Shown piece after piece: positions 1-64,000 of a DNA stretch of 64,000 nucleotides. The notes under the pieces were generated by a model. It was given only the letters and a program-made list of their open reading frames with translations, searched no databases and was not told where the DNA came from. Positions within the stretch are counted from its first letter, which is position 1. Every line of letters starts with the position of its first letter. A program made the translations under genes and the position numbers. The DNA lies in the NCBI GenBank assembly GCA_964016885.1, contig OZ024747.1:92070001-92134000 (forward strand), written 5' to 3'. This stretch comes from Eledone cirrhosa (lineage: Eukaryota).

Positions 1-1153
1 TCTAATTACACTGATCGCGCTAAATACACTGTACCCGCTAAATACACTGATCCCGCTAAATACACTGATCCCGCTAAATACACTGTACCTCTAATTACAC
101 TGATCGCGCTAAATACACTGTACCTCTAATTACACTGATCCCGCTAAATACACTGATCCCGCTAAATACACTGTACCTCTAATTACACTAATCCCGCTAA
201 ATACACTGTACCTCTAATTACACTGATCCCGCTAAATACACTGTACCCGCTAAATACACTGATCCCGCTAAATACACTGATCCCGCTAAATACACTGTAC
301 CTCTAATTACACTGATCCCGCTAAATACACTGTACCTCTAATTACACTGATCCCGCTAAATACACTGATCCCGCTAAATACACTGTACCTCTAATTACAC
401 TGATCCCGCTAAATACACTGTACCTCTAATTACACTGATCCCGCTAAATACACTGATCCCGCTAAATACACTGATCCCGCTAAATACACTGTACCTCTAA
501 TTACACTAATCCCGCTAAATACACTGTACCTCTAATTACACTGATCCCGCTAAATACACTGTACCCGCTAAATACACTGATCCCGCTAAATACACTGATC
601 CCGCTAAATACACTGTACCTCTAATTACACTGATCCCGCTAAATACACTGTACCTCTAATTACACTGATCCCGCTAAATACACTGATCCCGCTAAATACA
701 CTGTACCTCTAATTACACTGATCCCGCTAAATACACTGTACCTCTAATTACACTGATCCCGCTAAATACACTGATCCCGCTAAATACACTGATCCCGCTA
801 AATACACTGATCCCGCTAAATACACTGTACCTCTAATTACACTAATCCCGCTAAATACACTGTACCTCTAATTACACTGATCCCGCTAAATACACTGTAC
901 CCGCTAAATACACTGATCCCGCTAAATACACTGATCCCGCTAAATACACTGTACCTCTAATTACACTGATCCCGCTAAATACACTGTACCTCTAATTACA
1001 CTGATCCCGCTAAATACATGATCCCGCTAAATACACTGTACCTCTAATTACACTGATCCCGCTAAATACACTGTACCTCTAATTACACTAATCCCGCTAA
1101 ATACACTGTACCTCTAATTACACTGATCCCGCTAAATACACTGATCCCGCTAA
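1..1153. repeat. Tandem satellite of 17-18 bp monomers with higher-order organisation (runs off the left edge)
   Basis: Monomers TACACTGATCCCGCTAAA (18), TACACTGTACCTCTAAT (17), TACACTGTACCCGCTAAA and TACACTAATCCCGCTAAA are read directly from the sequence. Confidence 0.97.
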
Positions 1154-1394
1154 ACAATATATACGGATCTTTAAAAAGCAGGAAAATGTGATATTACTTA
1201 ACATTCTGATATTTATAATATATTATATGCAGTCACTCTTGTAAGGTAAAACGATGCCTCCTGTAAAGGCAAAATGATTAATAATGATTTCTACTATAGA
1301 CTGAAAGCCAGCAATTTTGGAGGAGGGGAAAGTCATTTAAATCGGCCCCAGTACATGACTGGTACTTTATTTTATCGACCACAAAATAATTAAT

Positions 1395-1722
1395 AATGGC
1401 ATTTATAATCTAGAAATGAATTTACAGAAATAGTATAACATGTCAAGACTTCCATCACTTTCCAAGTCTACAAGCATTTGGGAAACCATATACTGATAAA
1501 CTATGTTTAATAGATACTGATCAAAAATCTTATCTTCAACTTCTAGCATCAAGGGAAGACTCAGAAACAAGATTTAAAGATCTTGAAGAACTAAAAATAT
1601 CCAAGTGATCTGCAAATTCATTTCAGATCAATGCAAACAACATTATTCCAGATTTGTCTGAAGAATTAAATGACTTTGAAGCTCGAATACTATTTCGACG
1701 AGATGGTTATGAAGAACTATAA
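1395..1722 (+). pseudogene. Degenerate hAT (Buster/SPIN-like) transposase C-terminal fragment
   Basis: Broken reading gives DFHHFPSLQ...ETRFKDLEELKI...PDLSEELND...FRRDGYEE, resembling Buster/ZBED8-type C-termini. Recognised by eye only. Confidence 0.5.
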
Positions 1723-1804
1723 TTTAAGAAGCTAAATCGCCAGCTTCTGCATTCACTAATATGAAAGGCGGTAGGCGTAAAAGTCAAATTCACTAACTTC
1801 AATT

Positions 1805-2168
1805 CAGCTTTCGTGCCAACCCTTACATATGGTCATGAATCTTGCGTAATGACCGAAAGAATACGATCGCGAATACAAGCCGCCGTTATGGGATTCCTCC
1901 GAAGGGTCTTTGAAGTAGAGTTACTCGATAGAATGCGTAGCTCGGAAATCAGTGAGTCCCTCCAGGTAGAGCTGCTACTTCTCTGAATTGAGAGATCACA
2001 GCTCCGATACTATGGTCATGTGGTTAGAATGTCTCTGGAAAAATCGCTTGACAGATTTTACGGGCAAAACTAACCGGTAGGAGACCAAAGGGTAGAGCCC
2101 GAGCAAGATGGTTGGATATCATCCATGAGCTTGGCTGGTCATGCTTGCAGATCCAGCCGGATCAATTG
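1805..2168 (+). mobile_element. RTE-clade LINE 3' fragment (Expander/Rex3-like)
   Basis: PTLTYGHESCVMTERIRSRIQAAVMGFLRRV, QLRYYGHVVRM and GRRPKGRARARWLD are typical of the RTE C-terminus; frameshifted. Confidence 0.85.
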
Positions 2169-2642
2169 GAGAACTGGGTTCTCGAGGTGGTCATTAAGCT
2201 CTGCAGTAATTTTGGGAGCTGTACTTTTGTGATCCTTTCTAACAATTCGCGTAAGAGTCCGACGGTCCCTATCTGAAAGTTTTAGTTTTCTTCCGGAGTT
2301 TTGTTTCGACGAGGAGGTTTTTCCCTCTTTCTCAAAGGCTGTCATTACTTTCGAGACAGTACATCTTGATACACCAAACATTTCGGCTGTTTTCGTTACC
2401 CTAGCGCCTGCCATACTAGCACCAACAATTTGACCTCTTTGAAAGTCCAATAGATCTGTCATTTTAATGAATTTTAATTACCTTTTTCTGATGATATCTG
2501 AAAAGAAACAGCAATTTTAACAAAACATATTAAGCAACACTAATAATAAATTTAAAAAAAACATAAAATTAAACAAGCTTTTGACTGTTTTATAGATATT
2601 TCAAAATTATGATGCTAGGTGTTTCCATTATTTTGTCCAACC

Positions 2643-2646
<4 letters not shown>
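2169..2646 (-). mobile_element. Tc1-like DNA transposon left half: terminal inverted repeat plus N-terminal paired-like HTH of the transposase (ORF 2462..2139, truncated)
   Basis: Translation MTDLLDFQRGQIVG...GRKLKLSDRDRRTLTRIVRK. Minus-strand end reads TA|CAGAGGTTGGACAAAATAATGGAAACACC, a CAG-type TIR next to TA. No DDE domain. Confidence 0.88.
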
Positions 2647-2716
<70 letters not shown>

Positions 2717-2747
2717 AAATACACACGTATATATATATTTATATATA

Positions 2748-2805
2748 TGCGGTGCCCCAGAATGGCCTCAGCCGAATGGCTGGAACAGGTAAAAGAGTAA
2801 AAGTA
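2748..2805 (+). mobile_element. SINE 3' tail fragment
   Basis: GCGGTGCCCCAG...GGCTGGAACAGGTAAAAGAGTAAAAG between TA tracts; resembles from memory the tail of a common octopus SINE. Confidence 0.45.
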
Positions 2806-3301
2806 TACGTGCGTAGTTTGTACATATATATATATCAATTATGCATATGCAATTGCTATTTGTCAACTGGCCACTGAAGATGCAAAATCACAATACCCGC
2901 CTGGGGCATACCGCAGTATAACAAAAATTACATAACAGCTGCGTGATGAGGACTTATCTATTGCATAATATATACCATCAACAATATCTGATCAATGACG
3001 TAATTCATAAAATAATGCAAGATTCAAACATACTTCCTTAGTCTTTATTAATATACTAAACCTACGTCGTACATAAACCTGCGTGTACATGTTTTAGTAA
3101 TACGTACAACTAATAAATAATAACGGATTGACAAACACCAACGGAATATATATATATATATATATATGTAGATAAATCTACCAAGAGTTTACGGTAGTGT
3201 CCAATCCGTATGAAGAACTCAATGTAATCCGGATATCATGGAAAGAAGAGATGCAATGAAATATCACTTTCGGTGAAAGATAAACGGAATACAGAGTCAA
3301 G

Positions 3302-3720
3302 ATAAAATATTAAAAAAATAATGAATAAAACAATGAAACAGTTCCTTATATTAAACAAAAAAAGTTCATTATTTAACGATCGTTTCTAGGATATATATGT
3401 GTTAGAATTGGCATGCATATTCAACAGATCTATGTACAAAATTATACAAAATTATACAAACTATCAAGATTAAATATACATACCAACACATATATATGCC
3501 GTCTTCAGAAATATTTCTGAAGACGGCATATATATGTGTTGGTATGTATATTTAATCTTGATAGTTTGTATAATTTTGTATAATTTTGTACATAGATCTG
3601 TTGAATATGCATGCCAATTCTAACACATATATATCCTAGAAACGATCGTTAAATAATGAACTTTTTTTGTTTAATATAAGGAACTGTTTCATTGTTTTAT
3701 TCATTATTTTTTTAATATTT

Positions 3721-3723
<3 letters not shown>
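3302..3723. repeat. Perfect fold-back palindrome (about 211-bp arms, no loop) of a hammerhead-bearing element
   Basis: Centre CTTCAGAAAT|ATTTCTGAAG at 3512/3513; arms match to 3302/3723. A single-arm homologue lies at about 8030-8215. Confidence 0.95.
3512..3655 (+). ncRNA. Type I hammerhead ribozyme with very long stem II (mirror copy on the minus strand)
   Basis: TATTT-CTGAAGA-[about 115-nt hairpin]-GAAA-CGATCG-TT-AAATA. Stem I is TATTT/AAATA and stem III is the palindrome ACGATCGT. Confidence 0.65.
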
Positions 3724-3774
<51 letters not shown>

Positions 3775-3896
3775 TATGTGTGTGTGCGTATATATATATG
3801 AGTGTGTGTGATTGTGCGTATAAATATATGAGTGCGTATATATATATATATGTGTGTGTGTATGTGTGCGTATATATATATGTGTGTGACTGTGTA

Positions 3897-3929
<33 letters not shown>

Positions 3930-3931
<2 letters not shown>

Positions 3932-4152
3932 CCGTAGTTTTTACTAAAGAAATTTTAGCTTGATAGTGGAGTTTAAAACACTCTAAAAAATGGAAAAACA
4001 TTAGTAAGTCAATACTCATCATCCTTTTCCACCTTTTAGAAGGATTTAAACCCCACTTTCAGGCTAAATTTTCTTTAGTCAAAAATACGGCGAAAGCTTC
4101 TATTTCTGCTAAATTGCAAACTCCGCTCGCTGTTTTAAAACAAAGTTACTTG
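3930..4152 (+). mobile_element. Imperfect 160-bp hairpin element ending ...TACGGC-GAAAGCTTC; partial second copy at about 5856-6000
   Basis: CGCCGTAGTTTTTACTAAAGAAATTTTAGC... pairs with ...GCTAAATTTTCTTTAGTCAAAAATACGGCG; flanked by (TA)n. Confidence 0.7.
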
Positions 4153-4284
4153 TTATATATATATATAAGTATTAAGTTGTTAAACAATATTCGATGATTA
4201 TGTCAAAGAATGAGTTTTACAGTAGATTGGAAGCATTCAACTGAAAATAATTTCCAGGAGTTATTAATATTAATATAAGTATTA

Positions 4285-4517
4285 ATAAAATAGATGTTCT
4301 TTTGATCAATTACATTTTATTGTACATATTTCGGATGTACAACAGTACGTCCTCATCAGACAAAATATAATGATACATGACATACTCTGAGATGTTAAAT
4401 GGTTAACCATTTAACATCTCAGGGTCTGTCATGTATCATTATATTTTGTTCTGATGAGGACGTACTGTTGTACATCCGAAATATGTACAATAAAATGTAA
4501 TTGATCAAAAGAACATC

Positions 4518-4525
<8 letters not shown>
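4285..4525. repeat. Fold-back palindrome (about 120-bp arms) carrying a hammerhead motif in each arm
   Basis: Centre AAATGGTT|AACCATTT at 4404/4405. At 4451-4492: CTGATGA-GGACGTAC-TGTT-GTACATCC-GAAA-TATGTA-CAATAAA. Confidence 0.92.
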
Positions 4526-4566
<41 letters not shown>

Positions 4567-5199
4567 CACACACAAAGAGAGGAAGAGAAAGATGGATATA
4601 TAGATAGATAGTTGCAGACAAGCAGACATATACATATATTTATTGTGCGTGCGTGTGTATGTGTGCGGGTATGTCTGCGCGCGCGTGCATGCGTGCACAT
4701 AGTCTAAAATTGTATTTCATCTGTTTTTTTCTGGACAAAAAGAATGGAATACATGAATAATTATTGGTACATTTCCATAGAATACGGACAAATTGGTTAA
4801 GGAATCCAAGTTCATTTGTCTAATTTAAATAATATGTTAATGACTTGTTTTTCAAGTGAAATCTGAAAAGGGTTCGTTTCATGTTTTGCAGTTGTATTCT
4901 TTTGAATAAATATTCGGCTACTTTTTTATATGTTTATTAATATTTTTCGTTATAGCTGAAGAAAATTTAGGTTTGATGATTCTTGCAGGTATAATATCAA
5001 TTCTGTATAAGGGAAGTTTTCGTTTATTTGATCGTTAATTTGAGAACATGTACAACCAAGTTCTCGGTGGAATATTTTAATACCGCTTTCGAAATCTATG
5101 GCAGTTGATACAGTGCCGTGAAGATAATAACTTAATACTATACCAAAACCACTGGTTGATTGGCCGTGTAAAAATCAAACGGTAAAAAAAATCAAGCAG

Positions 5200-5320
5200 T
5201 CGCGTGGCTTAGTGGTAAGGGTGTTGGAATTACTGTCATCATGTCGTTGGTTCGATTCCTGGGCTGAGTTGTGTGTTGTGTTCTTGAGCAAAACTCTTCA
5301 TTTCATGTTACTCTAGTACA
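5200..5320 (+). mobile_element. tRNA-derived SINE family B (other copies, all minus strand: about 6250-6478, 10965-11050, 12380-12490, 16232-16288)
   Basis: A box TGGCTTAGTGG and B box GGTTCGATTCC, followed by GTGTTCTTGAGCAAAAC; similar heads recur in the window. Confidence 0.8.
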
Positions 5321-6552
5321 CAGAGCTGAAAATACATACCAGTATATAGTAGGTAGTTAAACTCTGCGATGGACTGGCTCCTCTCCAGCGCAGGGGCCGG
5401 AGTGTGTCTTGTATTCTGAGTTGCTCCAGGCCACGGAAACCGGAATAAGTATCGGCCTAATGATCCTCCAGGCTGGAGACAGATTTTAACATTTAACAAT
5501 CAAGTTCCCGGCCTAATATTATAATACCGGTTTAGAAATAGTTACTCTGTGTCCCTCGACAATTTGCTGTGAATATCACAACTTGAATCTATACCAAAAC
5601 CATTGGTTGAGTGACCCTCTAAAGTTCAAACATTATAAAATAACAAACAAGAAGAATAATACAATATGTCTGAAGAAATACTGGTTAATAAAAGCTGGAA
5701 TACATTTGATCATACATCTATTTGATTAGGTGTGATCTACGACTAAACAACAACAGCAATAACAAAAGTAACAACAACTACATAAATAACCCCCCTCCCC
5801 CCAATATATATATATATTTGGTCCGGCAAACCAAAGACGTAGGTTCGTGTCCCATGTACGTCAATACTCATCCTTTTTTCCATTCAGAGGGTTTTTTTTA
5901 AATCCCAACTAACAGACTAATTCTATTTCGTCAAATACGGCGAAAACAGATGTTACTACCTAATTTTCAAATTCGCAAGCAGTTACTAAACAAAGACTAG
6001 CATGAACCTATTAGAGTTGTTTTCATTATTTCCTACGAATGAAACGGTTCTAGTCCTGTAAAAGTCATGTCTATATAAAATAAAAATGCCTATACTATAC
6101 TAACGTATTGAGTACTTTTTCAACTGTCACCTCCCGATACCCAGGGGAAATTCACCGGTATTGGCGCTCCATCGGTTATTACGACGTGTATTCCAGCTGA
6201 TACAATCAACGGAACAGCCTGTTCGTGAAATTAACCTACAAGTGGCCGATCATTCCACAGGCACGTGTACCTTTAATGTAGTTCTCAGAGATTCAGTGTG
6301 ACACATATTGTGACAAGGCTGGCCCTTCGAATTATAGGAACAACTCATTTTTGCCAACTGAATTGCCTGGAGCCACGGGAAATGAAGTGTCTTGCTCACA
6401 GACACGACATGCCATCGGGGAATCGAAATCATAACCATACTATCATGAGCTGAATACGCTAATTACTAAGCCACGCTACTTCATATATATATATATGTAT
6501 ATATATACACGCACACGCACACACATGCACACACACACACACACATAAATAT

Positions 6553-6895
6553 GGTACGTTGTACCGCATAAATATGGTTTGGTTTTATATTTTTTAACAA
6601 AAAGTAAACATTATAAATAGGATTAAACGAGCGAGTTTAATCAAAAATTGCACCATCGTGTTTAATTGTCTTATGACAACGTGATGTTAAATTAGATATT
6701 CCTGTTTAAAAAGCTCTTCTTTTAAGTCTATAAACTGCTTAAATACATCCACTGTGGCTTCTTGATTAGCGAGTCTTTTCTTGAGTATAAACACTTGCAG
6801 GAGATTGAAAATTTGGTAGTCTACGGCTTGGTAGTCAGATGATTGAAGTGGAAGAAGAAAATTTGCATTACACACCTCTGGCCATCTACAATGAA
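6553..6895 (-). pseudogene. Degenerate mariner transposase C-terminal fragment
   Basis: LLPLQSSDYQAVDYQIFNLLQVF...FKQFI...GISNLTSRCHKTIKHDGA resembles the mariner YSPDLAPSDYHLF...GI..L..RWQK region. Confidence 0.6.
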
Positions 6896-6916
6896 ACTCA
6901 TTTACATATATCAATA

Positions 6917-7580
6917 TAATGGTTTCTTATATAGGCACAAGGCCAGCAACCTTGGGGGAGAGGAAAGTCGATTAAATCGACCCCAGGTACTTTATTTTAT
7001 CGACCCCATAAGGATGAACGGCAAAGCTAAATCAGATCGTAAAGAGCCGTAACTCTATGCTGTAAAGCATGTTGTCCGACGCTCAACCGATACTACTAAT
7101 CCACCGTCTAATGTTTCTACTTTTGACACAAAGCCATCAAATACCCAGTACATTACTGGTACTTTATTTTATCGACCCGTAAGGATGCAAGGCAAAAAAT
7201 AATAATGGTTCTTATATAAGCACAAGGCCAGCAATTTGGGGGAAGGGGAAAGGCGATTAAATCGACCCTGGTGCGTGACTGGTACTTTATTTTATCGACC
7301 CCCGTAAGGATGAAAGGCAAAATTAAACTCGGCGGGATTTGAACTCAGATCATAAAGGGCCGTAACTCTATGCTGCAAAGCATGGCGTCCGACCCTCTAC
7401 CGATACTGCCTATAGAGGTACGAAACCAGAAATTTGCGGAGAGTGTAGAAATAGATCATATCGGCCCCAGTAATTGATTGTTTCAATTGAGCCCGGTGGA
7501 ATTTGAACTCATAACATTCATAACGCAAGGGACCCTAATTAAATGCTGCAAAGTAGTATTTTGTCCGTCGATCTAAAGAT
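6917..7580 (-). mobile_element. Cluster of about four tRNA-derived SINE family A copies or fragments (Deu/Nin-like central domain)
   Basis: Repeated GTACTTTATTTTATCGACCCCGTAAGGATGAAAGGCAA and GGATTTGAACTCAG (reverse-complement B box). Confidence 0.9.
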
Positions 7581-7699
7581 ATTTTCAAAATAAAATAAAT
7601 ATTAATTATATAATAAATACTTATTCTACTCTGGGCATAGAAATTGCCTATGAAATGTAATTTACAAATACATATATATATATATATATATATATATGT

Positions 7700-7777
<78 letters not shown>

Positions 7778-7792
7778 GTATAGAAATTGCTG

Positions 7793-7932
7793 CTACAGGA
7801 ATAAGAACTGTTTCATTCGTAGGAAATCATTAGGGATTTCGAATGAAACAGATCTAGTCCTGTAGAAGACATTTCTACATTAAAAATGTCACTCTGCTAT
7901 GTATTGAGTACTTATTGTGGTTACCCGGGATA
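7793..7932 (+). mobile_element. Hammerhead family H1 fragment with short inverted arm (7793-7865)
   Basis: CTACAGGA..GAACTGTTTCATTCG pairs with CGAATGAAACAG..TCCTGTAG, followed by the family tail GTATTGAGTAC...GTGGTTACCCGGGA. Confidence 0.75.
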
Positions 7933-7960
7933 CACACACATACACACACACACACACACA

Positions 7961-8027
<67 letters not shown>

Positions 8028-8029
8028 TA

Positions 8030-8215
8030 ATAAAAACAATAAATAAAAACAAAGAAACAGTTTCTTATATTAAAAAATTCATCATTTTACGATCGTTTCT
8101 AGGATATATATGTGTGTGTTGGTATGTATATCATATAGATCTATGTAAACATTTTACAAACTATCAAAAGAAATATACATACCTACACATATATATGCTG
8201 TCTTCAGAAATAATG
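8030..8215 (-). ncRNA. Second copy of the long-stem-II hammerhead element
   Basis: Reverse complement reads ATTT-CTGAAGA-[long hairpin]-GAAA-CGATCG-TA-AAAT; homologous to the arm at 3302-3512. Confidence 0.7.
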
Positions 8216-8694
8216 ATATTTGTTTATTGAAAAAAACCAACAAAGATTTAATATAATAGGTCTGTTTGGGAACAGGTTTTAAATTGACCAATAGAAAAGT
8301 AGTAAGTGGTCAAGCTGATAGAATAGTAGTAGTAGTAGAGATTTAATTTAGGGGTAGAGGAATGCAGACTTAAGTTTTGAATGGAAAGAATACTTTGTAT
8401 GAAAAGATTACTTTGGGGATGAAAAGAGGTCAAGCTGGTGAAAGGTACACGAAAATTTGGTGTTATCAAAGAATAATGCTAATGTTAAAATCGAAGGAGA
8501 TTAAAATTTTAGGGTAAATGTGTTAGTGAAAAATACCAATCTTATTTAAAACAAGGAATTTAGATCTATAACAAGAAATTAAATTAATTTAATTGATAGG
8601 TATACTTATAGGGATAAATTTAGATTTATTCATATAGATGTGATAAATAAGAGTTAGATGTTATTAAAGAATGTTGTTAAAAACGAAGGAAAAA

Positions 8695-9100
<406 letters not shown>

Positions 9101-9203
9101 TAAAATAACAGATTAAAGTTTAAGTAATATAATATATATATATATATATAAGTTTAAGTAATATAATATAATATATATATATATAATATATATAATATAT
9201 ATA

Positions 9204-9278
<75 letters not shown>

Positions 9279-9344
9279 TATAATATATAAAATGACAGTC
9301 GATTGACTTTCGTCAAATCGGACCGAGGAAACAATATTTCCATT

Positions 9345-9575
<231 letters not shown>

Positions 9576-10407
9576 CCACAATTTATATATATATATACAC
9601 CCACAATTTATATGCCCTTTGGCAGCCATCTTCTTACCCATAGGCAGATCTCACACAATGCAGCCTCGACAGATGAATACTGCTTGATTATGGCTGACAA
9701 CTGATGCAACCAAGTCACCATAGTAAAAACCAATATATGGAACATTATCCCATTATTTTAATTCATATTCCTTTGAAGTTCCGATAAGCCACTCTGTTTT
9801 TTAAATATGTTAATTATTTTCAACCTGAACCAGATCAATTATGATATATATTCATCTGATCCAGAAATATTATATAGAGTAACGAAACAATTGTAAACGG
9901 ACATTATTATTATTAATATTATTATTATTCTCTACATTCCTTACATCAAATTAAAATATGTTGACAATCTTTTAATAATGTCTTCCTTGTGAAATTTGTG
10001 GTCTTGTTTTGCTTAACTAATGAGTATATATCTATATATATTATATATATTATATATATATTATATATGTATATATTATATATATATATGTATATATATA
10101 TATATAATATATAATATATATATATATAATATACATTATATATATGTATAACACTCATATCTCTCCTTATCTGAACTTTCCAGTTGAAGGACTTCTATCC
10201 GAATTAGTGAACCCTCCTCCACTTCCTCCAAGAGTGAACGTATATATCCGCCAGGTGGTGCTATTAAGTTAGACATGGGCTATGCCAATACTGGCCGAAA
10301 ATTATCGTCGGGGTCCTGAATCTTTTCATATTACCCACTCTACTACCCCAAGTATCAAGTACTCTGGTGGGTTACGGTCTACCTGGTATCTTACAACACC
10401 TTCTCTG

Positions 10408-10448
<41 letters not shown>

Positions 10449-10759
10449 TAAAAATAGTAGTCTGCTGATTATCGTTGGTATTTCTTCGTGTTAAAGGCTA
10501 GATACCTAAAATCAGTGCGAGCGATAACTAAATTTAGTTATCGGGACAGAGGAAAACAGAGGGAAGGAAACAAACAGCATGGTAGTGATGCAACGTAAAG
10601 AGAGGAAAAAGAGACAAGTGAATGAATCTTGTGGGCTTAAGTTCGACAAAAAAAATATATATATATAAAAACTTTGCTTTTCATCCTTACGGCGTCGATA
10701 AAATAAAGTATCAGTAATGCACTGGGTAATTGCTGGCCTTGTGCCAAAAGTAGAAACAG

Positions 10760-10802
<43 letters not shown>

Positions 10803-11115
10803 GAGAACATTCATTCATATATCATGTATCAAACCTTGTCATTTCTCGCCTATACTTTTACGTAAAAGAAAATGAATGGCATCCAATATTTTCATTGTAC
10901 TGCTGATACTATCTACCATTCGCGATTCCCTTCTGCGAGAGTACCGTTAAATATTGTATTTTACCCAGAAACACAACGCTGCACCATATCCAGGAATTGA
11001 ACCAACGAATTTATTATCATTTGTCCAACACACTTAGCACTTGGCCACACTAACCTCTTGGCCACACTAACCACTTGGCCACACTCCCTCACAGATCTCT
11101 AACCATTTATATCTC

Positions 11116-11149
<34 letters not shown>

Positions 11150-11607
11150 GCAAAGTTTTATTTAAATTGTTGGGTTACAACGAGTAAATATTTATAACTG
11201 ATATAAAAGCACTCAACAAGTATTTGGAGTATATTTACGATATTAAATAAATGGAAACTATATTTATAAAACCATATTTATTTCATTATATATATTTCAG
11301 GGATATCATATTAAAAATATGGTATGCCTTCATCAGACAAAATACAATATAAACAGTCTTATAAATAGATAGGTTTGACATACCTTACACTTCCATTTAA
11401 TCAACTTTTTAAATGGAAGTGTAAGGTATGTCAAATCAACTTTTTAAATGGAAGTGTAAGGTATGTCAACCTATCTATTTATAAGACTGTTTATATTGTA
11501 TTTTGTCTGATGAAGGCATACCATATTTTTAATATGATATCCCTGAAATATATATAATGAAATAAATATGGTTTTATAAATATAGTTTCCATTTATTTAA
11601 TATCGTA
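11150..11607. mobile_element. Asymmetric fold-back element: palindrome 11236-11607 plus a one-sided extension; hammerhead motif at about 11501-11560
   Basis: Arms are reverse-complementary. Motif CTGATGA-AGG...CCT-GAAA-TATATA. Central 35-bp tandem duplication. Homologous to 55129-55564. Confidence 0.9.
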
Positions 11608-11703
11608 TATGTATATATATATTTATATATGGATGGGTGGATGGATGCATGCCTGTATATATGCATGTAAGCATGTATGTGTGTACGTATGTACATATAC
11701 AAG

Positions 11704-11734
<31 letters not shown>

Positions 11735-11760
11735 GCTTTTCTGCCTTTCTCTCTGCCTTT

Positions 11761-11824
<64 letters not shown>

Positions 11825-13090
11825 GCCTCTCTCTCTCTCTCGCTCTGCCTCTTTCTCTCCACATACACACATATACACACATACACACATATATATTAGA
11901 ATGAGACAGACAGGCAGAACGTGTCGGGAGCAATGGAGAAGGAGATAGGGAGAAGTAGAGAGAGAGAGGGAGAGAGATAGAGAGAAGTATTATCTGGTGC
12001 ACCTTCTATATTTAAGCCATTTAAACCTCAAGTCTTCTTATGCACTTTATAGTTTGTCACGAGATATTTGAAGGTTTCTGCTGTTATATTCAATCAATAA
12101 TTTTCCTATAGGCCAAGTCTATTTGACTTCACTAACCTTGTGGACACTTTCCTACCCTAATAATGTGATGATTAAATTACAACATATCGATTAACAACCT
12201 ACCCAGTTAACTTTCCAGACAATATATTAGTCTCTATGCAATCTCTAGACATGCAACAAATACTAGATTTAAAAAAATAAAAAAAATGTTATTTGTCGAT
12301 CCACTTTCGTCAAATCGGACTGAGGAAACAATGTTTCCGTTGGTCTTTCCAATTGCTAATACACTATCTATCAGGTAGAAGGAGCAACATGAAATAAATT
12401 CTCTTGCTCGAAGACATAGTGCATCGCCCGGTCCAGGAATCGAACTCACAACCTCACGATTGCGAATCCAGTTCTCTAGCCAATCAGCCTTCACTGATTA
12501 ATATATCATTAATCACATTCTACTTTTTAAAATAAAGAAGGTTGTATAAGACCCCGAGATATATAACTCCCGATTTACAAATATCAGGATAATATGACTG
12601 GGGTATATTTAATTATGACTTACCAGCAATTAACAACAATGTTTTTTTTATTAGAATTATATTCGTTGTAAAAAAAAAAATGTATTATTCAAGGGAAATA
12701 ACTTGCTAACTTCGTCAATGATTTCCAATTTAATCAAAGGGAAACGACTCATCTATTACACTATAAAAACAAATATTTTTTTAAATTCCATTAAAAACAA
12801 GTTTAGAAATGGTATGCTGGGTGAAAAATGGAAAAATCAATCGAATTAATGTTCTCCTTAATCGATGTATATATGTATATATATATTTTAATCGTTTTTC
12901 TCCGATTTTCCGCTACACTTACTTTTCATTCAACAATTCATATATTAATTTCCCATAACAAATAAATACTTCGGCAACCTCTTTATATATATATATATAT
13001 ATAATGTGTGTGTGTATGTGTGCGTGTGTATATGTTTGTATATATATGTGTGTGTGTATATGTATATATGTATGTATGTATATATATATG

Positions 13091-13123
<33 letters not shown>

Positions 13124-13217
13124 TTGTGTGCGTGTGTGTATATATATATATGTATATACAGTATATATGTGTGTGTGTGTATGTATATATGTATATATAT
13201 ATATGTGTGTATGTGTG

Positions 13218-13268
<51 letters not shown>

Positions 13269-14261
13269 GTATATGTGTGTGTGTATGTATATGTATATAT
13301 ATATATGTGGTTGTGTGTGTATATATATATATATATGTATATATATATGTGTGTGTGTGTGTGTGTTTTATTTGTGCTTCTCTCTCCTGTTTTTCTATAT
13401 AGGAGATAACATTGATAGCGAATGCAATAAAACTACTGTTGTTGATGGAGTAGAACCTTGCAATATAAGAAATATATATTAAATTCATATGATCTACCTC
13501 TTCAATTTTTATTTGACAGTCTATAATGTTTGAACTCCATATATTTATGTTATAGTGTAAACCTGGTTGAGGTATGCTTCCGAAAGGGATGTGTATACAA
13601 TTTCTATCCTTTTACTCATTTTTACTTAATTTTTTTTTTCTTTCTTTGCATATTTTTTTATTTTTGTTATTTTCTTATTTGTTTCTAATTTTGAAATATT
13701 TGATAAATATGAGCGTTACAGATTAAGTATTTACTGAAAGTAAAAGAACCTGCATCACACGGTAATTTTTTTAAATTTTCGGATTTTATATATATATATA
13801 TATATATATATAAATTTCGGTTTATAAATAAATTTTTTTTTTTTAATATATATATATATAATAAAAAAAAAAATTATTATTTACAAACTGAAATTTAAAA
13901 GGTAAAAGGTTCGGAAGAGATGGTTTATACATTATATATAAAAACTAAGAAAATTGTCATCATTGAGAAAAGTTATTACTGTTAATGTATAGAGAATAGG
14001 GACGTATGTGGGGGAGCAGATTAAAGTAGATCTTTATAGTGATGGAGATAACAAAGGAGAGAAAGTTATACAGGATAGAAACAAAGGGGCATAGGTTTAA
14101 AGAGGCTTTCCTTATGTTGTGGGCACACAGAGGTGGAAGTAATGATGATGATGGTGATGATGGTGGTTGTGGTGGTGTTAGTGATGGTAATGGTGGTGGT
14201 GTTGATGATGATGAGAAAGAGGAGGGGGAGGTTGGTGTTGGTGATGGTGATGTGGTTGATC

Positions 14262-14292
<31 letters not shown>

Positions 14293-14641
14293 GTTGGGTG
14301 TATGTGTATATGTATATCTAGGTATATATGTATATATATATTTATTAAAATAGAATTTTGGGAAAATTCTTTCAAAGGGGTATGATACATAGCCTTTTCT
14401 ATTGCTTATAATAATTTACTCCATTTTCAGCTGTGTTTAACTTCTCCGCCTACCTTTATTATCTTTTATATTGTTTTTGTAAAAAACGATATTTATTTCA
14501 TATATTACATATATACATTAACACTTCACACAAAGTAAAACATTTCGTTTTAATCATTTTCTAACCCAGAAAAGAGAGAGTGAGAAACAAAAAAGGAAAA
14601 AAAAATATTTTTCTTCCTAATAATCGTCTCTTTCTCCCTGT

Positions 14642-14678
<37 letters not shown>

Positions 14679-14680
14679 TG

Positions 14681-14731
14681 AGATTCTACAGGACTAGAAC
14701 TGTTTCATTCTTTAGAAATCATCAGGAATCT
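14681..14731 (-). ncRNA. Type I hammerhead ribozyme (family H1)
   Basis: AGATTC-CTGATGA-TTTCTAAAGAAT-GAAACAG-TTCTAGTC-CTGTA^GAATCT: 6-bp stem I, stem III ACAG/CTGT, GUA cleavage triplet. Confidence 0.85.
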
Positions 14732-14783
14732 GGATAATGTCTTTCTCCATCTCTCTCCCTCTCTCTCACTCTCTCTCTCTCTA

Positions 14784-14874
<91 letters not shown>

Positions 14875-15113
14875 TTTGTCATGTGAGTGTTGTCATGCTG
14901 GGGCCATTAACACCAGGATATATTTCAATATGTTGTCTATTTGATTGAATGCCTCTATTGAAATTAACATGCTGGTGTATGTATTGCATGTTTACAACAG
15001 TATACAGACACAGAAACATTGTCAATCACACAGACTAGCCGCACCTCACATATTTCTATTCGTGTTGGTGTTTGTGTATGCGTGAGTGCATGTGTATGTA
15101 CATATATATGTAT

Positions 15114-15224
<111 letters not shown>

Positions 15225-15361
15225 TATATATATATATGTATATATATAAGTATATATGTATATATGTATATATATGTATATAAGTATATAAGTATATATT
15301 ATATAAGTATATAAGTATATATGTATATATATGTATATATATAAGTATATAAGTATATATG

Positions 15362-15395
<34 letters not shown>

Positions 15396-15396
15396 A

Positions 15397-15854
15397 GAAC
15401 ATTTATTATAATGCTCGGTGTGTTTGTAAACAAACATCCCGAATCAAGCCGTACAGTGTCTAGCAACCATTGTTGCTCATTTGTTCAATCCTAACAAAGG
15501 AACGATGTACTAGTTTCAAGCTTATTAGCTATCGTCAGCAACGTATACCTTCCTGCCAGATGGTTGAACGTCTGAAAGTATATACTTTCCTTATGCATAT
15601 TAACAGCTGATTAACTCACTCGATATGCAAATTAGGCTGCTCAGCCGTTAATATGCATAAGGAAAGTATATACTTTCAGATGTTCAACCATCTGGCAGGA
15701 AGGTATACGTTGCTGACGATAGCTAATAAGCTTGAAACTAGTACAGCGTTCCTTTGTCAGTGTTGAACAAATGAGCAACGTTGGTTTCTAGACACTGTAC
15801 GGCTTAATTCGGGATGTTTGTTTACAAACACACCAAGCATTATAATAAATGTTC
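15397..15854. repeat. Fold-back element with about 214-bp arms and a 30-bp spacer (15611-15640), flanked by TA-rich tracts
   Basis: Arms are reverse-complementary with scattered mismatches. Confidence 0.95.
15708..15748 (+). ncRNA. Minimal type I hammerhead ribozyme (mirror copy 15503-15543 on the minus strand)
   Basis: CGTTG-CTGACGA-TAGCT-AATA-AGCTT-GAAA-CTAG-TA^CAGCG; palindromic stem III ACTAGT. Confidence 0.88.
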
Positions 15855-16037
15855 GGTGAATCCATACGTACATATATATATGTGTGCATGTATGTATATA
15901 TATATATATACATACTACTGCACGTCTGTATTCATATATGTATGTACGTATACATACTTATATTTAAGTAACAGCCGTACTAAGAGTGAGAAATGAAATT
16001 TCGTTTCATTTTTTGCGTTCATATATATATATATATA

Positions 16038-16083
<46 letters not shown>

Positions 16084-17197
16084 TATGTATATGTATATAT
16101 AAGTATGTATATATATATAAGTATGTATATATAAGTATGTATATTTATATATATATATATATATGCATGTGTGTGTGTGCCTGCACACGTGTGTATGTGC
16201 ACTTTATATATATATGTGTGTGTCTGTAAATCAAATTCGTAACCTCACGATTGCGAATCCAATTCTCTAACCACTAAGCCACGCGACTTCAGGAATAATA
16301 GGTGCCATATCTATTGACTGCCAAAGAAAGATATGTAAAGTTAACCTCGACAGGATTTGAACTCTGAACGTAGAGAGTTAAAACAAATGACGCAAACAAT
16401 TTATCCGACGTTTAATGGCTATCCGAATGTTCCATTTGACAATAGAAATAAAGAACTAAAATTATATTAAATGATGAAAAAAGATATTCCTAAAAGTATG
16501 CAACGCCAGTTGTTCACAGCAGAGTAAATTCTTCTTGTACCTATAATTCCTGATGGTGTCGTAAGATTGATGTTGTAACATACGGCGTTTCTTGGACAGT
16601 TATTAAACAAGGCAGCGCCCATCTTCTCTCAATGTCTGAACACAAACGATTTCTTCCAGAGAAACTGATAGAAACTGATAGAAAGGCAGTTTGAAAGAGA
16701 TATATAGGAAGAATCAACCTCAGTACTAGACTGGTGCTTTCTTTTTTCGATCCCGAAGGGATATAAGGTAAATTGACCTCGGCGAAATTTAAACTCAAAG
16801 CTCCGTGACTGAACAAATGCCGAAAATCAGTCTAGCCGACGTTCAGACGACTTAGTCATCTCGCCGCCATGATGTAATTAAATATGCATAATAGATTAGT
16901 TAAGTTAGAATTATATTTTCGAGAAGTGTTATCAAAATTATGACAAACATTAGTAACACGATTAATCTTAATTAATATTAATATATAACTCCCACTTTCA
17001 TTTTCTGTTATAAAATTCGTATTAATAATAAAATTTTCTGAATAGATTTCTGTTGCAGTATGTTTACAAACGCGTGCACATACAAAGACAAATTCATTTT
17101 CACACAAGTCAAATTATTTCCTCCGGTCATGAAAATTTAAGAAACTGTATACAGTGAAAATTAAGTAAGTATATGAAATCTTAAAACATTTTATTAA

Positions 17198-17234
<37 letters not shown>

Positions 17235-17443
17235 ATATATATATTATGTGTGTGTGTGTGTGTGTACTGGCATCACAACTAGTTGGTAATTCATGACCAG
17301 CAACATATTCCCATGATTGCATAACTACATATATCGTCGTATGAGAATCTGATGAAGTCACCTGCCAACCATGTAACAAAAATATATATCATGCAATAAC
17401 GCAATTATGGTTAAGTAATCCCGCCTTAACTACTTCAAATTTC

Positions 17444-17536
<93 letters not shown>

Positions 17537-18871
17537 GAGAGAGAGAGAAAGAGAGAAATTTACAAAATTATTATTTAAAAACAACGTAGTCCAGAGGAGT
17601 GGGAATAACATTTATTGAGTAACACTTACGCGTGTTTCATCGTATGTATTACGCATAAGTCTTGGATCGCTAATATTTGATTATCAAATTAACTCGCATC
17701 TTGAAGGATGCAGTGGGGCTAGCTCGGTACCGCCAGCCATGGAGGTCATTAATGGACCTTATCAGTTCTACGCACGATGACGCCTCTGGAATCGCTGACA
17801 TAGAATAACCCCAGTCCTATCGAGCAAGAGCAAGCAAAAGAGAAAAAGGACATCATCCCTATTGCTGCCATTCCAACAAAAGCTGTAGTAACAACTACGT
17901 CTAGACATTCCTAGCCAGAATATCAACCTTTAGCAAATCACAATTACACGTTTGAAGTAGGATAACATAGATAAGACTTTTCTCTTATATGTCAATGTGA
18001 CCGTTGATTTTTCGGGAGGGGGGGGGGGGCATGACTATATATATCTATTGGGGATTTTTCTTCGTTTTCAATTTTTGTTTTATTACATTTTTTTGTTATT
18101 CCTCATTTCCGCGCCTTTTTATGTAAATCGATATTTTTGTAAATCCTCGTGTTTGAAAATGAAATCACTATTATTACTATTATTAACAATCCCTTTTCTC
18201 TTCAATTAGGGACTTTTATACAAATCAGCTGACGATAAACATCCCCTGCTGGCAAAGCTTTCTCTATTGATTGTAGTGGTAACACCTCCCATTCGTTGTG
18301 TTCTATTTCACCATTGTTTAGAATTTATGCATTTAAACATTTTATATTCCTCGTGTTCCACCTTTCAGTAAATTCCTCTCTCTATTTTCTGTATCAAATG
18401 AACAATTTGTTTATAGTAATGGCTGTAATGAAGTGCACAGTTTTATGAATGTTCCATGTAACTGAAATCGAGAAAATGTTGAATCCACCATGTTTAGAAA
18501 TCAAACTAAAAGATAAAAGATTAATTCACCACTGAAAGATCAAGCAAACTCTTAAATAAAATTACACAAAAACAAAAAACGTATTGAAATGGATCAATGA
18601 ATATCCAAATGAATAATTATCGATTATATAGGTAACTGGTTACAATTTTATCATAAATATGAAATATGAAAGTGTGTTGAGTACGCTTTTCAAAGATAAG
18701 AACAACATCTTTGTAAATGGATGTTGTCGGAAAGTGGGTCACGAATTCAAACCTACAGGAGCTTAGTAAATAAAAAGACGTAAAGATTAAATTTAAAAAA
18801 ACACATTATTTCGTTTCACATTTTCTATTTCTGTTAACCCACGTTCAGATATATATATGTGTGTGTGTGTA

Positions 18872-19070
18872 GTCAGGGCATTCTCCTAGTAGAAGGCAAC
18901 TCAGGAAACTGGGATAACTCCGATATAAAACCTGCAGCTCAGTAGTTACCGATGATGTTGATCTTTTCTTCTTTTCGGGTTATAGCTACTGTCGCTCAGA
19001 GAGTGGGATTAGTTCAGTGCACAGTCATTCTTCACTTTTAAAAAAATCTTCACGCACAGGCATTGCAAAA
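18872..19070 (+). mobile_element. Interspersed repeat resembling an RTE 5' UTR (longer copies at 25640-26150 and 61793-62270)
   Basis: Shared blocks ACTCGGATATAAAACCTGC, GATGATGTTGA and CTCAGAGAGTGGG in three copies; the RTE assignment is inferred. Confidence 0.6.
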
Positions 19071-19414
19071 TAGAATTAATTAATAATTATTAATAATGTT
19101 ATATTGTGCAATGGCCATATTCGATAATGAAGGGGCAGCCATCATGCTTGTATGTAAATGTAAGTATGCAAAGAGCGAGACATGAAATTCTAATTTCATT
19201 TTACATATATATATATGTCAAACATTTTCCTGAGTCGGTTTTTTTTCGTTGTTCTGGTCCTAGCGGCTCGCTTATCGGTCGCTGTCTTCAAGTTGCATAG
19301 CTGTCTAAACTCTAAGGTAAAATTCCTTATTGAGTGCTTTAGTTGCACATCCCGACTGCATTCGTTAGCTTGCTGCAACGAGGGCTTCGATTATGCTGTA
19401 CTTCCTTCTTGTAT

Positions 19415-19608
19415 ATCAGATAGGGTGTGGTAAAAACCAGCTAAACCATAACACCCAGAGTACTCGATACTTGCGGTAGTAGAGTGGGTAATATGAAAGC
19501 ACTCAGAACCCCGACGGCTGAGCTCCAGTCGTTTCGACAGCTAGATCCGAAATGTTCGGATCTAACTGTCAAAACAGCCGGAGCTCAGCCGTCGGGGTCC
19601 TGCATCTG

Positions 19609-19612
<4 letters not shown>
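19415..19612 (-). mobile_element. Family H3 fold-back element (other copies 10290-10405, 20628-20845, 25248-25455, 25495-25552)
   Basis: Inverted arms ACCCCGACGGC.GAGCTC...TTTCGAC plus a one-sided tail GAGTACTCGATACTT..GGTAGTAGAGTGGGT. Confidence 0.85.
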
Positions 19613-19695
<83 letters not shown>

Positions 19696-19739
19696 AAGTT
19701 AAATAAAAGTCAAATGATTAAAATTTAGCTTCGTTTATT

Positions 19740-19794
19740 ACTGCTATATATATTTCAGTGACAGCCATCTTTGGCTGTGACCTCTTCAGGCAGT
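19740..19794 (-). ncRNA. Type I hammerhead ribozyme (family H4)
   Basis: ACTGC-CTGAAGA-GGTCACAGCCA-AAGA-TGGCTGTCACT-GAAA-TATATATA^GCAGT, followed by AATAAA. Confidence 0.88.
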
Positions 19795-20206
19795 TTGAAT
19801 TAGTATGGTATAGACAAGTACATATGTTGTTTAGGTGTATGATATTGTCATTACTCTGATATGCCCAGTTCCTTGCTGGGTTGTTAATTCACTGGGGAAC
19901 TGGAGTCATATGAATTCAAACAAACGAATTTTCGTGTCACAGGTCCCCTTCTCCTCTCATTGGTCAGTTATTAGTGTTGTCATTGTTGGAGTTAGCTTAA
20001 AAATTGATAAAATGGTAGAAGGGACAAGGTGTTGAAGGGACAAAATATCAAAAAATGTGTCAAACTTCCCATTGTTCAGTTCTGAGAGCATTCCTCAGTC
20101 AGAAGTCTATAGAATTCTTTCTGGGGTGAGGCTCCCTGTGGTGTTTATGCCTGCTATTGTTCAGTACATTTGACCTCCACCATTATTTTGGTACTGTTGT
20201 TGTTGT

Positions 20207-20350
20207 AGTGATCAGCTTATACCTTGCTGCTGCTAACTTGTTAGCAGCAGCAAGGTATAAGCTGACCACTTATATATATTTAAATATATATTTATTTAAA
20301 TATATATAACTTGTTAGCAGCAGCAAGGTATAAGCTGACCACTTATATAT
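20207..20350. repeat. 31-bp-arm hairpin with a tandem re-copy of one arm, marking the truncated end of the 19690-20240 element
   Basis: AGTGATCAGCTTATACCTTGCTGCTGCTAAC-TT-GTTAGCAGCAGCAAGGTATAAGCTGACCACT; the right arm recurs at about 20307. Confidence 0.9.
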
Positions 20351-20455
20351 ATTTAAATATATATATATTTAAATATATATATATTTAAATATATATATAT
20401 TTAAATATATATATATATCCGCCCGTCTCCTCAATATATCTTATTTCTCATTCTT

Positions 20456-20491
20456 TCTTCTGATGAAGGACTAGCGTCCGAAACGTTAAGA
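20456..20491 (+). ncRNA. Minimal hammerhead motif (family H5); mutated copy at about 29889-29924 on the minus strand
   Basis: TCTT-CTGATGA-A-GGAC-TAGC-GTCC-GAAACGTT^AAGA; palindromic AACGTT as stem III. Confidence 0.8.
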
Positions 20492-20575
20492 CCCTCTTCC
20501 TGCTATATGAAGCGTTAACCTAATATATCCCTTTGATATACTGTACCGATTGTTTTGTTATTTCCCTTTACCTTT

Positions 20576-20626
<51 letters not shown>

Positions 20627-21215
20627 CTATAACGAAGGGTGTGTTATAAGGACCATAATGCACCAGAGTAATCGATACTTTGGGTAGTAGAGTGGGTGTA
20701 TATATATATAGAAAAAGGGTCAGGACCCCAACGGCAGAGCTCAAGCCATTTCGACGGCTATTTCTGGACTAGAAAAAAAAAATACCCGTCGAAATGGTTT
20801 GAGCTCTGCCGTCGGGGTCCTGACCCTTTTCCTATATATATATATAAACATGTGTGTGTGTGTGTGTGTGTGTGTTTACGTGTATATCAATCATGCATAC
20901 ATATGTACGCTTATGCATGCATACATGCATGTTATTTTTCTTTCACATATAAAATGCATCACATATGAAAAATAATCATTTACACATACACACATACACA
21001 GACTTGGTCGCACATATAACCATCTTTCAAGGTAAGCAATTTTGTGTTACTGGTACTTTATTTCATCGATCTCGTATGGCTGAAAGGCAAAGGTAGCCTC
21101 GACGGGATTCGGACTTAGAACGTAAAGGGCCGCAACTATATACCGCAAAGTATGTTGCCTGACGCACTATCGATACTGCCAACATACAGCCCATGATATA
21201 TCTACATGTATGTAT

Positions 21216-21261
<46 letters not shown>

Positions 21262-21263
<2 letters not shown>

Positions 21264-22105
21264 CTGTTTTTTGACCGCTCATGAAATTCACCCAGCTTAT
21301 GCTGACCGGATAACCATCATGGTGCTTGCTGTTTTCCAACCTTCGGTTTGCTTTTCCTTCTATGTTGTTTACTTGTCTCACTCGCTTTACGCGATTCACT
21401 TGTCCCAATAGCTTATTTTAGTTATTGCTCGCACCAACCTGAGGTATCTGATTTTTAATGCGATGAAATACCAATGATGGTTGGCAAATCATGGATAGGG
21501 ACTAATTTTATAATATGTAACCCATGTGCAACCACGCAGTATTCACCTTTCTTCCCATGTTTCTCATACATATTTACCGCGACTGCGATTATCTGTTTCT
21601 CTCTTTCTCTCTTACTGCTCCCCCGTTCTCTCTGTTTTTCTCACCTTCTTTCGCCCCCTCTGTCAGTTACACTTTCTCTCGCTATTCCTCGCACTTCCAC
21701 TCACTCACTCTCTGTTTCTCCCCTTCTCACTTCCTCCCGTTCGTTAGTAGTGGGGTTCTTTCTTTCTCACATCTCATTCACGGCGAACGGTCTGTTTTCT
21801 GACCGCTCATGAAATTCACCCAGCTTAAGCTGACCGGATAACCATCATGTTGCTTGCTGTTTTCCAACCTTCGGTTTGCTTTTCCTTCTATGTTGTTTAC
21901 TTGTCTCACTCGCTTTACGCGTTTCACTTGTCCCAATAGCTTATTTTAGTTATTGCTCGCACCAACCTGAGGTATCTGATTTTTAATGCGATGAAATACC
22001 AATGATGGTTGGCAAATCACTGATGAGGGACTAATTTTATAATATGTAATAATATAATATGTAACCCATGTGCAACCACGCAGTATTCCCCTTTCTTCCC
22101 ATGTT

Positions 22106-22110
<5 letters not shown>
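21262..22110 (+). repeat. Partial tandem duplication (528-bp period) between two (TA)n tracts; diverged relative at about 54515-54738
   Basis: GACCGCTCATGAAATTCACC at 21273 and 21801, followed by about 300 bp of near identity. Confidence 0.92.
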
Positions 22111-22179
<69 letters not shown>

Positions 22180-22802
22180 ATACCTATTTACTGGGAGCTC
22201 GTATCGTAATCCGGCTGCCATATTTGTCAATGTTATACAAAGAACATATTATTACAATGTGTATTTGCTTGCTGTATATTTTGGCATCTGTTTCAATACG
22301 TATTTACCCACCCACCTACCCCTTTTTGCATGTTCTTTATGCAGCTATCACTTGACAGATTCTACTCCCATTGGACCAATACATCGTTGTTGCTCGAAAA
22401 ACATTATTTCTGTATGAATGCGCATGTATATTTCAATGTGTGTGTGTGCATGTTGCGGGGAATGTGTGCCGAGTGTGTGGGCGTGCTTGTGTATGCCAAT
22501 GCGTTTCAAAGTAGCTTCGTCTGTACGTCCTAGGTGTATCTGTGCGTTTGTGTGCTCGTGCCAATGTGTAAATGCGTTAATGTGTCAGTCAACGTGTGAA
22601 TGGGTGTTTGTATATACTTGCATGTGCGTGTGCAAGTGAGTGTCATATAGCAACGAGAAATTGTGGATAACAAAATAGATAGGGTAGCTAAAGGACCTAT
22701 GGTTCATATCCTGCCATAGACGCAGTACCCATCATAAAGGAACCAGAATCCACCACGGTTTAGTCTAATTCCCTGTAAGAGTTTTTACTAGGCTTGAATT
22801 AA

Positions 22803-22970
22803 TAATTGTTTCTACTTTTGGCACAAGGCCAGCAATTATCCCAGTGCATTACTGGTACTTTATTTTATCGACCCCGTAAGGATGAAAGGCAAAGTTAACT
22901 TCGGCGGGATTTGAACTCAGACCGTGAAGGGTCTTAACTCTATGCTGCAAAGCATAATATCTGTTACGCT
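22803..22970 (-). mobile_element. SINE family A copy (others at about 1285-1385, 10672-10760, 16720-16865, 21030-21182, 24730-24913, 59780-59930)
   Basis: Same Deu/Nin-like core and GTTTCTAC...GGCACAAGGCCAGCAATT tail. Confidence 0.9.
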
Positions 22971-23212
22971 GTGAGTCTATTTTACCAAGACCGGCAAAAT
23001 AGGATCTTCCTTAATTTTTAATACAATATAAAAGGTTGTTAAAAACTTCCACAAGATCCAATGAATATTTATAATCAACAACCTATAAGTTAATCATTGT
23101 CTAATGACTAGTCCTGAACTTTCAATACACACACACACACACACACACACGCGCACACATACACACACACGCGCACACACACACACACGCACATACATAC
23201 ATACATACATAT

Positions 23213-23243
<31 letters not shown>

Positions 23244-23288
23244 GTGACGAAACATAAGTCAATTGCACGAACTCATAATCCTTTATTT

Positions 23289-23344
23289 ACTGCTATATAT
23301 ATTTCGATGATAGCCATTGAATGGCTATGACCTCATCAGGCAGT
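23289..23344 (-). ncRNA. Type I hammerhead ribozyme (family H4, second copy)
   Basis: ACTGC-CTGATGA-GGTCATAGCCA-TTCAA-TGGCTATCATC-GAAA-TATATATA^GCAGT; shows a compensatory C-G to T-A change relative to the 19740 copy. Confidence 0.88.
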
Positions 23345-23611
23345 TAGTCAGTTCTTAGATATGCCAGCTCTGTGTTTATGGTGTTGATGGTATCAGAGCC
23401 TTGGTTCATATATATATATTTTTATACCATAAACGTGGTTTTGTCTTTGCGCGTAATTGTTTTTCACCGCTCCTATAAATGACGTATTATTCGTTTTTTC
23501 CCGTTCTTTGCCAGCGAACGTTACCATGAACCAAAGTATCGTCTTCCTGTCTTCCTCCGGTTGCAACGTTTTTTGAAATATCCAGTTCTGCGTTTACAGA
23601 TTGACTTTGTT

Positions 23612-23662
23612 AGTTTCAGAAGATCCCGTTAAGGGTGAAAGCAGCGATTCTTTGCTTAAACT
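23612..23662 (+). ncRNA. Variant-core hammerhead (family H2)
   Basis: AGTTT-CAGAAGA-T-CCC-GTTAA-GGG-T-GAAA-GCAG-CGATTCT-TTGC-TT^AAACT; all three stems form. Confidence 0.7.
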
Positions 23663-24153
23663 TTAATCTGTTATTTTAATAAATATATATATATATATAT
23701 ATAATGACAAAAACTGAGATACAATAACATTTAATGCTTTGGATGGAAGAGAAAAGAAGTTGAACGTATCGGTCATTAGTCCTTCGTTAGGAGAGGAAAA
23801 GGTGATAGGTTAGGAAAAGAGGGACATATGAGTGTGTGTGTGTGTATACATTGTTTGTGATGGTGTCTAAGTGTGTATGTGTGTGGTTTGTGAATGTATT
23901 TGTCAAATATAAAAGAAATTATTAATGACAAATATGTATCTGTTCACGTGTAAAGGGTTCACGTGTAAATCTTATATAGAATTGGCTTTTACAGGATTAC
24001 GAAACAGTTCTAGTCCTGTAGAATCCATTTCGATATGAAATTTTATGTTTACACTCTACTAATGTATTGAGTACCTTACTTACTGTTAAGCGTTAAACTA
24101 ATATATTCCTTCCATATACTGTACCGATTGTGTTGTTATTTCTGTTTACATTT

Positions 24154-24196
<43 letters not shown>

Positions 24197-25449
24197 TTTT
24201 CAACTTCATCAAAGTTTCTCTCGTTATTTTTCTGATATATATACTGTCCTCCGTGTTTACCTTTGAGTTGATACCAATAAACAAATGTAATAAAATGTAT
24301 ATAATCATAACCTTCCAGTTATGCATGTATATATGTTTCATATAAGTACCATTAATTTGATTTATTTTATAGTTTCTCCTGACATTTTGTAAAGGTCTTT
24401 CAAAGGTCTTTCTAAAATTGAAAATGCCCACTCTATTGCTGTCTTCCAGTCTTGCAGATGAAAGAAATCGCCTGGAGGTTATATATATCATTCTGCTGTG
24501 TAAGGATGCAAGCGCTTATTGTAGATAATTCTGAGAATTAATATATGATTGTTACTGATTGGTAAAAAAAGAAAAAATACAATCACAATATAAACACATT
24601 TCGACAAATTATATGGAGAAATCTACTAAGGGCTTTTGGGCACTTTTGTCTATTGACTGAGAAAGGTGGGGGCGTTATTCGGACCCGTAATTTATATCTA
24701 TTTTATCGATTGTTTTTGGTTACTATTAATAATTGTTTCTACGTTAGGCACAAGGCCAGCAATTATCCAGTGCATTACTGGTACTTTATTGTATCGACCC
24801 CGTAAGGATGAAAGACAAAGTTAACCTTGGCGGGATTTGAACTCAGAATGGCAAGGGCCGTAACTCTATACGTCAAAGCATGGCGTCCGACCCTCTACCG
24901 ATACTGCCAATCCTAATAATGCCTCGATATAATGTGCATTCAGATTAGATCGTTATTTGCTCACTCACCATCATTACAGACCTGTCAACTCTCCCCGTCA
25001 GGCGGGGAGATCTCCTAGCTCTTTTGGGATGGGTGAGAGATGTTTTCTCTTGTGAAAATGGGTATAGCTTTCATTATATAAAATCTCCCCATTTTGCCTC
25101 ATTTTTCCCCGTTTTGGGTCACTTCTTTTTCATGGTACTCCCCGTTCGGGTCTTTAGAGGTTGGAGGGTATGTCATTACAAAGACTAAATTGCTAATAAC
25201 TCATAACAGAATTGCCAGTACGTTTTGAGAGTGTCATATATATATATATAACGAAGGTAGTGTGGTAAGGAACCAGATGGACCATAACGCAACAGAGTAC
25301 TCAATACTTAGGGTAGTAGAGTGGGTAATAGGAAAATGTTCAAGACCCCGACGGCAGAGCTCAAGCCGTTTCGACGGCTATTTCTGGACTGAGTCCAGAA
25401 ATAGCCAACGAAACGGCTTGATCTCTGCCCTCGGGGTCTTGAACATTTT

Positions 25450-25494
<45 letters not shown>

Positions 25495-27006
25495 AGTCTG
25501 GAACTAGCTGTAGAAACGGCAAGAGCTCAGCTGTTGGGTCCTGACTCTTTCTAATATATATATATGCACGACTGCGTATTTTTAGTTTGCCTCTCCCATA
25601 TATATATGTGTGTGTGTGTGTATGTATGTGTGTGTGTATGTAGGTTGTGTCAGGCCGCTCTCGAGTGCTACTGGTAACATGTAACCCAGTACAACCTGTC
25701 ACATAGTCGACGACTAAACCTGCAACCCCACCAAGCTTGCTTGGTGAGGAGGGTGATATTTGGACACCCTGCGGGATGAAATACAAGACCCGGCAAAGGG
25801 CGGAGGAACTCAACAGAATCAATGGCCATCCAAATAGTACTGTTTTTTCACCTGGGAGTGAAAGGCCTCCAGTTGTTGTCACAACACCTTTCTAGGAGAG
25901 GGAAACTCTGAAAAAATCCTGCAGCTTCGGAAACATCCGATGATGTTGACCAGTTCTCCTTTTCAGGTAGTGTTTTCGATGCTCAGAGAGTGGGATTGGT
26001 CAAGTGCAAGGCCTTTCCCCACTTAAAAAACCTACAAAGCACTGGCATTGCTTGTTCAAGATCTGTTACAGGTTTGTGTGGCTGGCTGTAGCCTAAAAGT
26101 GCACCAAACTCTATAATCTGACAAGCGATTGCAATACTCTTAGCAGAGTTTACAGCCATCATGTATGTATGTTTGTTTCTTTCTTTGTATGTATGTACGC
26201 GATGTATTTATGATTTGAGTCATGTAGTGTGTTGATATTTACTTAATTTCAATTTGTAAGCATTAGAAAACAAAGCAAGTTTAGAATGTAAAACTACATG
26301 ATATTTTTATGTAGCTTGGTCATAGCTTCATCTGTGGATAGAGAGAATAATTTTGCATGTATGTATATTTAAAAGACCTATATATAAACATGTATTTATA
26401 TATACCTATGCATTTTACTCATTTTCTTACATTTAGTTGTTCAGTAGCATTAATTATTCAAAGATTCGTTTTAGCAAGCAATCTAATTCCGATACAATAT
26501 ATATTAGAAGAATCTAGAAGAACATGGCGTTCACGAAAATTCAGACGATATATAAGAAAATATATAATAATACTTACAACATAACACTGGTGATATATAT
26601 TTATATCATTATATGTGCATCTAAGTGTACAGTTATTCCCATACACTAATAGGCGTTATCCCCTTAAATGTCAATGTATATACATACACAAACAGACACA
26701 CACACCTATATGTATGTATGTCTGTATGTATATATATATATATGTATATATATATATGTGTGTGGGTGTGTGTGTATGTATGTATATATGTCTTTGTGTA
26801 TGTATGTATATATATGCATGTATGTATGTATATATATGTATGTATAAATATATATATATGCATGTAAATATATATACATATATATGTATGTATATATGTA
26901 TGTATATATGTATGTGTATAAATACATATATATATATATATTTATTTATTTATCTATTTATTTATTTATTTATTTATACATACATATATACATGTATGTA
27001 TGTATG

Positions 27007-27061
<55 letters not shown>

Positions 27062-28224
27062 GTATCATGGGAATGTTTATTTTGTTTTGTTTTGTTTTCA
27101 AAATTTAATGAATTAATTTGTTTTCGCTACCAGATTTTAGAAATAACAACCAATTTTCATCTGCGAAAACTGTGTCAACATTAACTTTTTCCTATGCTCT
27201 CATCGTGGCCATTATCATTAACGTAGTCAACAACAGCAGAATAATAATAAGAAGAAAATGAAGATAAGATGAAGGAGAAGAAGAATATAAAAAGAAGAAT
27301 ATAAAAAGAAGAAGAATATAAAAAGGAGAAGAATATAAAAAGAAGAAGAAGAATATAAAAAGGAGAAAATGAAGAAAAAGAGTATAAGAAGAAGAACATA
27401 GAGGCTCAACGGTTGGAAGAATCAACGTTAAAATAAAACTGTTGGGGAAGACAGTATAGATGAAATAAATCTTCTCTTTTACAGCAGTATTTGAAAATTA
27501 AATGAGGAAAGAAAGAAAAGAAAATGTTATATGATAATTGTTAATTAGTCGAACATCTCTGGGCTTCATTTATCCACCCTTAAAATATGTTCATATTTTG
27601 TTCTTGTTGTTATTCTAGTATTTAACTATTCAAGGCAGGTGAATATAAATTATGTTCACGTGTTTCCCCACCAAGTACACATAGCATACACACAAAAGGA
27701 TTCGTATTAGAGACCCGCTAATCAATCACTCTTGATTTTTTTTTTGTTTTTAATTTACTTGAAAATAAATTAAGAAATATAAAAAATATAATTATTTCAT
27801 TTTTTCCTTAGTTTTCTTTCTGTCAATTTTTCATCATTGTAATATTATTTCGTTTGTAAGATGAAATAAAAAATATTTGCTGATTTAACGGAAAAATAAT
27901 GTCTCTTGCCCGAAACCAATGAAATAATGCTGTAGAGTGATTATTTTTTTTTTAATAAACCTAAAATGTTGTCTTCAAGAATATATAATACTTTTTCGAC
28001 GGTATATTGGATTCATTAATTTACTTTCAGTTTTAAGTATATATACATACATATGTGTGTATGTGTGTTTATGTCTATATATATATATATATATAATATA
28101 CTGTGTGTGTGTGTGTCGGGTTTAATCGGGGTTAACCACCAGTACGTAAGGTACTCAATACATAGCAGAGTATAAATATTTAATATATTTAATGTAGAAG
28201 CCATTTCTACGTATATATATATAT

Positions 28225-28415
28225 ATCATCATCATCACTCGTCGACTACTGTCGAGATGATGGATCTCACGCTTATGCCCCAGAATCCCCTGTCCCCCAT
28301 CGCTGCCCCCAGGTCCTGTCTGCTGATTCCCGTATCCCTAGAGATAACGTCAGGGAATGACAGCTTCCTACTCCTAGTCAGGCTGGAGTCAGGGCCCCAG
28401 AGCAAGAGAGCGGAT
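28225..28415 (-). mobile_element. RTE-like LINE extreme 3' end with (GAT)n tail
   Basis: Reverse translation RSRKLSFPDVISRDTGISRQDLGAAMGDRGFW...STVVDE*, followed by ATG repeats. Confidence 0.7.
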
Positions 28416-28515
28416 ATGATTTCATTATATATATATATGAATTATATAAATATATAAATATATATAAATTATATAAATTATATATTTCAATATTTCAACA
28501 TACATTTGGGTTGTG

Positions 28516-28679
<164 letters not shown>

Positions 28680-30179
28680 CGTAGTAATTTGTACTCAATC
28701 TTTGGTAAAGATAATTCAGGAAGAGGATAGCAGAACAAATGGATAATATCAAACGATGGCAGTTACCGCCTTCTAATGCTACCCTTTGTATTTTAATACA
28801 TGCCATATAATGTGTATTTCTTCAAGATAAGTCGAGTAGCTGGAGCTTAAATCACCAAACAAACTTCATAAAGAACAACCCCATTTTGTATACGTTTTTC
28901 TCTATATAAATGGTTTAAAACAGAAACTTTTGTTTTTTATTGCCAACATCTTAATCAATGTTTAGCTAATTATCTGGTCAATTATTTCTATTAGCTTTTG
29001 GTGTATAACTACATGAGTTCTTTTACACTGTAAAATTAGAATATTCCCCGTGAGAGTAAAGCAGACTATAGCCTATACGATCCGAACGAATCATTATAGA
29101 GCAAAATGTATATACTACTGATGGTATCTTGGGAAATTAATAACAATTTAATGAACTAACAGGTCGAAGAGACAGAATACGCTGTGATCGAGAAGAGAAT
29201 ATAGAAGAATTGGATAACCACAAATGGATAAAACGATGGACATGAACAATAGGTGAAGGAGGAGGTACATCGTTAGACTTGAGTATGAAACTGCGGGAGG
29301 GATAGATAGACGAAGAGGGATAAGTCGAAACGAGTCGAATCTCCATAACAGAATCGATTCCCGACCGAACAATTTGAAAACTCCTATATCCGATATTCAA
29401 CAATAGATAATTGTCTGTCAATTTACGTATTGGGCTGAACTGAATTTCCATAAATATGAACACAAAGAGGAACACTTGCTGTGGCTGTTCACCATATTAA
29501 AAATATCAAAAATCTTCTTTGGATAATCTTTACAATATATGAGAGAAGAAATCACATCGCATAATACACTCATAAGTATATCGTATTTCTGAAGGTGGGA
29601 TGGTCACGGCTGAAAGACTCTTTGTCATAAGTGTTTCTCATATCAAAGATGAGATAGGGCTCAACAATCCAATCACGAGATGGCTTTTGGGCTAGGAAGC
29701 TTGTAGAGTGTATTATACTACTGTGCTGTTATCATTCCAATCAAGTTGTAAACATCTTTTATCCATTCTGAGTATGTATATATATATATATATGTATGTA
29801 TGTAAAAGGTAAACAGAAATAACAACACAATCGGTGCAGTATATGGAAGGGATATATTAGGTTAACGCTTGAAGTAGCAGACAGAGGGTCTTAACGCGTC
29901 GGACGCTAGTCCTTCATCAGAAGAAAGATATAATTCCGTCTTAATACATTCATTATTAATTTTAGTTATCGATGAATAAACACTTGTGAAAGCAGGATTG
30001 AGGACTCATATCACGTAGATACGTGTACGGCGGAATAGTAATAATAGGTGTGGTTTCTTCGTCGCTCAGTTAGCACTCAGATATACTCAGAGATATTTTT
30101 TCTTGTTCGCATCACTTAGGGTGTGGCTATTCTTTGGTCTATAGTTGGAAGTCGTTCCTATTGCGCCTATCCTGATTGG

Positions 30180-30935
30180 AAACTACTTAGAGGAATATGA
30201 TACGTTGACGGAAGTAAAAAAATCATCATGGAGAAATCGGTAGGTTTGCAGCTCAGCACCTGGAGAGGCAAATCCATGTCATTCAACAACGTCGTGCGAC
30301 GCTGGACGGATGGACCGGTCAAGTTGTTCAGGGTCTGGTTCGGTGCAGACCTCCAGGAAGATAGGTAGCAAGACGAAGTAACAAACGAGGTGATCACTCT
30401 TACACAGAAAAGGGCTGAGGGGAAGTTATGCCTAATACCTTAGGTGGAGGTGGCAAACAAGTACTTCGCTTCTGTCTTCTATTTCCTTCTGGCCGTTGTG
30501 CCTTCCTGAAATCCATGTCTCATAAGATTGGTGCTCTGTTCCTTATCGTCTTGTGGAAGGGCTGGTGCCTTTCCGTTGAGAGCTGGGCATGCTGTGCCTG
30601 ATGATGCACAAACATGCACTGAGGTTACGGCATTTGCAAATTATCCTGAACCGTAAATATGTGAGTCACGTCGTTTCGCAGCTTGTATCTTTGACAGATC
30701 TGCAGACCGTGACTGGGCGGCTAGTATCTGGAATACTGTCAGGCGCTCATAGCCCTCTATCAAGCAGGCAATGTGGTCAATGGAATTTCCAAAATCTAGC
30801 ATTCCAATCCAACATTCTATAGAGGACTAGTGGTGGGCAAGAGCGATGTCTTTCTCGGCGAGACTTAGGCATTGACAAGAACAAACTAGCCAGAGAACCT
30901 TCAGTCAGTGGCCTATGGATAATTTCCAGAAATCT
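30180..30935 (+). mobile_element. Heavily decayed Tx1/L1-like LINE fragment (distal reverse-transcriptase region)
   Basis: EKSVGLQLSTWRGKSM...GPVKLFRVWFGADLQ...VEVANKYFASV with many stops; recognised by eye. Confidence 0.55.
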
Positions 30936-31828
30936 ACCGTCACTAAAGAGTCACTGCCTATATTTGGAAAATAATTGTTTTGCTGGTAAACGAGTTATTA
31001 TAGAAATTAGAAACTTATTTCCAGCCTCGATATGACTCTCCACAATTTTTATTTTATTTATTCATTATTTATTTATTTATTTATTATTTATTTATTTATT
31101 ATTTATTATTTATTTATTATTTATTATTTATTATTTATTTATTTATATATTATTTATTAATTTATTTGTTATTTAGTATTTAGTATTTTTTTTTTATATT
31201 ATTTATTTATTATTTATTTATTTATTATTATTATTTATTTATTATTCATTTATTTATTTATTTATTATTTATTTATTATTTATTATTTATTTATTTATTT
31301 ATTATTTATTATTTATTTATTCATGTGGATATATGTATTAGTATCTCTTCATGTATTCTAACAGACATATAAGTACACATGTTCTCACCAAAACATTAAC
31401 CAAACGTTTCGACTTTTAACTTAATAAAATGTATTGAAGACAGTAGATTTCCTTCCCTCTATTCTACATCTGATCATTTCTGTCTGTGGTAGATTGTAAA
31501 ACCGGTAATCCATTCATTGACACATACATACATAGGTACACACGCACAGACACACATACTCATACACACACACACATACTTACATACATACATATATACA
31601 TACATACATGCATATATAATCACACTCATATATACATACATACACACTTAAACATACATACATAAATATATACATACATACATACATATATACATGCATA
31701 CATGCATAAATACACACAAACATACATTCATACATACACACATACATAGATACTTGCTACTATACATACATATACACACACACACAAACATACATGCATA
31801 GGTGCATGCATTCATACTTATACACATG

Positions 31829-32520
31829 CATACATGTACACATACATATATAGAGACACACTTACACTTTTCCTCTCATGCTCACGCACACAAACATACG
31901 TGCATACGTACATGCATGCATACATATTCAGATGCATACATATACAGATGCATACATGTACACATACATATATAGAGACACACTTACACTTTTCCTCTCA
32001 CGCTCACGCACACAAACATACGTGCATACGTACATGCATGCATACATATTCAGATGCATACATATACAGATGCATACATGTACACATACATATATAGAGG
32101 CACATTTACACTTTTTCTCTCACACACAAGAACCTACATGCATACATATACAGATGCGTACATGTACACATACATGTACACATACATATATAGAGGCACA
32201 TTTACACTTTTTCTCTCACACACAAACATACATGCATACGTACATGCATACATATATACATGCATACATGTACACATACATATATAGAGACACATTTACA
32301 CTTTTCTTTCACGCTCACACACACAAACATACATGCATACATATACAGCTGCATACATGTACACATACAAACATGACCACACATATATAGAGGCACATGT
32401 ACACTTTTTCTCTCACACACACAAACATACATGCATACGTACATGCATACATATACATATGCATACATGTACACATACATATATAGACGCACATTTACAC
32501 TATTTCTCTCACGCTTACAC
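31829..32520. repeat. Minisatellite with a 122-bp unit built from CA/TA microsatellite material
   Basis: CATACATGTACACATACATATATAGAG at 31829, 31951 and 32073, then shorter diverged units. Confidence 0.9.
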
Positions 32521-33110
32521 ACACTTATATGTGTGTTTGTGATTCCTTTATTTCTTTGCTTCACTTTAGCTACCGCCCATTCAATATACTTTCTTGAGAT
32601 ACCCTTGCATCTCTTTTCCTTTATCAGACTATTTATGCAGATAAAATTTCATTTTAACATTCTATCTTTTCCAAAAATCTTATAATATTAAGATCTGCAG
32701 TCAAATGTATTTTTATGAAGTTATAAAAATGTTATTTTCCATTTATATTTAACTGAACTAGGAGCGAAAATTTGATAAAACAGATGAGGTTTACTGAAAG
32801 TTGATATTTCTTCAGATATAAAAATGTTTATGTCTATTAAGTAGTGGCTCTCTTTGAATAATCTAATGATCAGAAATAACTTTAAATTAATTATTTTTGT
32901 CTCTGCAAATAGGCAAATAGTTTAGATATCGTTAACTGAGGAGAAATCTTTCTTTTTTTTTTGCTGTTTTCCATTTTTAAAGAGGGAAATAAATGCCAGA
33001 AATATATTTCATTAATGATTTATAATTTAGGCACAAGGTCAGCAATTTGTGCAGTAGTGGTGGTGGGGGGAGGACGTCGATTGTACGACGCTAATTACTT
33101 GACTGGTATT

Positions 33111-33290
33111 TCACAAGCATTGAGAGCATACTGATACTGAGGCAGCTCCACTGGGCAGGTCATGTCTCACGCATGAATGACTCTAGGATGCCAAAGACCG
33201 TTTCCTACTGTGAATTACGTCAAGGCAACCGAAACTAATGGTCCCCCACCCTGAAAACGCTTCAAGGACCAACTCAAGCACCCTCTCCTA
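33111..33290 (+). mobile_element. RTE (BovB-like) LINE C-terminal fragment
   Basis: SIESILILRQLHWAGHVSRMNDSRMPKTVSYCELRQGNR. Confidence 0.85.
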
Positions 33291-33333
33291 CCACCAGAAA
33301 ATGTATAAATACCACCATATTACATTGACAGTC

Positions 33334-33384
33334 GGTTTCCTGATGATTTCTCTCGAATGAAACAGTTCTAATCCTGTGGAAGCC
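33334..33384 (+). ncRNA. Type I hammerhead (family H1), probably inactive (GUG triplet); element tail extends to about 33462
   Basis: GGTTTC-CTGATGA-TTTCTCTCGAAT-GAAACAG-TTCTAATC-CTGTG-GAAGCC; stem I differs from the 14681 copy but still pairs. Confidence 0.82.
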
Positions 33385-34023
33385 ATTTCTATATTAAATA
33401 TTTATACTCTTCTATGTATTGAGTACCCTACCTACTGTGGTTACCCCCGATTGAACCCGGGATAAACTTATATACATATACAAATATAAATTAGCGAGAA
33501 TCGTATTTCGGCTATTGAAAATTAGCGAAAAATAACTTCCGAGATGTGTAGAAGCTAGTGAACTAGAGCAACAACATAAGTTAAAAGGCCAAACATACTG
33601 AGACGATGGTTAAACCATTATCCGCATAGCCATAGAAACAACCAAGTAATTCGGGTCAAACAAATAAAATATGGTAAAAATTATACCCGGACCCCTGGAA
33701 GGTTGGTAATATCCAGTATAGGATTTCTGCAACTTCTAAATCAAGTACTATCTGGTTAGACAAATAATGTTAAGCTTTTGGTATGATGATCGAACAAGGA
33801 AGTCACTTTTTCAACAGGCTTTTAGCTCAGTGCCAAGCCATATATAGTTATACATATTGTTATAATATTGCCAGAAATAATAACAGAACACACTCACTGT
33901 TTGGTTTGGGTTGGTTTTCGCTTCTGTATATTTTATATCTCCATAGTGTTCAAAACAAATATATAAATATACATATACATATACATATATACATATACAT
34001 ATATATATATATGTATATATATA

Positions 34024-34074
<51 letters not shown>

Positions 34075-34217
34075 ACGCATATATATATATATATATATAT
34101 ATTAATAAGAGGAATTCCAACTTTGTATGATTTACTCGTTTTATTTACAATCCTTTAAAATTTATAATGGTATTATAATAAAATAGTATGATAGAATATT
34201 AAATGTTAAGTGTTAAT

Positions 34218-34256
34218 TGAACAAGTACTTTCATGCTTTCGCAATCTTCAGGTTCA
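34218..34256 (-). ncRNA. Minimal type I hammerhead (family H6) inside an element at about 34100-34345; identical motif at 54028-54066 on the plus strand
   Basis: TGAAC-CTGAAGA-T-TGC-GAAA-GCA-T-GAAA-GTAC-TT^GTTCA; GNRA-capped stem II and palindromic AGTACT. Confidence 0.88.
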
Positions 34257-34343
34257 TAATGTGTGGTGACAGTCAAGTTTGCAATTTCTTCTATACACAA
34301 TCTTCTATACACAATCATACACACCCGTGTATATTTATCTATA

Positions 34344-34394
<51 letters not shown>

Positions 34395-34762
34395 CTTGTC
34401 AATTTGTTTGCTGTCTCGTTGTGTGCGTTTGGATTAAACTCTTTGTTATCAGCTACAAAATTTAACAAATCTTCACTAAGAATTGAAATTACGATCATTC
34501 TCTTTATAATCACGAGCTGTCTGTTTTCACCAAAATTGCTTTAAAACAAGACAAACGTTTCATACAGAGAATTTATTAATTCATTTCCTGTACGCTGTTC
34601 CCCCATAATTATCATACATACATTGAACAAAAATCAAAACAAACTAAAACATACTGTTTTAGATGTATTACACATACATTTACACATACATTTACACACG
34701 CCTAGCAAAATATGCATAATATGTCTATTGACAAATATTCAAGCAGAATCAAACACATCAAT

Positions 34763-34820
<58 letters not shown>

Positions 34821-34828
34821 CATATATT

Positions 34829-34875
<47 letters not shown>

Positions 34876-35811
34876 GTGTGTGTGTGTATAGGTGTGTGTA
34901 TGTATATACACACACACACATACATACATACATACATACATACATACATACATACATACATACATACATACATGTATGCGTACATGTACCCACTCTCTCA
35001 CATATATATGTATATATATATGTATGTATATATATATATAAAGAGAGAGAGGGAGAGATACACCTGTATACATATACACTGTCACACATATATAGTTGGG
35101 TGTTTGTTGTTTGTGTGTGTATGTGTGTGTGATTGTTGATGTACTTGTGACAAAAATTGCGAACCAATTCTTCTAATATGCTGTTTATTACCATCACGAC
35201 GGCAGCGTTGTAACTTTAATTATGAAATGGCTATAAACTTTGAATAAATATTAACGTGAGGAATTTATATATATTGCTTTCATGTTTTTGAAATAACTTT
35301 TGTTTTACCTCTTATGGCAATGTATTTTTATAATTGTTGTTGTTCTTGTTGTTGGTGTCGGTGATGACGATGGTGTTGGTGTTAGGGGTGTTGATGGTGT
35401 TGTTGTAGGAGTTTGTTGTTTATACTAACTATCCTAATATACAGACAACTACGAGTCTTTAATTAGCCGAACAAACTATTATTCTATTTTATATGAAATA
35501 CGGTTTCTGGAACAAAAGAAGCTTTGAAATATTTACAACTGAACATTTGTTGTTTCGCTTATAAATGCAAACTGAATTTTCATCATATGCATATAGAATT
35601 TAACCATTACTGAAAATGAGTTCAACATTTATGAGACATTTTGCTGCATACGTCATAAAACAATGGGTGAAACATTCAAATATCCTCTTCAAAAATGAAT
35701 ATATTATTAGAACGAGTTGGGAAGCAACTTAGGCACCAGTTTGACTAGATGTCTTTGATTTATAGTTTCAGATCATACTACCACACAAGCATATATACAC
35801 TCACAAGAATT

Positions 35812-35869
<58 letters not shown>

Positions 35870-35879
35870 AGTGTGTTTA

Positions 35880-35911
<32 letters not shown>

Positions 35912-35994
35912 TGGGCGCTCCTGCATTTGTTTATTTCTGCGGGAATCTCCGTGTGTGCACGTGTGGGAAGGTATATATATATATACACATGCGA

Positions 35995-36030
<36 letters not shown>

Positions 36031-36091
36031 GCACGTGCACAAACATTTATGCAATGAATATATATACAAGCACACACAGAAACATATATAG

Positions 36092-36129
<38 letters not shown>

Positions 36130-36184
36130 GTATATATATATTATATATATATATATGGATAATTTTACATATAAATGTATATAT

Positions 36185-36299
<115 letters not shown>

Positions 36300-36523
36300 T
36301 ATATATAGAATTATATATGTATATAAATATATACATACATACATATATACATATATACATACGTATATATATGCATATAATATATATACACATACATAAT
36401 ACATACATACATATAAATACATATATACATACATACATACATACATACATACATACATACATACATACATACATACACACATATATATACATACATATAT
36501 ATATAGAGAGAGAGATACATACA

Positions 36524-36561
<38 letters not shown>

Positions 36562-36589
36562 AATATATATATACACACACTGACACACG

Positions 36590-36686
<97 letters not shown>

Positions 36687-36965
36687 GTGCGTATTTTGTT
36701 GCAAATATATCTACGTCACGGTTGATCAGTTTTCTTCAACGACACATGCAAGATTTACTGCTCTTAGTTGTGTAAAACAATTAGAGTGTTAGTTAGCTGT
36801 TTATTTAATGGAATTTTGAACTAGTTTGTTATATTTCACATTCACACTTTCGCCTTCACACACACACACATATAAACACACACACACGTCCCTTTCTCTT
36901 TCTCTTTTATTCTTTATTGTCCTCTGATAAACAATGTTTATGAACGTCTGCTTTCGTACGAAGAC

Positions 36966-38310
<1,345 letters not shown>

Positions 38311-38781
38311 CTAGCAAATGGACGGTGTTAGTTCTTTGTAGGACTGCAGTCTTAATGGTGAAATTCCGTTTTGTCGATGTTTAACAGGGAGGATAAGTTT
38401 ACGTGATCACATCTTTCAATCAAAAATTAGACGGTATTCAAAAAGAGCATGTTTTATTTACAGATATTTGTCATTAAAATGTGAAAATATAGAAAAATGT
38501 GAAAATAGAGATAAATGGAAATATCGTTTGACTGAATGGCTGAAGAATCGGTACAAAAAGCATAGACGACAGTTCGGTTGACATGAAGGCAATCTGTAAG
38601 AAACTACATGCTTAATTGAATTATGAAATAACCTGGGGCATGTGGAAGGCTGTCCATTGAAATGAAAAAAATGGTTGATTTCATCAGTGGGCATTTGTTG
38701 GAAGAGTAACATTACATATTGTGAAAAGTAAGTAATCGCAATAAGGACCAACCTGAAGGGGCTTTCAACTCCACGGAAAAA

Positions 38782-41700
38782 CTATTGGAGGGCTGCCTTG
38801 TAAACCACATTTTTTGTCAATCTTCCGGGAGCGTAGTAAAAGAGATTGGCCCAGTTTCCAATTCTTGAACATCCCACATAGTTGTCCGTGTGAAAAGCAT
38901 GGAGTACTGAGGTCCAGCCCAACCACTTTTAGTGACTGTCCCTGGGCTTTTTTAATGGTCATTGCAAAACTTAATCGAATGGGGAATTCGACTCTTTTCA
39001 TCGGAAAGACACAGTCAGTTGGAATAAGTGGAACTCGGGAAATAAAAACAGAGTCGCCAGCGCCTTTTCCCGTAATGATTGTAGCCACGAGAACGTCATC
39101 CAACATTTGCGTTATAACCAAGCGTGTGCCATTGCAAAACCGAGGAGGTTCCAAGTTTCTCAAGAGTATGATGGGACTTCCAAGTCTTAGGCAGAGTTTA
39201 TGCGGTGGCATTCCCGATGGCTCTTGTGAGTTTAAAACCTCTGTTGGATAAAACGTTACTTGCGTCGGATCCGTAATCGAATCAATCGAAGCATAACATC
39301 GCTCTTGGGAAGGAGGTTGATGAAGCAGACATGTGTTAAGAGCTTGGACGATGGCATTTGTAGGAGCTAAGATGGTCCTTTCACACATCCATTGATGACT
39401 GAACTAATTTGTTGAGAGGTCGGAGTAAACTCTTGTGCAAATGTCCTCAGGGCTGGAGACGTAGTTACCGATGGTACTTATGTCAACCAAACCGTTTACG
39501 TCGATTGGTAAGTTCCCATTACCAACATCCAATAACTTTGAAGCAATGTAATTGTCACCCTCTTGTTGGTGGAGAATCGATCGCATGTTGATGGTTAACT
39601 TTGTCGACTGGACGAAGTGCCAAAGATGAGAATGTTTAATGCAAGCATCTATTTCTTCAACTGGTTGGCCTTTTGGGACAATGGGAAGAGTTTGACGAAA
39701 ATCCCCAGCAAGAAGCAGAACGACGCCACCGAACGGTTTAGAGTTGGAGCGCAGGTCTTGTAGCGTTGTATTGATTGCATCATCAAGTGCATTCTTGTGG
39801 GACATTGTTGCCTCGTCCCAGACAATCAATTTGCATTTTTGAAAGACAGCAGCCCCGCCAGAATTCTTCTTTATATTGATGGTCGGATTTTCAACGTGAC
39901 TGATGTTAAGGGGAAGCTTAAATGTTTGAATGGACTGTTCTGCCGCCGTCTAGCAGTGTTGTTGCTATTCCTAAAGACGCCATTGCAATGGCAATCTGTC
40001 CATGTTGGTGAACTTTGGCAAGAAGGAGGTTGGGGAGAAATGTCTTTTCTGTGCCACCTGGCGCATCAAGGAAGTGGATGCCACCGTTGGTGTCTTCAAG
40101 CAGGGTCAAAACAAAAGTATAGACATCAGCTTGTTCAAGATTCAAAAGATTTTCTCTTTCTTGAACGTAGGACGGAAGCCTGGCAGCATCGTAGCATGTC
40201 TCCCTTAGTAGGGGGCGGTTAAAAACATCCTCATTTTCTCTTTCAGGAGATTCCATACAGTAGTTCTTCAAGGGACGGCTACCCATTTCCAAAAGTATAT
40301 CTTCTAGAAATATGAGACTTCAGTTGTACATTTCAGGTGTAAACTGTAAATTCATGTGTGTGGACGCGAAGCGAGATTGCATTAGGATGTCCAAGCACAA
40401 GTTGTCGCGATATTTCTCCCAGAAAGACTGTGGATTCCCAAGACTGCAGTACTCCAGCATAACGGCGAAGAGCTTACGAAGCGCAATTGGTGACTGCAAC
40501 ATTGATGCTTCATGGAGGGCGTGGTCATAGTAGTCATCATTGTCGAGAAGACCTAATTTGGAGCAGGCCTCTTTAAATGTTGAACAAATATGACCATTGA
40601 CAGTACGAAGGTCTTCAAAGGAAGTTGGACCTTTGACAACGTGCAATAGAAGACGAAGGTGAAAGCATTCTGAATTGAGCGGGTGAACTGTGTACACTCT
40701 TGAGAGGGCATCAGACTCACGCATCGAAGTATCCCTTTGTGAATTGCGTCCTCGCTTTCTTCTTTGCCAACAGCGGCAAGATTTATTCCACGTGTAGAAT
40801 GTAGACAACTCCGCATAAAGAAGTGTTCTGGCAAGAGAGTCAGAAGTACAAAGTTCAAAGAATCCGGTAAGGGTCGTTCTTCGAGGTTGTCTTGTACAGT
40901 CAAGCATATTTTGTTGGTTAAAATTCACCCGTTGACCATTCTCCAAATGAACACTGAGGTGAATAACTGCAGGTTCACGTTCATGGATCGGAAAACCGAA
41001 TATGCGCCAAAATGCCTCGTTAGAAGAGATGTAGCGTACAGTTTCGAAAAACGTGACTTCATCTGTGGCGGCATCAGGGTTATCGGTCTTAGCCAACTCA
41101 ATAACTGCTCGATCGGCTCGCTTATGAACATACTTGCAGATGTATTGGATTGATTTTTATGGAGTTGCAGAATTCAACATTAATATGGGCTGAAAACATT
41201 TTACAAAGCACCTTGTTATGTGGTACAACCCATCGGTTGTCGATATTGAAATCTTGACCACCAACCATTGTTATAGTTGCCGTGTGTCCACCATCCTGCG
41301 GTGCCCTGCGATGGTATAAAGGGTAGCCATCATCACCAGTTTTGGTTTCATGGATAACTTTACGTGGGTAACGCTTTGTACATTTCCCATTATCCATACA
41401 TGCAGATTTTAGATTTAGGTGGCCACACGGTCCATGGATCATGTTGGCTTTTATAAATTGAAAAAGGACAGAGTCTTCTTGGGGATTTGGCAATTCAGCA
41501 CTTATAACGAAATCAACATCAGTTGACATGAGTTTTTTTTTTAAGCCAAAGGAGAATATGGGCATGTGGGAGTCCTCTCTTCTGCCATTCTACGGTGTAC
41601 ATGAAACACCTTACTGGTCCAAAAAGTTGTCCGTATTTTATAACATCCATCAGTTTCATAAGTTTTAGGTGAAACACTCTAGATGTGATACCATGCCTGT

Positions 41701-43423
41701 GTGAAGGATTTTGGCCATGAAGTAAGTGAGACTGGATGTCAAACCATTTTGGATTGCATGTGAAGGTGATGAAAAGATCAGGACGGCCACAATGGCGGAC
41801 ATAGGTGAGAGTATCCTACATTTTTTCATGCATGTAACGGGGGCCTCCAGTGTATGACGATGGGAGAATGACAGAAAGCCCAAAATCCGAAGCAATAACC
41901 TGATCATTTCGGTTGACTTCGTCACGTAGACTGCCGTATTCTTCTGAACGCAGTTCCTTTTGATAGTGTCTTATCCATTGGAGGTGTTCAGTGTCAATCT
42001 GGAAAAGGAAGAAATTGTTATGGTAAATATTGAGTGAACTGGCTAAGGAACGAAATCATAAAATAAGAAATAGTTACCATAGCAAATACGTCTACACAGT
42101 ATTGATTGAGGAGCATCCGTGTTCTATGCAGAATGTTGATGTCGTTTTTGTGAGCCATAAGCCTAAATGCATAAAATTCCATTTGGGAAATGGTTTTCCG
42201 TGGTTGAAGATGCATTAAAGTTACCGGATTACACTTTGGCAAGTCAATGCGGTAGCCATCGTCGACAAAGGGGGGACAGTAATGGATATTGGAGGGCATC
42301 ATATGCAGAATGAAGTTCATTTATTTTTTTGAAAACGCGAGTCCTGCCATTTAAGAACGATATCATGGTTTGAAGCACTCTCATTAGGACTTGTTATAAG
42401 CACCGCAACTTCATCGGTTTGGGCTCTGTTAAAGCAACCCTGATGCTGCCCTGGTGGAGCGCGGTCACCTCAAATGACAACCTTGAATTGATTGGTGTTA
42501 GCATCTCTACGCTGAAAAGCAGTTTTGAAAATGGTGACGTAGGGGTTTATGGTATGAAGCATATACTGAAGCGGCTGCAGAAGAAAAGGTATTGTTCATT
42601 TAGCAACTGAAGCTCTTCGTGCAGTTTCTTCAGGTCCGTTCCCCATAAAGTAAATCTGAAGAAAACAGTGTTCATCGCCATCTTGTGGAATAAGGGAGCC
42701 AATTTGATGGTAAATTTGACCTTGCACTTTGAATGTGGGCATATAATTTCCATGTTTTATTGGTGTATGACCGAAGCATGTCATTTGGAAAGCCGAATTG
42801 TAGGCTCTTATATTTCTAAGAAAGTGTTTAGAATTAGGGTGGTCTCCAAGCAGCAGAGAATTCAAAGGTTCGGTACCGACTTGTAAATGAGGCAATCTAA
42901 CCGTTCCATTGGAGCAGCATATACCGGTAGATTCTGCTGGCCACCTCATTGCGTTACAATGGACGCAAACAGTTGACATGCTACCAATGATGATATGTGG
43001 GTGAGATGCGTAGTCCTCTTGGAGGCTGTAATGAAAAGCCTTCTTAGACCAGTAACAGGAAGAAACCCTCGGAAAGACATGAGAACGCATTTTCCGTTGA
43101 GAATCAGCCGCAAGCCTTGTTGCTCTTTGGTCAACAGTCTCTAAAGCACGGCTATTTGAAGTAGAAGCAGCATCGCAAGCAAGCCGGAGTTCTGCTTGTT
43201 CAGCATTCTGTAATGCTCTGGCCTTCGAAGTAGAAGTAGCATTGCGAGTGAGCTGGAGTTCTGCTTGTTCGGTTGTCTGTAATGCACTGGCGATCGAAGT
43301 AGAAGCAGCATTGCGAGCACGCCGTAGCATACATTGTTCTTCTGTCTCTCTTGTGCGCAAAGAACGCAAAGCAAAAGCATTTCTTGTTTTTATTCCAATG
43401 TGACTCTTGCTTTTTCGAGGCAT
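38782..43423 (-). pseudogene. Helitron Rep-helicase (HUH Rep plus PIF1-like SF1 helicase), frameshifted, at least one intron
   Basis: Starts MPRKSK. Rep motifs GRPDLFITFTCNPKW, YTVEWQKRGLPHAHIL and YICKYVHK. Helicase motifs FLDAPGGTEKT, WDEATM, GDFRQTLP, NMRS, ILAPTN, FAMTIKKAQGQSL and FSHGQL. Ends TKNVVYKAALQ*. Confidence 0.97.
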
Positions 43424-44049
43424 TCTATGGAAAATCTGTAATTGAATAAATCTGAAACAAATCATTAACTGTCAACCAGAGACTGATATACTACAGAACC
43501 TACTGCAAATGTTCAATGAGCTATAAAGAAAATATCATTACAAACTGACTGATCACCTAGAAGAAATTGTGAAACACAATGCTGTAAATGTTATGTATAT
43601 GTCGTTAAGGAATTGTCGCTTACAGCAACTATATTCCGTGACATCGGCAATCAAATTACTGAGTACAATACTTGTCTACTTTGAAGGTTCTAGAAGTATT
43701 ACAGTTCATCAGTGCTAATTAATAAAAGGGTGTTGTAATACACAATATACAGCGTCATCTAAAGTGGTTATGTTTCTTTTATAAAAACGTCTCGCCTCCT
43801 CCTTTAGCAATGTGTAACATTTTAAGAGATCAGGTGAATAATACGCAAGTTATAATACTTTACACACAGACAGAACGGGACTCGATCTCATCGAAAATCT
43901 GTAATTGAATAAATCTGAAACAAATCAAATCAAAGAAATTTACCTGGTTGCTGTTTATAGGACTCCTAATGAAGATTCTGAATGCAAAGTCCCATAAGGA
44001 TTAGAAAAATGGCGATATATATATATATAAATATACCTGTAAAAATATG

Positions 44050-45160
<1,111 letters not shown>

Positions 45161-46102
45161 CGTTCCTGCTTACGGCAGTTCTAATGGAGATTTTTTAACG
45201 CAAAGTCACACAAGGATTAGAAAAATAGCGATTATCAATTTGAAAGTAACAATTATGCAATAAATAGTTGTTATTGACATGTCTCGCATCCTCCTTTGGC
45301 AATGTGTACAATTTATGCGAGATCGGGTGAACAATACACAAGTTATAATACTTTACACACACACAGAGTTCCAATTCTTGTTTACTGCTATTTCCCGTTA
45401 TATTTTTTAAATATGTTTATGATATGTAGAAATGATCAAATATTATTTCTGCACACTTGAATTAGTGTTCAACTTTTTATACATATGTTTTTTTACAGTA
45501 CACATCTGACTACATATTCTTATTGCTCTCTATACATTTCTTGCACTGAAATATAAATATGACTGAGCATATTTTCATTGTTTCAGGAACATAAAAGACT
45601 TCTCAGAATATTTTTTTTACACTGACATTTCTACTATATCTACAAATATATTTTAATGTTCTTATATTGAACTTTGAACAGTGTGTATAATTATTGAAGC
45701 AAAATTCCAAATATTTCTCTTGACAAATATCAGTAGAAATCCTAATATCAGTAGAAGTCCTAATTAAATGTCACCCGAAAATGTCACAAGATAGCTGCAA
45801 GTGAAATAACAATCTCAACGTGTGTTACTGCACCTTAACATCTATCTTATCACGAGCGGGTGACATTTTTTCAATCACTTTTCTGTCTCTTTTGACTTTT
45901 TTATTTCTTATATCCCTATTATGTTTTAAAAAGAAACAATATTAATTTTTTTTCAGCTATCGAAAGCTGTATTATTCTTATTTATTCTCAATTAAAAAAT
46001 AGTTTCTATCTCTTGAAGACACTCAAAATTATATGTATGTATATATATACATATACAAATGTATATATATATATATCAAATGAAAAAACGGAGTTAAAGA
46101 CT

Positions 46103-46133
<31 letters not shown>

Positions 46134-46145
46134 TTATTATTATAA

Positions 46146-46328
46146 GGGCGGTGAATTGGCAGTATCGGTAGAGGGTCGGACATGCTTTCCAGCGCAGTTA
46201 CCTCTCTTTACGATCTGAGTTCAAATCCCACCGAGGTTAACTTTGCCTTTCATCCTTACGGGGTCGATAAAATAAAGTACCAGTAATGTACTGGGTAATT
46301 GCTGGCCGTGTGCCAAAAGTAGAAACAA
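46146..46328 (+). mobile_element. Near full-length SINE family A, flanked by (ATT)n (further copies: 46994-47130 minus, 47409-47595 plus, 49591-49805 plus)
   Basis: Head GGCGGTGAATTGGCAG, B box GAGTTCAAATCC, core GCCTTTCATCCTTACGGGGTCGATAAAATAAAGTACCAG (Deu/Nin-like), tail GTAGAAAC(AATT...). Confidence 0.92.
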
Positions 46329-46330
46329 TT

Positions 46331-46378
<48 letters not shown>

Positions 46379-46675
46379 AGGTTCAATCGGGGGTAACCAC
46401 AGTAAGTAAGGTACTCAATACATAGCAGAGTATAAATAATTAATAATATAGAAATGGCTTCTACACGACTAGAACTGTTTTATTCGGGAGTAATCATCAT
46501 ATATATATATAATAGTTGTAATAATGATAATAATATTAACTGGTGTAGTTAAACTTTTGGAATTCTAATATTATGTCACAGGGGTGGAGATTTTAAGCCG
46601 ACAGAAACATATGTCAGTTTGATAATGCATTGAATCTTCGGTATTTTTGAAATATACATACACAGACACACTCAT

Positions 46676-46791
46676 ATTAGCAAACCCTACTCGAGGAAGC
46701 GCGCTTCATCGGACGGATTTTCAACCCCCAGCCATACACGGTTTGAAAATCCGTCCGGTGAAACATGTGTATTCGAGTATGGTTTGCTAAT
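46676..46791. repeat. Fold-back with about 50-bp arms containing a hammerhead 3' half (GAAACATGTGTA)
   Basis: ATTAGCAAACC.TACTCGA...CGGACGGATTTTCAA pairs with TTGAAAATCCGTCCG...TCGAGTA.GGTTTGCTAAT. Confidence 0.8.
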
Positions 46792-46881
46792 TTGTTGTGG
46801 AACTACCTCTATACCGAACTTCTCCTTTGGACTGAGTGATCTACCTACCTACTACGGATATAACCTGCCGGTTTTTTACCC

Positions 46882-46913
<32 letters not shown>

Positions 46914-46916
46914 CTA

Positions 46917-46997
<81 letters not shown>

Positions 46998-47630
46998 GTT
47001 TCTACTTTAGGCACAAGGCCAGCAATTACCCAGTACATTACTGGTACTTTATTTTATCGACCCCGTAAGGATGAAAGGCAAAGTTAACCTCGGCGGGATT
47101 TGAACTCAGGCTGTAAAGGGATGTAACTATAATGAATGGATCTACACTGTGTATGCCTCCTAATGAGCTGTGCTGAAGATTTTTTTGTTTTTACTTTTGG
47201 TCTGTGTTCCTTGATTTGTTCTAGGCATCTTTTCCCCTATCGTGTACCTTTTTAATATTGGTGTTTTTTGTTGTCTATATCATTTTTATTTTTATTTTTT
47301 TTGTTATTTTATTTTTTACACTATATATATATATAAACCTCCCACTGTCTTGTATTGCCCTTTTGTCGTTTCTTGAGACAAATAAAGAATATTATTATTG
47401 CTATCATTGGCGGTGGATTGGCAGTATCAGTAGAGGGTCGGACGCCATGATTTGACGCATTGAGTTACGGCTCTTGTCATTCTGAGTTCAAATCACGCCG
47501 AGGTTAACTTTGCCTTTCATCCTTACGGGGTCGATAAAATAAAGTACCAGTAATACACTGGGTAATTGCTGGCCTTGTGCCAAAAGTAGAAACAATTATT
47601 ATTATTATTATTATTATTACTATTATTATT

Positions 47631-48923
47631 GTTCTTTGAGTCTCAGTCATTGATGTTAGTTAACTGGAAAGTTTGTTGAAATGAATATCAAGCTGCTACC
47701 TGCAGCCTCAGATATTCAGGACGTATCGGAGGGTTCTTGTTGTTCCCAGTAAGCATGCCTTTTAAAGTGTTCCAAAAAACGGGGCTGGACTATTCTTCTT
47801 TAGCCATCCCTGGAAACTCCTTGAGATAGTATCTAGTGCGCCTATGACAATCGGGACCACTTTGACCTCATGGCAGTTCGAAATCCTTTTTACCTCCCAC
47901 TTTACGTCCTGGTATCGGTTAATTTTCTCCCTCTCCTTCTCTTGCACTCTCGTGTCGAATGGGCAGGCCACATCCACAATCAGGCACGATCTTTTTTCCT
48001 TGTCCAAAACCACTAGGTCAGGTCTATTGTGTTCCAGTTTCTTGTCCGTCTGTATCCTAAAATCCCACATCACCTTCACCTGATCGTTTTCTATCACCGA
48101 CTCTGGCTTATGCTCATACCACTTCTCAGAATGTGGTAAATTGTTTACTTTGCATAGGTGCCAGTGGATCACCCTTCCCATCACATCATGTCCCCAGCCT
48201 TTATATTGAGTCTCGGCTAGGTGTTTACACTCAGATACAATGTGAGCCACAGTCTCCTCTCTCTCTCAAGTGGTGTTTCAACCACTTCGTTTTGAGGGCC
48301 TGCTCTTGCGCAGCCATTAGCATTCCTTCTGTACCCTTTTTAAGGTCTCCTCTTTTCAACCAGTTCCATGTCTGTGGATCTCTGAATTCAGTTTTCTCAA
48401 AGAAGGTACTATGAAGGGATTTTTCATGAAGGCTGCTCTTTCTCCTTGTTGTTATTTCCTCCGGGGACATCCCCTGGTCTCCTTCAGTACAATTCTGAGC
48501 ATTGGCGCCTTACTATCAGTCACGTATTCGTGTAGGTTGTTTTTCTCCATCTGAACACAGTCCTCTATGCTGATAAGACCTCTTCCACCTTCAGATCTCC
48601 TTAAGTAGAGTCTATCGACATGACTCCTCTTGTGGAACATGTTGTAGATAGTCAATAGCTTCCTAGTCTTCCTATCCATTTCTTTTTGTTCAGCAACATT
48701 CCATCTCAGAATTCCGGCACTGTACCTAATAATAGACACAGCTCGGGAATTTACTGCACTTATGGCATTCCTACTGTTCAGATGTGACTTTAATACGCTC
48801 CTTACTCTCCGAATGTATTCAGATCTTATCAATTCCTTCATTTTTTTGTTCTTGATGTCATCAGCCTCCAGAACACCCAAATACTTGTATCCTTCTTCAG
48901 TGTCAATTTCCTTTATCATCTCA
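47631..48923 (-). mobile_element. R4/Dong-clade LINE with restriction-like endonuclease, 5'-truncated and internally deleted
   Basis: YKYLGV, RLYLRRSEGGRGL, AAQEQAL, ETVAHIVSEC, HNRPDLVVLDK..LIVDVACPFD..EKINRYQD; (TAA)n on both sides. Confidence 0.92.
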
Positions 48924-48966
48924 ATTATTATTATTATTATCATTATTATTATTATTATTATTATTA

Positions 48967-49433
48967 CAGTTGCATTTATCTTGCTTTATGTTCATATGAG
49001 TTATCACCAAGTCACAACCAGTGACCTCAAGAGACAACAACGTCCGCCGTGTTCAAGAAAGAACATACATACTCACACATGCATATTTAGTGTTTAGACT
49101 TGTGATGTACTTATATTGACAGAATCTTCCTTAGTATATGGGCAGTTCCCATTAGTACTATCTTTTGTATTTCTCCTATACGCGGGTTTCCTGGGATTTG
49201 AGATAAGTAATCATTAGACCCCTTAGGTATCATTCCTAGAGTGCCTACAACCACTGGTATTGTTTTAGTTCTCAATTTCCACATTTTTCCAATTTCTATC
49301 TCCAGGTCCTTATACTTGCTCAATTTTCAAATGTTTTTATAGATACATTCTTGTCTATTGGAACAGACATATCCATTAGCAGGCATACCCTCTTTTTAAA
49401 GTCCTTCAATATTATATCAGGTCTATTTGCATC
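48967..49433 (-). mobile_element. Second R4/Dong-clade LINE 3' fragment (different subfamily)
   Basis: ANRPDIILKDFKKRVCLLMDMSVP, SKYKDLEIEIGKMW and GTAHILRKILSI*; flanked by (TAA)n. Confidence 0.9.
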
Positions 49434-49465
49434 TATTATTATTATTATTATTATTATTGTTGTTG

Positions 49466-49497
<32 letters not shown>

Positions 49498-49550
49498 GGT
49501 GGTGGTGGTGGTGGTGGTGGTGGTGGTGGTGGTGGTGGTGGTGGTGGTGG

Positions 49551-49590
<40 letters not shown>

Positions 49591-51694
49591 GGGGTGGTGG
49601 TTGGCAGTACCGATAGAGCGTCGGAAAATATGCTTCGCACTATAGAGTTACGATCCTTTACGTTCTGAGTTCAAATTCCGCCGACGTTAGTTTTGCCTTT
49701 CATCCTTAAGGGATAAAATATAGCACCAGTAATGCACTGGGGTCGTTTTAACCGACTCTTCCCTCCCCTTCTAATTACTGGCCTTGTGCCTAAAGTAAAA
49801 ACAATTATTATTATTGTTGTTGTTGCGTTTCTGATTTAAGCATTAAGTCCTAAATTCATTGCATAATTTTGATTCTCTTTTTTATGTCCTGGGTTCAAGA
49901 ATCAACTTTGTTTTTCCTCCTCATCTAATAATACGTATCAGTAGCGTAGTGAGACGAATCTCATCATCGAAACACTCCCATCCTAAATGGTTTCTCCAGT
50001 TATTATGTTAGACATACTTACGATAATATATTTTAGATGTTCTTTTTTCTGAAAATAAATGATGTTGTTGAAATGGTCGACAGTGACTTTTAAGCCACTA
50101 CCAATGACCAAATAAGTACCAGCAACATAGTGTAGTGATATAATTGGCTATAAGCACTCCTTTATAAAAAGTCGATTGGGTGCATAAAAACACGTTATCA
50201 CTGTAAACAAAATGCTTAGAGAGATTTTTTACAAATTAAATTTTCTATAAATTTTCTACAAATTAAATGTTCATATATAGTAATTTAGGTTTAGGTTATT
50301 TCTTCAAGTGCCTTTAACCACCAATAGTTATCTCATAAGAAAAAAGAAGACCTGTTCTAATAAACCATTTATTTAAATAATTGAAATGAATTATGGTTGT
50401 AAATCTATCAGGAGTTTTAATCCAATCAATTTGGTTGCTAGGCAGCTTGGAAATAACAAAGTAGGTCTCTCTTGTTTATTTTCCTAACGAATTAAATCAA
50501 TTCTCTTGAAAGATAAATGATTTCTGTATTTAATTATAATTCTGAAAGAATTTATTTCGACTTCAAGTAGCTTAAACTATCTATTCCGCTAAGATACTTC
50601 TGAATTAAACTCTATACAAATCGCGTGAATATCATTGGTGAGATTCCGACATGGACATTCAAACCATTATTCATGTAATAGTTATTTATCTATTATTAAC
50701 GCTATATTAAGAGGATAGACACAAAATAAACTACAATTTTTACACCTATAAAAAGAAACAACTCAGTATACCTCTAAATCTTTACTTCCTTTCTTTCTTA
50801 AATAAATTAAGGATGGGTATAGTGGTTTATAAATTCTATTATATATTACTTTATGTCTGTTAAAAACTTTAAATATAATATAAAAGAATAAATACATTCT
50901 TCAAGTGATTAGCATCTTTCAGAATCATATTCTTCTAGCCTTTTTTTTTTCTTGTTTATAATGGCACTTATCTATTTTCTTTTCATGATATATCTCAACT
51001 TGTTCTCGCTGGCAATGTTTACAAATGTACAGAGTAGCTATTTCTATTAGATACTTATTTTCCTTTATCAGTGGAAATTGGATTCTATTGCCGTTTATTC
51101 TAGTTGATTCATTTGAAAAGTGCTTCAACAAGAACTATGCAAATATCTTAAACTTTATATCATTCTTCTCTTCTACGAAAAATAAGAGTACAAATATTCT
51201 TAATGTACTTAAAAATCGGCTTCCTTTCCTGCAAGCCTATAAATTTTAATGATATTCGCAATATCAAAGGAGATTATGGGGAAAGACGTCCCCGATACCG
51301 TTCGTCTGTTCATATAAGCGTATACTTTCAAAGAATCGAGATAATCTTTATTATTGAGTAGCTTCTTTGAATATGGTGCTTGTTGAACTAGACAAGATAA
51401 TCTCACCTAGTTGTTTTCGTCACCGTTATGTTAGGAATTATATCGGATAACTTCTTATTTTATTGCTTAAACTTCTCGTTATATTTATTGTTTTCAATAC
51501 CCACCTTTATTGAAATAAAAATAAACATCCTCTGCACTCTTCCTAGATATGTCATTTTAGTAACTAGGTTTTATAGCAGTTTTCTATTTATAGATTTCCC
51601 TTCGTCTCCTTCAGCTTTGGACTCTAAACTTTGATTCTATATAATTTTCGAGAGAATTTGTCATTATACAATATATGTGTATATATATATATAC

Positions 51695-51805
<111 letters not shown>

Positions 51806-53453
51806 GATAGATATATAGATAGAAAGATAGATAAATAGATGTATATATATAATATATGTATGTATATACGTACATATATATTTATTTGTTCAAAAGAGTT
51901 ACACTAAGACTATAATTTATTTCTAACTTATTTAGTGTATAACTGCAAATAATTGGTTTAGATACACTCTTTCATATAACATATTATTTCGGAATAAAAC
52001 AATGCTATTGTTTGCCCACTCCGTTGGTTTTAGTATATTGTTTTCTCGCCTCTCCTTCAAACTACTTCTTTGCTCAGTTGACAATATTCGTCATGTTACA
52101 ATATGAAACCATTAGTAATTTTCTGTTTGCAATTCTCTACTGAACGCTTCATATACATTTAAACCACCTTTATTTATTTTTATTGGCTGTATGGTCAAAC
52201 ATTTTAACATTACCTCTTAACATTATGTAGTAGAAAACATTTCAAACGGGTTTGTTAATGAAAATGTTTACAATGTATTTACTAGTGGACAGATCATTGT
52301 GAAAATTTGCAATAAACTAAAATAAAGACTTTAATATTTAATATGATACAGCCAACGTGCAGTTTTGTACATCCCAAGAATGCTCTTCTAGCGTCATTTC
52401 ATGCGGTACAGTATGGTAGGATTTAATATTAACATCTTTTTAGAAATGATTATACTACTATTGTACCTAAGATATCTATTTATTATTAATGTATTCACAC
52501 AAGTTGCCACAGTCTGAAAATCTATATTTTTCACTCTATGCCATATGTAATACAGAGTACTTTGAATACTTTTTATATATTATGTCTGTGTGAAATAGTT
52601 TGCTTCTATTTCTTCCTCCGCAATATCATTCTAATTTTGTCCGCAGACACAGCCGAATCACCACTCAGACTGGGGTGAAATCTGTCCATCCCTCTGCCCC
52701 TCCCTTTCTTTCGTTGATTAATTCTCTCTTTTTCTGTTATGAACTATAATATTCTCTTATTAATTATTTTCTGTAATAGTTAATAGCAAATAAAATATAG
52801 CAATCCTATTTTGAATTAAGTACGAAAGCACGGCACAGTACTGAAGGATGTTGATACATGGATGCTGACTATTTAATATAATATCACGCGTCATAATTAT
52901 CGGGCAGCCATGATGGACGGATGAGATGACAGACACAACCTTTAAGACGGCGACCAGAACCAGTTTGAATAAAAGCCTTCTCTTGAATTGGTTTACATTT
53001 TCTTTTTCTTCTCTTTATTGATAAAGTACGAATTTAAAGACGTTTCTGGTACATATTCTGCATCTGTTATTCTTCATATAATAAATTGTTTTACTTGTTA
53101 TATCAATACTTATTTTCTTGTGGTATATATCCATTATAGTCATGTCTGCTCTTAACTCTAATTAGTTGTTTGTTTGGCAGATTTGTCAATCATAAAATAC
53201 TCAAGAGGAAGCGTTCTTGAGCTTATTATTTAATCATTATTTAGTACATTTTTCATGATATTCAGAATAACAATTTTCATATTAGATAATCCTCGTACTT
53301 CATAGTCATTTCTAGTCAGATAACGAACACCTCTACTACATATAATTCTGTACTGTTAAAGATGTATCACTAGGATTTTAATAAGGCTCATCTTTTCGTT
53401 TTCTGTGATTTTTATTACGTTTTCTATTTAGAGCAACGCAAATTCACACACAA

Positions 53454-53495
<42 letters not shown>

Positions 53496-53520
53496 ACATC
53501 TGTATATACACACAGACGCG

Positions 53521-53623
<103 letters not shown>

Positions 53624-53695
53624 CTGTTTTCCTTCTGTTGTAACGTTTTTTTGAATTATTTTCTCCTGCTTCCACGAATAAATTTTTTTCTTTTT

Positions 53696-53746
53696 AGTTT
53701 CAGAAGATCCCGTTATGGGTGAAAGCAGCGAATCTTTGCTTAAACT
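53696..53746 (+). ncRNA. Variant-core hammerhead (family H2, third copy)
   Basis: AGTTT-CAGAAGA-TCCC-GTTAT-GGGT-GAAA-GCAG-CGAATCT-TTGC-TT-AAACT. Confidence 0.7.
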
Positions 53747-53756
53747 TTAATCTGTT

Positions 53757-53819
<63 letters not shown>

Positions 53820-53820
53820 G

Positions 53821-55022
53821 TATATACAAATAAACCACAGAGTTACTAACTCATATAGATACCCTGTAATTAACAAGCTCAAAGTATAAATACTGAGCAT
53901 TATATAATAATAAATATATATTAATAAAATAATAAATAGGGCGGTGGATTGGCAGTATCGGTAGAGGGTTTAAAATATATAATGGTATTTTCATGAAAAT
54001 TACAAACTCGACTGTCACCACATATTATGAACCTGAAGATTGCGAAAGCATGAAAGTACTTGTTCAATTAACACTTAGAATTTAATATTCTATCATACTA
54101 TTTCATTATAATACCATTATATATTTTAAAGGATTGTAAATAAAACGAGTAAATCAGACAAAGTTGGAATTCCTCTTATTAATATATATATGTATATACG
54201 ATATTAACAAATGGAAACTATATTTATAAAACCATATTTATTTCATTAAACATATTTCAAGGACACCAAGTTAAATTATGGTGTGCTTTCATCAGATAAA
54301 ATATAATATAGATCAGTTTTATAAATAAATATTGACATACCTCAAAAAATGCAACCATTACTGTTGGAAGCTCCCGGATAGTAACGGTTGCATTTTTTAG
54401 GGTATGTCAATATTTATTTATAAAACTGATCTATATTATATTTTATCTGATGAAAGCAGACCATAATTTAAGTTGGTGTCCTTTAAATATGTATAATGAA
54501 ATAAATATGGTTTCGATTTCACCGAATTTAAATTCATAGAAATTTGGGACTTGACTCCTTCTTCCTCACTTTTCGTTGCTTCACCATTTTTGTTTGTTTA
54601 CACTCGCGTCCCCTTTATTTACGTGTCCCAACGACTTTTTTTAGCCGTTGCTCGCACCAACCGGAGGTATATGGTCTTTAAAGCGATGAATTACCAATGA
54701 TGGTTGGAAGATCACTGATGAAGGACTAACTTTATTCATATATATATATACATAAATAGCTTAGAGTTTAGACTCAATGGGGTCATTTACAATCATTTGT
54801 ATTTTGTATTTTGAATTATAAACGTGTCTAGGTACCAAGGTATTTTGCCCATATGAGTCTGTGAGTATTGATTTATTATTTTTTAGATCGTACGGGCAAA
54901 CTTGATGTTGTTGAATTAAGATATTTCATTCTAGCGATTTTATTAGTCAATTGCAACTAAAACATGTAAATGTTCATCAAATATTAATATATATATACAT
55001 ATGCATATATATATATATATAC

Positions 55023-55095
<73 letters not shown>

Positions 55096-55708
55096 TACAT
55101 ATCAATATATATATATATACATATATGTAAAAGTTCTATTTAAATTGTTGGGATACAACAAGCAAATATTTTTATAACTGATATAAAGCACTCAACAAAT
55201 ATTTGGAGTAAAAATACGATATTAATAAATGGAAACTATATTTATAAAACCATATTTATTTCATTATACATATATCAAGGACACCAACTTAAATTATGGT
55301 GTGCTTTCATCAGATAAAATATAATATAGATCAGTTTTATAAATAAATATTGACATACCCTAAAAAATGCAACCATTACTATCCGGGAGCTTCCAACAGT
55401 AATGGTTGCATTTTTTGAGGGTATGTCAATATTTATTTATAAAACTGATCTATATTATATTTTATCTGATGAAAGCACACCATAAGTTAACTTGGTGTCC
55501 TTGAAATATGTTTAATGAAATAAATATGGTTTTATAAATATAGTTTCCATTTGTTAATATCGTATATACATATATATATATACATATACATATATATATA
55601 CATATATATATATACATATATATTTATTATTATATAATGCTCAGTATTTATACTTTGAGCTTGTTAATTACAGGGTATCTATATGAGTTAGTAACTCTGT
55701 GTTTTATT

Positions 55709-55716
<8 letters not shown>
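53821..55716. repeat. Nested inverted duplication: two copies of one hammerhead palindrome (54197-54513 and 55215-55564) in opposite orientation, plus outer arms (53821-53916 and 55620-55716)
   Basis: Spacers GTTGGAAGCTCCCGGAT and ATCCGGGAGCTTCCAAC are reverse complements; outer arms match. Confidence 0.92.
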
Positions 55717-55740
<24 letters not shown>

Positions 55741-56465
55741 CATATATATATATACATTTATATATATATACATATATATATACATATCTATATATATATA
55801 TATATATACATATATATATACTTATATATATACATATATATACATATATATACATATATATATATATACATATATATATATACATATATATATATATACA
55901 TATATATATACATATATATATATATATATGCATACATACATTCTTTAATAAAATAGTCTCTAAAATAGTACAGTAGTTTGGGTTTTGCACTTCAAAAGTC
56001 TTTGTGTAGAATATCAACATCTCTTGCAATAACACAGTTTATTTTTCATTAGAAATATGGTAATTCCTATTCCCTTCACGAGGAAAGAAATGTTTAAAGA
56101 TCATGAAATAGGAAATAAATTTAATTTGTGTGAAACAGACGAGACTTTTTAAACCAAACTATTTCAGATGTTTTCGTATTATTTTTCTAATATTTGACAC
56201 CTTTTTCCTTTTAAACCTCTTTCAGTAGTTAGAATACATTTCATACCATTCTGAATAACATATATGCGTAAGAGGTAGAAAGTTATGGCTTATAAATGTG
56301 TATTATGATAGGTTTTAGAAACGTTTATTCGGGAACAGGCTATCAAAATGTGATAACATAGCTATAAAGATATATGATATCGACGCTTAAGAGCTACCGA
56401 CGCTCCAGACACGTATGCGCGTGCAAAAACACACATACACACACACACAGACACACACACACACA

Positions 56466-56537
<72 letters not shown>

Positions 56538-57209
56538 TACTCGAGTACCAATCCTGACATCTATCCACAAATACCTATCACACACATATCTTTATATTAT
56601 ATATCAGTGACAAAACTGTCATCATGATTATTTTTGTTGCAACCATTATGATCTTTTTCTATTTACCTTGATCTTAATAGCATATTTCTCATTTTCTACT
56701 TCTTACGTATTCTGTTTATGTTCTCTGTATTTATGTAGATGCTTCCGCCGCCATATTTATGAAATATTATATACATATAAATTTACACACTTGCACGGGA
56801 AATGTGTAGTAATGCAAACAAAAACACAATACTTTACCAAAGATACACATAAACACGAATGCTGCATCCATTTTCATTCCACTTCCATATTGTATTTATT
56901 ACGATTACTACCTGTATAGTTTTTTCTTCGTTATATTTTCACATACTTTTCTGGTTTATTGATTTATTTATTCCTCACTATATTTATATTTTTCATTGCA
57001 AGAAAATCCGTTGGAATATGTTTATTGGATTCGATTACACTTTTCTATAATACAGTAGATTACTAACATCTATATTTCCATGTGTATATATATCTATATC
57101 CATAAATACATGCAATATCTATGTATGTATGTATATATGTATATATTTATATATGTATTTATGCATGTATGTATTTATATAAGTATGAATGTATGTATAA
57201 ATGTATGTA

Positions 57210-57276
<67 letters not shown>

Positions 57277-57320
57277 ATGCATGCATGTATGTGTGTATGC
57301 ATGCATGTATGTGTGTATGC

Positions 57321-57369
<49 letters not shown>

Positions 57370-58103
57370 TATATATATGTTTGCATGTATATATATATGC
57401 ATGCATGCATGCATGTACATATATATGTCTATATACATGTTTGCATGTATATATGTATGCATGCTTGCATGTATATATGTATGCATGCTTGCATGTATAT
57501 ATGCATCACAGAGGCTTGTATACATGCATTCATACAGTGAGTGTGCTAAATCATTATATGCTTAGCAAAAGAACAGTGATTTATCTTAGCCTATACAATA
57601 AACTATTTGATTCCTTGTGGTTACGGATGTTTTCATGCGATTCTTTGATTTATTGTTCTCGATGTTTGCTAATCCTTTCGTGAAGCACTTGCAATATCAT
57701 AGCAAGAATCCAGTGAAAACTCAGCTGAGATGAAGATAGGATATTGCTATCAAGGGATTGTTAAAATATCAATGGGTAAGTAGATCTTCAGATCAGTGCT
57801 GTTCAATTAATTTGACTGATGTTTGGCACAAATTCCAGGGAAATATATAATTCTTACAAATAGAACAACTACACTATGTTATCTGAAACTGTTTAGATTT
57901 TATTGTACTAAGTATATTATCACAAGGAAATTCACTGCCTGAATGTAAACACTAGTTATTGACTCTCTATAAATTATTTACATACTGTATATAGGCTAAT
58001 ATTTTTAAGGATGAGTTTCAGCAAGGATATTATCTTTATGCATGAAGTGAACAGTTTTGAATATCTGTACCACAGAATATTCTGCAGAATAGGCGCATAC
58101 ATG

Positions 58104-58193
<90 letters not shown>

Positions 58194-58619
58194 TTCAACC
58201 ATTTTGTATTTATCGTTTCTGTGTTATTTATAAAGCCACTGATTTCGGTCGTTTTTCATACTTTTTAATTGTTTTACTCTGGACGATAATGTTTAGCTTC
58301 TCCATCCATTGAGTGCTTTGTGATTGCCTCAAACAACTCGATTGGTACTAATTCGGAGCAGAATATCTTGTGTTCTTCTTATACTATCTTTTTCTAATGT
58401 CAAAATGGTGGGTTTTTCAAATCTGGGAGTTGTGAATGGATCACGTGTTATGGCCTCTAAACTATGTCCTGATCTAAGATATTGTTTTATCACTTTCTGA
58501 AGTGGAATGAAATGTGGTAGCTGGTTTTTCTTTGTTGGCCACTAAATTTTGAGTCCTAATTTGTTGCTGATTTGGTGTTTGGGTGTTTGGGATTTGCTAT
58601 TAGAATCGATTTGGAGATT

Positions 58620-59230
58620 TGGAGATTGCTAGTATACCTATCCCTGGCTTTGATGATAACTGTAATATCTTTATTTGTGATTTTTCAGATGTTTATATGA
58701 TAGATGTGTCAAGGCATTATTTGATACGAATGTGAAGTGGTCAGATTGTGCTGCCGATGTATAAGTCGCCGCATTTAGTGTATTGGATACGGTATATTGC
58801 ATATGTTCCTAGGCACATTTCCGTGTTGCTGATAGGGCTGTTCGTCAGCTCGCATCGGTATTGCCGTTTTCAAGCCATTTTCATTTAAGCATTCCTGCAG
58901 CGAGGGAGTAGGTTTCTTGTACATCATACTCATACATTCTGATGGATGTTTTGGTAGCCATGGTTATCTTATTGAAGTAATGCAAATTCAAGAAACAGGC
59001 ATTGTAAGACACGTTATGTTTTCTAGACTTAGTTACCTGAAAACGGCTGACAGTGGATGCTGGATATCTGTTGGCTTCTAGGATATTTAAGAAATGTGTA
59101 ATTTGAATGGCCTCGTCCAGCGCTTTGCTGCATTTATTCCGAATACATGTGAGTTCATTCAGTACGTATACTGCCTTCATTTATCGCTACTACTACTACT
59201 TACAGGACTACATTTTTGTGCATATGATCA
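58620..59230 (-). pseudogene. Penelope-like element ORF relic: post-RT region and GIY-YIG endonuclease
   Basis: HFLNILEANRYP (NGYP-like), then YAIYRIQYTKCGDLYIGSTI*PLHIRIK read at 58803-58720. Confidence 0.8.
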
Positions 59231-59563
59231 TTGTGCTATTAAATTTGTTTTATTTTCTAATTATATACTGAGTGAAAGTGAATGGCCAACCGCGTAGGAT
59301 GCAGTCGAAATGTGAAGATTCATAGTGTATCAGTGTATTGGGGGAGTTGTTAGAACAAAGAAGTATAACAAACAGATACTGAATTCCTTGAATTTCAATT
59401 AGATATTCTTGTAATTCAGCAGGTTGACAAGTGATTCATTTTCCTTCACACGACTAGAATTCTATCAAGAGATATTTGCTTAATATCGTGCGAGATATAA
59501 ACACTAGCTCACATGGACAGCCGAAATTCGTTTATAGACAGACGACTAATTCCTGAAATCATG

Positions 59564-59617
59564 TAAAATAATTGATTTTCAGATAATCATTATCTGGTAA
59601 TCTTCATCAGAATTTTA
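59564..59617 (-). ncRNA. Candidate degenerate hammerhead upstream of the Penelope-like relic
   Basis: TAAAATT-CTGATGA-AGATTACCAGATAATGATTATCT-GAAA-ATCAATTATTTTA; stem I/III register is imperfect. Confidence 0.45.
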
Positions 59618-59965
59618 TAAGATTGTTGCAGTACTGGACGAGTTCAATAAATAGGAAATATAGCACATTTAGCATGCAAGGGTACATGTATCAATAGATT
59701 TGATATGTATTAATAATGTAGTTTTGAATAATGATAAGACCATATTTGCTACTTATTTAACGCATATATTTCATGGTTAATAATGGTTTCTGATTTAGGT
59801 ACAAGGCCAACAGTTTAAGGAGAGAGGAACGTCGATTAAATTTACCCCAGTGCATTACTGGTGCTTTTTTTATCGACCCCGCAATGATGAAAGGCAAAGC
59901 TAACCTCTGCGGGAACCTCTAAACTCAGAACGGTATTCTATTTTATTTATTAGAGAGAGGGATAG

Positions 59966-60011
<46 letters not shown>

Positions 60012-60023
60012 GTGTGTGTGTGT

Positions 60024-60080
<57 letters not shown>

Positions 60081-60093
60081 TATGTGTGTGTGT

Positions 60094-60133
<40 letters not shown>

Positions 60134-60174
60134 AAGAAAGATGCTGATGTTACATAAATAGTATATATATATAT

Positions 60175-61180
60175 ATCATCATCATCATCATCATCGTTTA
60201 ACGTCCATATTCCACGCTTGCATGGGTTTGGACGGGAGTTTTCCCACTTGAGGCAAGAGTGGTTGTCTTGCTCGCATAGGACTGTCTGGCGGGTTTTCTA
60301 CGGCTGGATGCCCTTCCTAACACCAACCACATTTACAGTGTGGAACTGGGAGGGTTTTACCGTGTTACCTACACAACCACATTACAGCGTGGACTGTGTT
60401 TTTTGTCGTGACACCTACACGACCTCATTTGTTTCGGGCTGGATGTTGTGGCACCAACATAACTTTATACTGAAAGGGGCGGTGTGGATAGGGTGGGGGT
60501 AGTGGGACGGGGGTGTATTTTGTTAGAGGTGCCTACTGACTGTAGTAGGTTTCACTTTGTACTTAGGTAAGGCGGGTCTTCTGTATTACTGTGTAGCGCC
60601 AAAGATCTCGGTCCAGTGACATTGTCTTGGAGAGGTGTAAGTGTGTGAGGTCGGAATTTATCAAGTCATCCCAGGTTTTTCTGGGTCTGCCTACTCCGTG
60701 GCTACCGTCTATTTTTATTGCCCTGCACTTTTTTATACAGCTGTCGGTTTTCATGCGCATCACGTGACCTTACCAACGTAGCCTTCTCTCGAGTAAACAA
60801 CATCTGATCCCTCTTATTTCTAATTTTTCCCTTAGTTCGTTTATGCTTTGCCGTTCACGTATATTACTATTACACATCCAGCGGAGCATGCAAGCTTCGT
60901 TCCTCTCCAGTCTGCGTATATCCTCTGCACACAATGCCCAGGTCTCACTGCCATGCAACATTGCTGTTCGTATGCAGGAATCATACAGCCTGCCTTTCAT
61001 TTTTAGGGAGAACCCTTTAGCGGCTAATAGTGGTATAAGCTCTCTGAACTTTTTCCATCCAGTTCTGACTCTAGCTACTGTACTTTCAGAGCACCCTCCC
61101 CCACTGCTGATTTTGTCACCCAGGTAACGGAAGCTGTCCACTATTTCTATAGAACCATCTGTGCAATGGAATGAGCTAGT
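60175..61180 (-). mobile_element. RTE LINE, 5'-truncated, with 3' UTR and (GAT)n tail
   Basis: DSFRYLGD...KGRLYDSCIRTAMLHGSETW...ERRLRW and GRPRKTW; the 3' end reads ATCATCATCGTTTAACGTCC on the plus strand. Confidence 0.93.
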
Positions 61181-62519
61181 ATATATATATATATATGAGT
61201 GTGTGTGTCTGTATGTAATTATATATATATATATAATAAAGATATCCGTGTATAAAAAATATATTACGATTTGCTAACCAATAACCCTTCGAAAGAAATG
61301 GAACAACAATTTAGATATCTTGTACTAAAACATATAGACCATACAATCAGTTAGAACAATGAAATATTACTTTATATTAACAATACACCGACATACTATC
61401 ATGCCTAGCAGTTGCTCCTTCTAGTTCTGAAGAATTGTGAATAATTACCATAATTAAATGGATAATTAGCACGTCGAGATAGGAACTTTCGTCAGTGGGA
61501 CAATGTTAATCAATAAATCAATAATTCGATTACTTAATCAATTAAGTTATTAACCCAATGTACAAGACATCGACTGTCCACGAATAAGTGTGTGATAGGA
61601 CCCAAACACTTGTTGCTTGTCAAGAGACATTCCTCGGTCTGCTAGAGACATGGAAAGTTGAACGCAGAGAGGAATACTTAATATATACATTACCAGTCAT
61701 GAAGCACTCCACCTATGTTTTTGAACATGGGAGTGAATATATAATTATATGTATATATGTGTGTATGTATGTATATATGCATGTATGCTAAATCAGGTCG
61801 CTCTTCATCGCTACTGGCAACATATAAACCAGTACATCTTGTGCATGGTCGGTTCGTCGGTGACTAACCGGCAACCCCACCAAGCTTGCTTGGTGAGGAG
61901 GGTGATTTTGGACACCGTGCGTGATGAAAAAGAAAACCCTTCAAAAGGCAGAACTGAAGGGAGTCAACGGCCATCCAATAAAGTGTTTCTTTTGTGTGTG
62001 TGTGTGGAGCGAGAGACTCCTAATCTTCATTAAGACACCTCTCTAAGAGAAGGTCACTCGGATATAAAACCTGCGACTTTGTTTGCATCCAATGATGTAG
62101 ACCAGTTCTTCTTTTTGGGCAAAATGCATTCGATGTTCAGAGAGTGGGCTTGGCTCCGTGCAAAGCCTTTCCTCACTTACAAAATCTTCAAGCACAAGCA
62201 TCGCTTGATATGTGACATTTTTGGTGATGCATGGTATTGCTGGCTATAGGCAAGTCCTTAGCAGGACTAAAAAGCCATGTTCGTGGTGCTCATGATTAAG
62301 TATCAAGCGTTGGCATTACTCGAATGTATGTATATATATGTATGTATGTATGTATTTATGTATGTGTGTATATATGTATGTATATGCGTATGTATGAATG
62401 TTTGTATGTTCTTTTGGATTCATAATTTTATAAATTTTTACCAATACAGAGTCGATTTCTAACATAGATACAAGACTCTTTCATTGGAATTTAAACAACA
62501 TCAAGTAGTTAGATATGTA

Positions 62520-62697
<178 letters not shown>

Positions 62698-63335
62698 TAC
62701 ATTTATATTGATAAGAAATTTTAAAAAATCAAATCAAACCATACATACGTACTGTACATCTCTGACAGGCGCTTTACAAAATATTCTACATTCTATTGAT
62801 ATAGTATACGTGTTAATCTAGTAGCCCCCGAACATGAATATTATTAACGAGTGCACTAATAGTTATTCATTATTTCTTACATGTCATATATTCTTTGTAA
62901 TGCTTGTATAATAAGTGACATATAATTAATTAATATACGGAACATATACATTGTATTATGTTGTATATATAAGGTTGTGTGTGTGTGTGTATAATAGAAA
63001 AGGTTATTAAGAAACTTAGTTGTATGAAACCAGATGTCATTATGCGCTATATCACTATTCCTTTGACGTCAGTGTTATACTCTGCTACAGAAATGGGCAC
63101 CAACCTTTGACGCAACAGATGTTTATTCGCATCTAAGGAAAGCATTTAATCAAACCAAATTCCTGCATGGATATTACAAAGTTTTATTTGTTATGTTCAG
63201 ACACACATAAAGTTTTCTAAATGGAAGACACACGTAAAGGAATCATTTATAGTGCATTCTCCTTCTTCTTCTTCTTCTTCTTCTTCTTCTTCTTCTTCTT
63301 CTTCTTCTTCTTCTTCTTTTCTCATCATCATCATT

Positions 63336-63405
<70 letters not shown>

Positions 63406-63417
63406 AGAAGAAGAAGA

Positions 63418-63897
63418 AGTCCAGGTGCAAGAAGGGGGACTTATTTCTAAGCCGATTTCGTAGGCCTCCTTCTTTTCTCGGGTGGCGTCTTTGACCTCCT
63501 AATTGAACCAAGGGAGTCTCATGCCAACCTGCACCACAGCATATAACAGCTGATGCAGAAACTGCTGGCCTGAATAATCCCCACTCGGTTTCAGCGTCTT
63601 CAATTTGGTCAGGGAGTTCTCTGAACATGGAAGGCAATAGTATCTGCATACCTGGTTCTGACTTCTTTATCCACCAACGCTTCTCGCTTTATCTCGAAGG
63701 TTGACCTGACCTGCCGGGTTTGTGAGCTTTGTTGGCTTCAGTTAGTCTAGTCTCAAGCTGCAGATACCTAGATAGTGATCCGTTGGCAGCTCAGCCCCTC
63801 TCTTAACACGAACATCCAGCACAGAATCGAAGAGATCAGAGATAATAGCAAAATCAATTATTGATCTCTGTCCCTGATTCCCCTTATACCATGTATA
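63418..63897 (-). mobile_element. RTE LINE fragment: end of the AP endonuclease domain and linker
   Basis: YTWY...QRSIIDFAIISDLFDSVLDVRVKRGAELPTDHYL, then DAETEWGLFR. Confidence 0.88.
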
Positions 63898-63900
63898 TAC

Positions 63901-63985
<85 letters not shown>

Positions 63986-64000
63986 AATGCATTGGGAGGT

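Follow-up and report, generated by a model that had tools for sequence, protein, structure and literature searches.

A hammerhead motif with A at position 4 in the end repeats of a Penelope-like retroelement of Eledone cirrhosa

Introduction

Hammerhead motifs occur in Penelope-like elements, where their role is debated and where they may even be parasites, as far as the accessible sections of the two main sources go (Cervera and de la Pena 2014, PMC4209133; Craig 2021, PMC8557442), and the metazoan motifs have low activity in vitro (Cervera 2014). Among the Hydra-clade rows of File S2 in Craig 2021, position 4 of the catalytic core is U in 26/26, a U.U at 10.1/11.1 is present in 14/26 and U17 in 10/26, the file having been built with a canonical-core descriptor under which A4 could not have been listed. 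The U10.1.U11.1 combination is a known active variant (PMC3088659; PMC9608096, accessible parts). The available text of Perreault 2011 (PMC3088659) also states that a U4C change keeps enough in vivo activity, and tertiary contacts are proposed there to offset core changes; in the full mutant scan of Roberts 2023, single and double mutants of the CUGA turn have low activity except for a C3-G8 swap. A literature search, with most subscription papers outside its range, found no natural U4A hammerhead, entries in the figures of Perreault 2011 being possible exceptions.

Here we analyse a 64,000-nt stretch of the Eledone cirrhosa genome (the window), in which a hammerhead with a CAGAAGA core in place of CUGANGA had been proposed. 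We describe the motif, its carrier element, the state of position 4 across the genome and the constraint acting on the fold, and we weigh the readings that these observations allow.

Results

Three repeat copies share a hammerhead with A4

CAGAAGA...GAAA has six matches in the window, compared with a mean of 0.51 and a maximum of 3 in shuffles. Those with cores at 8855, 23617 and 53701, all on the forward strand, are copies of one repeat family (Table 1), and all three have CAGAAGA, as originally predicted. At 23617, three helices surround the core with stem I open-ended, which is the architecture of a type I hammerhead; C3, G5, A6, N7, G8 and A9 are as in the consensus, position 4 departs from it, and G12, A13, A14, A15.1, U16.1 and H17 are those expected of type I. 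The anticipated U.U at 10.1/11.1 and CUU triplet are likewise present at 23617, and of the stems I to III claimed for the two best copies, the proximal ones pair at 23617 and 53701, with mismatches at 8855. An extended, bulged stem I is present at 23617 and conserved across the subfamilies described below; its contact with loop II is putative.

Table 1. Features of the window and of the carrier element (window positions unless stated otherwise)
Feature	Position	Strand	Remarks
5'-truncated end repeat (pLTR) copy of a Hydra-clade Penelope-like element, ending in (TA)n	23420..23684	+	matches 3' end of full unit in locus L051; boundaries approximate
AG acceptor of the element's 750-nt GT-AG intron	23513..23514	+	precise removal in some genomic copies
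Full type I hammerhead	23596..23671	+	all stems pair in fold analysis
Distal stem I	23596-23604/23663-23671	+	9 bp; pairing probability 0.94
Bulge	23605-23611	+	7 nt, between proximal and distal stem I
Proximal stem I	23612-23616/23658-23662	+	5 bp
Core C3-A9, CAGAAGA	23617..23623	+	A4 at 23618
U10.1.U11.1, 3-bp stem II, 5-nt loop II	23624..23636	+	fold read against sequence
G12-A15.1, 5-bp stem III, CUU triplet	23637..23657	+	fold read against sequence
Predicted cleavage site after U17	23657	+	from hammerhead numbering
Second end-repeat copy, core at 8855, A4	8698..8922	+	stems II and III mismatched; boundaries approximate
Third end-repeat copy, core at 53701, A4	53621..53758	+	distal stem I decayed, three proximal stems pair; boundaries approximate
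Canonical-U4 hammerhead sites	11336-11507, 14703-14725, 15514-15737, 19753-19789, 20460-20483
Canonical-U4 hammerhead sites	23302-23339, 33340-33362, 34229-34251, 54033-54055, 54255-55506
Perfect 422-bp palindrome	3302-3723
Presumed broken Helitron-like Rep/helicase frames	38765-43471	-	by motifs
Presumed Tc1-like transposase fragment and non-LTR retrotransposon fragments	2139-2477, 47762-48985, 60770-61273	-
Element protein motifs (residues): DKT, YRDD, CNCRNRADC (CxCX5C linker), AYIG	115, 346, 564, 597

The hammerhead fold at 23617 has an energy of -13.5 kcal/mol and lies 2.1 kcal/mol above the minimum (-15.6 kcal/mol). A4 contributes an extra pair to a competing helix, and the stem I probability is 0.07 with A4 vs 0.11 with U4. 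Folding z-scores (-0.89, -0.98 and +1.08) are not significant. An Rfam scan of 23560-23700 returned no hammerhead family among six matches up to E=10, and in the whole-window scan microsatellite microRNA matches dominate the 150 of 269 rows listed.

The remaining matches were rejected: the one at 60550-60583 (-) as a second U4A family, given free variation at its position 3 and in GAAA and the lack of a following U16.1; the one at 41907-41946, which is inside the Helitron-like frames; and the one at 20444-20462, where the flank of a canonical hammerhead is read on the reverse strand. The match at 60550-60583 is not a hammerhead and lies where a common non-LTR repeat terminates. The window also contains six or more further hammerhead families that have the canonical U4, several of them arranged as inverted pairs, and the family at 34229 and 54033 has the U.U, A7 and the CUU triplet in common with the A4 motif.

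The motif lies in the end repeats of a Penelope-like element

Judged by their sequences, the three CAGAAGA motifs of this family belong to 5'-truncated copies of the end repeat of an autonomous Penelope-like retroelement of the Hydra clade; the motif family of the original prediction is real, and what that prediction left out is its carrier. Loci with two motifs define a unit of 3,259 bp whose end repeats each contain the hammerhead. The single ORF codes for 709 aa, a reverse transcriptase followed by a C-terminal GIY-YIG endonuclease, and a 713-codon frame is open in 12 of 30 loci selected by protein. The protein has RLRW followed by R, where the RWK motif has K, at 35-39, and its endonuclease is without an internal CCHH, the sole CxxC being at 662 and a CKH (CxH) near 690, by the conserved E and N. 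Its Atlas neighbours carry GIY-YIG and RVT_1; two partial frames scanned directly against Pfam gave no match. The element inserts into (TA)n, and its end repeats are both tandem and inverted. Assignment to the Hydra clade rests on the frame motifs and the (TA)n insertion, marks given in the accessible text of Craig 2021 (PMC8557442), and not on a tree. Hydra-clade elements carry a canonical hammerhead, and here position 4 is A; none of canonical type was found elsewhere in the unit (locus L051).

The usual 3' end of the element lies ~26 nt beyond the motif, and genomic copies extend from 26 to ~115 nt past the predicted cut site, so their templates were uncut or re-ligated.

The 3'-UTR holds a 750-nt GT-AG intron (locus L064:3711-4461) that is precisely removed in genomic copies, which shows that the element has been transcribed and spliced while its A4 motif was intact. 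The donor exon is joined to an acceptor ~100 nt upstream of the core in 74 of the first 100 of 326 rows (hand count), a reversed-pattern control for the junction search giving 116. Two adjacent acceptors serve this intron, and the same GT..AG skip is seen in public contigs. Variants shared among spliced copies suggest that a single spliced master gave rise to many of them, and one row hints at a third acceptor, located within the intron.

A4 is the family state and is derived

Genome counts are exact pattern matches over 3.0 Gb. When position 4 of a 30-mer is left unspecified there are 18,114 matches, with A in all of the first 100 listed, and the same 30-mer with U4 has 71. A4 is found in 61/61 copies covering the position at the 30 protein-selected loci, in 30/30 copies picked via an anchor ~85 nt upstream and in 35/38 old-subfamily copies; with positions 4-9 open, the first 100 of 667 matches include 95 with A4, three with C and two with T (hand count). 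In public contigs there is no position-4 variant among the matches listed (24 and 52 further rows stand outside these). The consensus at position 4, on which the original prediction hinged, is therefore A.

An apparent U4 sister subfamily of 1,525 matches was rejected, as the 30 loci read comprise 23 fold-back junctions, five unrelated sequences and two truncated copies; 20 more rows of this apparent population are fold-backs, unrelated repeats and two rearranged copies of old subfamilies. These matches are mostly artefact, because a fold-back junction centred on A4 makes the opposite strand spell CTGAAGA.

The fold-back junction recurs exactly on the A4 base, within a 7-nt quasi-palindrome, TTC-A-GAA (23/30 loci read, L123-L152). 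If this micro-palindrome were inverted, A4 would turn into U4 and vice versa, and A4 may have arisen in this way. A chimeric repeat in which the motif begins at A6 after fixed foreign sequence (L340, L178, L199) accounts for ~10 of the first 100 rows of a core-joint search.

A sister Hydra-like family in the same genome, with 45% identity over the endonuclease region, has a CUGAAGA core, another related fragment precedes a CUGAAGA core with U.U, and among seven metagenome relatives four have CUGAGGA and a fifth a CUGAUGA core. Since related Hydra families have U4, we take U4 to be ancestral and A4 derived; the U.U at 10.1/11.1, being common in the clade, is no part of the novelty. The sister family (L093-L098) has a stem II of ~110 nt and a hammerhead ~690 nt after the frame. 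Metagenome elements with 40-41% identity to the Eledone element have a hammerhead closely resembling the Hydra-1_aMil row.

Core and stems are kept while flanks and loops change

Old subfamilies were reached through a variant stem III (326 matches) and a variant bulge, with 60 more places added. The 481 profile matches reduce to 415 distinct copies, of which the 184 near-full ones entered the subfamily analysis, and clustering on flank columns only gave five groups. These subfamilies have internal divergences of 2-13% and flanks up to 38% apart, and all are A4. Young copies differ by 2% from their majority state, and pieces of frame beside one old copy share 62-72% identity with the young protein in most of their segments, a figure that includes decay.

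Core and stem columns were compared where neither old-copy search pattern fixes them (n=35). Across the five majority states, 1/35 of these columns varies vs 34/80 flank columns (Fisher p=5e-6), and 7/11 free bulge and loop II columns vary (p=4e-5 against the same 1/35), p-values that are indicative because columns share one history and the five subfamilies are one lineage. The sole stem change is C to T and keeps a G.U pair. G8, G12 and the neighbouring catalytic positions are unchanged in all five majority states, and N7 is U in 7/16 copies of one old subfamily. The terminal pair that follows distal stem I is C-G in 7/14 copies of one old subfamily, U-A in 13/16 and 6/8 copies of two others, and mismatched in the two youngest; the stem evidence is mostly invariance, with this one double-sided change.

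The stem conservation on which the original prediction also depended is therefore present. Because core and stems stayed unchanged while loops and flanks drifted, the motif is, on this comparison of copies, under constraint rather than a decaying relic. The prediction had left the choice between a new active variant and a family amplified with a dead ribozyme; subfamily constraint favours a selected variant and argues against the dead ribozyme.

Discussion

We propose that the element carries a type I hammerhead that kept A4 through five successive subfamilies, probably cleaves itself slowly after U17, and has its fold under selection, a reading to which we give a probability of about one half. 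A4 would weaken the U-turn and lower the cleavage rate, and docking of the bulged, extended stem I on loop II may rescue part of the activity. Slow cutting could be tolerated or even useful if the element needs some RNA uncut and some processed: the uncut transcript would serve for translation and as a template reaching past the cut site, and the processed product would be a unit-length RNA. In peach latent mosaic viroid, U4A is reportedly without significant cleavage and U4C cleaves.

The 5' ends of genomic copies do not discriminate between cutting and non-cutting RNA: a search for such ends gave 787 matches at the cut site vs 908 at a point inside the core, and canonical-U4 families give no positive control. 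None of 81 incidental copies has its 5' end at the cut, and three canonical-U4 families behave likewise (0/16, 0/18 and 0/15); three further families in this comparison are confounded by low-complexity anchors.

A more ambitious form of the proposal, which we put forward tentatively, is a natural, active U4A hammerhead, the first of its kind, in which the bulged stem I would rescue a purine in the uridine turn and slow cutting would be selected so that splicing and translation compete with self-cleavage, with C-A-G possibly also serving as a splice acceptor through which the ribozyme is turned off.

The strongest rival, a somewhat unlikely one in our estimate, is an RNA that does not cut and whose fold and core are kept as a handle bound by the element's reverse transcriptase/endonuclease or by a host factor to pick the 3' end. 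The place of the motif close to the usual 3' end suits such a role, as do the genomic copies that extend past the cut site, although read-through copies are also the rule in the three canonical-U4 families. The poor activity of CUGA mutants (Roberts 2023) points the same way, and so do the Naiads, which proliferate without canonical hammerheads according to the accessible part of Craig 2021 (PMC8557442). Against a mere handle, G8, G12 and their neighbours are unchanged in the majority states while N7 varies, which is the pattern expected for catalysis.

It is improbable, in our view, that A4 owes its fixation to a second role of C3-A4-G5 as a 3' splice acceptor, with the pyrimidine-rich bulge leading into TTTCAG, such that the translated mRNA would lose the 5' half of the ribozyme by splicing and the unspliced RNA would retain it. 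The element is indeed spliced, by the 750-nt skip and the 74 joined rows described above, each of the five subfamilies has a pyrimidine-rich bulge, and an intron ends at helix I of the Penelope hammerhead of Drosophila virilis (Cervera 2014, PMC4209133, accessible text). Yet no joint of the main donor exon to the core was found in either of two junction searches (0/100 listed in each) or among the 15 public-contig matches listed (16 more stand outside these), a result that would not settle the matter if RNA spliced at the core is never reverse-transcribed into the genome.

A ribozyme dead since the change from U4 to A, carried as a neutral passenger in a successful master lineage, would fit the non-significant z-scores and young copies so close to their majority state that copy number alone shows no selection, but it is equally improbable, as core and stems have not drifted between subfamilies with flank differences of up to 38% and altered loops.

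The family offers a one-letter test of what hammerheads do for such elements, with more than 18,000 copies, intact frames and everything kept except U4. If the A4 hammerhead cuts, the consensus widens and searches based on CUGANGA miss natural ribozymes; if it does not, a conserved fold has another job.

Set beside known systems, as far as the accessible parts of the sources describe them, the element resembles Hydra-clade elements (Craig 2021, PMC8557442) in its single frame with DKT, an RW motif, the CxCX5C linker and AYIG, in CxxC and CxH near the end, and in its (TA)n insertion and type I hammerhead near the 3' end; its unit of 3.26 kb compares with one generally under 3 kb in the clade. 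It shares U17 and the U.U at 10.1/11.1 with Hydra rows of File S2, and unlike 26/26 of these rows it has A4 instead of U4 and G15.2-C16.2 instead of C15.2-G16.2; its hammerhead also differs from the Hydra-1_oBim row, which marks it as another family. Both end repeats ~3 kb apart, inverted partner copies and a majority of truncated copies are shared with the Penelope-like elements of Cervera and de la Pena 2014 (PMC4209133), whose motifs are minimal or dimeric, whereas here stem III is stable as a monomer and stem I is extended and bulged. The available text of that paper describes U3-A8 covariation and no position-4 variant. A natural precedent is peach latent mosaic viroid, where a change at position 4 (U4C) is tolerated (Perreault 2011, PMC3088659; PMC9608096), but the viroid change is to a pyrimidine and a minority variant, whereas in Eledone cirrhosa the entire lineage is fixed for a purine.
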